Shown: piece by piece, positions 1-64,000 of the stretch | Position numbering within the stretch: the stretch's first letter is position 1 | Layout: each line of letters opens with the position of its first letter | Made by a program: the position numbers and the translations under genes | The notes under the pieces: model-generated | What the model was told of the DNA's origin: nothing | What the model saw: the letters and a program-made list of their open reading frames with translations, nothing else | Databases searched by the model: none | Virus record (IMG/VR): IMGVR_UViG_2795385551_000010 | Location: 38,919 to 102,918 of that record | Reading direction: 5' to 3' (one strand) | Length of the DNA: 64,000 nt | DNA from: a virus | Taxonomy: Duplodnaviria; Caudoviricetes

Positions 1-792
1 TGTACCCTTATAGCAGGCAATCGTGTCCGACAGCGCGTTGTACTTCACCGCATACGTGTCATCGTTAGCCACCGTGTTATCCACTGGATCACCAAGATAA
101 GTCCACGTCGTAGGGCCAGTGCCCGTAATCACGTGAACCTTGTTGTTGATAATCCCGGTCTCGAACTGGATACCCAAATAAGATTCCATCGCGTAGTCAG
201 AACAGACAATCACGTTGTACTTACCGGCACCGACATTCAACACCTTCGTGTTAATGGTCACCGAATCCATCGACATAGGCCAACGCCACAACGCAGCCGC
301 CGACGTAAACACCGGAAAGTTCGGACCCATCGAATTCGGCTTACCAATAAGCGAATGATCATGGATACCCAAAACTCCATTGCCGCCCATCGGACGCCAC
401 ATAGGCCCGATGTAGTTACCGCTGAAATCAGCCGTGAACTGACGCGCCGCATCCTCCGGAGAAACCACAACCGACAACGGGTAGCGCGGCTCCTTACGAA
501 CCACAATCCCATAACGCAACGGCTCAATCCGGCCATCCGGATAAGTCAACAGAATCTCGAAATGCGCCCCATGCGGAATAGCCCGCACATCAGGCTCATC
601 CTGAGTGAACGCGACGCCCGTATAACCAACCCTGCCGTCGAACTGCGCTAGAACAGCGCCAACATCATCCGTAAACGTAATCTGCGCTTCACTACCCTGC
701 GGATACTTACCACGCAACTGCCATTCGGGAATATCGAAACTAGACCCCGCCGACAAACACACAGTGTCAAGCGACGGATCAAAACCCAACAC
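1..792 (-). CDS. Minor tail protein, partial (runs off window start)
   Basis: Read manually: GTG at 792 after GGGGG, MLGFDPSLDTVCLSAGSSFDIPEWQL..., apparently open to the window edge; absent from the ORF track, consistent with no stop in the window. Confidence 0.7.
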   Translation of the reverse strand, partial: MLGFDPSLDTVCLSAGSSFDIPEWQLRGKYPQGSEAQITFTDDVGAVLAQFDGRVGYTGVAFTQDEPDVRAIPHGAHFEILLTYPDGRIEPLRYGIVVRKEPRYPLSVVVSPEDAARQFTADFSGNYIGPMWRPMGGNGVLGIHDHSLIGKPNSMGPNFPVFTSAAALWRWPMSMDSVTINTKVLNVGAGKYNVIVCSDYAMESYLGIQFETGIINNKVHVITGTGPTTWTYLGDPVDNTVANDDTYAVKYNALSDTIACYKGT

Positions 793-813
793 CTAATAAC
801 CCCCCTAAGGCAA

Positions 814-2400
814 TTAGACAGTGGCAACAGTCCTCTCCGCCGGAACCTCAACAAACCTGTCATCAGCCGAAACAGCCATAGACCGCGATTCCGCAGAAAC
901 TGAAACCATGTAATTAACTTCGTCCACAACAACCCCCCGGTCATCGAAAGCGACAGACATAACGCGGTCGAACTCATCGACCACCAAGAAACGGTTATCC
1001 GGCAGAACAACCACAAGCCGAGACTCGGCAGGAACGTCGATAATCTCGCGCGGCGTGGAAATCTGAACCCACATGGACGCCAGCACATGCAAGTCGGCCT
1101 GAGCCGTCACAAGCGCCGACAACACAGCGTCGGAAACCGCGACCACCGCAAGATCAGCCTGAGCCAACCTGGTGACCCGCGCCGCCGCGCTCATCGTCGC
1201 CGTAACCGCCAAATCCGCGGCCCCGGTGTCACCGGCCACCGCGTCAGCAGAAGGCGTCAGAGACACGGCCAGAGGCGCTTGCACGTTCACTGTCCGAACC
1301 GCCGTAGCAGTCGGGAATGCCCACACCGCAAGGTCCGCATTCATCAGACCGTTGTTCGACACAGCAGCCGACGTGTAAGCCGTCACCCCGAGTAGCGCCG
1401 ATACCGACACCTCCCGTGTGGCAGCCGCCGACAGCACCGCCGTAACCGCCGACGCGGCCTGCATGTTCTGGCCCTGCGACATCGCAGCATCCGGTGTCAA
1501 CGTCACCACCAAATCACCGATAGCGATCTTCGCCTTAGTCGAGTCGGCTGTCATCGTCGCAAACACCGACAGATCAGCGACACCGTTAGCGGTCCTCTGC
1601 GCCGCACCAGTCATCACCGCGTTAACGAACATTGCGGCTTGCGCCTTAGCCTCGTACTGCTGGCCCATATTCGGGTAAGCGGTAATGCCAAGGTTCGCCG
1701 CCATCGACTGACCGCGCGAAACAGATACCGCCGTCGTAGCCGTCACTGACAAACTCGCCGCAGCTGTCATGCCCATCGTCGCCTGACCAGACGCGCTTAC
1801 CGTCACGGACCTATCGGCAATAGCCGCCCATGCCACAGGCGCATACCAGGCGTAGAACCACACCCGGCCCGCGCCACCAGCCTTACCAGCATTCGCGATA
1901 CCAAACGCGCCGCCCGAGCCAGGACCACCACCAGCCCCCGGATCAGTACCCGCGTTATTCGTGGAACCACCCACGCCACCCGTATAGGTCTGCCCGTTAT
2001 AAATCTGATTGCCCGGACTCTCACCCGGCGTGTTCTTACCGTTACCCGCCGCCGCGCCAGCACCGCCCGCGCCGCCATTCGCCGTAGTCGTAGACCCGTT
2101 GAACGTCGCTGTCGAATTACCGCCCGCGCCCCCATTCGTTTCCTTAGGGCCTGCCGTACCCGCAGTACCATTCGAGCCCGTCACCGTCGCGGCTGCCCAT
2201 GAACCGCCGTCGGGACGCACCAAAGTAAGCACCTGGTACGTGCCCTTCTTACCCCCCTCGCCGGTCGTTCCAAGGCCACCATCGCCGCCGCCGCCACCCC
2301 CGCCGCCACCGAGCAGAATCACATCAACCCGGTTGGCGTCGGTAGGCAAGGTGTACGTGTATGAGCCTGTCGCCGTAATTGTCGTCAGACCCAGCGCCAT
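814..2400 (-). CDS. Minor tail protein with Gly-rich N-terminal domain and Ala/Val-rich repeats
   Basis: GGGGGGGGG and GKAGGAGRVW motifs; position in tail operon. Confidence 0.75.
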   Translation of the reverse strand: MALGLTTITATGSYTYTLPTDANRVDVILLGGGGGGGGGDGGLGTTGEGGKKGTYQVLTLVRPDGGSWAAATVTGSNGTAGTAGPKETNGGAGGNSTATFNGSTTTANGGAGGAGAAAGNGKNTPGESPGNQIYNGQTYTGGVGGSTNNAGTDPGAGGGPGSGGAFGIANAGKAGGAGRVWFYAWYAPVAWAAIADRSVTVSASGQATMGMTAAASLSVTATTAVSVSRGQSMAANLGITAYPNMGQQYEAKAQAAMFVNAVMTGAAQRTANGVADLSVFATMTADSTKAKIAIGDLVVTLTPDAAMSQGQNMQAASAVTAVLSAAATREVSVSALLGVTAYTSAAVSNNGLMNADLAVWAFPTATAVRTVNVQAPLAVSLTPSADAVAGDTGAADLAVTATMSAAARVTRLAQADLAVVAVSDAVLSALVTAQADLHVLASMWVQISTPREIIDVPAESRLVVVLPDNRFLVVDEFDRVMSVAFDDRGVVVDEVNYMVSVSAESRSMAVSADDRFVEVPAERTVATV

Positions 2401-2793
2401 TTACGCCGCCAAAGGACCAAACGTCAAACCAGCAGACGTAAGCGTCAAAGTATCCGTCGCAACCACACTTCGCGACTGCGCCAACGCCGCCGACCACAAA
2501 AAGTTACCGGCCGTAGAATTATCCCAAACACTGATATGCGTAATCGTCTCAGTCGCCGTCATCGTAAATGACGGGTTAGTGCCAGTAAGCGCAATCGTGC
2601 CATTCGCGGCAGCCGCATAAGTAGCCTGCGAGCGAGTCGTTACCGCAGACGGAGCCGTCGTACCATTCGCGCCCGGCGCAGCCGTATGCAACTTAATCCA
2701 CAAAGACGCGGGCTGAGTCCATGCAGTACCGCCCCGCACATGATCAAGAATCTTGTTCGCAAGGTTGGCAGTGCTAATACCTTCGCCAGCCAT
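2401..2793 (-). CDS. Minor tail protein
   Basis: LHTAAPGANGT...WDNSTAGNFLW motif typical of actinophage tail proteins. Confidence 0.75.
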   Translation of the reverse strand: MAGEGISTANLANKILDHVRGGTAWTQPASLWIKLHTAAPGANGTTAPSAVTTRSQATYAAAANGTIALTGTNPSFTMTATETITHISVWDNSTAGNFLWSAALAQSRSVVATDTLTLTSAGLTFGPLAA

Positions 2794-2927
2794 AAAACCC
2801 CCTATTAAATTGTTATTCAGTTATGAAAAAGAAAGCTATTCGCGAGTAGAACCATCCGCCTTAGTCACGACAGCCTCGGCATACGTGCGAACCTCAATCA
2901 GTTGCACGTTCTCATCAACATCCACCA

Positions 2928-3224
2928 CTACATTTCCTTGCAATCCACCTGGAAAGACCGATCATCCTGACGCCCCCCAGAAGTCGTAATATGAACCGTC
3001 ACCTGATAAGAAGTCCCGGCCACGCCACCCGACAACCACACCTTCACAGCAGAAGCAGATGTAGAAGACGAATCAACAGCCAATCCACCAGACGGAGTAA
3101 CCGTTGCCGACACCGCAGTAATCGTGTCCCCCGCCCTAGCGAGCCACTTCGACCAGTCAATATCCCAATCCAAGACAGCCTGCGGATCTTTCTTAAACTT
3201 CCCCAAGGTCGCAACTAGCGCCAC
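2928..3224 (-). CDS. Small tail-associated protein
   Basis: KDPQAVLDWDIDWSKWL...KVWLSGG...GRQDDRS. Confidence 0.7.
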   Translation of the reverse strand: MALVATLGKFKKDPQAVLDWDIDWSKWLARAGDTITAVSATVTPSGGLAVDSSSTSASAVKVWLSGGVAGTSYQVTVHITTSGGRQDDRSFQVDCKEM

Positions 3225-3287
3225 CCAAACACCCCCTTAAGCCAATACCGCGCCTTAACCTCCGCCGCCATAAGCCACAGATAGACG

Positions 3288-3446
3288 CTATACATCTTTC
3301 CAATCCACAACCTCGGCATACGGCCCGTAATGACCGCCGTTATCTACCGTCATAACAGCCCATGACATCGGACCCGACTCGTCATCACGCTTGATTGCGA
3401 CAGCCGTATCGGAAACCTTTACCGCGCCGCGCTTATAGTTATCCAT
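3288..3446 (-). CDS. Small hypothetical protein (52 aa)
   Basis: Read manually: MDNYKRGAVKVSDTAVAIKRDDESGPMSWAVMTVDNGGHYG...; fills the operon gap. Confidence 0.6.
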   Translation of the reverse strand: MDNYKRGAVKVSDTAVAIKRDDESGPMSWAVMTVDNGGHYGPYAEVVDWKDV

Positions 3447-3453
3447 TCATCCC

Positions 3454-5532
3454 CTAACCCATCTTGTAAAGACCAAAGAAACCAGAACCGGCCTGATACG
3501 TCATATTCGCCGTACCCGACTTGGAACCCAATCCATTGTTCTTAATAGGCAGCGTGTAACCGAGCTGCACCACGTCGCCAGCACTCAAACGAATGAACTC
3601 CGGCTTATCCCAATACAGGCTGATGGTGCCACCGCCAGAACCGTCATTACCGGCCGGAATAGTCTGCTGTTCCTGAGACACCAACGGAATATGGTTGGTG
3701 GTATTCACAACCACATCCGACGTTGGCGTACCATTAGCAACAATGCTCGATGCATTGGTAGACCAGGAAGTCCACGGAAAATCGTAATGAACGTAATAAA
3801 GTCCAGGATTATTGACAGTGATCGAACCAGCCGAAACATTAATCGTAACGTCATCCGATGCGAAATTCTGCACACCATAGAAACCAGACGGCAGGACGCC
3901 AGAGAACGTCGTAGAACTGCCCTGAGGCAGCGTGAACGAATGAGAAGGTCCGTTTATCGTAGACCCGCCATTCCGGGTCATCTTCCCGCCGCTGTAAAAC
4001 GTCGTCTTAGCGTAGAAGTCGCCAAAGAACAGAGACGCCAGCCGGAACGAATCGTAAAGATGGTTACCGTCGAACCAGCCACCGCTAGCAGTCTTACGCT
4101 GCATAACAATCGCCCCGCCAGTGCGGTTAGACGCGCCCGTCGTCACCGAGCTATCCGTAGCAGTCGCCTTAACGTCGCCACCAACATCGAGTACCCAGTT
4201 ATTCGTCTTGCGGTACACCGTCGCCGAAAGCCCCTGACCAAATGGCCCATACCACGAAATGAACGGGCTATTAAACGTGAATGTCCCGCCAGACCGCGAA
4301 TACTTACCGACAATTGCCTGTTGGCCATTAATGCCGAAATATGCCCCGGTCGTGTATCCGGTATCCGAGCTGAACAACACATAGGTAGCAATTGAATTCA
4401 AGCCACCCGCATCACCCAAGGTCACGGTCACCTGAACATCGTCAGTAGTAGCCACCTTATTGTTCGTTGCGTAGTAGGTTCCATCACCCCTAGACGCATC
4501 AATACCGCAATATCCATTTCCGGTACGAATCTTCAAATCGGAGCCCGTAAACTCCGCTGGCAAGGCCGCACCGTCCGCGCCACCGAACGTCGTAATATAA
4601 TTCAACAACCCAGACGGCACCGTGGCCTGCTGACGCTGATACTGCGCCTGAATAGCAGAGGTAGCCGCCGCAGCCTGAGCCGCAGTCTGCGCAACCTGAA
4701 TAGCTTGGTTCTTAGCATCAGTATTGGAGAAACCGTTACCGGCCAAACCAAGACCATTTACGAACGCATCGCGAACCGTGTTAATCCCCGTGATTACCTC
4801 GGCAATAGTTCCCGACGTAATCTTGGAAGCATCCAAGCCAGGGATAAAAGACGCCAACAAAGTGCCGAACAACTTAGTAGCATCGAACAGCCCGTTAGTC
4901 GCAAGGTTCTGCAACCGGGTGACCACATCACCGACCACCGCCCCGGCCTTACCGGCGATACCGTCAAACCAGCTCTGCAACCCGGAAATCATCGAGACAA
5001 CGAATTGGCCAGACGTGATCTTAGAAGCGTCCAAACCGGGAATGACCGCAGCGGCCAACAGGCCAATCACCTTAGCCGCATCCAAGTTCGACGCGGCCGT
5101 CAACAACTGCTGAACCCAGTTAGTGACCTGAGCATCAGTCGCCCCAGTAAGCCCAGTCAGCGCGTCCCTAAGCCACTTCAACCCAAGGAACGAATCAACC
5201 GCCTTCTCAAAAGCGTCCGCTAGGTCATTCCACCGCTGCGTCACGAATGCCGTCAGATCAGTCAACCCACCCGGCGAGCCCGTAACCGCCTTAGTGATAA
5301 GGCTGACCAGCGTGCCTAGATCCTGAAACCCATGAAGGATGTTCGTGAAGAACGTCAAAGATGCGTTCTGCCAAGACGTATCGCCCTGGACCTGATTGCG
5401 GTAGAAGTCGGTAACGGCGGTCTGCGTCCGGCCCGCCAATCCAGACAGGTCCGGCGCATCCCCCTTACCGTCAACCCAGCCCGCCAGCCAGCCGCCAGGA
5501 TCAAGCCCGGCGACACCGCTAGGCATCGTCAT
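3454..5532 (-). CDS. Minor tail protein, probable receptor-binding protein
   Basis: IPGLDASKITSG repeats and a beta-rich C-terminus; position after baseplate genes. Confidence 0.8.
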   Translation of the reverse strand: MTMPSGVAGLDPGGWLAGWVDGKGDAPDLSGLAGRTQTAVTDFYRNQVQGDTSWQNASLTFFTNILHGFQDLGTLVSLITKAVTGSPGGLTDLTAFVTQRWNDLADAFEKAVDSFLGLKWLRDALTGLTGATDAQVTNWVQQLLTAASNLDAAKVIGLLAAAVIPGLDASKITSGQFVVSMISGLQSWFDGIAGKAGAVVGDVVTRLQNLATNGLFDATKLFGTLLASFIPGLDASKITSGTIAEVITGINTVRDAFVNGLGLAGNGFSNTDAKNQAIQVAQTAAQAAAATSAIQAQYQRQQATVPSGLLNYITTFGGADGAALPAEFTGSDLKIRTGNGYCGIDASRGDGTYYATNNKVATTDDVQVTVTLGDAGGLNSIATYVLFSSDTGYTTGAYFGINGQQAIVGKYSRSGGTFTFNSPFISWYGPFGQGLSATVYRKTNNWVLDVGGDVKATATDSSVTTGASNRTGGAIVMQRKTASGGWFDGNHLYDSFRLASLFFGDFYAKTTFYSGGKMTRNGGSTINGPSHSFTLPQGSSTTFSGVLPSGFYGVQNFASDDVTINVSAGSITVNNPGLYYVHYDFPWTSWSTNASSIVANGTPTSDVVVNTTNHIPLVSQEQQTIPAGNDGSGGGTISLYWDKPEFIRLSAGDVVQLGYTLPIKNNGLGSKSGTANMTYQAGSGFFGLYKMG

Positions 5533-5978
5533 TAGCCGCCCCCCTCCATGCGTGCACGAGCCTCACGGAGCCGCGAAACGCTATCGAGAAGACGGCCCTC
5601 GAATTCCTTAAGCGCAGCCTCATGGTCACCCGGCCCAACCTGCGCAACCTCGGCAGCAATCTCCGGGAACTGCTCAGCCGCCATAGCCGCCGCATGCGCA
5701 ACCAATTCGTCCGGATCGCTCGTCAACTCCCCAATCGAGAAATTCCTAAGCGGCCCAGTCGGAGGCTTAATCCACTTCGTCTGCTTATCCGCATGGAACC
5801 GGCACCCGAAATCCCACAACATCTGAGACAGGGCAGGCCAACATTGCGGAGGAATAAGCGGCTGATTCCGGTACTTCCCTTCCCCCTTATCGCGAGGGTC
5901 GGGAATACCGGCCGAAAACATCCAAGCAAAAGCTTCCTGCGGATCATCCAAATTAGACTCGGCTTGAGTCTTAGACAT
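5532..5978 (-). CDS. Minor tail protein (DUF2744-like)
   Basis: DDPQEAFAWMF...LWDFGCRFH motif; synteny. Confidence 0.75.
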   Translation of the reverse strand: MSKTQAESNLDDPQEAFAWMFSAGIPDPRDKGEGKYRNQPLIPPQCWPALSQMLWDFGCRFHADKQTKWIKPPTGPLRNFSIGELTSDPDELVAHAAAMAAEQFPEIAAEVAQVGPGDHEAALKEFEGRLLDSVSRLREARARMEGGG

Positions 5979-5996
5979 TACTAGTTCCCCCAATAA

Positions 5997-7760
5997 CTAA
6001 CTTTGAACCAAATGGACACCCACGTTGTTCAAAGCCTCACTCATCTTTTTGGCCAAACGAGCCATACGCTCACCAATAGACATCGCGCGATCAGACTTAC
6101 CGGCTTTCAGCACCCACGAAAGCGGATGCTTACTGTCCGAGTGATCCCACGCAGCCGTCATTTCTTCCAACTGATTCACCCAAATAATGTGTTCAATACC
6201 CTTGGACTGGACCGTTGAACCAAGACGCTGACCGATATCGATATGCAGACCGGGAATAATCCACGAGTCATGCAACGCCATCAGATGCGTAGTCTCAGCC
6301 CGCCCGACAAGGAACCCGCCACGCAATGCAGAAAGCGCACTCAACGACCACGCATTGTTTTCCGCACCCTGCTGGTACAGCTCCATGTAATGGCACCAGC
6401 CCAATTGCGTAGCACGTCCGGTGTTTTTCCATTCGAGCCACGCGGCAATGGTGCCTACAATGAAAGGCATGATTATGTCAGCGGCAATAGTTCCCGCACT
6501 AGAGAAACCGCCAAGCAAGAAATAGCCCAACAGGTTTCCCGTAGTTTCAATGATCAGCTTCGCAATAGCGTCTGCTGCCGGGTTATCGCCGCCCACCACA
6601 ACCGAAACGTTTTTCGCCGGACCCCAACTAAGATCGCTCGACTCAATCGGCGTCCACTCGTTATCGCGCACTACCAACCAGGGCTGCTTAGCCATCGTGC
6701 CCAGCCAGCCCGTCTGGTAATACTCGTCAGGCTGCAACGTCTGGTCGTCAGAAACAACGCTCAACGTGTCCTCAACGAACCCGCCACCATAAGTAATCAC
6801 CGAACGCGCAAAGCCGTCCAGAATCGTGCCCTCAAAGAACGTGCCACCCAGCGCGGTAGCATTCGAGTTATCGACAACCTCGAACACGAGAGCGCCATTA
6901 GCGACCCGCCCAAGCGGTGCACTGATCAAACCGTCAACCGTTTCGCCGTCATCCGACAAAACACGCCGATACGTCATCGTCAACTGCGCATCATCAAGCG
7001 AATCCGCGATAACCGCGTCCACCGGATTCATGCGAGCTGACATGAAACTCCATAAGCTCGAATCGTCCAATAGCCACGGGCTGCATTTAATGTGCGTCTG
7101 CCACGATGACCAATCAATTGTCGTGCCCCAAGACTGCAAGTCGAATGGATCATCCGGCAGCGTGAAGGGGTGACCCTCAATCCGAAATAGGTTGATAAAA
7201 ATTAATGCAGAAATGCACCATTTACTGGGGCCAGCCAGCGCGAAAATTCGCGGGAATTGAAAAAGCGGGATAGGCAATAGCGGATTAGGCGGGCACAAAA
7301 TATATTGCAAATGGGTAAGCTCGTCGTTAAACGTAACTTCCAAATACTTAACGTGATCCTTTGACTTAACAGTCCAGTGATCCAGCAGACCCGACCAACG
7401 TTTCTTGCCACCGTAGAAATCAACGGTGACAACAACGTTCTTTTTGTAATCAGGATTGTTAGGCAGTTGCTTCAACCACATTGACATGTAGTGGTCATCC
7501 CGCAATTCCAAAACACCCTGAGTAGGCGTGTTGTTCTTAAACGGGAACGAACCCCTAATCGAATCGTCATAGTCGACGCGGCCCACATAAATCAGCCCCG
7601 GAGCCCCCGTAGGGTCATTCATCCAAAACCGGATCAACGGCTTAGCGCGCCGAAACGCCCAATGTTGCGCCCGCTGCTCGTCAGCCTTAGCCTCAATGGC
7701 CTTAAACGCCTTCCACGGATCGTTACCGTGGTCAGACATCAGACTTACCCAGTCGCTCAC
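5997..7760 (-). CDS. Minor tail / baseplate hub protein
   Basis: PPNPLLPIPLFQFPRIFALAGPSKW motif of mycobacteriophage tail proteins; synteny. Confidence 0.85.
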   Translation of the reverse strand: MSDWVSLMSDHGNDPWKAFKAIEAKADEQRAQHWAFRRAKPLIRFWMNDPTGAPGLIYVGRVDYDDSIRGSFPFKNNTPTQGVLELRDDHYMSMWLKQLPNNPDYKKNVVVTVDFYGGKKRWSGLLDHWTVKSKDHVKYLEVTFNDELTHLQYILCPPNPLLPIPLFQFPRIFALAGPSKWCISALIFINLFRIEGHPFTLPDDPFDLQSWGTTIDWSSWQTHIKCSPWLLDDSSLWSFMSARMNPVDAVIADSLDDAQLTMTYRRVLSDDGETVDGLISAPLGRVANGALVFEVVDNSNATALGGTFFEGTILDGFARSVITYGGGFVEDTLSVVSDDQTLQPDEYYQTGWLGTMAKQPWLVVRDNEWTPIESSDLSWGPAKNVSVVVGGDNPAADAIAKLIIETTGNLLGYFLLGGFSSAGTIAADIIMPFIVGTIAAWLEWKNTGRATQLGWCHYMELYQQGAENNAWSLSALSALRGGFLVGRAETTHLMALHDSWIIPGLHIDIGQRLGSTVQSKGIEHIIWVNQLEEMTAAWDHSDSKHPLSWVLKAGKSDRAMSIGERMARLAKKMSEALNNVGVHLVQS

Positions 7761-8638
7761 AGCGTCACCCCCGGACGCGACCACGGACGCGAGAACCAAC
7801 GCGGAACCGTGAGCTTGATAGCGCCGCCCTGCGCCGCATCCTTAAGACGAACCGGCACATCGCCGCCCTTACCGGGCATCAGCGGATAGAGAAGGTCATT
7901 GCCCTTCCACCTGTGCTGAGTCGGCATTCCATTGGCCGAAATAAGCGTCTGCACGCGCGGATCAGAATCCGCAGATACATGCTCACCGGCCACCAAAGCG
8001 GGCAACGGAATAGTCCGGCCCACATCATCAAGGCCCCGCGAATACATGTCATTGCCCCACGAAAAGTCAGGCAATACCCACGTACCCGGAGCCGTACAAA
8101 CCCACCGCAACCACACCGGCACATCGCCGTCATTGCGAATCGGGAACTTAGTAAAGTCATCCGTGTGAAGGGTTTCCCAAACGTATTCCTTGGGCTCCTC
8201 CTGCCAATACGGGAACGTAGACGTAACCGTCATGACAATCGGGTTATCCGCAGTGATATGCGGATCTTTTTCGTAGTAAGGCTTAGGCTCTTCCATGAGC
8301 CGCACATTCAGCCAACGAGTACCGTCGCTAGTGGTAACCCTTATCGTTGATTCTTCGTCGTAGTCCCAAGCCCAACGCCAAGCCGAATCAATAGACGCCC
8401 ACGTATCCGGATCGGCGTCCCACGCCTGAACCGAAAAAACAATCTCGCGGCGCTGCACACGCTTACCCGCGTATTCCTCACCAAACGGACCAGGAACGTA
8501 AAGCGTCTTAACCGGCGCGTCATAAAACTGTTGCAAGTTCGGGGAAAGGGTCACCCCCTGCTTCCCCATGCCGGGACCAGACAGAACCCAATGGGAACCA
8601 TCCCGACCCGTCAATTCAATTTTCAGGAAATCGGTCAC
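7757..8638 (-). CDS. Distal tail (Dit-like) protein
   Basis: Follows tape measure; WVLPDFSWG and SDPRVQTL motifs. Confidence 0.85.
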   Translation of the reverse strand: MTDFLKIELTGRDGSHWVLSGPGMGKQGVTLSPNLQQFYDAPVKTLYVPGPFGEEYAGKRVQRREIVFSVQAWDADPDTWASIDSAWRWAWDYDEESTIRVTTSDGTRWLNVRLMEEPKPYYEKDPHITADNPIVMTVTSTFPYWQEEPKEYVWETLHTDDFTKFPIRNDGDVPVWLRWVCTAPGTWVLPDFSWGNDMYSRGLDDVGRTIPLPALVAGEHVSADSDPRVQTLISANGMPTQHRWKGNDLLYPLMPGKGGDVPVRLKDAAQGGAIKLTVPRWFSRPWSRPGVTL

Positions 8639-8660
8639 TCTATTTAGTTGTCTCCCCCAC

Positions 8661-8694
8661 AAGAAAACCCCGCCCAACCGAAGTCAGGCGGGGT
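8661..8694 (-). terminator. Intrinsic terminator-like hairpin after tape measure
   Basis: ACCCCGCCTGAC-TTCG-GTTGGGCGGGGT followed by TTTCTT on the minus strand. Confidence 0.7.
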
Positions 8695-8716
8695 CTCCCC
8701 GTGAATCGTTATTCAG

Positions 8717-11700
8717 TTATCGCATAGGCAAGATAGGTGCCTGCTGCTGCGCATCCCGGCGCTGCTGACCCTTATAGAACTCGTCGTAATTCGCCGTGTG
8801 GATATCGCCGTAGTTATTCACCACAGCCGGACCACCACCGCTGCCCGAAGACTGCGGAGGACCAGGCAACACCGGGGCACCGTAAGCGCCCTGCGTAGTT
8901 CCCTGCGTCAACGTTCCAACCATCAAGCTCGACAAGATATTGGCCGCACCAGACGCCACCTGGCCCGCAATCTGCGCACCAGCCGCCGCCGCCGAACCAG
9001 CCGCGCTACCAGCCGCACCACCCGCACCGAATGAACCGGCCGACGCCGCAGCCGAAATGGCCATCGACATAGCAGACCCAATGGTCGACGCCGCACCCTG
9101 AATGCCCTTAGACAACCAAGGCGCGTTGTGATCCTGATTGGTAGGAGCCGCCCCGAGAATCGAACGCGGATCTTGCTCCGGCGTAGCACCTTCCGGAGCA
9201 TCCGCACCCGGTGAAGCACCACCACCGCCGCCCTGCAACGCCGAACCAATGCCGGACATCGCATCGCCAACCGACTTCATTGCCGTATCCGTCTGCGGAG
9301 TGGTCCCCGACGACTGAGCGGCAATCTGCGAATCCGTCTGGCTCTGCGCTTGCGCCTGTGACGACTGCTGCGCTTGCTGAGCTTGCGCCCCGGCCGGATC
9401 AGGCATCGGCTGCTGCGTCTGCGGAGCCGGTGCCGTAAACCCTGGAATCAGGATCGGCCCGCCCTCGTCAAACCCAGGCAACCTGCCTTCATTGATCGCA
9501 TGCATAAGGCCAGTTCCGTACTTAGACACCGATTTTGCCTTAACGATGTACTCACCGTTAGACACCCGAGCCAGCATCGAATCCGACGTACCCGTGCCCG
9601 CACCAGCCAACAAACCGCCCGACGCATAACCATTCGGGAAGTAAGCCCAGTTCGTAAACTGCGAGCTGCTGTACCCAGATGCCCCAGCGCCCAACGCAAT
9701 TGGCTTGCCCTCGGTCGACGCCTCAAAGTTCCGGCCATCCGGCAACGTGCCCGCCGTATGCGAACCATTCCAACCGATACGCAAGGTGCCCGCTGGCGCT
9801 TCGCCCGGCGAATTGATCAGAACAGCGCCCTTGGCCTGCAAGGTCGAAGCCTCGGTGCCAGTACCGCCAGAGCGGCCCGAGAACTGCTTACCGTTCCACG
9901 CATCAGCGATGTACATGACAAGCCCGGAACAGTCAGTGCCGTCCAAGCTTCCGCCGCCCCACACATAAGGCTTACCGGCCATCGACTCAGCCATTTGCGT
10001 AGCACGCGCAGCGGCCGGAGAAACGTTCCCCGGCAACCCAATCGTGCCCGTCAAAGCTGACTGACTAGTCGGCAACGGATTCTGATACCCGTCCGTAAGC
10101 GCAGCCACCTCAGGATCGGCCGGTTGTCCAAGAATCGACTTACCCAAACCGCCCAAGCCCGACCGGAAAGCATTCAGATAGGACAAGTCCAACCCGAAGA
10201 AACCAGCAATCGCCTGAACCAGAATCGAACCGATCTGCTCCAAAATCCCTAGCGGCTGAATGTTCTTAGGCAGCACCTTGCCGCCGATAGCGACCTGCCC
10301 GTTCTGGGCCAAGAGGCCAGTAGCGGCTTGCTGCTGCGGAACCTCATTAGCAGGCCCCGGCAACTGCGACAGTTGGTTACCACCAGGCATCGCAATACCC
10401 ATGCCATGCCGCGTCTCAACGACCGTAGGAACAGGCGGAACGTTCGACCCGCTCGTCTGCCCCTTATCGCCCAAACCGTCCGGCAGAGGCGAATACGTGC
10501 CCTTAGCCGGGTCATACAGACCAGGGTTAGACATATCCGGAAGCGGCTTAGCCGGTGCCGGGGCGGGCGGAACAAACCTGTAGTCATCGCGAGGTTTCGG
10601 AGGTGCCGTCACGATGTGCGGGCCAACCTCACCGCCCTGATCGAATCGAGGTAGTTTGCCCTCATTGATCGCGTGCATCAAGCTCGACCCGTACTTGGAA
10701 ACCGACGCCGCCTTAATGACAAACTCGCCATTAGAGACGCGCGCCAACATCGAATCCGACGTGCCAGTACCCGGCCCCGACAACAGACCACCGTCCGCGC
10801 GCTGCGGAACACCCACAGCCCATTTCTGGAACTGATCTTGCGACAACCGCAGCTCGACGCCACCACCCGCAAGAGGCGTAGCGCTAATGAACTGATCCTT
10901 TAAAGCCTCCGGAATAGACGCTGCTGGAATACCCAGATCAACAACACCGCCATTACCCGACGGATCGGGATATGCCTTAGTGACGTTGTACGGCGCGAAC
11001 GGATTGCCCTGCTTAAGGCCAATAGCGCCAGCACCACCGGCAGCATTGTTCTTAAGCAATTCAGACTGCACATCAGCCGACGTGCCCACGTCATGACGAA
11101 CAGCACCCGCTACCTGTGAGGACGCAATAGCCTGATCACCCAAGCCAGGCAACATTGTCTTACCGAGCCGCGACGCGCCCTGCTGAATATCAGCCAGCGT
11201 GTACGACTCAGGATGCAACGACGTAGGCCCGCCACCCGGAATCTGACCGGCAGCCCGAGCGGCATTGAACTTGTCAATAGCTTTCTGGTCACCACCAAGA
11301 GCCTTTGCAAGAACATCAGACGTAATGCCGATCTTCTCGTAAGCCTCGTGGTTTTTCTTCCAGTATTCCGATTCTGTAAGAGCGCTCTCGGTGATCTTGT
11401 CCAATCGACCAAGCTCAGCATTACGCGCATCAACCTGGTTAGGCGTAAACAACTGCCCCAACTTAGTGCGGTTAATACCGACCTTCTCGGCCTGCGCATT
11501 AATGTTGATTCCATCGCCACGACTACCCGAGTCCTGCTTGTAGTCGCCCATCGCATTCAGCTTGTCAATCAAGCCCTGCTGCGTAAGCTCACCCGAAAGG
11601 GCAGTCAGCTCAGTGCGCAACCGCCGAATCTCATCCGCATGACGAGCAGTCTTAGTAGCCGCATCGTCCTGCTTCTGCGCCAACGTGTACAACACGCCAC

Positions 11701-13621
11701 CAGCCGCAACAGCCGCAGCCGCAAGAATCCCGCCAGCACCTAACACACCCGAAAGGGCACGCAACTTGCCGGTGAAACCCTCACCCTCGCCAACAGCCTT
11801 CGCAACACTCTTGAAGTCCAAATCAATGACGCCGAGCATCGTGTTAAGGCCCTGGAAAACCGGGCTAAGCGTCTTCCACCCAAGAATCGCGTAAGTAATC
11901 GCCGCCGCCAAACCAGGAACACCCGCCAAAAGCTGCGTAAACGTACGCAACACCGGCAAAACAGTCCCAGCCCAAGCCTCAAAACCAGTCTTAACATTGC
12001 GGATCATTCCCCACACATCGCTAAGGACCGGCTTCCAATGCTCCAATTCATTACGGGCATCTAGAAAGAACTTCTTAAGTTTCTCCTGACCCTCCGCAGA
12101 CTTAAGGAATTCGGACAAACGTTTAGTGCCAGACTCCAAATGTGACAACAAACCCTTGCCGCCAGTCCCGACAAACGCCTCACTAATCGTGTTCAAGATA
12201 GAACCGATATTGATAAGCGAATTGCCAAGATCCTTCATTGCCTGCATGCCGCGTTTAATCCAACGATCCAGCGACCCATCCTTAGCGGAACGGTTCGTGA
12301 AAGCCTCAAACCGGCGCATCACATCGCCAAACGCCGTCGACAACTGCGGAAGGAAACGACTACCAACAGCCGCCAACTGCATAAACCCGTCAATCATCGG
12401 CTTAATCGCGCCGTCTAGACGCTTCTGCGCCTCGGCGGTATTACCGAAAATCGACTCGAAAGCATTGACGTTCTTGCCCTGCTTAAGCGACCCCATGGCC
12501 GTTTTCAGATTCGAGTTAATAGCCGACGCAATGCCCGTCAGACCGCGCTCAAGTACCGGCAGCCCGACCTCACCGAGCTGCTTAACCTCGTCACCCAGGC
12601 CCGCGAACAGGCCATCTTGGATCGACTCGCGGACCTTCGTCCACGCCCCCGACATACCCGTCAGCGTGTTGACGAACTCCCGAGCCTGCGGAGACAGGCG
12701 ACCCATCGCCTGCTCCCACTCCTTAAGGGCACCCGACGATTTGCCGGCGTTTTCGGTAGCCGTAGACAATCGATCCATCGCCGCAACAACCGAGTCATTT
12801 CCCTTGACGCCCTTGCGGTTTGCCTCCGCTACGTCCTCGGACAGCCGAACGTTGCGCCGACGAGTCTCCGCAAGGCGCGACTCAGACTTGAGCACAGCGA
12901 GGTTGTCCCGCTGCATCTCAAGCCCGGTCTTGCCCCACGTCTTCGCCTGCTCAGCGCGAGCCTCCTGGACGTTCATCACGGCCTCGGCCTCGTCTAGAGG
13001 CGCGTCCCGCAACTGCGCGTTCAAGTCCTCCAAATTGCGCTTGGCGTCTTTGACAGCCGTGTTCAACTGCCGGGTCGCATCAGCCACATTCCGGTTCGCC
13101 TGCACCTGCTGACGGGCAGCATCCGCAGAATCCTTTTGAACCGCCGAATACGCCTTGAACGCATCCGTGACACCGCGCGTACCGATGACCACCGCACCGA
13201 CGCTCGACGCGACACCCGCGAAAATGCCTGGCAACAACAACGCCGACTGCGACAATTCGACAATCGACGTGTTCAACGCCGCCATCGCAACACCAGCCTG
13301 GTTCAACTGGGCGGCACCAGCCACCATAATGTTGACCTTTAGGCCCTTAAGCATCTCCGTCTTTAGATCCTGATAGACATGCCGGATCTCAGTCAGAGGC
13401 TTCTTCTTGTCGTAATTGATCTTTACCTGTAGATCGAACGGACGACTTTCCGCCAGCTTCCTAGCGGCCTCAATTTCCGCCAATGCCTTAGCCGTCTGAG
13501 CCTTAACCTCAACATCAACCGACTGCTCAACAGTCTTAAGCTGCGCACGCAGCCGAGACCGGAAGTCTTTCAACGATGGGATAATGTGCACGGACGCCTG
13601 CGCGGCAACAAATTCAGCCAC
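8717..13621 (-). CDS. Tape measure protein with NlpC/P60-like peptidase domain
   Basis: 1634 aa after the tail chaperones; GKPYVWGGGSLDGTDCSGL; duplicated GTGTSDSMLARVSNGE repeat. Confidence 0.95.
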   Translation of the reverse strand: MAEFVAAQASVHIIPSLKDFRSRLRAQLKTVEQSVDVEVKAQTAKALAEIEAARKLAESRPFDLQVKINYDKKKPLTEIRHVYQDLKTEMLKGLKVNIMVAGAAQLNQAGVAMAALNTSIVELSQSALLLPGIFAGVASSVGAVVIGTRGVTDAFKAYSAVQKDSADAARQQVQANRNVADATRQLNTAVKDAKRNLEDLNAQLRDAPLDEAEAVMNVQEARAEQAKTWGKTGLEMQRDNLAVLKSESRLAETRRRNVRLSEDVAEANRKGVKGNDSVVAAMDRLSTATENAGKSSGALKEWEQAMGRLSPQAREFVNTLTGMSGAWTKVRESIQDGLFAGLGDEVKQLGEVGLPVLERGLTGIASAINSNLKTAMGSLKQGKNVNAFESIFGNTAEAQKRLDGAIKPMIDGFMQLAAVGSRFLPQLSTAFGDVMRRFEAFTNRSAKDGSLDRWIKRGMQAMKDLGNSLINIGSILNTISEAFVGTGGKGLLSHLESGTKRLSEFLKSAEGQEKLKKFFLDARNELEHWKPVLSDVWGMIRNVKTGFEAWAGTVLPVLRTFTQLLAGVPGLAAAITYAILGWKTLSPVFQGLNTMLGVIDLDFKSVAKAVGEGEGFTGKLRALSGVLGAGGILAAAAVAAGGVLYTLAQKQDDAATKTARHADEIRRLRTELTALSGELTQQGLIDKLNAMGDYKQDSGSRGDGININAQAEKVGINRTKLGQLFTPNQVDARNAELGRLDKITESALTESEYWKKNHEAYEKIGITSDVLAKALGGDQKAIDKFNAARAAGQIPGGGPTSLHPESYTLADIQQGASRLGKTMLPGLGDQAIASSQVAGAVRHDVGTSADVQSELLKNNAAGGAGAIGLKQGNPFAPYNVTKAYPDPSGNGGVVDLGIPAASIPEALKDQFISATPLAGGGVELRLSQDQFQKWAVGVPQRADGGLLSGPGTGTSDSMLARVSNGEFVIKAASVSKYGSSLMHAINEGKLPRFDQGGEVGPHIVTAPPKPRDDYRFVPPAPAPAKPLPDMSNPGLYDPAKGTYSPLPDGLGDKGQTSGSNVPPVPTVVETRHGMGIAMPGGNQLSQLPGPANEVPQQQAATGLLAQNGQVAIGGKVLPKNIQPLGILEQIGSILVQAIAGFFGLDLSYLNAFRSGLGGLGKSILGQPADPEVAALTDGYQNPLPTSQSALTGTIGLPGNVSPAAARATQMAESMAGKPYVWGGGSLDGTDCSGLVMYIADAWNGKQFSGRSGGTGTEASTLQAKGAVLINSPGEAPAGTLRIGWNGSHTAGTLPDGRNFEASTEGKPIALGAGASGYSSSQFTNWAYFPNGYASGGLLAGAGTGTSDSMLARVSNGEYIVKAKSVSKYGTGLMHAINEGRLPGFDEGGPILIPGFTAPAPQTQQPMPDPAGAQAQQAQQSSQAQAQSQTDSQIAAQSSGTTPQTDTAMKSVGDAMSGIGSALQGGGGGASPGADAPEGATPEQDPRSILGAAPTNQDHNAPWLSKGIQGAASTIGSAMSMAISAAASAGSFGAGGAAGSAAGSAAAAGAQIAGQVASGAANILSSLMVGTLTQGTTQGAYGAPVLPGPPQSSGSGGGPAVVNNYGDIHTANYDEFYKGQQRRDAQQQAPILPMR

Positions 13622-13641
13622 AATCAGCCCCCAATATTAAG

Positions 13642-14157
13642 TTATAGGTAATTCCATTCAGCGGCCTTCTGACCACGCGCAAGCGCAGCCTCAATACCGC
13701 TTTCCTGCTTAGCCGCTTTTCGCTTCTTACGTTCTTTCTCGGCCGGAATAACCGGACGCGGGTAGAACTTCACCTTGTCGTCACGAGCCCTACTCGCAAT
13801 CAACTGGTCAGCGATATTCGTCAAAGCATCAATCTCGGCAGTCCACCCAAACAACGGGGGTGCCTTAAACTCCCACTCGGAATCCGGAGCGGAAGCCTGC
13901 AATTCGATCACGTCAGGATCAGTCAACGCCGCCGACTGGCAATACGAGCCACGCACAGAGCTGCACGTCTCATAGAAGCGAATAAACTGATCCCAGTCAC
14001 GCCGAGACGCAAAATCAGGCTTACTAGCCCGACACTGCACACAACGGCACGGAGCCGCAAAGTAGTCCAAAGCATTGACGCCGAGTAGGGATTGAAAGTC
14101 CCACTCGATAGCGCGCCAATACTTCCCAACCAACTCAGCGACAATAACTATTTTCCC
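13642..14157 (-). CDS. Tail assembly chaperone, -1 frameshift extension
   Basis: GGGAAAA slippery site at 14151-14157 joins this frame (GKIVIVAELVGKYWR). Confidence 0.85.
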   Translation of the reverse strand, partial: GKIVIVAELVGKYWRAIEWDFQSLLGVNALDYFAAPCRCVQCRASKPDFASRRDWDQFIRFYETCSSVRGSYCQSAALTDPDVIELQASAPDSEWEFKAPPLFGWTAEIDALTNIADQLIASRARDDKVKFYPRPVIPAEKERKKRKAAKQESGIEAALARGQKAAEWNYL

Positions 14158-14471
14158 GCTTTACCGTCACCAAAGAAATGCTCATTGTACTTTTCCATGA
14201 ACTTGTTCCACACCTGAACAGGCTTATCGTTAAACAGCTTCATGGCCTTGTCGTAGTCCTTGCCAAAGATGATCTTTTGTGCCTCATCCTCGGTAACCGC
14301 CTTCAGCAGATCGGACACCTGAGTCTTAGTTGGGCACTCAAGAACAATGTCCTTAGTCAGCGGCAGCGGATCAGGAACACGCACCTCCGCGACAAGCTCA
14401 GCGAAAAAGTCACTAACCGCATCCTCGACAACCTTCAAATCGGCGTCAGAGACAGAGCGACGAGTAGTCAT
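14148..14471 (-). CDS. Tail assembly chaperone
   Basis: Lies between major tail and tape measure; ends GGG AAA TAG. Confidence 0.85.
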   Translation of the reverse strand: MTTRRSVSDADLKVVEDAVSDFFAELVAEVRVPDPLPLTKDIVLECPTKTQVSDLLKAVTEDEAQKIIFGKDYDKAMKLFNDKPVQVWNKFMEKYNEHFFGDGKAGK

Positions 14472-14509
14472 TATTGGTTTCCCCCTATAGATACTTATAA
14501 ATGTGTATA

Positions 14510-14547
14510 AAGAAAGGGGGGAGCAACCCGCTAAGGTCACTCCCCCC
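14510..14547 (-). terminator. Terminator-like hairpin after major tail gene
   Basis: GGGGGGAGTGACC...GGTTGCTCCCCCC then TTTCTTT on the minus strand. Confidence 0.6.
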
Positions 14548-14554
14548 ATCCCCC

Positions 14555-15451
14555 TTAGGTAACGGTGACAGACACAGTGGCCGTCTTATTACCCTTCGAC
14601 GCCGTGATGGTTGCCGCACCAGCCGCAACACCCGTCACCAAGCCCGTAGCCGAAACAGACGCCTTGGTAGGCGCAGACGACACGAACTTGCAATCAGGCG
14701 TGTAGTTGATTCCGTTATCGCCCTGAACCATCAACTGCACCGTGTGCGTAGCACCGGCCGCGACCGTCAAAGCAGGCGACGCAGGAGAGGCCGTCAACGT
14801 AGTCAATGAAGCGGCAAAGCCAGCCTTATCGACAATCGTCCGCCAGCCCGGACCCGCAAAGCCCTGAGCAACCGAGTAACCAACCGTGTCATCACGGAAA
14901 GCCTTCAACGTGGGCTTGTACTCAATCACGTTATCGTCATTGAGCGTCTGGTTATCCAGCTTATCCAGCTTCACCTTAGGCAACAGCCAGTAGCACCAAA
15001 GCTCCTCGTTATTCCGGTCATCCAAACCACACAGAATTGCGCGGTAGTAGATGTTTTTCGGAACCTTAGGAGCCTCCAAAACCACACCACCGAAGGGTGA
15101 CGGCTGAACATCAGAGAAATCCTGAGTCCAGATCAGGCCCAAAACATCGCGATGGTTCTGGAACATCGAGAAATCGAACGTAGTCGTACGCTTAGAAATG
15201 ATCGACCGAATAGGATCAGGCTCGCCGTACGCCTCAATATCCTTAGAATCGAACTCGTTACCAAGCGTCAGACCGGCCTTCTTCTCGAAATGCCCAACAG
15301 ACTTGTAACCGGCAGGGATCGACAGCGAACCGTCCGACGGATCTTCCAGCGTAAGAGCCGGAGTCGTAGAGTACGGAGCAAGGAACACCGCCAAGTTAAG
15401 AGGCGCAATAGCCAAATCGGCCTGCGCATCCTTCAACGTGTAAAAATCCAT
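14555..15451 (-). CDS. Major tail protein with C-terminal Ig-like domain
   Basis: Synteny; C-terminal SSAPTKASVSATGLVTGVAAG Big_2-like repeat. Confidence 0.9.
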   Translation of the reverse strand: MDFYTLKDAQADLAIAPLNLAVFLAPYSTTPALTLEDPSDGSLSIPAGYKSVGHFEKKAGLTLGNEFDSKDIEAYGEPDPIRSIISKRTTTFDFSMFQNHRDVLGLIWTQDFSDVQPSPFGGVVLEAPKVPKNIYYRAILCGLDDRNNEELWCYWLLPKVKLDKLDNQTLNDDNVIEYKPTLKAFRDDTVGYSVAQGFAGPGWRTIVDKAGFAASLTTLTASPASPALTVAAGATHTVQLMVQGDNGINYTPDCKFVSSAPTKASVSATGLVTGVAAGAATITASKGNKTATVSVTVT

Positions 15452-15491
15452 ATTAAGTTTTGCTTCCCTTATTTAGTTATAATGCCGCTGA

Positions 15492-15968
15492 TTACAGGGC
15501 AGCGACTTCCCCCAGATAGTTATTGCGCGAACGCAAACCAACACTCACCTTGAACTGGCAATTGACCACGCGCGTATCCAACTGCTGATTAGGCATCAAC
15601 AACTGCGGCCCCAGAACCTCTTCGACCGTGTGAATCTGCGCCGTAAACCCGTCAGCCATCGTGAACTTGTAGCCCTGCATAGGCAGAAGCACAGCCCGAA
15701 CAACCGACATAACATCCCACGACGTATCACGCGAATTAGTTACCGCCGTCGCCTGAATGAAACACTCATCAAAACAACGCTGCCAATCAACCCTGCCACC
15801 CGGCATCCGAATAAACTTCAACACCGGATCAGGGTGAGTCTGGTCAAGCCAGTCATCAGGAGTCCAACACCCCGACTCAATATCGGGAAACACCTTAGTG
15901 AAAATGTCGATCATCAAGTTTTCGACATTGACAAAGTTATTGTTGAACCAAGCGGGGAGCGTAACCAT
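15492..15968 (-). CDS. Tail terminator protein
   Basis: Synteny before major tail; RMPGG motif. Confidence 0.7.
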   Translation of the reverse strand: MVTLPAWFNNNFVNVENLMIDIFTKVFPDIESGCWTPDDWLDQTHPDPVLKFIRMPGGRVDWQRCFDECFIQATAVTNSRDTSWDVMSVVRAVLLPMQGYKFTMADGFTAQIHTVEEVLGPQLLMPNQQLDTRVVNCQFKVSVGLRSRNNYLGEVAAL

Positions 15969-15982
15969 ACAACCCCCGTTTC

Positions 15983-16378
15983 TTACAGCCTAAGCGAAAG
16001 AGTCGCTTCCCGTAGATCGTTATGAGCCTGGAACTGTTCCTTGGTAGGCGAACCGAAGTTATGTAGAGCGCCGTAATAGAAAGGCATGCCCTTCCACGTC
16101 TTAGCGGCCAACTCGCCACCAACCGTCACCACGCAACCAAGGCGATCAGCCTTATGCCCCATATTGGGGCGCACCTCAACACCACCGGAGCGCGACAGGT
16201 CCCCCGTACGCTTAGCGACTTTCGCCGCATACAAACGCACCACCTCAACACCGATATGACTTAGGTATCCACCAAGGACAGGAGAGGTATTAGCCCACTT
16301 AGCCATGTCCGCGTTGTATGCCGGAATATCGATATCATCGAGAAGAAACCCGCCGCCCGGCCCGAGCTTGCCACCCAT
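15983..16378 (-). CDS. Neck / head-tail connector protein
   Basis: AKRTGDLSRS...YGALHNFG motif; synteny. Confidence 0.65.
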   Translation of the reverse strand: MGGKLGPGGGFLLDDIDIPAYNADMAKWANTSPVLGGYLSHIGVEVVRLYAAKVAKRTGDLSRSGGVEVRPNMGHKADRLGCVVTVGGELAAKTWKGMPFYYGALHNFGSPTKEQFQAHNDLREATLSLRL

Positions 16379-16387
16379 GCCGCCCCC

Positions 16388-16768
16388 TTAGCCGTTAGTC
16401 GACGTGAGCTGATAAACAACGTCCTCATCTAAGAACGTGTCACCGCCGAAAGGCTCCGGCTCATCCCACATCACAGGCCCAACGACGAATGCCTGGCCGT
16501 TGGCCCGCACGAGACGGTCACGAACCTTTACATCCGTGCCCTTACGCACAAACAATGTGGCCGAAATAGAGAACGATTCCCCATGCGCGTCCGCTACCGC
16601 GTTCTGCGTATTCTGGAAATTCGGTCCCCGACTCGACCCCCAACCAATCAAACCTTGAATAGTTCCATAAGGTGTATCCCGGCCATTAGGATTACCGTAC
16701 TTATCCGTCTTGCCGCGATATACGGTAAGAGTCTCAGAAATGGTACGAATCCTCCCAGCCCGGTTCAT
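16388..16768 (-). CDS. Head-to-tail stopper (start either ATG 16768 or ATT 16741)
   Basis: ETLTVYRGKTDKYGNP...DVKVRDRL motif; the longer ORF call overlaps the adaptor gene. Confidence 0.7.
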   Translation of the reverse strand: MNRAGRIRTISETLTVYRGKTDKYGNPNGRDTPYGTIQGLIGWGSSRGPNFQNTQNAVADAHGESFSISATLFVRKGTDVKVRDRLVRANGQAFVVGPVMWDEPEPFGGDTFLDEDVVYQLTSTNG

Positions 16769-17210
16769 CGCGACGGTAATACGGAATAGGATCACCACCC
16801 GATCCATCCTCCAAGAAACCGTCCTTGCCGAACGCAAACGGATCAATAGTTGTATCCGAACGTCCGAACTGCACCGTGAACAAACCACCCCCGCCACGGT
16901 AACGACGCAAAATAGCCAATTCGGCAGGCAGAAAAGCGCCGTCCGGCAGCCTCCCATAGGAAACCGAGAACGGACCCTTAGCCTTAGACACAGCCCTATC
17001 CGGGTTTCGCAGCTCGCGCTTAGCGGCCGACAGAACCACCCACGGAACATCCTCGGGGACGGACGCGGGGTCCGGCCATGACTGACCGGAATACCCCCGC
17101 GCCCACGCAGACACCATGTTCAAAACCAGCTCAGCTTGCGCACGCTGATCCTGAGTGAATGTCACCCCCATCAAGGTTTGCAGGTCATCAACAGACGCCA
17201 ATGCACCCAC
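16734..17210 (-). CDS. Head-to-tail adaptor
   Basis: LASVDDL...RELRNPD...GPFSVSY. Confidence 0.8.
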   Translation of the reverse strand: MGALASVDDLQTLMGVTFTQDQRAQAELVLNMVSAWARGYSGQSWPDPASVPEDVPWVVLSAAKRELRNPDRAVSKAKGPFSVSYGRLPDGAFLPAELAILRRYRGGGGLFTVQFGRSDTTIDPFAFGKDGFLEDGSGGDPIPYYRRDEPGWEDSYHF

Positions 17211-17222
17211 AAGAAACCCCGC

Positions 17223-18407
17223 TTAGACCACAGTCACCGTCGTGGTGGCCGTCACAGCGGCACCACCCTGCGGTGGGTTGTAAGAAGCGGTGATCACAGA
17301 CGTACCCGAAGCGACACCCGTCACCAGGCCACCACCGGCACCAGGACCAGCACCCACGGTCGCCTTAGCCGGAGTGCCCGACACGAACGTGCTCTTGGCC
17401 GTCACATCAACGCCGTTGCTATCCAGCACCTTCAACTGCACGGTCTGGTTAGGACCGGCCGCAGCCGTCACAGTCGCCGTCTGGTTAGGCAACGAAATAC
17501 CCGAAGCCGACAAACGCAACTTCACGCCACGCACGAACCGGCCGTCACGCTCCAAAACCACACGCGAACCGACATACGTGTCCAGCAACGACCGATCGGT
17601 CAAATTCTGGAAATCGTAATCAGCCAACCAGCGGAAAGCCGCATTAGAAGCCGCGTACGTCCCGTAAGCGTTAATGGCAGTAGAGAATGGCTTCTTAGGC
17701 GCACGGTTAATGTAGATGAATGCGTTACGCTGCCACTCGAAAGCCTCATCAGGCTTCAAAGCATTAGAACGCAACACCGGCAGACCGGCCACATTACCGA
17801 TGGTCGCCTGACGCAAAGCATCGGCCTGATCAGCACCCGTCGCGTCGTAACGCCGGAACTGCGGATCTTTCAGCAACGCAGACTCGACAGCCGAACCAAC
17901 GATCATAACGCGGTCGTTGTACTCGACATTCTCGTCATTCAACGCACGCCGAGCGTCAACGAACGCCGGGAACGTATCAGACGGATTGATCCAGAACGTC
18001 TGCTGATAAGGCGCGCTCGAAATCAAGTTGTACAGGTAGTTCTCAATACCGTAAGCGACACCGCCGACCTGCGGAACAATAACCTGCTCAATGAAGTCCT
18101 TGATATCCAAGGTCAACTGCTCATCGGTCAACGACACAGCGTTGTAGATGACGTTATCTAGCGTCACCGGGAAGCTGGTCTCAACCAGGTCATCCATCAC
18201 GACATTTCGAGACGCACCCGTTCCACGGAACTGACGGGTACGCGAATCCATGACCGCACCGACGCGAACGTTAATGGTGTCATTAGCAGAACCACCGAAA
18301 TCACCCAACGCGCTGGTAAGCACGTAATTAGGCAGAACAATCTGCCGACGCAAAACCTTAACGGCGGTCTCAACGACCAGCGACGGCTTGATAAAGATGT
18401 GAGACAA
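17223..18407 (-). CDS. Major capsid protein with C-terminal Ig-like domain
   Basis: SHIFIKPSLVV...DFGGSANDTINVRV resembles mycobacteriophage capsids; TTG start after GGGGGAG. Confidence 0.9.
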   Translation of the reverse strand: MSHIFIKPSLVVETAVKVLRRQIVLPNYVLTSALGDFGGSANDTINVRVGAVMDSRTRQFRGTGASRNVVMDDLVETSFPVTLDNVIYNAVSLTDEQLTLDIKDFIEQVIVPQVGGVAYGIENYLYNLISSAPYQQTFWINPSDTFPAFVDARRALNDENVEYNDRVMIVGSAVESALLKDPQFRRYDATGADQADALRQATIGNVAGLPVLRSNALKPDEAFEWQRNAFIYINRAPKKPFSTAINAYGTYAASNAAFRWLADYDFQNLTDRSLLDTYVGSRVVLERDGRFVRGVKLRLSASGISLPNQTATVTAAAGPNQTVQLKVLDSNGVDVTAKSTFVSGTPAKATVGAGPGAGGGLVTGVASGTSVITASYNPPQGGAAVTATTTVTVV

Positions 18408-18443
18408 AAGTCTCCCCCTATTCAATATTTAGTTGTTTAACAA

Positions 18444-19049
18444 TTAGTACGATGGGAAATTAGAAAAAGAAATCTGCTTCAACAAATCATCAGCAGTAAT
18501 ATCGCCAGGATCAGGAAGCTCACCAGTAGGCGCAACAGGCGTCCGAGTCGGACCCTGCGGAAAACCACCAGGCGACTTAGGCTCCGGGATAACGCCCTTA
18601 AGGGCCTCGATATCAGCAATAATTTCCTCGTCCGAGTCCCCCCGAACACGATCCCAAAGTGCACGCGGCAAGCCATGCTCCTGCGCCAGGTCAAATACCT
18701 GACGGTCCCGCTGCAACTTGGTCAGTTCACCGGCCCTTTCAGACGCCAATTTCTCTGCGTCCTCTAGCCGTTTCTGTAGCTTCTCCGATTCCGACAGCTT
18801 CTCGGTCTCAAAAGCCGCGATCTTGTCCTCAAGGGACTTAATCGTTTCACCATACTTTTTGGCACTCACCTTATCGGCGCGTTCCAACCGCTTCGTCAAG
18901 ATAGCGTCGAGAGCATCCTGCGACGTAATGGCTTTGAACTCGTTACCACCGCTTTCAGACCCCGATCGGCTGCCTGAACCCTCAGCATTATCATTAGCTT
19001 CGCTAGTGGCGACTCCACCATCCGTAGTAGTCACATCAATATCACTCAT
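18444..19049 (-). CDS. Scaffolding protein
   Basis: Acidic coiled coil, ITSQDALDAILTKRLER and RVRGDSDEEI; precedes capsid. Confidence 0.85.
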   Translation of the reverse strand: MSDIDVTTTDGGVATSEANDNAEGSGSRSGSESGGNEFKAITSQDALDAILTKRLERADKVSAKKYGETIKSLEDKIAAFETEKLSESEKLQKRLEDAEKLASERAGELTKLQRDRQVFDLAQEHGLPRALWDRVRGDSDEEIIADIEALKGVIPEPKSPGGFPQGPTRTPVAPTGELPDPGDITADDLLKQISFSNFPSY

Positions 19050-19107
19050 TAAAGAAATTCCCCCACAAAACAACCGGCCAATATACGAGCGTGGCCGTAA
19101 CGCCCCC

Positions 19108-20202
19108 CTAGACTGCTTCTAGTAAAGAAAGCGAACGATCATAAAACTTGACGTTCGCGGAATTAACATCGAACCCGGCAGAAATAAGCGCCTCCCGGTT
19201 GGCGCGAACCGCAGCAATATCTACTGCTGGCGATCCCTGATACGGTGGAGGCGTAACATAACTCCGCCGAAAGTTCTGCATGGCATCCCGATACTTGCCA
19301 TCCTCGCCCTTACCACCCTTACCGAACTTCTCCCACTGCTTAAGGAAATAGTTCGCACGCTCATCCATCTTGTCGGCTTCCCGAAAGACTGGCCTGAGCT
19401 GGCAGCGGCAATGATCATGGACCTTAACCAAACCATCACCAACGAACGGCCGGTGAGCAACCACCTTGCCATTCCGCCTGATGTCACGGACCACGCTATT
19501 CGAGCGATCAAACGAATTCGCATTCAAATAGACGGCACCCTGTGACGCCAACACCGCACAGAAATAGCACGGATTATCATCCGTCATCCGCGCATAACCG
19601 ATGGCCTTACGTTCCGCCCGCCGCTGAGTCAGATCAACAACAGACGCACCAGACGAATCCGCCTCATTCTCAGCCGCGACCGCACGGTCATACTCGGCTT
19701 CAACTTGCTGCTGGACCTCGCCCCGGCCACCATTCATCGCATGCTTCACGCCCACACCAGTTGTATTCGTGCGGGCCTGAGCCATCACATCGTCGGCAAC
19801 TACCCCTTCTGGGGATGCATCGCCAACCTTTTGCTTAACCGCAATCGGCCCCGTAACACGCATCCCCAACTGAACCTGTTCAGTCGGAAACGCCGTCGTG
19901 ACCTTTTCCAACTCCGGAGCATCCGGAGCCACCGACCACTTAGTCGCCTGCACGTACTCAAACGCCAAATCTTCCGACGCGCGGAACTGTTTCTCAATTT
20001 CCAGCGTGGTAGCGTGCAGCCAGACCGCCGTGGTCTGGTCTAGATTCCTGAAATTCAGGATCGGCCACAAAAGCAACAAACCTGCGGCCGTCTGCGCAGC
20101 AATATTCTGCTGATCCTGCATATGCCGCTGCGCATAAAACGCGGCCAAGTCAGAAAGCGGCTGAAATCGCTTCTGAGCCGCCCCCTGATCCTGTGTAGCC
20201 AC
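19108..20202 (-). CDS. Capsid maturation / MuF-like head protein
   Basis: GYARMTDDNPCYFCAVLASQG...HDHCRC. Confidence 0.8.
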   Translation of the reverse strand: MATQDQGAAQKRFQPLSDLAAFYAQRHMQDQQNIAAQTAAGLLLLWPILNFRNLDQTTAVWLHATTLEIEKQFRASEDLAFEYVQATKWSVAPDAPELEKVTTAFPTEQVQLGMRVTGPIAVKQKVGDASPEGVVADDVMAQARTNTTGVGVKHAMNGGRGEVQQQVEAEYDRAVAAENEADSSGASVVDLTQRRAERKAIGYARMTDDNPCYFCAVLASQGAVYLNANSFDRSNSVVRDIRRNGKVVAHRPFVGDGLVKVHDHCRCQLRPVFREADKMDERANYFLKQWEKFGKGGKGEDGKYRDAMQNFRRSYVTPPPYQGSPAVDIAAVRANREALISAGFDVNSANVKFYDRSLSLLEAV

Positions 20203-20219
20203 TCATAACCCCCAAAGCT

Positions 20220-21683
20220 TTACGCCGCAGCACCGGCAGGCTGAGCCCCCGGAACCCCCTTAATCGACGGATCGGCAGCCGCGCCCTTAGCATTCGGATC
20301 AGTACCCCCGAAATAACGCAACATCATCGTCAAATCGTCGGTATCCATCGCGTGCTCACGCATCTGCTGCAACTTCGCCTCATCAACGCCCGGCACAAAC
20401 TCCCAAAGCTCCTCTTTCGGCATACCCAACATCTGCGCAGCCTTACCCCAAGCATCAACAGCCTGAGCAAGAGAACGAATAGAAGAATCAACCCAACGAA
20501 CCGAAGCCGTAAAATCAGAAGCCGACTCGATATCGCCCTCAACCAACGCCGACAAACGCAACAACTGGTTATGCGACGCACCGAACGTCATCTTCCGCTC
20601 CGCTAGCTTCGCCTCCGTGTTAGCGCGCGCAGAAGCCAATGCCTCCGCAGACAAATTCGCCAACTTTCCCGTCAACACATCAGACGGCAACTGGGCAACA
20701 GCGGCCAACGTCTCAACATGCGCAGTCTTAGACGAAATAAACCCATCCAGCGGCGTCTCATCAAGCGTCCCGAACTTAGCTTGCTCACTCGTATGAGCCA
20801 GAATGTCGTCATTCTCAAGACGACGCTTAAACGCCTCGGCCTCCTCGTCGGTAGCCTCATTCATATCCGTAATACCAGTAGCGGTCTTAACCTTAAACGA
20901 GTTATAGTGCTGCGCATAAAGCAAATCAAGCTCGGTCTTATCGATACGAGTAGCGACCGGAATAAGAGGGCCGACCTCACCACGGGTCTTACCGTCCAAA
21001 TCCATCACATTCATGTACCGAACAACCGGACACACCCCTAGCCCATGCTCAAACACACGCGGAGGCGTCGGAAACTCATTAGGCGACGGCATATCCAGCT
21101 CGTAATAAAGCTGATCCGTCCAGAAACGCACCGTCTTACCGTCTGGCTGCAACGTCAACGCATACTTAGGCCAAGGATCATTAACCGTATCCTCATACAG
21201 CGCGAACAGCCTACGAGGCGAATAAGCGGTCAAAACAGCCTGATTTGAGCCGTCCAACGCTGTGCCCTTCTCAGCCATCGCGAACGCATACCCGTAAGTC
21301 AACGCAGAACGATGCAAACCGATCTGCCGATGCGGCATACCATTCGCCATCCACGTCTGCCACGGACCCTCGGCATTCTCCTTATCGCCTTCACGCCGAT
21401 AACCCGACACATAAAGACACTGCGCGAACGTCGTAACCACCAAACGCAACCAAGGCGTCTTAGACAACCGGAACAAAGCCCGCTTCTCCGGAGACTTAGC
21501 CTGAATACGAGCATAATCCGGCTGATTACCATCCGCCCACGCATCAATAATCTGCAACCGGCCCCGCTCACCATCAAAGGCAGGCCAAACAACATCATGG
21601 ATATACTTAGCAACATCGCCCCCGCCGATACTCGACGGCAAGGTCAAAGTACGAGACGGCAGCTCCATAAGATTAGAACTCAA
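20220..21683 (-). CDS. Portal protein (SPP1 gp6-like)
   Basis: HGLGVCPVVRY, KFGTLDETPL, NLSAEAL. Confidence 0.9.
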   Translation of the reverse strand: MSSNLMELPSRTLTLPSSIGGGDVAKYIHDVVWPAFDGERGRLQIIDAWADGNQPDYARIQAKSPEKRALFRLSKTPWLRLVVTTFAQCLYVSGYRREGDKENAEGPWQTWMANGMPHRQIGLHRSALTYGYAFAMAEKGTALDGSNQAVLTAYSPRRLFALYEDTVNDPWPKYALTLQPDGKTVRFWTDQLYYELDMPSPNEFPTPPRVFEHGLGVCPVVRYMNVMDLDGKTRGEVGPLIPVATRIDKTELDLLYAQHYNSFKVKTATGITDMNEATDEEAEAFKRRLENDDILAHTSEQAKFGTLDETPLDGFISSKTAHVETLAAVAQLPSDVLTGKLANLSAEALASARANTEAKLAERKMTFGASHNQLLRLSALVEGDIESASDFTASVRWVDSSIRSLAQAVDAWGKAAQMLGMPKEELWEFVPGVDEAKLQQMREHAMDTDDLTMMLRYFGGTDPNAKGAAADPSIKGVPGAQPAGAAA

Positions 21684-22537
21684 AGCAACCTATGTTTCTT
21701 TGGAGCATTCAACGTTTCCTCAACGTCCTCCAACGTCAAAAGCCTATTCGCGTAACAGCACGCAACAATCCCCGTAATATCCGTAGACACGCTCTTACGG
21801 AGAAACCCCCACTGCTCAAGCTCCGGCTTACCAATCGGATACTTAGCCGCACCCGCTAAACAATCGAAAAGCGACTCATCGTCCAAATGAGTCAACTTCC
21901 TATCAACAATGTCCGTGTAGAACTGGCCCGTAGCCTGCGCAATGTCCTGCGTACCGAAATAGCGGACCTTCAACCCGATCTGCTCAAGCTCCGGACCAAA
22001 CGCACCCGCGCTCGCACCGGCCTGGACCACCACAGCGGCCGGAGGCTTAGACGACGCCAACAACCGCTGCATCGTCGGAATCACCCACGCCGTACCCGCG
22101 TTAGCAGCCACAACCTCGATATGCGACCTAGAGTCATTCCGCTTACCGGCGATAGCGATAGACGCCCACCCCTGATCAGGGGCCACGTCCACACAGGCCA
22201 CCAGTAGCCCCACATCGACCACCGGGGCACGCTTGCCGCCGTCCGGGTCATCGACATCATCGAGCTTGCACGCTTCCCAAGCCTCGAAAGGAATCACCGA
22301 ATTCATGCGCGGGTCATCCCACATGCCCAAGTGCTCGCGAGCGAACTGCTGGATGGACATCTTTACTTCAAAGTCTTCACGCAATGCGCTAACAGGAGCA
22401 ATGCCCTTAACACCAAGCGACGGATTAGCGACCTTCCAATTCTCAAACTCAGCAGGATCACTACCCTCAGCGCACGACCATTCCGCGAAAAGGAACGGCG
22501 GAGTTTCCGTAGTCTCATCATCAATTACGGCAGTCAC
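21680..22537 (-). CDS. Terminase large subunit, C-terminal nuclease half
   Basis: WKVANPSLG, FAREHLGMWD, CVDVAPD, DITGIVA. Confidence 0.85.
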   Translation of the reverse strand: MTAVIDDETTETPPFLFAEWSCAEGSDPAEFENWKVANPSLGVKGIAPVSALREDFEVKMSIQQFAREHLGMWDDPRMNSVIPFEAWEACKLDDVDDPDGGKRAPVVDVGLLVACVDVAPDQGWASIAIAGKRNDSRSHIEVVAANAGTAWVIPTMQRLLASSKPPAAVVVQAGASAGAFGPELEQIGLKVRYFGTQDIAQATGQFYTDIVDRKLTHLDDESLFDCLAGAAKYPIGKPELEQWGFLRKSVSTDITGIVACCYANRLLTLEDVEETLNAPKKHRLL

Positions 22538-23280
22538 GCCGCCCCCAAATTCGCGAGCGTCATCCCGTACTCGCGCATACGCTTCAACACGTCCGAATCG
22601 TCAGTACCGGCCGAAGTCGTCAACCAAGTCTGCGGATTCTTAGACGCCTGCTGTAGCGGCGACAGAGAACCCATCATGTCGTCATCGAGCGCGAAAGCCT
22701 CGTCAAGAATCATCAAATCGACGCGGGTACGACCACGCTTAGCGTTCTTACCGCGCGCTACATAGTGGATAAACCCGCCCGAAGTCTTATGGACAACCGA
22801 AAGCTCAGCCGCCCCGATCTTGTGAGGTAGCTTGCATTCGTCCTCTAGTTCCTCGTCGCCAGCGATAATCGCCGTCAACTCACGGTGCGCGTCCTTAGCG
22901 GTATCGAACTCGTGCGCAGAGTGCATAATGCGCTCGCCCAGCAGATACAAACCCGCCAACTGGCGCGCGTAAACGCACACATTTTTTCCATTTTGGCGAG
23001 GTGCGATCAAGCAACAGGTAGAAGAGGTCCATGACCAGGTGACACCGTTAGTGAGCTTGTCAATTTCCGAGTCGCCGGTAGAGTCGCCCTTTTGACCTAG
23101 CGATTCCCTAACGATTAGTTCTTGCCAAGGCAGCAGATCCAAGCCGAACTGGTTACACAAGTCGATAGCGTCATCGCCTAGAGTGGTGAAATACGCCGGG
23201 AAGTGCTCAATGCGTGGCCGCTGAGCGCCGATTAGTCCCTGATGGCGAGTATTCGTCTCCGGCTCCAACAAAGCCGTCAT
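22534..23280 (-). CDS. Terminase large subunit, N-terminal ATPase half
   Basis: LLPWQ, Walker A PRQNGKN, Walker B LMILDEA, motif III TSAG. Confidence 0.9.
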   Translation of the reverse strand: MTALLEPETNTRHQGLIGAQRPRIEHFPAYFTTLGDDAIDLCNQFGLDLLPWQELIVRESLGQKGDSTGDSEIDKLTNGVTWSWTSSTCCLIAPRQNGKNVCVYARQLAGLYLLGERIMHSAHEFDTAKDAHRELTAIIAGDEELEDECKLPHKIGAAELSVVHKTSGGFIHYVARGKNAKRGRTRVDLMILDEAFALDDDMMGSLSPLQQASKNPQTWLTTSAGTDDSDVLKRMREYGMTLANLGAA

Positions 23281-23288
23281 AATCCCCC

Positions 23289-23564
23289 CTACAAAATGAG
23301 GGACGCGCCCCCTAAACTCGGCAACCCGGCATCCGCCCGGTGTCTAAAGAACAGGTATTCGCCCTCATAGTCCGGATTCATTTCTTCCGCGACCTCGCGC
23401 GACCACTCGCGCGCCTCCCTGCGCCTACGAATACGCCGCGACAAATCGACATTCCGGCCACTGCTACGACGGTGCCCATTCACCCGGCCGCGTTCGCACG
23501 CACATTTCCAGCCATAGAAACAAAACAAAGGCTCACGAACGTGACGCCCCAACATCCGGGCCAC
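23289..23564 (-). CDS. Small basic hypothetical protein
   Basis: Tightly packed ORF; similar to 34311-34535. Confidence 0.55.
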   Translation of the reverse strand: MARMLGRHVREPLFCFYGWKCACERGRVNGHRRSSGRNVDLSRRIRRRREAREWSREVAEEMNPDYEGEYLFFRHRADAGLPSLGGASLIL

Positions 23565-23939
23565 TTAGCCCGCCTTACTCGCCCGCTGACGAGCAGCACG
23601 CTTAGCCGCCAACTCATCGCGCGCAGACTTACCCGGCGCTTTCGGCTTAGGCAGCTCAGCCAAGCCCATCTTCGCCAACACCTGCGCCAACGCCCCGTAC
23701 TGCATCCGATGCTCCGCGATAAGCGGGTTAATGGTCTCCGTCCCCTGGTGATTAATCACCGTCAACCGATCCCCGATACGCTCAACCAAATCGTCAAGCC
23801 GATCAGCGATACGGCACGCATTAAGCAACAGCGCCCGAGACGCCGCATTCATCGGCCGACCCGCAGCCACACCGGCCCACAGATCCCGGCCCGACTCCCC
23901 CAACTCCATCGGAATCGGAACGTCCGGAGTAGTCATCAT
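23565..23939 (-). CDS. Terminase small subunit
   Basis: LGESGRDLW...NACRIADRLD...INPLIAEHR. Confidence 0.85.
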   Translation of the reverse strand: MMTTPDVPIPMELGESGRDLWAGVAAGRPMNAASRALLLNACRIADRLDDLVERIGDRLTVINHQGTETINPLIAEHRMQYGALAQVLAKMGLAELPKPKAPGKSARDELAAKRAARQRASKAG

Positions 23940-24420
23940 CGCCCCCCGTCAAAACAGACTGATAAACACGCTCAGCCCGGCCGAACACCGGCAACAGCGC
24001 ATCATTAATCTCAACCTCATCAAGAATCACCACGTCGAAATAGCAGCCCCGCCCCGAGGACCGCACAGAGATAAACCGAATCGACCCACCCGACGCGAAC
24101 TCAATCCGCCACTGGCCATTAGCCCGATAAGTCTTAGAGACCAGACCGAACCAAGGCAGTTCCAACAACGCGCTCTCAGATTCAAAGAACCAATGCCGAG
24201 CCATTCGCAAATCTGGGCAGAAATACGCGACCCGCTTACCCTTGGCAGCCGCCAGAATCGCGGTATCGCGCAACAGATGCGACTTACCCGCCTGCCGGTC
24301 CCCCGACACCTGAATGAAATTCAACGAATCCCCCGATTCATCTCGATACCCCGCGACCTGCGGGTTTAAAAGTGCGACCAGCGGTTTTCCAGCACCCATC
24401 TCGACGCCGCTCCGGCCCAT
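23821..24420 (-). CDS. Second, short terminase-ATPase-like protein
   Basis: GDRQAGKS Walker A; IEFASGGSIRF...GRG...DVVILDE Walker B. Confidence 0.7.
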   Translation of the reverse strand: MGRSGVEMGAGKPLVALLNPQVAGYRDESGDSLNFIQVSGDRQAGKSHLLRDTAILAAAKGKRVAYFCPDLRMARHWFFESESALLELPWFGLVSKTYRANGQWRIEFASGGSIRFISVRSSGRGCYFDVVILDEVEINDALLPVFGRAERVYQSVLTGGDDDYSGRSDSDGVGGVGPGSVGRCGCGSADECGVSGAVA

Positions 24421-24445
24421 TTCGTCGGGAGAGAGAGGGGTCGCT

Positions 24446-24455
24446 GGCCGTTCGA
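24446..24455 (-). other. Candidate cohesive-end (cos) site TCGAACGGCC
   Basis: Non-coding, just upstream of the terminase cluster at the strand switch; resembles the 10-nt 3' overhangs of some mycobacteriophages (from memory, e.g. TCGATCAGCC). Confidence 0.35.
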
Positions 24456-24589
24456 GGAGTGCGCTGCCGACGTTGCGGGGTACCCCCCCACCCCTTTAAC
24501 AGGTGTCGTGAGCTGCTATTTTGTAGCTAATTAGCTATTTGAGGCGTTAGCTGAGACCTTGTGTTTTGCCTATGCGGTTTTCGAGGGGT

Positions 24590-25020
24590 CAACGCTGTGG
24601 CCTGCGTGTATGCGTAGTGTTTGGGTGTTTGCAGGCAAACATGCTGGTCAAGGGCACGGTTACACATACATGGCTGTTAGCTGCGTGCATGTGTGGGCAT
24701 TGTTAACTAGCTCTGGGTGTATGCGCAGTTCAACGCGCGTTTATGTGCTCACGCCGGCGGTTGCTGTGTGCATGTATGTGCAGGTCATGGGGCTAAGCGC
24801 TAAGGCGTACCTGTAGGGGTATGCGTGCGTAGGCATGGCTATATGGGCGTGTGCCTGTACAGCCCTCTACGTGCATGCGGGTATGTGCACCCATGTGCAG
24901 GTGGGCTAGTGGCTTAGCGTGCGATCTAGAGCCCGATACGGGGCATGTATGCGGTATGCAGCGCGTACCTATGGGGGTGGGCTATACGTGTGCTCTGCCG
25001 TGCTTACCAGCCAATACACA
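24590..25020. repeat. Low-complexity alternating purine-pyrimidine repeats (GTGCATGT / GTATGCG)
   Basis: Many degenerate copies, e.g. gtgtatgcgt, gtgcatgtgtg, gtgcatgtatgtgca, gcatgtatgcggtatgca. Confidence 0.6.
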
Positions 25021-25038
25021 CGGGTTTAGCGTTAAGCG

Positions 25039-25068
25039 TTGCGCTTACGGGTACGTGCTGTGTACCGT
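25039..25068 (+). promoter_or_regulatory. SigA-like promoter, copy 1
   Basis: TTGCGC-18 bp (with GGGTACG..GTG)-TACCGT. Confidence 0.75.
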
Positions 25069-25105
25069 CAGCGTCACCAACCACACCACCGAAGGGCTAG
25101 CCCAA

Positions 25106-25654
25106 ATGAACATCACTGAGATTGAAAGCAGCGACGGCGTTACCCGTGTCCACGTAAAGGGCAAGGGCATTGACGGTATCGCCAAGGTAAGTATTTTGCC
25201 GACGACCATTAAGCGTGAAACACGCTGGGATGGGAATACGTCTATCGACTTTCCCGCTTTCACTACCGCACGCCTTGTTTTGACTTTCGCCCCCAATGAA
25301 CTGACGGTCAACGGTAAGCAGTACGACCGATACGAGCACGGCACATTTGAGCCTGACCGTGTGGCCTCATGGCACAAAGACGTTCGCGACATGCTCACTG
25401 ATACGGGTGTCCAGCGGGTCGGGTACCGGGCAAGTGTTGGTTACAGCCAATTGACTGATAGTGCGCGCGAAAAGGTGGCCCAGGCGGTAACGCTCGCTGC
25501 CGATACGTACATGACCACGGAAGCGACAAAGCGCGCGCTCGTGGCAGAAGCTAAGGGACAGCTTGACGACGCCGATAAGGCGCACCGAGCCACCGGCAAG
25601 GCATTGACCGACGCCGTTAACCACCTGCACAATATGGAAGCGCTGGGACAGTAG
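25106..25654 (+). CDS. Hypothetical protein
   Basis: ATG after GAAGGG RBS, downstream of promoter. Confidence 0.7.
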   Translation: MNITEIESSDGVTRVHVKGKGIDGIAKVSILPTTIKRETRWDGNTSIDFPAFTTARLVLTFAPNELTVNGKQYDRYEHGTFEPDRVASWHKDVRDMLTDTGVQRVGYRASVGYSQLTDSAREKVAQAVTLAADTYMTTEATKRALVAEAKGQLDDADKAHRATGKALTDAVNHLHNMEALGQ

Positions 25655-25882
25655 ACCATGGTGACCTACTCATTTACCGCGCGGACTATTACGCGCACCG
25701 TAGAACGCAATACCGACGGCGTGCCAGTGCGTCAGTCAGTGAGCGTCCGATTCCGTGCGCTGCCCGTTCTGTTGGCCGCGATTCTCAGCGATAGGACACG
25801 CTAACCATGCGAAACATTCAGCGCGCTACCGCCGCGATCTGCCTAACCGTATTCGGGTCAGCGTTTCTAGTAATCGCTGGCC

Positions 25883-26150
25883 TATGACCGGAAGACACCC
25901 CCAAAGTTCACACATGCGCCGTAATCGGTTGGTCTTGCGCCGTATGGGCATTCCTGCTGATTATCGGCATGTCTCGCGACTAGTAAGGACTACTTACGTG
26001 AGTATCGCTGACGTTGCGCGCATTCAGACAAAACACACAATCAAGGCTTTCATGGTCGACAAACTCGACGTACCCGCTGACCAGGCCGACAAACTCGCTA
26101 AGCAGCTCACACGGATTCTCATCGAAACCGGCTGCCTTAAAGACCGCTAG
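25883..26150 (+). CDS. Hypothetical protein
   Basis: ORF in plus-strand operon. Confidence 0.45.
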
Positions 26151-26183
26151 ACATACCCGCTGACTTGCTGAAATACCTAAGAC

Positions 26184-26213
26184 TTGCGCTAAGGGGTACG
26201 TGGCGTGTACCCT
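26184..26213 (+). promoter_or_regulatory. SigA-like promoter, copy 2
   Basis: TTGCGC-18 bp (GGGTACG..GTG)-TACCCT. Confidence 0.75.
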
Positions 26214-26260
26214 ACGAATTACCAACCACACACACGGATCAACCACCCGGAAGGCCAAAC

Positions 26261-27454
26261 ATGACCGCGACCATTGACCCCACAATCACCTACATTAAGC
26301 ACTCCAAGCGCACCCTACGTACGCCATGCCCGGATTGCGGCGCGATGAACCTTTACAAAGGGCATGTGGTGGCCGATGACTATTGGTGCGACGATTGCGG
26401 TACCCGTGTCGGTGACGACGTTCTGCTGGACTATGACGGCACCGTGCATTCATGCAATCCGGTTCCCGTGATTACCACGGCTCAACCGCCGCGTGAGCCC
26501 ATGGCCGCTATCACGGCAGCACCCGCACCCGCTCCGGCCGGTAACGTCGACCCTGATAAGGCACAGGCGGCAATGGCGGCATTGCAGTCCATCTTTGCGG
26601 CACCCGCGATTGACCGTGAGGAAGTTGAACGTATCGCCCGTGAGGTAGTGACGGGTGTCGTGTACCCGACGCGCACAGTCGTTATCAAAGACGGTGTTTC
26701 TCGCGAGCTTGACGAGACAACGCACCGGCAGTTCGCAGACGTGCTTACCGCGCTGGCGTCGGGCGAGAATCTGCAACTCATCGGTGGTCCGGGTGTCGGT
26801 AAGACTCATCTGTCCGCGCAGGTGGCTAAGGCTCTAGACCTCAAGTTCTACGCAATAAACTTTCATTTGCAGTCAACGGCGTCAGAACTGCGTGGCTACA
26901 ACGACGCTATGGGCAATTTCGTGCCTACCGTCGTCTCTGACTGGGCATCTAACCCCGATGGCGGCGTTCTTCTCTTGGACGAACTCGACCGTGCTCACGC
27001 GGGCATTCAGGCCGGTTTGAACTCGCTTCTCGGTAACCGCTTTATCACCTTGCCGAACCGTGAAACTGTTCACCTGACGGACAAGCACATTGCGGTTGCT
27101 TGCACCAACACGGACGGCACCGGCCCGACGCGCGAGTATCCGGCAGCACAGCCGTTTAGCGCTGAATTCCGTGATCGGTTCCTCGCGATGACCATTGAGA
27201 TTGACGAGGCTATCGAACACGCGGCCGCGATGGCTAAGGGTGCCAGCGAGCAGGAAACCAGGCGGGTTGTCGAGTACGTGCGCAAGATCCGTAAGACTGT
27301 GCAGGATCGGGCAATTGTGGGTGTTCTGGTGACCCCTCGCGCTTCGCAGAAGATGGCCGCATTGATTGCGCATGGTGCCAGTTTTGAGCAAGCCGTTTCG
27401 TGGGCTATCCGCAAGGGAATGGACGATGAGTCTTGGGCGAGGCTTACCGCTTAG
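26261..27454 (+). CDS. MoxR/CbbQ/CobS-type AAA+ ATPase with N-terminal Zn ribbon
   Basis: GGPGVGKT, LLLDELD, CTNT, FRDRF; CPDC...CDDC. Confidence 0.85.
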   Translation: MTATIDPTITYIKHSKRTLRTPCPDCGAMNLYKGHVVADDYWCDDCGTRVGDDVLLDYDGTVHSCNPVPVITTAQPPREPMAAITAAPAPAPAGNVDPDKAQAAMAALQSIFAAPAIDREEVERIAREVVTGVVYPTRTVVIKDGVSRELDETTHRQFADVLTALASGENLQLIGGPGVGKTHLSAQVAKALDLKFYAINFHLQSTASELRGYNDAMGNFVPTVVSDWASNPDGGVLLLDELDRAHAGIQAGLNSLLGNRFITLPNRETVHLTDKHIAVACTNTDGTGPTREYPAAQPFSAEFRDRFLAMTIEIDEAIEHAAAMAKGASEQETRRVVEYVRKIRKTVQDRAIVGVLVTPRASQKMAALIAHGASFEQAVSWAIRKGMDDESWARLTA

Positions 27455-27503
27455 GCGGTAAGTCACCCATTAACCAACCAGTCACAACCCTAAGGATTTA
27501 GCA

Positions 27504-28364
27504 ATGGACGAAAAGCGTCACGGCAACTATTTGCAGTACACGTTTGACTCATACGGGGAATTCGTGCAATTCAACCGTGAACGTCAAAACTCTGACCTGA
27601 ACACTCAGATAGTCGCGTATGCCGGTTACGGCAGTGACTTTGTGGGTGGTGTCCAGAATCTAGAGGAAGTAATCACCCTCGCAGAAAAGGGCATGCGTAA
27701 GGAAGGCATTGCCGCTATCAACGGTGCCAAACTCAAGATGAGTGAGGTAGCGCGCGATCTGGACACCTTTAAGTCTGTGCCCTACGCGGATGTTTCGGGC
27801 GCATACGTGAACATTGCCGACTATCTGTCAGGTGTTCCCGAGTGCATGACCGACTACCGCATTGACCCCACTACGCAATCACAGCCAACCGTGTCCTTAG
27901 TGATCGCTTGTGCGGTGCTGGGCACTGTGGAGGCCGATGCAATTACTAAGCGTGGTCGCACGCTGGTTGCGTTGATCGATGCTATTCAGTCGGCCGGTAA
28001 GACAGTCGAATTGTGGGCCGACATGACGAGTAACAGCGGATGGGGTGAACCCAAGTACACGGCACGGTTTTCTATCAAGCTCAAGTCAGCTAGCGCACCG
28101 CTCGACGTTGCAACCCTCATGTACGCGATGACGCACCCTAGTTTCTTCCGTGGCCTCGGTTTCAACACGCGGCACACACTGCCGTACAAGTGGCAGCGGG
28201 CAATGGGTGTTGGACATGGTTACGGCTCAACTGTGCACGAGGCCGAATACATCGAACGGGATTACCCCGAGGGTGCAATCTTCATACCTGCGCTACAGGA
28301 TGGCGATGACCCCGACGCAATTCTTACTTCCACGCTGCGCACTCTTGGCCTACTTAAGGACTGA
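27504..28364 (+). CDS. vWA-like partner of the AAA+ ATPase
   Basis: Adjacent to AAA gene; GAYVNIADYLSGVPECM and HPSFFRGLGF resemble phage CobT-like partners. Confidence 0.6.
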   Translation: MDEKRHGNYLQYTFDSYGEFVQFNRERQNSDLNTQIVAYAGYGSDFVGGVQNLEEVITLAEKGMRKEGIAAINGAKLKMSEVARDLDTFKSVPYADVSGAYVNIADYLSGVPECMTDYRIDPTTQSQPTVSLVIACAVLGTVEADAITKRGRTLVALIDAIQSAGKTVELWADMTSNSGWGEPKYTARFSIKLKSASAPLDVATLMYAMTHPSFFRGLGFNTRHTLPYKWQRAMGVGHGYGSTVHEAEYIERDYPEGAIFIPALQDGDDPDAILTSTLRTLGLLKD

Positions 28365-28367
28365 ATA

Positions 28368-28583
28368 ATGAATCTTGTAACCGAAAGTAACCGGGTCTCA
28401 CTACTCGGCTACCCGACCAAATCGGATGAGACCGTGATCGTGGAAGGCGTAAACATAAGTCAAGCAATCCAGATCACGAGTTTCCTACAACTCGCATTCC
28501 CTCATCATTGTTCAAGCATTGAAACGGTTAATGCGCCGGATGATTATCCGTTCGGTGAGCGATGGAAGGCGGGCCGCTGGTGA
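28368..28583 (+). CDS. Hypothetical protein
   Basis: Tightly coupled ORF. Confidence 0.5.
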   Translation: MNLVTESNRVSLLGYPTKSDETVIVEGVNISQAIQITSFLQLAFPHHCSSIETVNAPDDYPFGERWKAGRW

Positions 28584-28762
28584 AAATCACAACCAAGCAC
28601 CTCATATATCGCAAGACAACGTTTAACATCTTCCGCCAATCAATTGACTATCAAGACGATATGGACACGAAAAGGGGTCGCATTCAGACCGTGCGCTCGC
28701 TCCGTATTTTCGGCGTACTCATCGTCTGGTAACAGACCAACCAACCACAGACAGGGCCAATC

Positions 28763-29173
28763 ATGACCACCACAACCACCACTGAGACCGTCCCGGTAAG
28801 CATTCACAGCGAGCTAGCCAACCAACTAGTAGAGGCAGCACAGCGACTCATCGGCAACACCGGATGGCGCTGGCACAACGGCAACCGCTGGGCATGCGTA
28901 ACACCCGAAGTATCAGACGAGACCCGCACCCGTGTAGGTCACATGCTTATCGACGCAATCGACCCTGCCGGAGCCTACAAATACGAGGCACCCGCGCAAC
29001 CGCTCACCATTGATCAGGTGAGTGACGCTATCGACGCATACCTAGAGCTTGACCCGAGCGACGACGCCGAGGAATCCACGGCGTTTATCATCGCACTTAC
29101 TCTTGCGGGTCTGGGTATAAGCTCCGCTCCGGTGGAATATTCTGCACAGCTTATTAATCGCAAGGTGGGCTAA
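28763..29173 (+). CDS. Hypothetical protein
   Basis: ATG after ACCAACCAC motif and RBS. Confidence 0.6.
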   Translation: MTTTTTTETVPVSIHSELANQLVEAAQRLIGNTGWRWHNGNRWACVTPEVSDETRTRVGHMLIDAIDPAGAYKYEAPAQPLTIDQVSDAIDAYLELDPSDDAEESTAFIIALTLAGLGISSAPVEYSAQLINRKVG

Positions 29174-29410
29174 CTGAAATGTATTGCATCGAGTGCTACA
29201 TAACAGACGGCGAATTCAAAGGATCACATTTCGTGGTAAACGGACAATCCGTATGCGTGGACCACGTACGCAACGCTTGTAAAAACCCCAGCGGCTACAC
29301 GCGCGTACCGGCACGCTTAAGGGAACCGGGTGATAGATAAGCGGTAATGGTTGGTAGCTAGTCCGCTTTAATCGGTCACAGTTTCTATTCGTCGCGGACT
29401 GTGACCGGTT

Positions 29411-29719
29411 ATGGCAGACCAGAAAGCACCGGAAAGGAGACTGGAAATGCGTAAAGAATATTTTTTAGGCAACGCACGTAAGCGCCGCGCGCATCTCGTC
29501 TGGGTAGATGATTGGCCGGAAGCCGATGAAACCGGCCTCTATTACGTGCCGCGCGTGTTCTACGGCCGTAGATTCGACAACAGCTTGGCCAGCCCTGATT
29601 ACGCCATACAGCTAGGGCAAGCGCTGGTAGCGGCCGGGCTGCGTGCTAAGCAGCTGGACGCTAACCGCAGTAAGCGACCGCGCCGGTACTTCCGCTACCG
29701 GACTAAGCAAGGCACGTAA
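29411..29719 (+). CDS. Hypothetical protein
   Basis: AAAGGAG RBS before the internal ATG (MRKEY). Confidence 0.55.
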   Translation: MADQKAPERRLEMRKEYFLGNARKRRAHLVWVDDWPEADETGLYYVPRVFYGRRFDNSLASPDYAIQLGQALVAAGLRAKQLDANRSKRPRRYFRYRTKQGT

Positions 29720-29730
29720 GCGTGTTCCTC

Positions 29731-29985
29731 ATGGCACGCAGCCCGGCCGGGTACCGTACCCCTATGGCCGAACCCGTCGACCCCGCCCTACAGCGCGTAG
29801 CGCGCCTACACCAAGCCGCAGAAGACGCCGTGCTCGCTTTCTACGACGAGATACGCCGCGCCAACCGGCAAGGCTATGGATACAAACGACTAGAACAAGT
29901 AATCGACCTATCACGCGGCACACTGCAAAAAATCATTGACGACAAAAACCCGCGATTCACGGTATACCCACAAATCAACGCATAA
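29731..29985 (+). CDS. HTH DNA-binding protein
   Basis: GYGYKRLEQVIDLSRGTLQKII helix-turn-helix pattern. Confidence 0.65.
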   Translation: MARSPAGYRTPMAEPVDPALQRVARLHQAAEDAVLAFYDEIRRANRQGYGYKRLEQVIDLSRGTLQKIIDDKNPRFTVYPQINA

Positions 29986-29998
29986 AACCATAAAACCA

Positions 29999-30028
29999 TT
30001 GCGTAATAGGGTACGCGCGGTGTACTGT
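29999..30028 (+). promoter_or_regulatory. SigA-like promoter, copy 3
   Basis: TTGCGT-18 bp (GGGTACG..GTG)-TACTGT. Confidence 0.75.
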
Positions 30029-30060
30029 AAAAGCACCACCACGAAAGGCGTACAAATGCC

Positions 30061-30261
30061 ATGATCACATTGCACACCACACAGATACTCGCATGCGAGA
30101 TAGAACCCGACGACGAGGTTGTTATCCGTGGGGAAATCCGCGGATTCGTTAAAACCGTCGAGTACCGGCGCAAGGCGACAGGTAAGCGCGTCATTCGAGT
30201 CACACTAATCAATGGACTCTGGTTTCAGCGGCACCCGAATGACCTTGTTCACGTGCTCTAG
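30061..30261 (+). CDS. Small hypothetical protein
   Basis: Follows promoter copy 3 and GAAAGG RBS. Confidence 0.55.
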   Translation: MITLHTTQILACEIEPDDEVVIRGEIRGFVKTVEYRRKATGKRVIRVTLINGLWFQRHPNDLVHVL

Positions 30262-30339
30262 ACGTCACAGTGACAAAACGTAGCCACACCCAACCAACCA
30301 CACCGCACAGCTTTAAATCAACAAGGTGACCAAACCAAA

Positions 30340-30588
30340 ATGCTCACAGGTATCGCCATCGTCTTTTTCGGCTTCACCGCCGCATTCATCGCAGCCGGAG
30401 CGTACTGGAAACTCGCCCAGCAAGAAATCGAACACGACCGAAAAATAGCCCGCCTCGAAGTTGCCGCCGAACAGCTAGCCGAAGAAATGGCCGACGAACA
30501 AAGGCAACTAGGCTTCCAAGAAGGATACGAATACGTTGAAAAGTTCTACAACTCTAAGCCACGCGGCAAGAAGCCCACGCATGCCTAA
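30340..30588 (+). CDS. Membrane-anchored coiled-coil protein
   Basis: N-terminal hydrophobic helix. Confidence 0.6.
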   Translation: MLTGIAIVFFGFTAAFIAAGAYWKLAQQEIEHDRKIARLEVAAEQLAEEMADEQRQLGFQEGYEYVEKFYNSKPRGKKPTHA

Positions 30589-30760
30589 GGTAAACCGTGC
30601 CGTAGCCGCAGCACTAATGGCCGAAGAAAAACTAGAACTAGTCCGCGAAAAGTCACGCCTCATGCGCGAAATTAAAACCGGACAGGACCGTATAGACGTG
30701 ATCAACACTCGGCTTGACCAAATCAAGCAAGGTGAAGACATCTTAGGAATACGAACGTGA
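30581..30760 (+). CDS. Small coiled-coil protein
   Basis: Overlaps both neighbours. Confidence 0.5.
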   Translation: MPKVNRAVAAALMAEEKLELVREKSRLMREIKTGQDRIDVINTRLDQIKQGEDILGIRT

Positions 30761-31155
30761 GCGAGCTTCCGCACCGTCGATACCCCTGCGCCGAGTGCCC
30801 TTGGCGACGTGACACACCAGCAGGCATGTTCCCCGCCCATAGATACGAGGCTCTACGCCACACCACCGGCACGGCCGGGCATGAAGCTCCGCTAGGTTCA
30901 CCCATGTTCGCCTGCCACAAGAGCGCTGAGGGCCAGGAACAGGCATGCGCGGGCTGGCTCGCGGTCGGCGGTATCGAACATATCGGAGTGCGGCTCGCTG
31001 TAGCCTGTGGCGAATTGCCGGCAAAAGCTCTTAACCCTGGTGAGGACTGGCCTCCCCTGTTCAACAGCTACACGGAGATGGCCGCAACCCAAGCTCCCAC
31101 GGATGGACTCGAACCACCAACCACCCCGTTAACAGCGGGACGCTCTGCCAATTGA
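30757..31155 (+). CDS. DUF6283-like Cys-rich protein
   Basis: PCAECPWRRD...FACHKS...CAGWL. Confidence 0.7.
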   Translation: MSELPHRRYPCAECPWRRDTPAGMFPAHRYEALRHTTGTAGHEAPLGSPMFACHKSAEGQEQACAGWLAVGGIEHIGVRLAVACGELPAKALNPGEDWPPLFNSYTEMAATQAPTDGLEPPTTPLTAGRSAN

Positions 31156-31166
31156 GCTACGAAGGA
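31094..31166 (-). tRNA. tRNA-Asn(GTT)
   Basis: Cloverleaf, loop CTGTTAA, GTTCGAGTC T-loop. Confidence 0.9.
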
Positions 31167-31295
31167 ATGAAATGAACCGTATGGACCTAACCCCGGACAG
31201 TAAGGGCATGGCCCGGTGGGCACGGAAGGTGCTAGCCGAAGCTCCAGAGGGAAGCAACGACGCCAACACCGCCCGCAAGGTACTTGTCGAACTTG

Positions 31296-31366
31296 AGCCG
31301 TCCCCCGGAGTCGAACCGGACTAACCGGCTTTGCAGGCCAGCACCTAACCAATCGGACACGACGGC
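31296..31366 (-). tRNA. tRNA-Cys(GCA)
   Basis: Loop CTGCAAA; U discriminator. Confidence 0.9.
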
Positions 31367-31371
31367 CTAAG

Positions 31372-31454
31372 CGGCGAGCAGAGTAATCGAAACCCACCGG
31401 AAACCGGCCACGCCGCTAGCAACGGGCACCGAGCACCAGCCCGGATTACTCGCC
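31372..31454 (-). tRNA. tRNA-Ser(GCT), atypical 8/4 fold
   Basis: 8-bp acceptor GGCGAGTA/TGCTCGCC, 6-bp D stem with 4-nt loop, loop TTGCTAG, long variable arm, 4-bp T stem. Confidence 0.75.
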
Positions 31455-31458
31455 AGAG

Positions 31459-31543
31459 CGGAGGGTAGAGGTGCCGACCCCCCAGGCGTAAACCTGCATA
31501 CCTGCTTTCAAGGCAAGCTGCGCCAGCCGGGCGCGTACCCTCC
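31459..31543 (-). tRNA. tRNA-Ser(TGA), atypical 8/4 fold
   Basis: 8-bp acceptor GGAGGGTA/TACCCTCC, loop CTTGAAA, long variable arm, degenerate T loop GTCGGCA. Confidence 0.75.
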
Positions 31544-31565
31544 CAAATGAATATTGTGTGCTAAG

Positions 31566-31640
31566 TGGAGTCATTCGGCCTCGAACCGAATTCTGACAGT
31601 TTGCAAGACTGCCGTTTTAACCAGATTAAACTACAACCCC
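31566..31640 (-). tRNA. tRNA-Ala(TGC)
   Basis: Loop CTTGCAA; G3:U70 pair. Confidence 0.9.
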
Positions 31641-31657
31641 TAAAGAACAATTCTAAG

Positions 31658-31730
31658 TACGCCGTGTAGGGCTCGAACCTACGACCTACTGATTAAAAGT
31701 CAGCAGCTCTACCAACTGAGCTAACGGCGC
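31658..31730 (-). tRNA. tRNA-Lys(TTT)
   Basis: Loop CTTTTAA. Confidence 0.92.
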
Positions 31731-31755
31731 TTTACGCCGACAGCCTATCACACGG

Positions 31756-31832
31756 TACGCCGTGAGGGATTTGAACCCCCGCCCTACGCATTAAGAGTGC
31801 GCAGCTCTAAAACCAGACTGAGCTAACGGCGC
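31756..31832 (-). tRNA. tRNA-Lys(CTT)
   Basis: Loop CTCTTAA. Confidence 0.92.
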
Positions 31833-31845
31833 GTAACGAAAAGAG

Positions 31846-31918
31846 TGCGGTAGGCGAGATTTGAACTCGCGTAATCTGCTTGGAAGGCAGAGGTACTAGG
31901 CCGCTATACGACTACCAC
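31846..31918 (-). tRNA. tRNA-Gly(TCC)
   Basis: Loop CTTCCAA. Confidence 0.9.
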
Positions 31919-31921
31919 ATT

Positions 31922-32293
31922 TCAACTATCCAACATATTCAAGCGCCGACTCACCGCATGTGCCGCCGAGGCATGGCAATACTCAAGACTGCGCGCTATA
32001 TCCGAAAACAAATCGGAAACGATACGCACAACTTCAGGAGTAAGTTCATTATCTGCGGCCTGAACTAGATGCCGAAGGGCCGAATCCGTACCGATCCTCC
32101 CGAATTCACACTCATCGGTTAACTCTGAGAACCTGGTCAGTATGCTTATGTACTCCTCGCGCGCCTTTTCAGCCGAGAGGCTTACTCTCATCTCTTCATA
32201 GCGTTGCAACCGCTTCTCAAGAGAATGCAATTTCTCGGCGTTCTCACGCAGATATTCAGGGTGCCAGATCATAGGAATCGTCATGAGACTCAT
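31922..32293 (-). CDS. Hypothetical protein inserted in tRNA array (start uncertain)
   Basis: Lower-GC ORF between tRNA-Glu and tRNA-Gly; the track start overlaps tRNA-Glu, so a downstream ATG is likely. Confidence 0.55.
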   Translation of the reverse strand: MSLMTIPMIWHPEYLRENAEKLHSLEKRLQRYEEMRVSLSAEKAREEYISILTRFSELTDECEFGRIGTDSALRHLVQAADNELTPEVVRIVSDLFSDIARSLEYCHASAAHAVSRRLNMLDS

Positions 32294-32305
32294 GATACTG
32301 CTTTG

Positions 32306-32378
32306 CATCACGGACGGGGGTTGAACCCGCAATCTCTAGGTTGAGAGCCTAGCGAGATACCAATTACTCCACCGCGAC
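32306..32378 (-). tRNA. tRNA-Glu(CTC)
   Basis: CTAGG-CTCTCAA-CCTAG. Confidence 0.9.
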
Positions 32379-32388
32379 ATTTCTAACG

Positions 32389-32463
32389 CTGCCCGAGCTG
32401 GAATCGAACCAACAACCTCCCGGTTCAGAGCCGGACGCAACTACCTAATTGTGCTACCGGGCA
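32389..32463 (-). tRNA. tRNA-Gln(CTG)
   Basis: Loop CTCTGAA; U1-A72. Confidence 0.9.
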
Positions 32464-32464
32464 T

Positions 32465-32540
32465 TGGTGGCAACAGCACGGGATTGAACCGTGATCACTC
32501 GGACCACAACCGAGGGCTCTAGCCATTGAGCTACTGTGCG
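32465..32540 (-). tRNA. tRNA-His(GTG), irregular acceptor stem
   Basis: CTCGG-TTGTGGT-CCGAG; CCA encoded. Confidence 0.75.
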
Positions 32541-32614
32541 TAGACCCCGCGCGATTCGAACGCGCACTAACAGGAACCTAAATCCTGTGCCTCTTCCAAT
32601 TGGGCTAGAGGTCC
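32541..32614 (-). tRNA. tRNA-Leu(TAG), short variable arm
   Basis: CAGGA-TTTAGGT-TCCTG. Confidence 0.85.
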
Positions 32615-32705
32615 ATAAGGGCTATACAGGGACAGCGCCCACCTGCTAACTACGTGCGAACCCGCAACCAACACCAACCCCCGTCGGTTCGCCCGCTCCC
32701 CTAAG

Positions 32706-32779
32706 CAACCCGGACAGGACTTGAACCTGCAACCATCCGCTTTGGAGACGGACGCTCTAGCCAATTGAGCTACCGAGCT
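32706..32779 (-). tRNA. tRNA-Trp(CCA)
   Basis: Loop CTCCAAA. Confidence 0.9.
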
Positions 32780-32784
32780 ATAAG

Positions 32785-32857
32785 CCGACATAACAGGAGT
32801 CGAACCTGTGCGCTCCGGGACTTCAATCCGGTGCTCTACCAACTGAGCTACATGCCG
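32785..32857 (-). tRNA. tRNA-Phe(GAA)
   Basis: Loop TTGAAGT. Confidence 0.85.
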
Positions 32858-32911
32858 TAAACCCGCCGAAGTAAGGAAGCCTCACAGCTCTAGCCTTAGC
32901 GGGCATCGTTG

Positions 32912-32995
32912 TACGCAGGGACGGAATTGAACCGCCGTAGCCGAAGCGCCAGATTTACAGTCTGGAGGGCCTTACCCAACAAGCCCAACCTACGC
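32912..32995 (-). tRNA. tRNA-Tyr(GTA)
   Basis: CCAGA-CTGTAAA-TCTGG; long variable arm. Confidence 0.9.
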
Positions 32996-33073
32996 AGATG
33001 CGATTTAGCCGTATGCATCCGACTGGGAGCCGCCACCCAGTTGACATTATGCCCCGGCCAACTAACGAAGTTG

Positions 33074-33147
33074 TCTGGCTACAGGGATTTGAACCCCGAA
33101 CCCCTGGCACCCAAAGCCAGCGCTCTACCAAATTGAGCTATAACCAG
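33074..33147 (-). tRNA. tRNA-Pro(TGG)
   Basis: CTGGC-TTTGGGT-GCCAG. Confidence 0.9.
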
Positions 33148-33352
33148 AAAGGCGGTAGGGGAACCGTGTCCAGTCCCCGAGTCATGTTCCGTGAGGTGTG
33201 ACAGTGACCTGTTATAGCCTCACGGTTAGACAGCGCGCTACGGAGCTACCCGATTCCATCCACCCCCGCCAAGAGGCTTCACGCCACATTGCAGCCCTGC
33301 CACGAGCCGCACACTCTGTCACTACCAACAGACACCCGTCGGTGTCCATCTG

Positions 33353-33426
33353 TCGCATCGGCAGGGATCGAACCTGCGACTTCCGACATATCAGGTCGGC
33401 ACGCTAACCAACTGCGTCACAATGCG
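33353..33426 (-). tRNA. tRNA-Ile(GAT)
   Basis: CCGAC-CTGATAT-GTCGG. Confidence 0.9.
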
Positions 33427-33485
33427 ATTCAAACCCCCCAACGGCGAAACCGCTTAAACGGGTGACCAATGTTGGGGGGAGTACG

Positions 33486-33561
33486 TTGCGCAGGCGGGAT
33501 TTGAACCCGCGACCTCACAGCTTATGAGACTGGCGAGCTGGCCTAACTGCTCTACCGCGCA
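33486..33561 (-). tRNA. tRNA-Met(CAT), initiator-like body
   Basis: Loop CTCATAA; A11-U24 as in fMet, but lacks the three G-C anticodon-stem pairs. Confidence 0.85.
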
Positions 33562-33574
33562 ATATAAAATAGCT

Positions 33575-34213
33575 CTAAGAAAAGAACTCCGTGAAATCAA
33601 TCCGACGCCTGCCACGGAAGGCCGTCCACAATGCACGGCGTAGAACCGCATTGCTGAATGTATCTTTCGGTCTCGTCAACCACGAAAAGGTCACTAGTAT
33701 CACGGCTAGAAAAAAATCAACCATAGCCGCGTAGAAGAAGTAATCCATACCGTTAAACTTTTTTGGATACGCAATCTGCACTTGGGGAATTATAGCCAAC
33801 GAAATCAATGCAAATCCGAAGACGCATAATGCCACACCCATAAACTTTGGAAGCTCGCCTCGCACCCGCCCGCACCAAAACCCTATATAAAGCAAGGCAA
33901 AGGCCGCTATAGACATCAACACCGTCGAGTAGTAAATATGCAAAGCAGAAGATACAACTTGTATAGCGGGCAGATGCTTAAGTTCGTCCACCTCAGACGG
34001 CGTGGGTGGTCGCGCAGACTGATACGTCCACAAAACGGTGCCAGTAGCCATCGCCAAGGCGAGCAGTGAAGCACACTCAATCAGCTTGCTTATCACGGTC
34101 GGAACTTTACGGTCGGACAACCCAACCACCTTAGATAGCAGCGTCATCGAGCCTTGGCCGATACTAAGCATGGCCAAGAGGGATGACATCAGAGTCCAGA
34201 TCGGATCGTCCAT
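33575..34213 (-). CDS. Multi-pass membrane protein inserted in tRNA array
   Basis: About 5 hydrophobic segments; visibly lower GC. Confidence 0.7.
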   Translation of the reverse strand: MDDPIWTLMSSLLAMLSIGQGSMTLLSKVVGLSDRKVPTVISKLIECASLLALAMATGTVLWTYQSARPPTPSEVDELKHLPAIQVVSSALHIYYSTVLMSIAAFALLYIGFWCGRVRGELPKFMGVALCVFGFALISLAIIPQVQIAYPKKFNGMDYFFYAAMVDFFLAVILVTFSWLTRPKDTFSNAVLRRALWTAFRGRRRIDFTEFFS

Positions 34214-34235
34214 ACAGCAACGATACGGCCATACG

Positions 34236-34309
34236 AGCTGCCTAGCGGACTCGAACCGCTAACATCCGCATTACGAAAGCGGCGCTCTACCAATTGGAGC
34301 TAAGGCAGC
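34236..34309 (-). tRNA. tRNA-Thr(CGT)
   Basis: Loop TTCGTAA. Confidence 0.9.
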
Positions 34310-34310
34310 A

Positions 34311-34535
34311 TTAACAAGCTTGTCCGACGTAGACACATTCTTTGCGGCACTCCACCAGACTTATACAGTGGTCAAACGGGTAATACGCTTCCCGCGCATC
34401 TGCCTCTGACTCAATCTCACGCCGCCATTCACGTTTCTCAACAGCGCGGCCCTTAACCAGTTCCATAGGCTCACACCACGGATGACATGGACCGCGACGG
34501 CGGAAATTCTCACCCATCATACGAGCCACAAACAA
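34311..34535 (-). CDS. Small hypothetical protein
   Basis: GGGGGAG RBS; similar to 23289-23564. Confidence 0.55.
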   Translation of the reverse strand: MFVARMMGENFRRRGPCHPWCEPMELVKGRAVEKREWRREIESEADAREAYYPFDHCISLVECRKECVYVGQAC

Positions 34536-34547
34536 CTCCCCCTAAAG

Positions 34548-34631
34548 TCCCCAAGGCGAGACTCGAACTCGCACGGCCTCACGGCCACCGGATTTTGAGT
34601 CCAGCGCGTCTACCAATTCCGCCACTCGGGG
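34548..34631 (-). tRNA. tRNA-Leu(CAA)
   Basis: Loop CTCAAAA; long variable arm. Confidence 0.92.
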
Positions 34632-34856
34632 AGAACGGACTAAAGCAAGCCCGCCTTAAACAAAAGATCCTTAGCCACTTTACAGATGGTCTTAACGCCA
34701 TCAATCACTTGGCCAGCCAAGACATCGCGCTCATCATCAGACAAAGAACCAAAAACATCTTCGCCAAGATGCTCCCACAACTGCTCATGAGAAGTAGACC
34801 AATCAATATCAGGATCAAGCTGATCCTGAACCCAATTCTTGATAAGCCCCGAAACA

Positions 34857-35150
34857 TCAATCTCTGACACCAAAATCCTCGTCTGTAACCTCGTCAACCA
34901 GCCGGTAATACTCACGCACAGCCATCGTCCGACTATCCGGGCTAGTCGCTAGCGATTTAATCCACGCCAGAATGTTGTCAAACCTCGCCTGGTACTCGGC
35001 AGGCACCTCGCCCGCAAGTACCGCACACCTGCCACGATGAAAATCCCAGCGGTCCCCGCCAGAATCAACGTAAGCATTGTCAGCAGTAACGGAATTAAAG
35101 CAGATGCAACACAAACCAGCACCAGGCCGAACAACAGGACCGCTAGACAT
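34857..35150 (-). CDS. Hypothetical Cys-containing protein
   Basis: RBS and ORF in operon. Confidence 0.5.
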   Translation of the reverse strand: MSSGPVVRPGAGLCCICFNSVTADNAYVDSGGDRWDFHRGRCAVLAGEVPAEYQARFDNILAWIKSLATSPDSRTMAVREYYRLVDEVTDEDFGVRD

Positions 35151-35417
35151 TTAGTCATCCTCTTACCGGGTAATCCCTATATGTGGCCGCGTATCAGCCG
35201 GAGGACGCCAAGACGGCAACCCCCACATGACGGTATAGCCACTATCGAATCTGAAATCCTCACAGTCATCACACGGACAACTAGGCGTATACGACCAATT
35301 AGGCGCATTCACCGTGAAACAGCTCCCCTGCGCGCTCACGCACAACATCACCTAGACGGATCATGTCATCACAAACATCACACCGGCATTCGACATCAGA
35401 TAAATACTCATCGAGCA

Positions 35418-35657
35418 CTAAACGTCATCCTCGTCATCGCCATCAGTCATAGACGCAATAACCGACATCACCTTAGGTGCCAACCCAAACGACTGCGCCC
35501 ACTCGACCAGATCAGCCCTATCGTGATCCTCAAGCTCAGCGCCACCGGCCCCCTGCGACAAATCAACCATATGCAAAGCGCCCTCATCATCAATAAACTT
35601 GATAATGCGCAGCTCCGCAACCATGATATTGCGCCCGTCGTCGTCGTAATCAGTCAT
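35418..35657 (-). CDS. Acidic hypothetical protein
   Basis: ORF following the HNH gene. Confidence 0.55.
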   Translation of the reverse strand: MTDYDDDGRNIMVAELRIIKFIDDEGALHMVDLSQGAGGAELEDHDRADLVEWAQSFGLAPKVMSVIASMTDGDDEDDV

Positions 35658-35661
35658 TAAG

Positions 35662-36081
35662 TTATGAAAACCAATCCCGAGAGGTTTTCCCCCTCGCTTT
35701 AGTCGTAAGCGTGCGATTACCGCGCCGCCTATTGCAATCCAAGTGCGCCGGTTTACCGTTAGAATCCGCAGTCAACAAAGGCGAATCAGGCGGCAACGAA
35801 TCCACCGGAATCACATGATCAAGCGAGCCCGACCACGGATTAGCCTTACGGCCATGCCCCTGACAAGTAGGGCCACACGTCAACGGAATTTCGTGCGCGT
35901 TCTCCCACGTAAACCCGTCAGTGGACACGTAGTTGCAAATCGGCTTAAGGTTCGGATCTATCGGACATTTACAGATATGGCAGATGCCCGACTTACTGAG
36001 CACACGCTTACGCATGCGCAGGTAGTCGCGTTCAGTCCGGCCAGCGTTCTTGGTGCTCTTCTTCCGCAGATTCCCCGGCAT
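35662..36081 (-). CDS. HNH endonuclease (cos-packaging type)
   Basis: CHIC...SLDHVIP...AHLDCNRRRG. Confidence 0.85.
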   Translation of the reverse strand: MPGNLRKKSTKNAGRTERDYLRMRKRVLSKSGICHICKCPIDPNLKPICNYVSTDGFTWENAHEIPLTCGPTCQGHGRKANPWSGSLDHVIPVDSLPPDSPLLTADSNGKPAHLDCNRRRGNRTLTTKARGKTSRDWFS

Positions 36082-36492
36082 CCCCCACCTCGCAATCATG
36101 GCGACCCATGTACCAGTCGCCGCAGAAATCGCAGACAGGGTTGCCGCCAGGCGTAATCCGCCCTGCCTTCTGCTCCCTGTAGCGGTTCCGGTGCGGTACA
36201 GCCGCGTTAGAGCGCCGTAAGTCCAGCCGGGCACGCATGCCGTCAGTAGTCATCGCAGCCACACACACAGGCGCAATCGCAGCCACAGTCGCAGTTGCAC
36301 GGATAGCCGCAGTCCCAAGGAATCTCGTCGGCGTGCTCGTACAGCTCGGCCTCAATCACCGAGACCACCGATCCAACACCCGCTCAACCCCAAGGTCCGA
36401 CACGTTCTTAGCAAGACCCTTATCCGCATTCACGGCCAGCGCCGCCAACACCGTCTGCCGAACCACGTTCGGACGAAAAACCGGCTTAACCA

Positions 36493-36744
36493 TCAATGCC
36501 CCGCCTTATCTAACTTCGCATGCTCCGCAGGCCAAATACCCAACGCCATATGATGCAAATTCGCGCAATAACCCTTAGCCATCTCAGGGTTCTTCAAATA
36601 CGGCTCAAGGTTCATCAAGCACCTATTGAAATCGCCGGGTGTCCCCCAGCCGATCTTTATAGCGCCAGCACCCCTGGTCCAATACAATTTCAGCTTCTCG
36701 GTATCGTGTACGTCTTCCTGCGTGGCTTCCTTGCCCGCGACCAT
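36493..36744 (-). CDS. Conserved actinophage protein
   Basis: KIGWGTPGDFNRC...GYCANLHHMALGIWP. Confidence 0.65.
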   Translation of the reverse strand: MVAGKEATQEDVHDTEKLKLYWTRGAGAIKIGWGTPGDFNRCLMNLEPYLKNPEMAKGYCANLHHMALGIWPAEHAKLDKAGH

Positions 36745-37382
36745 TACGACACAGCCGCCCTAACGACGACACAAACCGCTAGCGCGATAACAACCGATAG
36801 AAACACCGTCACTTGATTGCCTCCAAAAGCTTGCACGCCGCGAAATCATGCGCAGACTTACCAGCCTCACCCGCACGCTTTACAAGGCGCATCATCTTGT
36901 CCTCCGGCAGCTCCACAAGAATCTGCCTCACAGGAATAGGCTTAGCCTTAGTCGCCATATAGCCACCTCCACCAATCAGGATTGGCATCCCGATAAGCAT
37001 TCCTGCCATCCCATACCGACTTAGGAGGCGGAAAGTACGGCTGACAATCAGTAACAACCACGTCCGGTTCCCAGTAGGTCAAGTACGCGATGGCTTGCTC
37101 AGCCGTGATCGGCTTACGGCCGTACACCCGATGCGGCCCACCCACTGCAAGAGTGACCGTCCATTGCATAGCCCGAGCGGTGTCACTCATCGTCGTAATC
37201 TTCCCAAGCCAACAACGCCCTATCCGCCGGATCATCAGACGTAGCCAGCACCTCGCGAACCGCGTTATAAGCCTCGAAAGCCGCCACGTGTGGACGAACA
37301 CCCGCATCAAGCAGACATCGCGTCACGGGCTCAACCAGGGCCACTAAACGCACCGCAATCTCAGGGATAGGTGGACCGGCCA

Positions 37383-37733
37383 TTAAGCCACATTCCGATC
37401 CACCCAATGCCAACGAATCCGGCCCGCACCATGACGATTCATTTCGTCAATCGTTTCCTGCGACACAGTGCCTACCGTCGCAGCGTCAACGATCACACGC
37501 TGAATGAATTGCCCCTGAACACCCCGAGTATTTGAAGGCTCGGCATAAACCCACTGAGCAGGATTCAACCCCAAGTCTTCCATCAGCTCTTTAGCCGCCC
37601 GAAAACTCCCCGCCAAGATAGCCCCAGTCGTAACGCCTATCTGATCCCGCCAAGTGCCTTTAGGCGACAGCATCCACGGTGCCTTAAACTGCGGCGGATC
37701 GTACTGCTGGTACGGGGGGTAAGGGATTGTCAC
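37383..37733 (-). CDS. Hypothetical protein
   Basis: Coupled to the exonuclease gene (GTGA overlap). Confidence 0.55.
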   Translation of the reverse strand: MTIPYPPYQQYDPPQFKAPWMLSPKGTWRDQIGVTTGAILAGSFRAAKELMEDLGLNPAQWVYAEPSNTRGVQGQFIQRVIVDAATVGTVSQETIDEMNRHGAGRIRWHWVDRNVA

Positions 37734-38515
37734 ACCGGCCTCAACTCGCTAGTAGCTTTCGCACGCTTACCCCGAGAGGTAGCGCGACACTTACTGTTCT
37801 TGCACCGATACATCTGATAAAGAAACCCGGTCGTCGCATAAAACTTCACGCCATCACGCTTCAACTCAGTACCGTTGCACTTAGTGCAATGCAACAAACC
37901 ATCCTCATTGTCCTCATACAACGACAAATTCAGACGTGACCACGGCAACCAGCGCTCCATCAAACGTCCGGTCAAAACCGTGTCATGAATGCAATATTCA
38001 CGCATGATCTTCTGCGCGGCACGGCGCTCAGCGCGCGTCCCATAACGAATGTCATGCCACAAATCAGTGCCACCATGCGGCACCTTACGGTCACCCAGAA
38101 AAATACGTGACGACCAATCCAACTTAAGCGAAAGCAAGCCCTGCTTGAACTTCTGCTTAGTCAGCTTGACCAGATCAAAACTCTTGAACGGGACAGGTGG
38201 CCCCAGCTCCAAACGCTCAAATTCGGCGTTAAACCACTGTAGGTCGAACCTATCCCCGTTGTAGGTGACGACGATATCGGCCTCATTCAGCAGCTCCCAC
38301 GCCGCCCGAATCATCCGATCATAAGCCGCGTCGTCATCGTCATCCCACGCCGCATGAAATATCACCCGGTCACTACCGCGCCACTGCGCAGCGAAACACA
38401 GAATCCGTGACGGCTTAATCACTCGATCGATATGGATAAACGGCTTAAACAGGCTGAATGTCTCGACAATGGCGCGTTGCGTCTCAATGTCGACCGTCAG
38501 GATATTAGCGGACAT
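37730..38515 (-). CDS. DnaQ/RNase H-like 3'-5' exonuclease
   Basis: DIET, YNGDRFD, YCIHD motifs; C-terminal Zn ribbon. Confidence 0.85.
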   Translation of the reverse strand: MSANILTVDIETQRAIVETFSLFKPFIHIDRVIKPSRILCFAAQWRGSDRVIFHAAWDDDDDAAYDRMIRAAWELLNEADIVVTYNGDRFDLQWFNAEFERLELGPPVPFKSFDLVKLTKQKFKQGLLSLKLDWSSRIFLGDRKVPHGGTDLWHDIRYGTRAERRAAQKIMREYCIHDTVLTGRLMERWLPWSRLNLSLYEDNEDGLLHCTKCNGTELKRDGVKFYATTGFLYQMYRCKNSKCRATSRGKRAKATSELRPV

Positions 38516-38822
38516 ACTGCGCCGCCTCTTGTGCAATACGCTGTTCAACAGCATGCGGATCAAAGGTCCGAATATTTATTGTGGTATCCAGAGTCTTAGA
38601 CGCATATCCGCGTTCAATGCGGACGCGCTTAATCTCTCGTTCGATATACCACTTGGCCTTTTTCAGATCCTCAAGCTCGTCCGCAATAGCCTTCTTACCC
38701 GCTCGCGCCAAATACTTAACGGCAGCGCCACGGTTATAAGTAAGATTCTCCACAATGTCGATAACCTCGGCACCATTAGAGAACCCATCCTTATAGTGAG
38801 ACGGATTGATCGCGTCTGACAT
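38505..38822 (-). CDS. DUF3310 protein
   Basis: DAINPSHY...AVKYLARAGKK...EDLKKAKWY. Confidence 0.85.
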   Translation of the reverse strand: MSDAINPSHYKDGFSNGAEVIDIVENLTYNRGAAVKYLARAGKKAIADELEDLKKAKWYIEREIKRVRIERGYASKTLDTTINIRTFDPHAVEQRIAQEAAQYVR

Positions 38823-39060
38823 TCAAAAGTCCCCCCACCCTGCGCAGCACATCGCACACCCGAGAAACCGGGTCGACAGAGCGCGGCAGAGCGTTAATCA
38901 GGTGCAGTGCCAGGACAACAGGCACCACACGCGCCGTCACGGGGCGACTCACCAGGTAGCGGTCCCATCCCTCTGACAGCAATTCGTTTACGGGAGCGGC
39001 AATTTCGTAGGCCACTATGAGGGCCAACATCACCGACCAGGCGTAGTCCGCTGGCTTCAT
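38791..39060 (-). CDS. Small membrane protein
   Basis: AWSVMLALIVAYE...ELLSEGWDRY. Confidence 0.6.
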   Translation of the reverse strand: MKPADYAWSVMLALIVAYEIAAPVNELLSEGWDRYLVSRPVTARVVPVVLALHLINALPRSVDPVSRVCDVLRRVGGLLNVRRDQSVSL

Positions 39061-39160
39061 CTCCCACCCCCTCAAGAAACGTGGGCTACCCGGCCGTCCC
39101 CACACGTAACCGGGTGCCCACGCGGTGCAGCCAGAACCGGCAAGCGGGCGCACCAACTCT

Positions 39161-39565
39161 CTACAGAACCTCCGGCAGCTCAACCACCGGGTCTAGTCCC
39201 GCACGACAAGCCTTACAAATACGATTCTTAGAACCCCACACCTCGGTATTCTCCGGCGTGTACTCATGACCACTGCGGCACCGATCAAACTCCGCTGGTT
39301 GCGAATCCAAATCCAGATACCAGCACAGATTCTCGGCCCGATTATCGGTCACGTCGCCGTTAAGCCACTTAGGCATAGCGCCTACTGGACGGGGGCCAAC
39401 AAACATGGTCAACATCAACAGATGCACGAAATGTGGCTTGCCGTTGATCTTCACACGCTTACGGCCACGCTCGTCAGTCCATTGGGAAAGTGTCTTACGC
39501 CGACTCTTTACTTCTGCTTGGTCGCTGATCCAATAACCAGTCTCACCACTAATCTCGGCCCACAA
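39161..39565 (-). CDS. NUMOD4/HNH-like endonuclease, degenerate
   Basis: VHLLMLTMFVGPRP...NGDVTDNRAENL; CRSGHEYTPENT. Confidence 0.75.
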   Translation of the reverse strand: MWAEISGETGYWISDQAEVKSRRKTLSQWTDERGRKRVKINGKPHFVHLLMLTMFVGPRPVGAMPKWLNGDVTDNRAENLCWYLDLDSQPAEFDRCRSGHEYTPENTEVWGSKNRICKACRAGLDPVVELPEVL

Positions 39566-39617
39566 TTAGATACACTTCTCCCAACGTTTTTATTGTAGCA
39601 ACAAAGAAAGTTCCCTT

Positions 39618-39950
39618 TTAGCGTCGCGCCATAGCGGCCAAAACGTCGCCTACCCGGAACAACTTTCTAGAGCCCTGTTTGCGGCCCTTATACAAGCCTT
39701 TGCGCTCCCAGTTGAATACGTCCCACACTGTTACCGGATGCTTGGCGGATATGTCCTTAGCGGACAGCCATGCGTTGACGTCGACTATCTCGTCATTGCA
39801 GACCCAGCCCTGACCCCATTCGAGCATCACCGCGTCTACGTCATCACATATTCCGGGGCTTACTCGCATTAGGTTTATGCGGTATCGGTCGATGATGCGC
39901 CGTAGCCGGTCGGGTGTTGAATCCTCCGGCCACGGCCATGCACCTTCCAC
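39618..39950 (-). CDS. HTH DNA-binding protein
   Basis: C-terminal MerR/excisionase-like pattern (FRVGDVL). Confidence 0.6.
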   Translation of the reverse strand: MEGAWPWPEDSTPDRLRRIIDRYRINLMRVSPGICDDVDAVMLEWGQGWVCNDEIVDVNAWLSAKDISAKHPVTVWDVFNWERKGLYKGRKQGSRKLFRVGDVLAAMARR

Positions 39951-40303
39951 TACGCCTTAAAGACCGGCCACGTCGCAATCTCTGCCTCATCGGCAGTTGA
40001 CGCAGGCTTGTAGGCGGGCTTAACCGGATCAGTCTCGATCAGGACATGCTTGCCCCGCGAGTAGGCGAACGCGAACTTACTGCCGTGCTTGCGAACAACG
40101 CCCACAACATCGCCCCGCCGATGCTCCGTGACCGCCCGCTCAATCGACAGCACGACATCGCGCTTATTCACGGCAGGGCTGAGAAAAGACGGCAACTTGC
40201 CGATTACCAAGCTCCGCTCTGCCTCCGTGAACTTGAATTCGGGCACCGCCTCCCCGATCAGCCTCTCAACAGCCGCCGTGGTTGCACTCGTACCAAGCGC
40301 CAC
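39950..40303 (-). CDS. Hypothetical protein
   Basis: ORF with RBS. Confidence 0.55.
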   Translation of the reverse strand: MALGTSATTAAVERLIGEAVPEFKFTEAERSLVIGKLPSFLSPAVNKRDVVLSIERAVTEHRRGDVVGVVRKHGSKFAFAYSRGKHVLIETDPVKPAYKPASTADEAEIATWPVFKA

Positions 40304-40448
40304 TAATTTCCCTTCTTAACATCGTTCCGCTTAGGCAACACCAGCAGCGGATCTGGAATACGCGACTCACGACGCAGCGCCGCAATCGCTTCCACCAACT
40401 CAATGAATGACCCGATCAAAGTGATACCGAGTCCTATCCTTTTCAGCA

Positions 40449-41732
40449 TTACGCCGCATCCTCCAAACTTTCTTCGCCCTTATCAAGCTGCCTAGTTTCG
40501 TGCTCCAAGAAAATAGGCGACTTCGCCTTGTAGATGCGCGGTACCTGTCCCTCAACGCGAACACAGACACCCTCGTCTACAGACAGCGGGTTAGAGAGCG
40601 GAATCGGGGAACTGAACTTATTGGACAGATTCGTATCCAAATAAGCCTCTGTGTACGAACGTGTGATGTTCGGCTCATCCTCGGCAGTCGCGTATTCCTC
40701 GTACCGATGAATAACCGGAACAGTCTTAACGCCGATAGCGGCACAGAACTGCTCCACCCCCTCCCATGACAGATCAGCGATAACGCCCTGACCATTCACG
40801 GTTGCAACCCGGTACACATAAAGCTCGGACTCGCCCGGTCGCAGGTTGTAGGTGTAATCCTTCTGAATCGGCTTCTCGTCATTCTCCCAGCCGATAAGCT
40901 CACCGTAGACGACGAAATTCTCCGGAATCATGCCTTCGAGCTTCCTAGCGTAATCCGCCCAAATGTCCGAATCGTAGAAGTGGTTATTGTCCGACCGGCC
41001 CTTAATGACCCGGCGCGAACCCGCTACGTCCTCAAACGCGGTATCCGGAGTCGGGATGCGCAGCCACTTATTGACCACCACCCGCTCAAGCCAGCCCTTA
41101 TCGCGCACTGCCGGGACGCGGCCAATCCGGATCGACGTGCCGTGAAGCTTCTGCGTGACCACTACCCGCTTAGGCTCCCGGAATGCCTGCCAGTTCCTAA
41201 ACAGGTGCTCGGTGTCCAGGTGCATCGGGAATAGCTTCTGGTCGACGCGCTGCCGGATCTTTGGCTGCCCCGGCACGCCCTGGACCCGCTTGCCCGGTGC
41301 CTCGTACTTACGGCACACCTCATGTCCGTTCAAGGTGTCGAACGTGTCACCCGGCTCCAAGCCGGTTACGTCAATACCCGTGTAGGCCAACGACTCCAAA
41401 GGCATCAACAGCGCATTGGACGGATTCTTGCGTAGCCGGATCGCCTTGACGCGCCGGTTCGGCTCAAGATAGCCCGGCTTAGCTGTCGCGTCCGCGTTCA
41501 ACGTCGGCTCACGGTGCAGATCGTTTAGCCGCGCGTACTCCTCGGACAGCTGGGTCTCCGCGACGAACAGCACCCGCAGATCACCGGCCTTAATGTCGGC
41601 CTTCTGTGTGAGCACCTGATAGCCGAACATCGGCACTGCTACCAGGTTGTCCAGGCCTGGCACGGTCTGCGGCTCTGGCACTCGAACAATCGACGCCGCA
41701 TAATTCACATTCTTAGGTTGTTCAAACTTCAC
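40449..41732 (-). CDS. RNA ligase (Rnl2/DRB0094-like)
   Basis: Motif I TQKLHGTS, VYGELIG, EGVCVR, YKAKS; N-terminal OB-like domain. Confidence 0.85.
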   Translation of the reverse strand: MKFEQPKNVNYAASIVRVPEPQTVPGLDNLVAVPMFGYQVLTQKADIKAGDLRVLFVAETQLSEEYARLNDLHREPTLNADATAKPGYLEPNRRVKAIRLRKNPSNALLMPLESLAYTGIDVTGLEPGDTFDTLNGHEVCRKYEAPGKRVQGVPGQPKIRQRVDQKLFPMHLDTEHLFRNWQAFREPKRVVVTQKLHGTSIRIGRVPAVRDKGWLERVVVNKWLRIPTPDTAFEDVAGSRRVIKGRSDNNHFYDSDIWADYARKLEGMIPENFVVYGELIGWENDEKPIQKDYTYNLRPGESELYVYRVATVNGQGVIADLSWEGVEQFCAAIGVKTVPVIHRYEEYATAEDEPNITRSYTEAYLDTNLSNKFSSPIPLSNPLSVDEGVCVRVEGQVPRIYKAKSPIFLEHETRQLDKGEESLEDAA

Positions 41733-42145
41733 TCTGAATCTCCAAAATTCGAGACTGGAATACCGGCCTTAGCGGCACGGCGCATACAATCGCGTGTCCC
41801 ATTCGACTTACCGAGCGGGAACGCTAAACAAATGTCCGCGCCCAAATCGACCATTTCCTGATTGCGGTAATGGCCAGCCATCGGGCAATACTCGGACCCA
41901 TCCGCGCGGTAACGCGGCTTGTGATAGCACCTGTCGTCACATGGCCGTCCCCAGTCGGCCGGGTGTCGTTCCGCTCTAGTCCTCGGATGGTTCACCGCGA
42001 AACTGTCAGCCAGCGCGTCAGCGCCGGTAGCGTCCCCGTGGACTATGACAATTTCGTCGCATAACGCGGTCTGGACGGATAAGGCGAGAAATAATCTCGT
42101 CCTATCCGTCCAGTTCCGCGAACCTGTTACTAGAATGCGTTTCTT
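41729..42145 (-). CDS. SLOG/DUF2493-family protein (start codon unclear)
   Basis: In-frame RILVTGSRNW...IVHGDATGADALA...HPADW...AGHYRNQEMV...SNGTRDC. Confidence 0.75.
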   Translation of the reverse strand, partial: KKRILVTGSRNWTDRTRLFLALSVQTALCDEIVIVHGDATGADALADSFAVNHPRTRAERHPADWGRPCDDRCYHKPRYRADGSEYCPMAGHYRNQEMVDLGADICLAFPLGKSNGTRDCMRRAAKAGIPVSNFGDSE

Positions 42146-42159
42146 AAGGGGAACACCGT

Positions 42160-42552
42160 TTAGAACGGTGCGTCATCCTTAGCGGCCCCACCCCAAGGAT
42201 CAGATTCCCGCTTTTTCTTGATTATCGTGGCAGCACCGACGTGCTCGGCCTCAACCTCGTAAGAGGTGCGCTTGTCGCCGTCCTTAGTCTCGTAAGACTT
42301 CTGCTTGAGCTTGCCCCACACACCCACGGTGTCACCCTTACGCAGCAGATCGGCCGCGCCCTCGGCATATGCGCGCCAAGCGTTGACCCGTAGAAACACA
42401 GTCTCCTCATCGACCCATTCCCCGGACTGCTTATCGAACCGGCGTGGGGTCGACGCAACGGTGAAGTTGGCGACGGTAACCCCGGACGGCAGCGCCCGAA
42501 TCTCCGGATCGGCGGTCAGGTTGCCGACAATATGCACATAGGTATCAGGCAT
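42160..42552 (-). CDS. ssb: Single-stranded DNA-binding protein
   Basis: VGNLTADPE...VANFTVASTPR; acidic DDAPF tail. Confidence 0.95.
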   Translation of the reverse strand: MPDTYVHIVGNLTADPEIRALPSGVTVANFTVASTPRRFDKQSGEWVDEETVFLRVNAWRAYAEGAADLLRKGDTVGVWGKLKQKSYETKDGDKRTSYEVEAEHVGAATIIKKKRESDPWGGAAKDDAPF

Positions 42553-43351
42553 TAATAAGCTCCAATTCACTCTCAGGGGGCAGAATCAGCCCCGTTTTCT
42601 TGGCGATGAATTCCAGACCAGACGGCTTTACTTTCGTTGTCCGTGAGGTGCCGGTGATATCGCCGCGCTTGTAGGAACTTGCAACCACCTTGAAGTGGTG
42701 GCTGTATTTCTCGTACGGCGTGTTTTTCATTCCGCCCCAGCCGATAAGTACGCCTTTATCGCGGAGCATCTGGAATAGCCGGTTTTGGCCTACACCCAGG
42801 ATCTTGCCGACAGTGCCGACGCTGTAATGGCCGTCCGAATCCATGAACTGCTCGTAGGCGGCGACCTTAGGTGCGTCGATTACGGCCTTAGCTTCAAGCT
42901 CGGTATTTCGAGCTTCCGCCGCGACCGCCTTAGCGCGCTCTGCCCGAGCGATGCTTAGCAGCTCGCCGAACTTTTCAAGCATGGTGTCCGGGTTGGACAG
43001 CTCTGCCTCGGCGCGGGAACCCGGCTCGATATACGCGCCGCCCGTTTTCCGGATGGTTGGCAACACCTCATGCGTAACCCAGCGCTTAAACTGCTTAGCC
43101 TCTGGCTTACGACTACGGAGCAGCATCGAGTACAGGCCCGACTCATTGACCACCGCTACTGGCTGGTCACCACCAGGGGTGTGCACAGTATGCACACCCT
43201 TTTCGTCCTCATCTAAGCCAGAGACTCCCCGGCCAACGTGGACAATGCAAAGGGCATCGCATACGTCCCGTGCTACAAACCACGGCTCGCCGTCACGGTT
43301 CACCACTCGCACGTTCACGAGGCCATAGTTGAAAATACCTAGTTCACTCAT
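42545..43351 (-). CDS. Bro-N / antirepressor protein
   Basis: GEPWFVARDVC...NESGLY...FKRWVTHEVLPTIRKTG plus KilA-C-like tail. Confidence 0.9.
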   Translation of the reverse strand: MSELGIFNYGLVNVRVVNRDGEPWFVARDVCDALCIVHVGRGVSGLDEDEKGVHTVHTPGGDQPVAVVNESGLYSMLLRSRKPEAKQFKRWVTHEVLPTIRKTGGAYIEPGSRAEAELSNPDTMLEKFGELLSIARAERAKAVAAEARNTELEAKAVIDAPKVAAYEQFMDSDGHYSVGTVGKILGVGQNRLFQMLRDKGVLIGWGGMKNTPYEKYSHHFKVVASSYKRGDITGTSRTTKVKPSGLEFIAKKTGLILPPESELELINA

Positions 43352-43896
43352 TTTTCCTTAGCCTTAATGAGGCAATAAGCCTCGTACTCACTCTGAGTAA
43401 GCGTCGTTGCGCAATCTGCATTCGTGCACATCACGACACCAGCGCCCACCCATGACCCAAGCGTCGGTAAACCACATTCCGGGCACGGAGCCCGACGCCG
43501 CTCCCAAATCTGCCCCAGCCCTACAACCCCGTCAGCCTGCGAATGCAACTTACGAACCCGCAGCGCTAAGGGAATGCCGTCAGTCCACGTAACAATGTCG
43601 CGAATACGTGCACCCTGACCGGACGCTAAAACCTCGTCAATCGCGTCAATAAGGTCCAATACCCGTACATTGATGGGCGTAGATGGCTCAGAACTGCCCG
43701 ATACTTTTTCGCCGCCAGCACCCGGACTCTTAACCCGAAAGTCCATTAGCGCCATTCGGTAATCCGGCAGCTCGGACCAGCATTTCTCGATATTTTCGAT
43801 ACAACGCGGGCATAACCCTGGCCTAGCCAATACAGCCGGGCCGGTCGACGTGCGGGCCACGCAATACTTTCCGGACCCGCAATACGAATCAGCCAT
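43348..43896 (-). CDS. Zn-binding hypothetical protein
   Basis: Several CxxC motifs. Confidence 0.6.
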   Translation of the reverse strand: MADSYCGSGKYCVARTSTGPAVLARPGLCPRCIENIEKCWSELPDYRMALMDFRVKSPGAGGEKVSGSSEPSTPINVRVLDLIDAIDEVLASGQGARIRDIVTWTDGIPLALRVRKLHSQADGVVGLGQIWERRRAPCPECGLPTLGSWVGAGVVMCTNADCATTLTQSEYEAYCLIKAKEK

Positions 43897-44356
43897 TTCC
43901 CCTCTGCTTTCGTATCCGTGCCGCGCGCTTAGCGTCTAGACGGCAGGCCCGGCAACGAACACCCGCATGGGCCAGATGCTTTACCGGCTCCGCGTTCGCG
44001 CCGGTCAACTCATGCAGGCCCTTCCGGCACAACTTCACTGCCCTGCGGTCCCTTAACGCCTGGCGCTCCCACTCGTCCAGACCGCCCCACACACCCGGCG
44101 ACTTCTCACCGTGCACCGACTCCCAGGCCAGCACCTCCCGCAGACAGTCCGGCTTAACCGGGCACGTCTGGCAGATCGCCTTAGCTTGCTCAATGGCACT
44201 GTCGGCCTTGTGATTCGGGAAGAATGCGGCGTCCAAATCACCCCAGTCCGTGTCCGGCCCGCCCTTGCAAGCAGCGTCCGGTAGGTCCGGTGCGTCTAGG
44301 AACTCGATTACTGGGTGACGGGTGCGGTTGTTCAGGTTGATTCCCGCAAGGGTCAC
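43889..44356 (-). CDS. whiB: WhiB-family regulator with C-terminal extension
   Basis: C...FF...CQTCPVKPDC...GVWGG. Confidence 0.9.
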   Translation of the reverse strand: MTLAGINLNNRTRHPVIEFLDAPDLPDAACKGGPDTDWGDLDAAFFPNHKADSAIEQAKAICQTCPVKPDCLREVLAWESVHGEKSPGVWGGLDEWERQALRDRRAVKLCRKGLHELTGANAEPVKHLAHAGVRCRACRLDAKRAARIRKQRGNG

Positions 44357-44604
44357 GCGGCTACCCGCTCCCCACGCTCCTCGGCCAGCTCGGAACGCTC
44401 AGTGGGACTCATGCCGCCCCGAACCCCGTACCTAAGGCTCCGGCAGTAACCGTGCTCTTCCGCCATCGCGGCCTCTAGGCATTCGCGCCGTACCGGGCAC
44501 CATTCCTTGCATATCCGGCGTGGGGTCGACGCGCCATTACCCCTGTCCGGAAAGAACAAATCCGGATCTAATTCTTTGCATACAGCGTCTTGTCGCCAAT
44601 TCAA
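44353..44604 (-). CDS. whiB: WhiB-family regulator
   Basis: WRQDAVC..DPDLFFP...CPVRREC...GVRGG. Confidence 0.9.
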   Translation of the reverse strand: MNWRQDAVCKELDPDLFFPDRGNGASTPRRICKEWCPVRRECLEAAMAEEHGYCRSLRYGVRGGMSPTERSELAEERGERVAA

Positions 44605-44966
44605 TTTTCACTCACCCTAATCTCGATTCGCGCATGTTTGGTCTGCGTTTGATCGATACTCATGCTTAGTTTGGTTACCCATTTGGAATCGTCGCCGGGC
44701 CAAACTCCGGCGTCCACCATGCCGTCTAATGCGGCTTTAGCGAATGGCCCTAGTGAGTCAACGTCGCGGCATCGTTTGTCTGGCACGTACCAGACAATTT
44801 CTACTTGCGACGGTTCTAGGTTTTTGATTCCCGCTTGCCGGATAAGCCAAGCAATGGTCTCCCCTACCTGTTGCTTGGCTCTCCGGACTTGCGGCCATGT
44901 CCACCTGCGCTGATCGTTGGATAGCATTGGTGGACGTGTCATGGGCACCGTTATTAGGTGCTCCAA
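44601..44966 (-). CDS. rusA: RusA-like Holliday junction resolvase
   Basis: RDVDS...KAALDGMVDAGVWPGDD. Confidence 0.8.
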   Translation of the reverse strand: MEHLITVPMTRPPMLSNDQRRWTWPQVRRAKQQVGETIAWLIRQAGIKNLEPSQVEIVWYVPDKRCRDVDSLGPFAKAALDGMVDAGVWPGDDSKWVTKLSMSIDQTQTKHARIEIRVSEN

Positions 44967-45323
44967 TTCCCCCCGATTTACTTACTAACCGAGTATCGTC
45001 AACGACCTGTGATAGTCGGCGTGACACACTCGGACGAACTTCCCTATCGCCTGCTTGTAGTAGGTGATCTGCTTATGGCCGCGCGTATATGCGGGGTGCA
45101 GAAACTTTTCCATCAGCAGTTCCCGATCATGCTTAGCCAAGGTTCACCGCCCCAAGCTGAACAATCACCATCTGCGACTGATTGCGGCTATCCGAACGGG
45201 TAGTAACCCGGTCCTCGGGTCCAAGGCCAAGGACAGTGAGCGTCTTGGACTTGCGGTCGTAGGTGATACCCACGTCCCCGTCTAAGGCGATTGCCATCCC
45301 GTCGCCCGTAATACTCACTGCCA

Positions 45324-46241
45324 TCAGAAGTCCCCCGGCTGAACTTGCAGGCACTTAAGGCCCAAGGCCCGCCACAGGTTCACCACCTGGTCGCGGTCGT
45401 CCAGCACAAACCGGACGTTGTACTTGCCCCGGATGTTCTGGTTGAACAGGTCATACTTCACCCGGTAGTCGGGCAGCTTGTTCCCGTTAGCATCCTTAGC
45501 GCCGGTAGGCCGCATGTACAGGAAGTCGTACCAAATGCCGTTGTTCTCTAGCCATTTAGCGGTTTCCTCCCGGCAGTCATCGTCGCGGCCAGACACGAAC
45601 AGCACGTACACGCCCTGGTTATCCATTGCGTTGACAAGCCATTTGATCTGCTCGTCAACGGTGTCCGTGTGGACCTGCGTGTAGTCGTATGGACTGCGGC
45701 CTGTCATGTGTGCGACCGTGCCGTCAATGTCCACGATGATTGCAGCAGGCAAGTCCTCGACCCATTCGACCGGCTCCGGTGTGAACGTTTCGAGCTGAGT
45801 GACCTTGGGCCAGTTGCCAACCGGATGGCGCTTAGCCATGCGCTCAATCACGTCGGAGCCCACATGGCGCTCACCCCGAGCCTTACGCACCAGATCATTA
45901 GCAGCGCACTTAAGCGGACCCGCCTCGATATCCACAACCTCGAACTCGGCCCCATACTGGGCGGCCAGCTTCGCCCACTTACGCAACCAGCGAGACTCCA
46001 AGTGCGTAGCGTCGACCACCACCGACACACCCGACTTAAGCAGCGCATGAACCTGCGCACGCTCAGCCGTCGTCACCTGCTCCTCACACTCGGCCTTACC
46101 TGTGAAATAGTTGTCGTGCAACATCTTTCGCAGGTCGTCGCGACAGACTCGGACAGCTCCGGTCTCGGCCGCAATTTCCTTAGCCTTAGTGGACTTGCCG
46201 GAGCCGGGGTACCCGCGCATAGCGGTCAGTTTCAGCGCCAT
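45324..46241 (-). CDS. Polynucleotide kinase/phosphatase (T4 Pnk-like)
   Basis: GYPGSGKST...RDDLR kinase plus HAD DIDGT...SGR...DDR phosphatase. Confidence 0.92.
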   Translation of the reverse strand: MALKLTAMRGYPGSGKSTKAKEIAAETGAVRVCRDDLRKMLHDNYFTGKAECEEQVTTAERAQVHALLKSGVSVVVDATHLESRWLRKWAKLAAQYGAEFEVVDIEAGPLKCAANDLVRKARGERHVGSDVIERMAKRHPVGNWPKVTQLETFTPEPVEWVEDLPAAIIVDIDGTVAHMTGRSPYDYTQVHTDTVDEQIKWLVNAMDNQGVYVLFVSGRDDDCREETAKWLENNGIWYDFLYMRPTGAKDANGNKLPDYRVKYDLFNQNIRGKYNVRFVLDDRDQVVNLWRALGLKCLQVQPGDF

Positions 46242-46561
46242 CAGTTACTCACTTTCTTTGCATCGCCGCTATTCAGATCCCTTGCGACGGACGCGGCAGC
46301 CTCGTACAACGCGCCAACGCCACGGCCCCGCTGGAAGTCCCGGTAGGCAGACCTGGCCAACCGAATTGCGTAGTTACGCAACCGCTCTGGTGTGATATCC
46401 GGATCGTCATAGTCGAAGCTCCCGGAACTGCTCTCTGCCGTAAACACCCAAAGGAACTTGATACGCACATGCAGCCTCGGCATGCCCAACGTCGGGGAAT
46501 AACGGACTGTCCACTTGTGCCACTTGGGAAGCTTCGGAAACTCCAAGGTGTTCACGCTCAC
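46241..46561 (-). CDS. Hypothetical protein
   Basis: Coupled ORF. Confidence 0.55.
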   Translation of the reverse strand: MSVNTLEFPKLPKWHKWTVRYSPTLGMPRLHVRIKFLWVFTAESSSGSFDYDDPDITPERLRNYAIRLARSAYRDFQRGRGVGALYEAAASVARDLNSGDAKKVSN

Positions 46562-48042
46562 GCCTCACTCCATTTCAATGTCTTGCGCACGTCCGCGAAC
46601 GTTTGACGCCTAAGGAATTCCCCGTCCTGCCACACCGGCTGCAACGCGCTGTTCAGCTCTTGGAACAGGTTGGCGTTCTGAATCAACGTCAGCTCGCCGT
46701 CATCACCTGCAATGACTGCCAGACGGCCTGTAGCCGACTTTTTCGTGCCGTCATCGGTAACCGGGTCTTTCAGCAGATTCACGCCCTCACCGTCGACCTC
46801 GGCCCACGTTGCTTTCATGGCAGAACCGAACGTGTCGCGCGTGTTGTACTGGTAAGTAAAGGAACCCACGCCAAACACCACGTTTGACGACGCCCACCCG
46901 AGCTTTTCCATCCGGTCAGTGATCGACTTAGCGCGATCTAAGGTGATCGAATCACCATAGATGGCACCCACTTTCGGGCTCAGATCAATGAATCCGGAGA
47001 CATTCTTGCGGCCACCGAACGTCTCGTAGAGCATCCCGAGCACCCCGTGCCACTCCGGGGAACCAACAGGCTTAGTGTCGTCGCCGCACAGGATCTTCTC
47101 TGGGTCACCGGAATCCGGCCGGATGACCAACTTGCCGTCGCGCGCAAGGATCTTGTCTCGCAACGCGGGCAAGTAGGTGCCTAGCACCTTCCACAGATCG
47201 AACGTGTCAGAGACCACCGAGACAATGCCGGTCGGGTACAAGTCCAGCAGCCGGGAGAACGTCTCTTGCTCCCCTACCGCCTCAATACCCGTGCACATCA
47301 CCGAATGCTCAGTAGCCGGAACACTGCCAAACCTGTAAGGCCCGCCGTAATAGCGGTCAATCCAATCCAGCGACACCAGAGAATCAGTGCCCGTGAAGGA
47401 CAACAGGTGCGCGGCCCCCGACGCGGCAGCCGAATCGTGCGACGACATACCCCGATACGAGAAGTCATGGCACTGCCAATCCACCCCGGCTGGATCGCCA
47501 CCAGTGCGCAAGGCCGCGGAGTCCAAAACTTTGCGGTACTCGTGCGCAATCGTCGCTGACGTGCTCGCTTGCCAAATGCCGGCGCTTAGCCCTGTCTCTA
47601 CAAAGTTGGTCAACCAGTAGAAATCCGGGTGTGTGTTCTCCACCGTGAAGGACGGCACACCGATGGGGACAAGCGTGCCTTCCGGGACGGCACAGAACCG
47701 CAACGGCAGGTACCCGAGCTGGTGCAGCGAGCGGATGTGATCGCTACCGATTGCCTCGGCCGCATCCGGGCCAAGCACCTGCGCTACCCGGCCCTCGTAC
47801 AGTCGGCAAGCCTGATTCTTACCGCCGTCGAAAAACGGTTGGAAAGCATCGACCAAGTACCGCTGAATGTAAGCCTGCAACCCGAAATGAACCACCTTGT
47901 TCACACCAGGAATCCGGCCCTTACGGTTCGTGTAATTCGAGTAGACGCGGGTGACCTTGCCCGCCAGGTCGTATTGCCGTTTATGGTCCAACTTGTAGGC
48001 GTCTGTGTGGAACAGTGCCGCCACCTGCGAAAAATCGGTCAC
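46558..48042 (-). CDS. Nicotinamide phosphoribosyltransferase-like protein (Namat candidate)
   Basis: [48 protein letters not shown]. Confidence 0.92.
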
Positions 48043-48449
48043 GACTCCCCCTCTGTGATCCACTGGCGCGCAATCTCACACAATGCGATCCAAACGGCGT
48101 CCTTAATGCGTTCCTCGTATCCCAAATCGTCAAACGGAATCATGTCCGGATGCGCCTTAAGTTCCGGGTCGCGCACAGGCCCATAGGTCCATCCCAATGC
48201 CTCATAAGCGCGCCACCAACTATCGTGCGCAGCCTCGGGGTTGGTGTACCTATCTGGACCCATCATCTTCGCGGTTATGTCCAGGAATTGAGCCTTGAAC
48301 TTGTCGTCTCGCGTCGACCACGGCTCCGGCACGATGGGCGCGTTAACGGCAGCAGCTTGCAACCGTGCACCTTCGTAAATGAAAATAGCCTGTCGCTCAA
48401 GTAGGGTTTCGGCGACCGGCCATTGAATCGGTGAGAAATCTTGTGTCAT
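48039..48449 (-). CDS. RyR-domain protein
   Basis: AHDSW...GWTYGPVRD...[10 protein letters not shown]...KD. Confidence 0.8.
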
Positions 48450-49327
48450 GTTTCACTAAGCCCTTTTTGCATCGCTTTGAACATCGTTGGGAAAACCGGC
48501 ACAATCGAATACGGATGAATCCGCGAGTGGCCCGGATGAGAGTCGGTCGTATAAATGCGCCCGAAATGGTCGTGCAGCTTTTCGGCTTTACCGGAGAAAA
48601 TGCCGTGAGTAACCCACAAGTCAACCTGCTCTTTCGGCAGGTTAAGCATTTGAGCTAAGCCGATGAACGTTCCGCCGCCGTCGCAAATATCGTCTGCGAC
48701 CAGGTACCGCCACTTAGCGGGTGTCGCGTCCAGCATCCACATGCTTTTAATGCGGCCGGTGGTGAAATCGCGTTCCTTTTCAGCGCGCACCAGCTTGCAC
48801 CCAAGGTGATCGGCCATCGCTTGTGCACGTGGGATTGAGCCCTTGTCCGGCGCGATAACGGCGTCGTAGGTTCGTCCCATTAATGCCCGGTCAACGAACG
48901 CTGTAGCGGGCAATTCAATCAGCGGATCAATCAACGGGTCTGCGCACGCCTTGCAACTCTTGTAGGCCCTTGTGCCATCCTCGGAATGTGGGTCTACCGT
49001 GATAATCGCTTCCGGCAGCATCGAACCGGCCAGCCATGCGTAAGCTGCCGCGCCCTTGGGTGTACCGCGATCAGCGCGAGCCGCTGGCAGATACGGCAGC
49101 ATCAGCACGAACGGTTTCATGACGTGAACTGCGTGAGCGGCCAGTAGTGTCGCCTTCACGAGGTCGTTAGGGTCTGCGCCGCGCATATCGGCAATCCATG
49201 TGACCTGCTTATTGCCAAAGTCGTGCAGGTTCCTTAGGTGCCATTCGCCGCCCGGAAACTGGAAAGGCTCGGCCACGTTGTTAACCGTGCCCAAGCCCTC
49301 CACGTAAGCTTTCAGAAATACAGTCAT
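48446..49327 (-). CDS. Ribose-phosphate pyrophosphokinase-like protein (Adps candidate)
   Basis: [39 protein letters not shown]. Confidence 0.9.
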
Positions 49328-49789
49328 TTGTCACTACCCCTAAGATTTATCACGGCCCATTCGACAACCTCGCCAGGCTTAGCCCGATGCGAGTCTTTCT
49401 TCCCGCAGTCGACACGCGGAATACGTGGAAGGTCTGGGTACTCGCCAACCGGGAAATCGTTGTTATCAATCACGGCTGTATTCCTCGTCATCGTCATAAT
49501 GACTTAGCGACTCGTAATAGTCTTCGTCGTCGCATTGGTCACAGATATCGCCGTACATGCGATACGCATATCTTTCGCAGCGCGGACAAATCACCACTCC
49601 ACCGCCTCCCCCTTAGCCCACTTCTCCAAGCGGATAATCCGATCCTCGATATCAGAACCACTAGAGCCATTAAGTGTGGCGACGATATGCTTAGCCGCCG
49701 ACTCCGCAGTATCAATAGACGGCATAGTTTTAATACCGCCCTGGTAGACGTAGACGTATTTCAAGATGAGCGCCGAGACAAGTTCTGTC

Positions 49790-50053
49790 TCATTCACGCT
49801 GTTCGTCGTTGACGCCTGTTTCTTGTCGGTAAAATCCCGTCGCCCAAACATCAGTCACACCCCCAGGCACCGCCGTAGCCGCCCATATCTCACACCTCTC
49901 AATAACCGGACAGACAGAACACATAAACCGCATATCGTCAAAATCGCCGCTGGTAAGTAACCTGCGCGGCTGAGTGAATCGGGAATCGCCATCACAAAGC
50001 GCCTCATCCGTCCAATGCCCTTCGACACCGGACATCAACTGATCAACGCTCAT
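49790..50053 (-). CDS. Divergent WhiB-like protein
   Basis: WTDEALC...CSVCPVIERC...VWA. Confidence 0.65.
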   Translation of the reverse strand: MSVDQLMSGVEGHWTDEALCDGDSRFTQPRRLLTSGDFDDMRFMCSVCPVIERCEIWAATAVPGGVTDVWATGFYRQETGVNDEQRE

Positions 50054-51321
50054 TGCGTGATACGGGCGTAATTTCCCTCGAATTGCATAACCAAATCCCC
50101 CAACTTCCCCTGCCTATTCTTGCCCACGATCATCTGCACAAAACCAGGGTCATCCTCGTTAGTGTGCAAAAGAATCACGCAATCGCTATCCTGTTCAATT
50201 GCTCCGCTTTCGCGTAGGTCTGCAATCGTCGGGGCGCGCGGCTTACCGTCTTTAACAGGGCCACGATTTAGTTGCGCCGCGACTACTACAGCCGCGTTAA
50301 GCTCCCGTGCCGCCATCTTCAATGTCCGGCTGAAATGCGACACCTGCTCTTGCCGTGACACCCGCTTATCGGATGGCTCAATCAATTGCAGGTAGTCGAC
50401 CACGATCACATCGAATGGCCCCGCCGCGCGACAATGCGCAACGATCTGCTCTACCGTGATCGACTCGCGATCCACGATCTGTAAGGGCAGCCCCTCGTTT
50501 TCCTTGGTGAACTTAGCGACCCGTTCGGAACTCTCAATATCGAGATTCCGGCGCGTTAGGTCCGTTAGGTTCACGTCCGCGCCCTGCGCCAGAATGCGGG
50601 TCATAACCTCATTGGCTGACATTTCCAGCGAGATCACTACGGACTTGTAGTTGTAGAACGCCACATGCCGGGCTAGCTGCGTCGTAGCGACACTCTTGCC
50701 GACACCGGGACGTGCAGCGACCACATACACCCTGCCGCGCTGTAGACCGCCACTCAGAACGTTGTTCAGAGCAGGCCACGGCGTAGGGATAGCCTTACCG
50801 GCCTCCCCCTCATACCACGCATTCCAAGAGGTGACGAGCTGGTCGAAATCCTGCGCCGACTTATCGGACTGCTGAGTCTCCCGAAAGAACTTCTCAGCCT
50901 GCGCAACAACCGCGTCCATGTCCTCTATCGGCGTATCGTTCGACGCCAACTGACGTAGCCGCACACCCAACTCGCCAAGCCTGCGCAAACGTGCCTTACC
51001 GGCCACAATCTGTGCATACTGCACCCCATATTCAGGGGTCGGAACCGCAGACATCAACGTGTGCAAATAAGGTGCCCCGCCGATATTCTTTAGCTTGCCC
51101 ATCTTGTCAAGCTCCGCAGCCACGGTCACCGGATCAACATCGATACCACAAAGCCAAGTGGCGATAATCGCGGTAAAGATCGTTGCATGGGCGGGTCGAT
51201 AGAAATCTTCGGGCTTGAGCGCTTCCGATACCTGAGCTAATGCCTTTTCGTTAAGCATCATCGCGCCAAGTGCGGATTGCTCAGCTAGAAGATCGTTCGG
51301 AATGTTTTCCGGATCGGTCAC
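50050..51321 (-). CDS. dnaB: Replicative DNA helicase
   Basis: ARPGVGKS, SLEM, VDYLQL, AQLNR, DLRESGAIEQD, KNRQG. Confidence 0.95.
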   Translation of the reverse strand: MTDPENIPNDLLAEQSALGAMMLNEKALAQVSEALKPEDFYRPAHATIFTAIIATWLCGIDVDPVTVAAELDKMGKLKNIGGAPYLHTLMSAVPTPEYGVQYAQIVAGKARLRRLGELGVRLRQLASNDTPIEDMDAVVAQAEKFFRETQQSDKSAQDFDQLVTSWNAWYEGEAGKAIPTPWPALNNVLSGGLQRGRVYVVAARPGVGKSVATTQLARHVAFYNYKSVVISLEMSANEVMTRILAQGADVNLTDLTRRNLDIESSERVAKFTKENEGLPLQIVDRESITVEQIVAHCRAAGPFDVIVVDYLQLIEPSDKRVSRQEQVSHFSRTLKMAARELNAAVVVAAQLNRGPVKDGKPRAPTIADLRESGAIEQDSDCVILLHTNEDDPGFVQMIVGKNRQGKLGDLVMQFEGNYARITQ

Positions 51322-51980
51322 TTAACCCTTTCCTTAACTTCGAGCAGCCACGCCTTTTGCGCCTCACGGATAAGGTCGCGGCGCTCGCTCGCATCAATCC
51401 CGGACGGCAGATCGGGGATTGTGAAAATGAACCCAAACGGTTTAAGCGGACTCACGTCACCCGTACGCCAGCAGTCCCTAAGCACATTCAGAAGCGATTG
51501 ATTCTGCTTGTGGGTATTCATGGCCTGTGATACCAGCGACGGCAGTAGAGACGGCGATAGATCCTTTTCCGTCCACAGCACTAGTCCGCGTTTTACGTGG
51601 TCAGGGTCGATGCCTTCCGCGATAAGTTCGGCGGCTCGCCTGGCCAGTTGCTTACGGATAGCGGATGGGTGTTCGACCGGCACGACCTCGCGCACCATGG
51701 CCCCGGCAACGGTGTCCGGTTCCACGTCGTCATTCCAGTCCGCGTAGTCCTTCATCACGTAGCCGGAGCTGGTTTTCAGCCATAGCCGTTCACGCACAAG
51801 AGCGTCTATCTCGTCTTGGGTGCCCAGCTCTAGCGCCACGTCGGGTGTGATGTGCCCGGCTGTGCGTTTGTAGCGGCACCATGAGTTAGCGCGCGCCCAC
51901 AGCCCGATTGCTGCGTTACCGGCAGCTTTTACCTTCGGGTGATCCCAGAATTCGCGATCAATCCTGCCGCTATCACTCAC
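51318..51980 (-). CDS. Replication initiator-like protein
   Basis: FWDHPKVKAAGNAAIGLW; sits upstream of helicase. Confidence 0.6.
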   Translation of the reverse strand: MSDSGRIDREFWDHPKVKAAGNAAIGLWARANSWCRYKRTAGHITPDVALELGTQDEIDALVRERLWLKTSSGYVMKDYADWNDDVEPDTVAGAMVREVVPVEHPSAIRKQLARRAAELIAEGIDPDHVKRGLVLWTEKDLSPSLLPSLVSQAMNTHKQNQSLLNVLRDCWRTGDVSPLKPFGFIFTIPDLPSGIDASERRDLIREAQKAWLLEVKERVK

Positions 51981-52336
51981 TCGTCACCCTTCGCTTTAAA
52001 TCCCGCACACGCGGGCCACCAGGCCCGCACATCGGACGATTCCGAACCCGTCTCGCGGGGATATACAGTCCGTTCCCCGACCTGTAGCGGTATTAGGCAC
52101 TTAGGCCACCCCCGCCCGGTAACAACCCGGTATTCACAATCGCCACATGTCAGTCCGTCGCCGCCGCGCTCTCTGGCCGCGTCCTCGTGCAGTCGAATTG
52201 ACTTGCCTAGCGGATGCTCGCCGCGCATGATTCGGGTTTGAACCAGCCGCTTACGGCGCTCACCCCTGGTTAATGTCTCGGCAGCCGGTGGAATCAAGTA
52301 GGCGTCATCGGGGATATCGAATAGCCCGTCTGTCAC
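51977..52336 (-). CDS. Hypothetical Cys-rich protein
   Basis: CGDC...KC...WPAC. Confidence 0.6.
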   Translation of the reverse strand: MTDGLFDIPDDAYLIPPAAETLTRGERRKRLVQTRIMRGEHPLGKSIRLHEDAARERGGDGLTCGDCEYRVVTGRGWPKCLIPLQVGERTVYPRETGSESSDVRAWWPACAGFKAKGDE

Positions 52337-52620
52337 GGATACTTGTCACCAACCTTGTAGCGGTCATACTCAGCCGGGGTCACATTCCGCCAACCCTCTT
52401 CACGGCTGTTCTTAAGCCTTAGTTCGTATTCTTCTGGCCAATAGGTCGGCGTGATGATCGGAATACATATCCGGCTAGTTCCGGTGCCGGAGCACTGTTG
52501 TGTCGTGCTGTATTGAGTCCACGCCGGGGAATAATGCTTATCAACCACCGTGCCGGACTTAATTTGCGAACAACCGGCCACCAGCAGAACCGACGCCAGT
52601 ACCGCGAATAGCTTGCGCAT
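52333..52620 (-). CDS. Putative lipoprotein
   Basis: Lipobox VAGC. Confidence 0.65.
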   Translation of the reverse strand: MRKLFAVLASVLLVAGCSQIKSGTVVDKHYSPAWTQYSTTQQCSGTGTSRICIPIITPTYWPEEYELRLKNSREEGWRNVTPAEYDRYKVGDKYP

Positions 52621-52949
52621 CAGAAAAGCACCTCTTGAGTTACGAGGCTGCCGAACTTAGTAAGCAGCACCCAATCCGAGCCGCGCCTAAGCAACGGCAC
52701 TTCTGCCGGTTCCTGCCAAGGCCGCACATGGAAACCCTCGGCAGCCGCAGCGTCGGGGTTGTGTTCAATCCAGCCGTGGCAGCCCGTGGTGCCGGAGCCG
52801 CAGACCGCGACTATGTTTTCCGGACTCCACGGACCACCCTGGCCGCGTTTCTTGCGGTGGTGCATCGACAGCCCTACGGCGCGGCAGCAGCGTTCACAGA
52901 ACCCCTCTGAGCGCTCTTGGACTATCTTGCGGCACTGCTTTTCATTCAC
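52620..52949 (-). CDS. HNH endonuclease
   Basis: CERC...HHRKKR...N...CGSGTTGCHGWIE. Confidence 0.8.
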   Translation of the reverse strand: MNEKQCRKIVQERSEGFCERCCRAVGLSMHHRKKRGQGGPWSPENIVAVCGSGTTGCHGWIEHNPDAAAAEGFHVRPWQEPAEVPLLRRGSDWVLLTKFGSLVTQEVLF

Positions 52950-53422
52950 TTACCGATCAGGCCAACAATCTGCGCGTAAGCCGCATCGCCAATCCGCTTA
53001 TTGATACCCGTAATGGTCCCAATCAAGTTCGCAATAGAATCAGCGGAATGCTCTTCGAGCACCTTCGGGTCGAACGCCAGCACCGCGAATGCGTTAAGCG
53101 CACTCGCCACAATGCCAGCCTCTTTAGCGGACAGTTCCAAGGTAATGGTCTTGCTCATGTTTAGCCTTTCATTCAGAGGGGATGCCCCAGCGGTGCCCGC
53201 ATTTACGGCACACTCGCATTACTTCGTAATCAATTAGTTGCCGCTGGATCGGCTGGATTCCCGTTGACATGTAGCGATACGTCACATCGCCGCGCGTCTC
53301 TTGCTGAATAAGCGGATAGCGCGGTATGTCGTTTAGGATGAATTCGTTTACTTTGTCAACGGTTTCTAGCCAGTGGACGTTGAATTCGCCGCAGGCTGAG
53401 CAGGAATCCCAGGCCCGGAAAG

Positions 53423-53770
53423 TCATCTACCCGAGACGTTGTATTCCTGCATGATCAAACGCGCAGACGTTTGCAAACCAGACAACTCTTTCTCCAAGTC
53501 ATCTTTCTTATCCTGCGCATACTTCATCGTGACTTCGGAAGTGTCCATCTGCTCCCAAAGCTCAGCGTTCGCGATCAACGCCATATCCTCACGATCAGAC
53601 CGTGAACCCGAACATTCCTGACGCTTAGTCGCTAGCGCGAGCTGATACTTACGCTTAGCGGCCAAATACTCATCGCGGGCATTCCGAACCACAGCCGAAC
53701 CCTTAGCGATGTAAGACACCACATCGCGGATACGAGACTCAATCTCGACCGGATTAGTCGGTTCAGCCAC
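53423..53770 (-). CDS. Coiled-coil hypothetical protein
   Basis: NPVEIESRI; heptad pattern. Confidence 0.6.
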   Translation of the reverse strand: MAEPTNPVEIESRIRDVVSYIAKGSAVVRNARDEYLAAKRKYQLALATKRQECSGSRSDREDMALIANAELWEQMDTSEVTMKYAQDKKDDLEKELSGLQTSARLIMQEYNVSGR

Positions 53771-53929
53771 TAGATCACCTGCACAGGCTCTTTATGCCAC
53801 CAGCGCCGAATCTGGCCCCAAGCAAGACAGCCGGAGCACAACAGCAAGTGGTCGACAATGCCGACCGCATGCGTGGCCTTCTGACCGCAGTGGTTATCGC
53901 AGTCAGGCATCAACGCCTGCCACCATGCC

Positions 53930-54682
53930 TTACCCATCGAGCGTCACCAACCCTGATTCGAGCGCCGTCTTAAACGCCTTCACCACGTCGGCAGAGGCAT
54001 CCCGCAGCGACTTGCCGTCGTTGTCCTTGCTGAACTTGTCCGCGATCTTCTGCAAATCCCAGCCCTTAGCGTCAGCAGTGGCTTTCAGTTCTTCGCGCGC
54101 CTTGTCGGCCGCAGATGGCTTAGCCTTCGCCACCGTCCGCTCCGGACCCGAGGCCCGCTCGTGCGACTCGGCATCCGGATCAGCGTCACCAGTCGGAATC
54201 ATCAATGCCTGCAACAGGAACGTGCGCAGCGCGACCGACTCGGCCTTGGTCATTGCCTTATCGCCGGAGTCGGCAGCCTCGCCGTACGTGACGCCGCCAA
54301 AATGGTCTCCGCGCGGCCCGAACACCGTGAACTGCATCTTGGCGAGACGGTTAACCATCTTGCCGCCCTTAGCGGTCTCATACCGTTCCGCCTCATGCTC
54401 AATCGCAATCGGAATCACGGTCACGCCATGCTTACGGAGCGACGGGCCAACGGCGTCCATCACCGCGTCAATGCCACGGAAATAGAATCCCTGTTGCGCG
54501 TTGCGGGATTCCTTAGCGATTGACCGAACGTCTTCCATAACCCGGCTCCACGCTTCAAACACGGTGGGCACCGGATCGTAGTAAGCCGGATCTTTAAGCT
54601 TGTCTTCCAACTCGTCCAGGCGGGCAATCAGGCCCTCGTAGGTGATCTTGCCTTTTGGTTCGGCCTCTGCCATATCAGTCAT
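53930..54682 (-). CDS. ERF-family ssDNA-annealing protein
   Basis: FRGIDAV...GEAADSGDKAMTKAESVALRTFL...DADPD. Confidence 0.85.
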   Translation of the reverse strand: MTDMAEAEPKGKITYEGLIARLDELEDKLKDPAYYDPVPTVFEAWSRVMEDVRSIAKESRNAQQGFYFRGIDAVMDAVGPSLRKHGVTVIPIAIEHEAERYETAKGGKMVNRLAKMQFTVFGPRGDHFGGVTYGEAADSGDKAMTKAESVALRTFLLQALMIPTGDADPDAESHERASGPERTVAKAKPSAADKAREELKATADAKGWDLQKIADKFSKDNDGKSLRDASADVVKAFKTALESGLVTLDG

Positions 54683-55044
54683 GGAATGCTCACTCTCCAC
54701 CCCTTGGAAAGGGCGTCGGCGTGATCGACGGCCCGACTCCAAGGCTTCTTGTAGTCCTGCGCTGCCTGCGCGTTGGTCAACCACTTAATTTCACCAGCAT
54801 CGAGCGCTAGACCCAGCGCCATGTAAATATCCGCGATGCCAATACTGTTCTTGGGACTCGTCTCGAAAGTTGAATTGATCAACCCAAGTTTCCACAGCGC
54901 CTTGCCGATAAGACAGGAAGGCTTGCCATTATGCACGTACACGCACCGTGCGGTTAATGCGCAGGGTGGCTCGTATATATAGTCCGGGGTTTCTGCGGCG
55001 AACTTACGAACCCAACTAATGATGTTCTCGCCAATCAGTGACAT
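54679..55044 (-). CDS. Hypothetical protein
   Basis: CVY..GKPSCLIG...AQAAQD..PW. Confidence 0.6.
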   Translation of the reverse strand: MSLIGENIISWVRKFAAETPDYIYEPPCALTARCVYVHNGKPSCLIGKALWKLGLINSTFETSPKNSIGIADIYMALGLALDAGEIKWLTNAQAAQDYKKPWSRAVDHADALSKGWRVSIP

Positions 55045-55104
55045 TTACGCCGCCGCCACCGCAAGGGAAATAACCAACAGGAACAACAAACCAGCGATAA
55101 TCAT

Positions 55105-55944
55105 TTACACCTTCACCAATTTAGAAATCTTGCGGGAATCACGAACCTGCGCCGACAACTGCGCCAACTCCCAGCCCTTATCCAAATCAAGCCAATACAG
55201 CTCACAACGCGGCTCATCCTCACGAATAGGCGTATGGATAAGCAGCCCCCGCGACTGATCACACTTAATCGGCGTCCGCTTACCCGACTCCTGGTCGTAC
55301 AAGACACCCCGCGACGCAATCGCGACCTGAATAGTCACCTTCAACGGAAAATCGGGCTCGCTAGAACCCGTCTTATCGTCAGCCGCATACACAGTCCCGG
55401 TGGGCTTGTGCAGCAAGTAGCGGTCTGGATTACCGGCAGCCTGCACACCGTCATTGACGATGAACGGCTCAATAAGCACCGGATCGAAATCCTCAAGACG
55501 TACTTGCCGTGCCTGAATCCATGGCTCCAACTCGCGCGGCACGTACTGCGGTTTCTCGCCGCCGTCCAGTACCTCACACAAGCCGTGGAACGCCGTCCCC
55601 ATGCCGCTCGCGTCATCCGCGCCACCCAGAGACCGGGCACGCTCCACAAGCTCTTTCAGCGGCTTCTTAGCAGCCGGTACAGCCCACGGATCTTCATGCG
55701 CCGACACCAGGTGCGCCAACTGCGCATACAGCGCCTTGGACTTAACAATGCCCATCATGGCGCGAGCCGATGACCAATCCATCAAGCCGGACTTATCGTC
55801 CAGCGTCCCGGCAAGCGTGGAAATCCGGGTATAAGCCTTAGCGTTAACCGGCGTCTTCCGGCCCGGCGCGTACTGTAGTTTCTCGCCGTTCTGGGTTACG
55901 AAAGGCCGACCCCAGAAATCCCTAACAATGCTGTAATCAGTAAT
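55105..55944 (-). CDS. RecE/Cas4-like PD-(D/E)XK exonuclease, probable ATT start
   Basis: RDFWGRP...YTRISTLA, GTAFH, E...AGNPD...DDKTG...Q. Confidence 0.8.
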   Translation of the reverse strand: MTDYSIVRDFWGRPFVTQNGEKLQYAPGRKTPVNAKAYTRISTLAGTLDDKSGLMDWSSARAMMGIVKSKALYAQLAHLVSAHEDPWAVPAAKKPLKELVERARSLGGADDASGMGTAFHGLCEVLDGGEKPQYVPRELEPWIQARQVRLEDFDPVLIEPFIVNDGVQAAGNPDRYLLHKPTGTVYAADDKTGSSEPDFPLKVTIQVAIASRGVLYDQESGKRTPIKCDQSRGLLIHTPIREDEPRCELYWLDLDKGWELAQLSAQVRDSRKISKLVKV

Positions 55945-55987
55945 TTATCGGCCCCCCTTTGTGCCGACTTAAACCCGCACAAGCGGA

Positions 55988-56197
55988 TTATTCGGGGGCA
56001 ACCGCCGTTACCCTTGCCCATTGGCTGCCATTAATCGCCGTGTGAACGCAACCGCGCCTCATGGACAAGCTGCCGTTATCGTTGTTCACCAACTCGTCAA
56101 CCACGTACGTTTCCGACTGCCCATCTACGAGCGTGACGACAACCTGAATGCCTTTTTCCTCATCGCCCATCGGGCCACTCCTAAGTTTTTGGGGCAC
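55988..56197 (-). CDS. Small hypothetical protein
   Basis: AGGAG RBS before the internal ATG (MGDEE). Confidence 0.5.
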   Translation of the reverse strand: MPQKLRSGPMGDEEKGIQVVVTLVDGQSETYVVDELVNNDNGSLSMRRGCVHTAINGSQWARVTAVAPE

Positions 56198-56237
56198 AAA
56201 AAAGCCCGGTCAGCACCCCCCAAAGGCTGACCGGGCT
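56198..56237 (-). terminator. Intrinsic terminator closing the DUF2828/RNA-array unit
   Basis: 12-bp perfect stem AGCCCGGTCAGC/GCTGACCGGGCT plus T run. Confidence 0.85.
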
Positions 56238-56248
56238 CGCGGCTTAAC

Positions 56249-56444
56249 GGAGCACCTGTTTTAAACAGTTACCAATTAACAGTTACCTTTAGATTGCTGC
56301 TAGTGTTCCCGACCGCAAAACTGGACCCGTTCTTTCCCATATGCAAGGTAAGTAGTCGCTGTATGGGTCCACAAAGTTTTTAAACTGGGCGCACTCATTT
56401 TTCATTAGAAGTGAAATTTTTGAGTGTGTTGCTGTTCGCGCCCA
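56249..56444 (-). ncRNA. Array of three 50-61 nt stem-bulge RNAs with anticodon-like loops
   Basis: Units 56386-56444, 56322-56371 and 56249-56309; each has a 7-bp closing stem of different sequence plus CAGC(A/G)A. Confidence 0.7.
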
Positions 56445-56485
56445 CAAGCTAAACAATACCGCGTCAGGGGTACACTCCCAAACGA

Positions 56486-57928
56486 TCAGACAACGATCTG
56501 CTGATAACGCGGCCCATTCACGACATCTTGCACCAATTCCGCAGGTGACTTACCTTCCACCGCCATACCGAACACGGTTGGCGACAGACCGGAAACCAAC
56601 GTCACATGCCCATCGTGCGCGAGCGCCGGGTAGTTACTGTTCCGGGCATTCACATTCCAGAACACCACGTGAGGCAGTTCAAGTCCCGCGTCCGCGAACT
56701 CGCGCTTAGCGGCCTCGAAAATCGTCGCAGAAGCACTCGGCTGTCGACCCCACCGGCCAAGCCCGAACGCTGCATCGAATTCCATATCCGACACCACGTA
56801 CAGCGTCTTAGGAACCTCACCCGACCGCTTACCAGCCTCCAAGATGGCGCGGAACGCTGCGAACAGGTCCGTAGAGCCGCACCAGGTGGTCGAATGCTGA
56901 ATCGCATTCATCCGCTCACTGAGCGTCCGGCCGGTCACCTTTTCAAGCTTCGGCGTAGACGAGAACGTCATGAAGTGATCCTTGTACGCGCCCTGGTTGC
57001 GGTCGGCAAAGTAGAGCGCCAGCGACACCGACACCGACATAGGACGGCCCCACATCGACCCGGACACGTCAGCCAGCACGATCCCATCGTTACCGCGCGT
57101 GTAGTCATGCAGATTGGCCCACAAGGCATCTGCCGCCTTCGCCTGGCCCGCGTGAACCATGTCATACAGCTCGTACGGGTACAGCGTGCCCGCATTCACC
57201 TTCGCCTCACCCTTAACGACCGAATCAAGATAAGCCTGATACTCGGCCGGAGTGTTCCGGTAGAACGCCTTAACGTGCGTCTTGTGAGCGCGCGACGGCA
57301 GCTTGCCCCAATCAATCTCTTTCCACCGCTTAGCCGACATGTCGTGCTCAAGCAGCGAGATACGAGACCGCAGACGCGACAACACCTTTCGGTACTTCCG
57401 CTGATCCAAGCCGATAGCCTTACGCAGGTTGATCGCCAGATCCTTACGCGCCTTGGACTTGTCGGATGGCAGCCACTTCGCGAGCAGCGACACCGACTTA
57501 CCCTCGCTAAAGTCCTTGGCGTCCTTAACAAGCTGATCCCCGATGAGCGCGGAGATACCCGGCGTCACATTCGAGCCGTCGTAAAACACGTCATCCCAAC
57601 GGCCGTACTCCGGGATATGCACGAGCAGTGCTTCCGCCGTCGCCGGAGCCATCGCGGCCAGACTGCGGTAGCACTCACGGAACACGGCACGCTCGCCCTG
57701 CCCGCCGCGCACATCACGCAGATAGAACATCGTGCGGACTGCCGTCTGCGGATCTTCCAAGAAAGCCTTCTCGAAAAGCTCTGCCGCCTTCGCAGGGGTA
57801 TCCCGCATAGCACCAGCGGCCGCAAAGTAATCCACCACGGCGTTAAGGCTTGACTTGTTCGTCGCCGCGCCGTTCTCAGTCAGCGTCAGGTTATCCTCAC
57901 GCAGCAGTTCATCTAGAAACGTCGTCAT
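56486..57928 (-). CDS. DUF2828 protein (TROVE/Ro60-like helical domain plus vWA)
   Basis: TENGA, RDVRGGQGER, YGRWDD, AKWLPS; MIDAS DVSGSM, T, SDMEFD; VFWNV. Confidence 0.9.
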   Translation of the reverse strand: MTTFLDELLREDNLTLTENGAATNKSSLNAVVDYFAAAGAMRDTPAKAAELFEKAFLEDPQTAVRTMFYLRDVRGGQGERAVFRECYRSLAAMAPATAEALLVHIPEYGRWDDVFYDGSNVTPGISALIGDQLVKDAKDFSEGKSVSLLAKWLPSDKSKARKDLAINLRKAIGLDQRKYRKVLSRLRSRISLLEHDMSAKRWKEIDWGKLPSRAHKTHVKAFYRNTPAEYQAYLDSVVKGEAKVNAGTLYPYELYDMVHAGQAKAADALWANLHDYTRGNDGIVLADVSGSMWGRPMSVSVSLALYFADRNQGAYKDHFMTFSSTPKLEKVTGRTLSERMNAIQHSTTWCGSTDLFAAFRAILEAGKRSGEVPKTLYVVSDMEFDAAFGLGRWGRQPSASATIFEAAKREFADAGLELPHVVFWNVNARNSNYPALAHDGHVTLVSGLSPTVFGMAVEGKSPAELVQDVVNGPRYQQIVV

Positions 57929-58242
57929 TCCTCAATCTCCCCAAACACACGCTCGTAGTCCTTAGCGGACATCATGTGAACATTGCCCGTGCTCGGTACA
58001 AACACCAGATAGTTACCCGGTGGGACAACCAGCCCGGTTCCACGGAACTTAAGCCGCTTAAGCGAACCGTCCTCGTTAAAGCTCACCGTCAACTGTCCAA
58101 GCTTGGACTTCTTTTCGCAGGACAGCGACAACATGTAGGTGATCGCGCCGAGGTTCCGGCCGGTCACCTTAGCCGAGTACACAAGTTGATCCATCGGAAT
58201 TGCCCGCGTAAGACCAGTGGTGCTAGTCAGTTTCTTGCTCAA
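57925..58242 (-). CDS. Hypothetical protein
   Basis: ATGA-coupled to DUF2828. Confidence 0.6.
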   Translation of the reverse strand: MSKKLTSTTGLTRAIPMDQLVYSAKVTGRNLGAITYMLSLSCEKKSKLGQLTVSFNEDGSLKRLKFRGTGLVVPPGNYLVFVPSTGNVHMMSAKDYERVFGEIEE

Positions 58243-58460
58243 TTTCGGTTACTCCAATCGCAGGAAATGCCACCTGCTTTTGCGCCTTCGGTAATCCAGA
58301 CAATGCAAGGAATGTCCCTACCGCCAGAACGAATGGCCTTAGTGGTGAATTGGTCAGGGCCGGAGATGGACTGGTTATCGGCAGTCGCACATCCGACCAG
58401 AGCGCCGGTAAGACCGGCAGCGATAACGCCACCGGCCACCAGCATCTTTACCCGCGTCAT
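58239..58460 (-). CDS. Small lipoprotein
   Basis: Lipobox LVGC; GGISCDW. Confidence 0.65.
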   Translation of the reverse strand: MTRVKMLVAGGVIAAGLTGALVGCATADNQSISGPDQFTTKAIRSGGRDIPCIVWITEGAKAGGISCDWSNRN

Positions 58461-59356
58461 CGCGCAGGCTGCGGAACAACATAAGTCGGCTGGTAAGGGT
58501 TACCGCCCTTAGCAATCAACTGGTCACGCAGGTACGACTCGATATCCGGGTAACCCGCGATAGTGGCCTGCTGTTGCAAAGCCTTCTGCCGGGCAACTTC
58601 GGTCTGCGACTGAGCCGCCTTAACCTCCGCATCAGCGGCAGCCTTCTTAGCGTTAGCATCCGCCACGCTTGACTGCTCCCGGTTAATCGCGTCCTTCAAC
58701 GCGGCGTCAACCGGCTCCGGCTTCATAACTGTGACCTGGAAATTGGTGAAATACTCCTGCCCATCGGTGCGAGCCTTAGACGCGCCCGGCAGGGTGTTCT
58801 TGAGTGCGTTTTGGAACTCGATACGCACCTTCTCGTCATTCCAAATCTGACGCCACGTGAATTTCTGCGCCACCGACGTAAGGGTCTGCTCCAATGGCTG
58901 GCCCACAACGTAGTTGACGAGCTGCACCCAACCGGCAGACTGCGTGCCGTCATCGTTAAGCCAGCCCTGATACTTGGTGCCGAAATCCCGGTGGAACTGA
59001 GACAGCTTGTCGCAATCCGAGGTCAGATCCATGGTCACAACCACGGGAACCTTCAACTCGGCCGGTGCCTCCGCACTGGACACCACCACATAGGGCTTAC
59101 GCTCCGAACCGTCCGCGCCGGTCGCATCCCAACTGATCTGCCGGGCAGGGTAACGGTAAGCCTTGAAACCACCGGGCGGATTCATTTCCGAGGTCTCCGG
59201 CTGCATGCAACCAATGATCTTCGGGGCGGTCGGGATAAAGGCGTAGTCGTCAACCTTCACCGCCATCTCACCGGCCGGAATCTGGGTCGCACACGCAGAC
59301 AAGCTAAGCGCCGCCGCAGCAGCGAAACCGATAGCGAGAGCCTTATTACGCTTCAT
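58457..59356 (-). CDS. SPFH/Band-7-like lipoprotein
   Basis: Lipobox LSAC; C-terminal Ala/Gln coiled coil. Confidence 0.75.
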   Translation of the reverse strand: MKRNKALAIGFAAAAALSLSACATQIPAGEMAVKVDDYAFIPTAPKIIGCMQPETSEMNPPGGFKAYRYPARQISWDATGADGSERKPYVVVSSAEAPAELKVPVVVTMDLTSDCDKLSQFHRDFGTKYQGWLNDDGTQSAGWVQLVNYVVGQPLEQTLTSVAQKFTWRQIWNDEKVRIEFQNALKNTLPGASKARTDGQEYFTNFQVTVMKPEPVDAALKDAINREQSSVADANAKKAAADAEVKAAQSQTEVARQKALQQQATIAGYPDIESYLRDQLIAKGGNPYQPTYVVPQPAR

Positions 59357-59625
59357 TACTTGGAATACCTTTCAGGTAGGGTGATATTTGTTTGTTGCTT
59401 AATTAGGTCGATAGCGCGTTCTGTGACCTTCGCGTCGTACTCCGCTTGCTCGCGCGCCAGCAGTTTCCGGGCATGTTCCTTGCGCTCTTTACGGGACAGG
59501 AACCTAACCGGGTCCACGATTCCCTCAAGAATGTGGATCAGCATGAAACGGTGGACAATGGCGTACACCGAATAGATGACGAACGCCACCACCATCACAA
59601 TTGCGAGCAAGGCTAGAACCCTCAC
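59356..59625 (-). CDS. Small membrane protein
   Basis: N-terminal TM helix; precedes SPFH gene. Confidence 0.6.
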   Translation of the reverse strand: MRVLALLAIVMVVAFVIYSVYAIVHRFMLIHILEGIVDPVRFLSRKERKEHARKLLAREQAEYDAKVTERAIDLIKQQTNITLPERYSK

Positions 59626-60431
59626 GTCTCAACCCCCATGTTGTCCGGCGTAAGGAACATGGTGTTTTCAGCAAGACTCGAATTGTCCCGGTCCAAACCA
59701 AATACCCGCGTAGTCGTTGCATTCGGCCGCAGCAGATCAGCGCGATACTTCACGTGGTAATGCCCGTGAATGAATAAAGCGGGGTCTGTCGCGTCGACAA
59801 TCTCGCGGACAATCGCCCGATGCTCACCGGCCAGAATCAAATCTGGCTCCGGGAAATACTGCCCCTTGGTCTCCGTACCGATGCCCGGAATATCCACGCC
59901 TCGCGGCGCATCGTGGGCAATGATCACGTCCACGTTTCCCGGCCGCGACGCATACTCGACCTGCTCAGGTGAAAGGAACTCCCCCGGCCACCAGTCCACG
60001 CCCTCACGACGCACAATACGGTCCACTGAATGCGCCCCACCCAACGCCATGAACGTCAGGCCCCACCAATCCCAGCGGTACCCACGGGGAAGATGCTGGA
60101 TACGGTCAAAGTCACCGAACATCGTCGGTATGCCGCCCGGCACGTTGCATTCGTCAAGCTGCGAATGATCTTCGTGATTACCGTCGACCCAGAACAACAC
60201 CATGCCGCGCTCCGTAAGCATCTGATTAATGCCCAAGAGGTAAAAGTAGGTGCGCTCACTCGGCGTCCAGAATCCGAAATCGCCCACATGGAGAATCGTG
60301 TTCGCCCCGTTAGCGTCAGCGTGCTTAATTGCCTTAGCGGCCCAGCTAGGATCGCCGTGCCAATCACCGGCAACCATGATTTTGTTTGGATCTTTCAGCA
60401 TATGGTCAACCTCGTTTTCACTACTCCGCAT
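59622..60431 (-). CDS. Calcineurin-like metallophosphoesterase
   Basis: GDWHG, GDFG, GNHE, HDAP, HGHYH. Confidence 0.9.
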   Translation of the reverse strand: MRSSENEVDHMLKDPNKIMVAGDWHGDPSWAAKAIKHADANGANTILHVGDFGFWTPSERTYFYLLGINQMLTERGMVLFWVDGNHEDHSQLDECNVPGGIPTMFGDFDRIQHLPRGYRWDWWGLTFMALGGAHSVDRIVRREGVDWWPGEFLSPEQVEYASRPGNVDVIIAHDAPRGVDIPGIGTETKGQYFPEPDLILAGEHRAIVREIVDATDPALFIHGHYHVKYRADLLRPNATTTRVFGLDRDNSSLAENTMFLTPDNMGVET

Positions 60432-60667
60432 CGCTTACATTCACGTTCCTGCCACGCCAAAACGTCGTAGCTTGATCTGGGTTTGCACCAAGGCGTCCAT
60501 TTGTGCCAGCCGAACTGGCACCTCACCCCTTAACCTCCGCGCCAGAATGAACACGCGGCCCGGACTTGCCCTTACCGCAATCCGGTAGGTAACCCTTCTC
60601 GGAAGCCCAGCCATGCAAATGCAACTGGTATTCCTCCCGGTACGAATGACCACACCCAAGCGGGCAC

Positions 60668-60964
60668 TCAAACACTTACATTCCCTTCCCTTAACTCGCG
60701 GCCCCCATATGAACCGCGACGAAAATCCTTTTTCCAGCCTTTGTCATCGCGCCACATAACCGTGACAACGGTTCCATCAGCGGCGACGAGAAGCGATAAC
60801 TTGTCGCGCTTGAAATAACGGCGTCCCGGATGATCACTCGCCTGCTCGACAAGCTCAGGGCTCGTGAGCGTCAACCGCAGTTGGCGGGGGTCGACTTGCA
60901 TATCCAAGGCCCGCGCAAGCGCATGCCTGCTAAACGTAAATCCCTCTGCTAATTTCATGCCCAC
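60668..60964 (-). CDS. DUF4258-like protein (RelE-like fold)
   Basis: FSRHALARA...VVTVM. Confidence 0.55.
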   Translation of the reverse strand: MGMKLAEGFTFSRHALARALDMQVDPRQLRLTLTSPELVEQASDHPGRRYFKRDKLSLLVAADGTVVTVMWRDDKGWKKDFRRGSYGGRELREGNVSV

Positions 60965-61254
60965 GGCCTCCTCACGCGCACTTTCCGAACTGCATTAGCG
61001 GTAACGCCAGGCACGCGCGGATTAGAACAACCGTCACGGCCCTCAAGGATCACGCGGATACCTCGTCGCTTAGCGATTCCAGCTAGAGCGCGTGTGTAGT
61101 CCAGTGGCATTGGCTCACGTCGATCAGGTGGTGTAACGAGCGCCATTGTGAGCCACGAATTGAGCATGCGTTTCTGCTCGGCAGTCATCCCACGGAGAGC
61201 GGGGCCGGTAGGTTTACCAAGATTGATAGCCATTTCACGAACCTCTCTGCGCAT
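60955..61254 (-). CDS. Hypothetical protein
   Basis: ORF downstream of the RNA cluster. Confidence 0.5.
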   Translation of the reverse strand: MRREVREMAINLGKPTGPALRGMTAEQKRMLNSWLTMALVTPPDRREPMPLDYTRALAGIAKRRGIRVILEGRDGCSNPRVPGVTANAVRKVRVRRPWA

Positions 61255-61276
61255 CTAAATGGATTAGATAAGAGCG

Positions 61277-61391
61277 TCAGCCGGGGAGCGGAAGCCCGGT
61301 AGCGTGGAGACTCCGCAATAAGCCCCACCTACAAACAGGCGCATGACCACGAATAGCGCTGTTTCCAATTAGGCTCGCTCTACCCGGCTGA
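61277..61391 (-). ncRNA. Structured RNA candidate
   Basis: Closing stem TCAGCCGGG/CCCGGCTGA plus GAGCG/CGCTC and two internal hairpins. Confidence 0.5.
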
Positions 61392-61395
61392 CTAG

Positions 61396-61495
61396 CTGCG
61401 CGTCGGGAATCGAACCCGAAACACCCTTCACAGTCAGCGACAATCGCAATTGGATAAGTCACTAGGGTGTGGCAGCCAAATACCTGCCTCGCGCA
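61396..61495 (-). ncRNA. tRNA-like RNA with extended non-anticodon arm
   Basis: Acceptor TGCGCG/CGCGCA, D arm GGCAG/CTGCC, T arm TCGGG-TTCGATT-CCCGA. Confidence 0.65.
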
Positions 61496-61498
61496 TCC

Positions 61499-61611
61499 TC
61501 ACAACGGGAACCGGCCATTATCTACCTCCGCGTACAGGTCGGTACGCGAGTCAGGGCTAAGAACCCATACAGGTTCCGCCCATACCATTAGGCTTTATGC
61601 TCCCGTTGTGA
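61499..61611 (-). ncRNA. Structured RNA candidate
   Basis: 11-bp closing stem TCACAACGGGA/TCCCGTTGTGA; internal GAACC/GGTTC and CGCGTAC/GTACGCG hairpins. Confidence 0.5.
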
Positions 61612-61737
61612 AAGCACACAATATTCATTGCGACCTCAACTTGACGGCGAATCGCACGTCCACCCGGACAAAGACACGGGAGCCCCGACAACGGGGATAC
61701 TTCGTATGGTCTGCTGTAAAGTTTTTCGTGGTTGGTA

Positions 61738-61767
61738 GGTCTAGAACTGGTAAAACAGTTCTGTCAA
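61738..61767 (-). promoter_or_regulatory. Promoter with palindromic operator
   Basis: TTGACA-18 bp-TAGACC; spacer is AGAACTG-N6-CAGTTCT. Confidence 0.65.
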
Positions 61768-61859
61768 AAGCAGGTTGAATCGGGCGGCAAGCCGGTACAG
61801 GCGAACCTTTACGATCCTGCGCGCCCGGACAACTCTACTTCTGATACCCATTTGTTTAA

Positions 61860-62201
61860 TTATCCCCTATGTAGGGGAACAACCGTAAACTCGTGGGTTT
61901 CGACAATCTCGAAACCAATGGGCTCATCCTCTTCAAACTCGCACGGAAGCAAGTTCACTTCGCACAAGTTGTCGACAATGGCATTGGCAATCATGGACAG
62001 ACTGTCAAAGCTTATGGACGGAAGCCACTGGGTCAGCTCTTCGGTAACGCGGTGGACAACGTATCCGCGCTCTACCGGATCTTCATGCGACCCCGCAATT
62101 TCCTTAATGTCGCTTAGCGTGGTCAACACAGCGGCAAGACGGGCTTCGGTATCCAAGTTCTGAACTACTCGCATTTTCACGGTCCTTACACTTTGTCCCA
62201 C
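61860..62201 (-). CDS. Hypothetical acidic protein
   Basis: ORF in early operon. Confidence 0.55.
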   Translation of the reverse strand: MGQSVRTVKMRVVQNLDTEARLAAVLTTLSDIKEIAGSHEDPVERGYVVHRVTEELTQWLPSISFDSLSMIANAIVDNLCEVNLLPCEFEEDEPIGFEIVETHEFTVVPLHRG

Positions 62202-62389
62202 GGAAGCGATTCCGCGAATTTCTTAAGTTCGTCCATCGGGACGAGAATCTTTCGCCCGTACTGCTTGGTAAAAATCTTTCCCGCGCGGCGCACGTCATCG
62301 AACTCGCGCGGTGACAGTCCGATCATTTCCGCCGCTTGGAGCCTTGGCACTAGCACCGGCTCGGCAGTGACCGCCTGGACCAGCGTCAC
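62186..62389 (-). CDS. Excisionase-like HTH protein
   Basis: QAAEMIGLS...AGKI...GRKILVP..EL. Confidence 0.75.
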   Translation of the reverse strand: MTLVQAVTAEPVLVPRLQAAEMIGLSPREFDDVRRAGKIFTKQYGRKILVPMDELKKFAESLPWDKV

Positions 62390-62649
62390 CGCTTGGCCCT
62401 TAGCAAGGTCGGGGTACGGCGCGGATCAATGATGAGGTTGTTGACGGGGACATTGAATCGGTAGGAAATCGCGGCCATCATTCGGCAGTTGGCCCGACCC
62501 TGCCAGTTATTGTTGAACGCCCGTCTAACCGTGGTCGGCGGCTCCCCGGTCTCGCGGGCCAGTTCCTCTCGCGTCTCAATTCCGTTGATACGCATCAGGT
62601 CTCGCACGTTGGTGTGGTTCCAGTGGATGGTTGGTGTGTTCGTCGGCAC
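62386..62649 (-). CDS. Cro-like HTH protein
   Basis: REELARETGEPPTTVRRAF; divergent from repressor. Confidence 0.7.
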   Translation of the reverse strand: MPTNTPTIHWNHTNVRDLMRINGIETREELARETGEPPTTVRRAFNNNWQGRANCRMMAAISYRFNVPVNNLIIDPRRTPTLLRAKR

Positions 62650-62688
62650 GCTTGCAACGCTAGTCGACGCCTCGTCAAAAATGCAAGC
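62650..62688 (-). promoter_or_regulatory. Leaderless cro promoter with inverted-repeat operator
   Basis: TTGCAT-18-TAGCGT-7 nt-GTG; flanked by GCTTGCA...TGCAAGC. Confidence 0.7.
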
Positions 62689-62750
62689 ACACCTTCAAAA
62701 TTGGCTGTGTCGTGTCATGACTGAAAGGTTGTCTTCGCTGGTGACGGTTG

Positions 62751-62780
62751 TTGCGTCACAACCGAAAGTGGCTGTAGAGT
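62751..62780 (+). promoter_or_regulatory. Leaderless repressor promoter
   Basis: TTGCGT-18-TAGAGT-7 nt-ATG. Confidence 0.7.
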
Positions 62781-62787
62781 CCTCAAC

Positions 62788-63141
62788 ATGCGAACGAACA
62801 AGGACGGCAACGACATCCGGCGCGTGCTCGAATACGCGCTACGACGCGAGGTGCCAAACCGAGAAATCGCCGCCGTGCTTGGAATCTCCGAAAGCACCTA
62901 CAGCCGCCGACAAGGCGATGACACATTCCCCACCTTCGAGGATCTAGCCACACTCGCCACCGAGTACGGACTAGTCGCCGCAGCACTCCAATACGACTTC
63001 GGACTGATAGATGACGAGGCCATCGAGTTTCTGCGGGAGCACCGATCCGGCCACCCTACGATGACCACAAGCCGAAAGGAGGTAGCAATGACCCAAAGGG
63101 CTAGGCGAGTAAAAACCGCCAAGAGCAAGCCGCCCCTCTAA
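62788..63141 (+). CDS. Immunity repressor (HTH)
   Basis: EIAAVLGISESTYSRR; divergent from cro/xis. Confidence 0.8.
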   Translation: MRTNKDGNDIRRVLEYALRREVPNREIAAVLGISESTYSRRQGDDTFPTFEDLATLATEYGLVAAALQYDFGLIDDEAIEFLREHRSGHPTMTTSRKEVAMTQRARRVKTAKSKPPL

Positions 63142-63238
63142 TAAGGGCGGTCGGGGGAAAGATCATCAATCGACTGACAGGGGCTAGGCCGTTTGCCTAC
63201 TCTGTCAGAACCAACCAACCACACGGGGAATCCACCAC

Positions 63239-64000
63239 ATGTCCGTATCAACGCTGATACTCGCTACCCTTTTTTCGATCACTTTCAGCCTGTGGGTCCG
63301 TCGCACCACCTGGAACCAGACCTACGAGCGCGCCGCCACCTTCAACCTCGTACTCCAAGGCTGCGCGGTCATCCTCATGTCGCCATGGGCATCCGAACAT
63401 ATCGGAAAACCAATCCACAGCGTGCTCGGAATCTATAACTTAGAAGACTATCTAGGCCATGACCTGTACATTGTCGCCGCATCCGCAATCGTATTAAACG
63501 CACTGGGACGCTTAGACGAGGGCACATACCTAACACGCTCATTCAAGCTATTCGTAGAGCTGCCCGCGACAATCTGCATTCCCTTAATGCTTTGCGTCTT
63601 CTCATTTAGCCGCGCAGCCGACACCTACGTCGTTGACTTCTTTCAAATGCCCGTAGACCTCTGGCTTGTGGCGTACTGGCTGATCCTCTGCGTAGTCCTT
63701 ATTCACCTGCTGACGTACGGCTCTAAGCTGCTTATCATCTTGCGCGATGACCCCCGGTCGCTTCAGGTCGCGGACGCCTATATTGCCTCCTGCGTCTGTG
63801 GAATCATCGCCTGCGGAGTGCGCATCACGGTTTCTATCACGCCGGTATCCCCCGTCGTCGGGAGCGCCATTGTATGGTTTTTCGCCTGTGCCTGCGGTGT
63901 CGGGTTTGCAGCTACCGCAGCTTACTCGTATCTGAATAAGGAAAAAGTCGAGCGCAGCGAAACCGCGCCCGACCATGCCCCTAAGCCAGAAACTGTCTAA
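63239..64000 (+). CDS. Multi-pass membrane protein, likely lysogen-expressed
   Basis: About 7 hydrophobic helices; same strand as and downstream of repressor. Confidence 0.75.
   Translation: MSVSTLILATLFSITFSLWVRRTTWNQTYERAATFNLVLQGCAVILMSPWASEHIGKPIHSVLGIYNLEDYLGHDLYIVAASAIVLNALGRLDEGTYLTRSFKLFVELPATICIPLMLCVFSFSRAADTYVVDFFQMPVDLWLVAYWLILCVVLIHLLTYGSKLLIILRDDPRSLQVADAYIASCVCGIIACGVRITVSITPVSPVVGSAIVWFFACACGVGFAATAAYSYLNKEKVERSETAPDHAPKPETV

What the first reader, a model, noticed from the sequence alone, without database searches (positions are those of the whole stretch)
61277..61767. Promoter-driven ~450 nt cluster of structured, tRNA-like non-coding RNAs
Seen: a consensus TTGACA promoter with a palindromic spacer points into a region with no credible ORF. 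The region holds three consecutive closed domains. The middle one has an acceptor stem, D arm and canonical TTCGATT T arm, but the anticodon arm is replaced by a long CACCCT/AGGGTG arm with an internal AGTGAC/GTCGCT hairpin. The two flanking domains share a D-loop-like AGCCTAAT(T)GG. Established: bacterial YrlA Y RNAs are tRNA mimics, and phages carry large structured ncRNAs. Inference: these are processed tRNA mimics, possibly further ligands of the DUF2828 protein 3.4 kb downstream, or a regulatory/antitermination leader.
Basis: partly seen in the sequence, partly recalled or inferred. Interest (0 to 1): 0.72.

Follow-up and report, generated by a model that had tools for sequence, protein, structure and literature searches.

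The report
Phage tRNA-like antisense RNA locus
A 490-base gene-free stretch in the early operon of this mycobacteriophage encodes a conserved four-part folded RNA, one part shaped like a tRNA, and a single-stranded linker in it is the exact antisense of a site 30 kb away in the phage's own tRNA gene array, so it is probably an undescribed phage RNA regulator and probably not a partner of the nearby Ro-like protein.

Summary
On the minus strand, 61767-61276 is non-coding and folds into closed domains supported by compensatory changes. There are four domains, not three. B has an acceptor stem, a D arm and a canonical UUCGAUU T arm, with a long variable arm where the anticodon arm should be. ARAGORN and Rfam do not call it a tRNA, tmRNA or YrlA. 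The locus occurs in all 95 Lclasvirinae (cluster L) phage records and nowhere else that I searched.

The linker 61629-61613 is perfectly complementary over 17 nt to 31562-31546, 2 nt after phage tRNA-Ala. All 13 related genomes tested have the same relation (17-28 bp, four co-varying versions). In most of them the duplex ends at the ribosome-binding site of a DUF4417 "nuclease" gene.

The DUF2828 protein does fold like Ro60. However, its cognate RNAs are "ACAGCAA-handle" hairpins that abut the gene (56442-56323), and the focal RNA lacks that handle.

Best reading: an early, RNase P-processable, trans-acting antisense RNA. The promoter is plausible but unproven.

The parts
61738..61767 (-). Promoter-like site: -35 TTGACA (61767-62), an 18-nt spacer made of the palindrome AGAACTG-N6-CAGTTCT, and a weak -10-like TAGACC (61743-38).
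   Evidence: The layout (TGAC-type hexamer, a co-varying palindrome, then a T-start hexamer) keeps its position in relatives. The hexamers are not conserved, the scan calls no promoter, and the palindrome occurs only once in the window.
61630..61714 (-). Domain 0, a 4-way junction. Closing stem GCAGACC/GGUCGC, an invariant UACGAAGUA at the junction, and three hairpins (61696-83, 61682-61, 61660-43).
   Evidence: Found in every Lclasvirinae-type locus. 94.7% of cells are paired, against 88% in shuffles and about 40% when partners are slid. Seven pairs show double changes. Covariance model R1 scores 82-116 bits.
61613..61629 (-). Antisense arm: the linker AAUGAAUAUUGUGUGCU between domain 0 and domain A.
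   Evidence: It is a perfect 17-nt complement of 31562-31546 on the same transcribed strand and the longest dispersed inverted repeat in the window. It co-varies with its target in 13 genomes.
61500..61610 (-). Domain A. A 12-bp closing stem (CACAACGGGAGC/GGUUCCCGUUGUG) encloses two covarying hairpins and the conserved strings GUAUGGG, UGAC and GAGGUAGA.
   Evidence: The closing stem changes AACG/CGUU to UGUU/AACA in relatives. The core can be aligned with L013 and L017. The domain is reduced to about 50 nt in L2-type phages.
61395..61496 (-). Domain B, a tRNA-like module: acceptor stem (A.G plus 6 bp), D arm, a long variable arm in place of the anticodon arm, T arm with UUCGAUU, discriminator C, and no encoded CCA.
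   Evidence: Length is 94-108 nt in all lineages. There are three acceptor versions and seven T-stem versions, and all pair. ARAGORN finds nothing at default or 90% thresholds. Rfam tRNA, tmRNA and C4 give no hit.
61276..61392 (-). Domain C, a branched hairpin. Its basal stem of 10+5+5 bp is followed by a pyrimidine-rich tail (61275-61262). The Shine-Dalgarno sequence and ATG (61254) of the next gene follow.
   Evidence: The basal stem is 10-11 bp in all 12 lineages in five sequence versions. Its 5' strand resembles a tRNA D arm in this lineage only.
31546..31562 (-). Distal target of the antisense arm: AGCACACAAUAUUCAUU. It lies 2 nt after the 3' end of phage tRNA-Ala(UGC), at the start of a 198-nt structured spacer before tRNA-Cys.
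   Evidence: In relatives the target lies 2-8 nt (or 92-214 nt) after a tRNA. In L1/L2/L3-type phages it lies directly before the SD of a DUF4417 gene.

Best explanation
The locus is a non-coding, multi-domain structured RNA of the phage's early rightward operon, specific to Lclasvirinae (cluster L) mycobacteriophages, and I read it as a trans-acting antisense regulator built on a tRNA-like scaffold.

Shown:
- Four covariation-supported domains.
- A tRNA-like module that keeps the acceptor/T-arm minihelix.
- A linker that is complementary to a site 27-31 kb downstream on the same transcribed strand, inside the phage tRNA array. In most relatives the complementarity also covers the 3' strand of domain 0's closing stem. 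Arm and target co-vary.

Inferred:
- The RNA is made early, either from the cro-side early promoter or from a promoter of its own.
- RNase P cuts at the 5' end of module B, and 3' trimming or CCA addition follows. This would release a stable 5' RNA of about 220-250 nt (domain 0, antisense arm, A), the tRNA-like B, and C.
- C caps the 5' end of the downstream mRNA or acts as a leaky terminator.
- The free arm pairs with the tRNA-array transcript just 3' of a tRNA. In L1-L3-type phages the 23-28-bp duplex abuts the Shine-Dalgarno sequence of a DUF4417 'nuclease' gene. That would block translation initiation or create an RNase III site.
- In this window's lineage that gene is absent from the site. 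The duplex would instead affect 3' maturation of tRNA-Ala or processing of the structured spacer that follows.
For: - Non-coding.
- Structure and covariation.
- Clade-wide presence: 93 M. smegmatis cluster L records plus Aegeus and Baudelaire.
- Sense-strand specificity: many G.U pairs.
- Antisense relation in this window: 17 nt exact, and the only inverted repeat of 17 nt or more in 64 kb.
- Antisense relation in relatives: present in 13 of 13 related genomes at a syntenic distance, 17-28 contiguous bp, in four sequence versions that change together.
- All differences in window-lineage targets are A-to-G, which gives G.U pairs.
- In L017-type phages one position of the closing stem's 3' strand pairs with the target but not with its own 5' strand.
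- Target position next to a tRNA 3' end and next to the SD of a DUF4417/phrog_940 gene.
- Transcription: Crossroads early rightward RNA covers genes 41-48, and the locus lies between 45 and 46.
- Precedent, from memory: the C4 antisense RNA of P1/P7 is matured by RNase P.
Against: - No RNA ends, abundance or processing data were available to me.
- Both partners being transcribed at the same time is inferred only from an operon-level statement in one paper.
- The gene next to the target differs between lineages. The DUF4417 gene is missing at the site in this window and in L015/L016-type phages, so the regulated object is unclear.
- An inverted repeat that co-varies could also be kept at the DNA level.
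- About 450 nt of conserved structure, including the invariant UACGAAGUA, is more than an antisense arm needs, so part of the function is unexplained.
- B has an A.G mismatch at 1:72 here and lacks U8 and A14, so RNase P recognition is not certain.
Confidence: 0.55

Rival explanations
1. The RNAs are Y-RNA-like ligands of the DUF2828 Ro-like protein encoded 3.4 kb downstream (or of the host Rsr). Domain 0 would bind through its CGAA-containing junction, and B would provide the tRNA-mimic module as in YrlA.
For: - The DUF2828 model matches full-length Ro60 (TM 0.60-0.63 to 1yvr and 9nfa; phage phiLo Ro60 9l5y and 9kop).
- Same strand, 3.4 kb upstream of the gene.
- The invariant UACGAAG sits at the top of a terminal stem and is a near-match to GNCGAAN0-1G.
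- A tRNA-like module is present.
- The phage records with the RNA and those with the protein coincide, 95 and 95.
- This lineage's handle-bearing array next to the gene lacks the tRNA-like core that relatives have.
Against: - Cognate RNAs of DUF2828 proteins carry an ACAGCAA-type handle and abut the gene in mycobacterial, staphylococcal and many metagenomic loci. 154 of 431 units lie within 500 nt upstream of the gene. The focal RNA has no such unit.
- Domain 0 is absent from the closest DUF2828 loci outside cluster L: L014 (60% identity), L035 (55%), L036, L041, L025.
- The co-occurrence is explained by common descent.
- The YrlA score is 21 bits against a gathering score of 69, and the hit spans two separate domains.
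- A Crossroads stock that has lost the Ro-like gene but keeps the locus is viable.
Confidence: 0.12
2. The locus is purely a cis-acting leader. It would work as a processing and stability cassette or an attenuator/antiterminator for the downstream early genes, with the tRNA-like module serving only as an RNase P punctuation site and C as a 5' protective hairpin or leaky terminator. On this view the distal complementarity would have no function.
For: - Position inside the early operon, just after cro, xis and gp46.
- C ends 10-20 nt before the SD of a conserved downstream gene in every lineage.
- The GC-rich basal stem is followed by a U/C-rich tail.
- No independent promoter is confirmed.
Against: - It does not explain the co-varying 17-28-nt complementarity to a site 30 kb away.
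- It does not explain the strongly conserved domain 0.
- Known processive antiterminator RNAs (put, EAR) gave no Rfam match.
Confidence: 0.15
3. The feature is a DNA-level element. The two co-varying inverted repeats would be recombination or replication sites, with the folds incidental. Alternatively the stretch is decayed tRNA genes with no present function, or a set of tiny protein genes as annotated in Aegeus.
For: - Inverted repeats kept identical could reflect site-specific recombination or gene conversion.
- The 5' strand of C looks like a decayed D arm.
- GenBank annotators called five small ORFs here.
Against: - Pairing relies on many G.U pairs that exist only on the transcribed strand.
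- Compensatory changes occur throughout four domains.
- All sequenced relatives are collinear, so there is no sign of a 30-kb inversion.
- The ORFs are not conserved and the indels break reading frames.
Confidence: 0.08

Closest known systems
C4 antisense RNA of phages P1 and P7 (immI operon). Properties recalled from memory; the Rfam C4 family is covered by the scan.
   Same: It is a phage-encoded antisense RNA cut out of a longer early or immunity transcript with the help of RNase P, through a tRNA-like acceptor feature. It pairs with the leader of a phage gene close to its ribosome-binding site.
   Different: C4 is about 77 nt and its targets lie in the same operon. Here the RNA locus is about 490 nt with four domains and the target is 27-31 kb away in a tRNA array. 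There is no sequence or Rfam similarity. RNase P processing is only inferred here.
YrlA/YrlB bacterial and phage Y RNAs bound by Rsr/Ro60 (Chen et al. 2014, PMC4201824; Rfam RF02553)
   Same: A tRNA-mimicking module with a canonical T arm, encoded on the same strand within about 4 kb of a Ro60-shaped protein gene. A CGAA-containing motif sits at the top of a terminal stem.
   Different: In YrlA the tRNA-like core is permuted (T arm, acceptor hairpin, D arm) and sits inside the protein-binding stem. B has normal tRNA topology and its own open acceptor stem. The score is 21 bits against a gathering score of 69. The first base of the motif differs (U instead of G). DUF2828-type proteins have a different handle (ACAGCAA), and the true YrlA-like units lie downstream of the gene.
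tmRNA
   Same: An acceptor stem plus T arm with a long helix in place of the anticodon arm. It is phage-encoded in some actinophages (L025 has one next to its DUF2828 gene).
   Different: B is only about 102 nt, with a closed arm, no pseudoknots, no tag reading frame and no G3.U70. ARAGORN and Rfam tmRNA are negative.
GOLLD and ROOL large ornate phage-associated RNAs (recalled from memory; both are Rfam families)
   Same: Large, highly structured, protein-free-looking RNAs carried by (pro)phages, often beside or containing tRNA(-like) elements, with a variable part and a conserved part.
   Different: No Rfam match. The RNA is smaller and restricted to one actinophage subfamily. It has an explicit antisense arm, which is not reported for GOLLD or ROOL.
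Unpublished notes of this scan: tRNA-shaped scaffolds in early-operon leaders of prophages, and a mycobacterial prophage tRNA-like antisense locus (e1-5852973)
   Same: A gene-free early-operon stretch with a tRNA-shaped middle part, an expanded interior, and a single-stranded segment antisense to a site about 31 kb away.
   Different: Those are AI notes on other genomes. Here the target is a tRNA trailer/spacer and not a protein-gene leader. I also show four co-varying versions across 13 genomes.

Membership tests
tRNA (RF00005) | Cloverleaf with a 5-bp anticodon stem and 7-nt loop, recognised by ARAGORN or the Rfam tRNA model | tested here: not met
   ARAGORN gives nothing at default or 90% thresholds, with introns allowed. 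Only spurious calls appear at 80%. There is no Rfam tRNA hit at E<=10. The anticodon arm is replaced by a 45-60-nt variable arm.
tRNA (RF00005) | 7-bp acceptor stem stacked on a 5-bp T stem with a UUCRANY T loop and G53-C61 | tested here: met
   The acceptor stem has 6-7 bp and the T stem has 5 bp in all 12 lineages, and both co-vary. The T loop UUCGAUU is invariant, except UUCAAUU in L011.
YrlA Y RNA (RF02553) | Score at or above the Rfam gathering threshold, with the order T arm, acceptor-like hairpin, D arm inside a terminal stem | tested here: not met
   The score is 21.1 bits against 69, E=0.13, with the acceptor hairpin deleted. The hit joins the T arm of B to the 5' strand of C.
YrlA Y RNA (RF02553) | GNCGAAN0-1G motif near the 5' end (Chen 2014) | tested here: inconclusive
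   UACGAAG is invariant in 10 of 11 aligned sequences but has U in place of the first G, and it sits in domain 0, not in the tRNA-like module.
YrlA Y RNA (RF02553) | Encoded within 4 kb of, and on the same strand as, a Ro60 orthologue, and bound by it | tested here: inconclusive
   The locus is on the same strand, 3.4 kb away here and 4.7 kb away in L2-type phages. The protein is DUF2828, not TROVE, by sequence, though Ro60-like by fold. Binding cannot be tested with these tools.
DUF2828-associated 'ACAGCAA-handle' RNA units (undescribed; notes of this scan) | A closing stem followed within 1-5 nt by (A)CAGC(A/G)A on the 5' strand, in tandem arrays that abut the DUF2828 gene | tested here: not met
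   No such unit lies in 61276-61767. Units are present at 56442-56388 and 56370-56323, right after the gene.
tmRNA (RF00023) | tRNA-like domain plus pseudoknots and a tag reading frame | tested here: not met
   ARAGORN -m finds no tmRNA at default thresholds. Rfam gives no hit.
C4-type phage antisense RNA | Complementarity to a phage mRNA leader, conserved with its target | tested here: met
   17-28 contiguous bp in 13 of 13 genomes, in four co-varying versions. The duplex lies adjacent to an SD in L1-L3-type phages.
C4-type phage antisense RNA | Sequence or structure homology to the Rfam C4 family, and maturation by RNase P | tested here: not met
   No Rfam hit of any family except the weak YrlA hit. 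RNase P cleavage cannot be tested with these tools.

The most novel reading that the evidence does not exclude
All cluster L mycobacteriophages carry a previously unannotated riboregulator of about 490 nt. It joins a tRNA-shaped RNase P/CCA processing module to an antisense arm aimed at the phage's own tRNA array. It may time the expression of a DUF4417 nuclease or the maturation of phage tRNAs, and it may work together with the phage's RNA-repair set (Ro-like protein, PNKP, RNA ligase). This would be a new class of phage regulatory RNA in a host group that lacks Hfq.
Probability: 0.35. Interest if true: 0.8.

Novelty: new variant of a known kind. Interest (0 to 1): 0.66.

Why it matters
- Cluster L phages are widely used teaching and research phages. 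This region is either left blank or filled with implausible 22-44-aa ORFs in about 95 GenBank records, so annotation can be corrected.
- Regulatory RNAs of mycobacteriophages are almost unknown, and mycobacteria lack Hfq. A structured, tRNA-scaffolded antisense RNA with a clear, co-varying target gives a directly testable model of RNA-based timing in these phages.
- It may also show how phage tRNA arrays are processed.
- The work separates this RNA from the Ro-like protein's real partner RNAs. This sharpens the emerging picture of a DUF2828-type Ro/Y-RNA system in phages.

Tried and rejected
- Known RNA families. Rfam at gathering thresholds on the window gave tRNAs only. Rfam at E<=10 on 60.9-62.1 kb gave only a weak YrlA hit and chance hits. 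No tRNA, tmRNA, C4, GOLLD, ROOL, riboswitch or ribozyme was found.
- ARAGORN with introns and relaxed thresholds gave nothing credible.
- Intron-containing tRNA was rejected. The putative anticodon differs between relatives, and bacterial tRNA introns are group I.
- attP core was rejected. The locus is internal and about 3 kb from the integrase, and the integrase-proximal gap is elsewhere.
- Operator repeats: the palindrome occurs once in the window.
- Coding was rejected.
- Domain 0 outside the clade. A covariance model (R1) and an exact-pattern scan of IMG/VR found it only in cluster-L-like contigs.
- PDB sequence search with the DUF2828 protein gave nothing. The fold search did give matches.
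- Pfam and PHROGs on the flanking small genes gave no function.
- Literature searches found no description of this RNA or of DUF2828 partner RNAs. The supplements of Chen 2014 and the Sim 2020 review were not available.
- Other complementarities of the focal RNA within the window did not exceed chance (12 nt or less).

Full report
**Context**

The window is part of an IMG/VR provirus. It is 99% identical to Mycobacterium phages Aegeus and Baudelaire (host M. chelonae; Vilmaviridae, Lclasvirinae, i.e. cluster-L-like).

The feature lies on the minus strand. Reading along that strand, the gene order is: immunity repressor (opposite strand), cro, excise, gp46 (61860-62201), the focal stretch, gp52 (60955-61254), a BrnT-like toxin, a metallophosphoesterase, a Band-7 protein, and the DUF2828+DUF7788 'Ro-like RNA binding protein' (56486-57928). 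Further downstream on the same strand are a PNKP kinase-phosphatase, an RNA ligase and 18 tRNA genes at 31.1-34.6 kb.

**Checking the observation**

- TTGACA at 61767-62.
- An 18-nt spacer that is a perfect palindrome.
- A weak TAGACC.
- Closed domains downstream of these.

The stretch is non-coding. The five ORFs of 22-44 aa annotated in Aegeus are not conserved. Most indels between lineages are not multiples of three, and substitutions show no codon periodicity. In Faith1 the homologous 473 nt are left unannotated.

The minimum-free-energy fold of 516 nt has z = -3.9. Seven IMG/VR proviruses carry the whole stretch at 76-80% identity. On that alignment RNAalifold keeps 143 pairs, 22 of them through changes on both sides. 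Examples are A's closing stem (AACG/CGUU to UGUU/AACA), B's T stem (UCGGG/CCCGA to CCGAG/CUCGG) and C's basal stem (A-U to G-C).

**Anatomy, revised: four domains**

It is the most widely conserved part and is present in every Lclasvirinae-type locus.
- It is a 4-way junction with a 7-bp closing stem, a short second helix and three hairpins.
- 94.7% of cells are paired, against about 40% when the partners are slid. Seven pairs show double changes.
- It has an invariant UACGAAGUA at the junction.

The more distant cluster L phages keep the same order of parts:
- Domain 0.
- A variable A, about 50 nt in L2-type phages and about 110 nt elsewhere, with the conserved strings GUAUGGG, UGAC and GAGGUAGA.
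- A tRNA-like B.
- A branched hairpin C, directly followed by the start of a conserved small gene.

B is 94-108 nt in all lineages:
- Its acceptor stem occurs in three sequence versions and its T stem in seven, and all of them pair.
- The T loop UUCGAUU is invariant but for one genome (UUCAAUU in L011).
- A GG-containing D loop is always present.
- The anticodon arm is replaced by a variable arm of 45-60 nt.

B is not a decoding tRNA and not a tmRNA. The D-arm-like 5' strand of C evolves as one strand of C's long stem, not as a D arm.

**Distribution**

BLASTN finds the locus in 93 M. smegmatis cluster L phage records, plus Aegeus and Baudelaire. That equals the 95 Mycobacterium phage records that carry the DUF2828 gene. 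An exact-pattern scan of IMG/VR finds domain 0 only in such contigs.

**Is it a ligand of the Ro-like protein?**

The protein is Ro60-shaped. An AlphaFold model (pLDDT 82) aligns over its full length with Xenopus and human Ro60 and with Thermus phage phiLo Ro60 (TM 0.5-0.63).

Its cognate RNAs, however, look different. Directly after the gene, in this window (56442-56388 and 56370-56323) and in all relatives, lie tandem hairpin units. Each unit has a closing stem followed within a few bases by ACAGCAA.
- In L1/L2/L3-type phages the middle unit holds a complete YrlA-type tRNA-like core (Rfam YrlA 21.6 bits).
- In L014 that core scores 47 bits.
- The same units flank DUF2828 genes in a staphylococcal phage and in metagenomic phages.
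- In 80 bacterial or MAG loci, 154 of 431 units fall in the 500 nt before the gene, against 3-14 per 500-nt bin elsewhere.
- Other agents of this scan reached the same conclusion independently.

The focal RNA has no such unit. Domain 0 is absent from the nearest DUF2828 loci outside cluster L. The single weak YrlA hit in the focal stretch (21 bits) joins B's T arm to the start of C. Chen et al. describe this kind of false positive for tandem tRNAs. A Crossroads laboratory stock that lacks genes 49-58, including the Ro-like gene, still grows. I therefore give the Ro-ligand reading about 0.12. The near-match of UACGAAG to the Rsr motif keeps it alive, possibly with the host Rsr as the partner.

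**The functional clue: antisense complementarity**

In this window, the linker between domain 0 and A (61629-61613) is invariant in this lineage. It is a perfect 17-nt complement of 31562-31546 on the same transcribed strand. That site lies 2 nt after the 3' end of phage tRNA-Ala, at the start of a 198-nt structured spacer before tRNA-Cys. It is the longest dispersed inverted repeat in the 64-kb window.

The same relation holds in all 13 related genomes tested. The target lies 27-31 kb downstream, with 17-28 contiguous base pairs, in four different sequence versions that change together.
- In the window-lineage relatives, every difference in the target is A-to-G, which keeps a G.U pair with the arm.
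- In L1, L2 and L3-type phages the duplex also covers the 3' strand of domain 0's closing stem. It ends exactly at the Shine-Dalgarno sequence of a DUF4417 (phrog_940 'nuclease') gene.
- In L017-type phages one position of the closing stem's 3' strand pairs with the target but not with domain 0's own 5' strand.

In several lineages, including this window, no gene follows the target. The constant feature is a site inside the tRNA-array transcript, mostly 2-8 nt after a tRNA.

**Transcription**

Gentile et al. (PMC6426596) report that early rightward transcription in Crossroads runs from just upstream of gene 41 through gene 48. A second rightward early transcript covers genes 59-118. The locus lies between genes 45 and 46. 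The target near 65 kb should lie in the second transcript, but that is my inference.

Its -35 is consensus here but not in relatives, the -10 is poor, and the scan calls nothing. The layout (TGAC-type hexamer, co-varying palindrome, T-start hexamer) does keep its position, so a regulated internal promoter remains possible.

**Most likely mechanism**

Shown:
- A conserved structured RNA with a tRNA-like module.
- A co-varying antisense arm.

Inferred:
- RNase P cuts at B's 5' end and 3' maturation follows. This would release a stable RNA carrying domain 0, the arm and A.
- The arm pairs with the tRNA-array transcript. In most relatives this would repress or trigger cleavage of the DUF4417 message.
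- In this phage it would instead affect tRNA-Ala 3' maturation or processing of the structured spacer.
- C stabilises the downstream mRNA or acts as a leaky terminator.

The role of domain 0's invariant junction and of domain A is unexplained.

**Comparison with known systems**

The closest working analogue is the RNase P-matured C4 antisense RNA of P1/P7 (properties recalled from memory). There is no homology to it or to any Rfam family. The focal RNA resembles Y RNAs and tmRNA only in containing a T arm and acceptor helix.

**Verdict**

This is a real, conserved and apparently undescribed phage RNA. It is a new variant of known kinds (tRNA-scaffolded or processed phage antisense RNA). Its link to the Ro-like protein is doubtful.

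Noticed in passing
window 56195-56486 (-): About 290 nt of non-coding sequence lie right after the DUF2828 Ro-like gene. There are two clear hairpin units with the 'ACAGCAA handle' (56442-56388 GGCGCG-AA-CAGCAAC...UGCGCC; 56370-56323 GGACCC-AUA-CAGCGAC...GGGUCC) and a probable third near 56306-56246. A strong intrinsic terminator follows at 56235-56195. The region is conserved and co-varies across cluster L. These units are probably the protein's real partner RNAs.
   Followed up: partly
L009:9533-9663, L013:9528-9649, L015:9530-9658, L017:9587-9720, L014:8106-8213, L025:9610-9722: In other cluster L phages and in L014 and L025, one handle-bearing unit after the DUF2828 gene holds a full YrlA-type tRNA-like core (V hairpin, T arm, acceptor-like hairpin, D arm). 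Scores are below the Rfam gathering threshold (21.6 and 47.2 bits). In this window's lineage that unit is only 48-50 nt and the core is missing.
   Followed up: partly
80 GTDB loci L034-L113; L019, L033, L041: Stem-plus-CAGC(A/G)A units pile up next to DUF2828 genes. There are 154 units in the 500 nt upstream, 43 in the next 500 nt upstream, and 42 in the 500 nt downstream, against 3-14 per bin elsewhere. A Staphylococcus phage has three units after the gene.
   Followed up: partly
window 31545-31367 (-): The 198-nt gap between tRNA-Ala and tRNA-Cys is GC-rich and looks like two closed structured modules (GGAGGGUA...UACCCUCC; GGCGAG-UAAUC...GAUUA-CUCUG-CUCGCC, with a GGGUUUCGAUUAC T-loop-like stretch). 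ARAGORN does not call them and Aegeus leaves the gap unannotated.
   Followed up: no
L031 (E. coli typing phage 1), L032 (Listeria phage LMSP-25), L020-L022, L024, L026, L025: DUF2828 genes sit directly beside tRNA arrays in unrelated phages. In Felixounavirus the gene is 165 nt before a 19-tRNA array. In the Listeria phage it follows the array, with an RtcB 'tRNA splicing ligase' and a phosphohydrolase 0.6-1.3 kb downstream. L025 has a tmRNA about 100 nt upstream on the opposite strand.
   Followed up: partly
window 40449-41732 (-), 45324-46241 (-), 59622-60431 (-): The phage carries an RNA-repair-type gene set on the same strand as the Ro-like gene and the tRNA array: an RNA ligase, a PNKP kinase plus HAD phosphatase, and a metallophosphoesterase. 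A NAPRTase and a PRTase are also present.
   Followed up: no
L166:1534-2223 (Crossroads, about 65.04-65.73 kb): In L1-L3-type phages the gene directly behind the antisense target encodes a DUF4417 protein (Pfam E=3e-60; phrog_940 'nuclease'). It is missing at this position in the window's lineage.
   Followed up: partly
window 60668-61254 (-): The first genes after the RNA locus are a conserved 99-aa protein of unknown function (phrog_5916) and, overlapping its end, a DUF4258/BrnT-like toxin homologue. No antitoxin is recognisable by the searches run.
   Followed up: no
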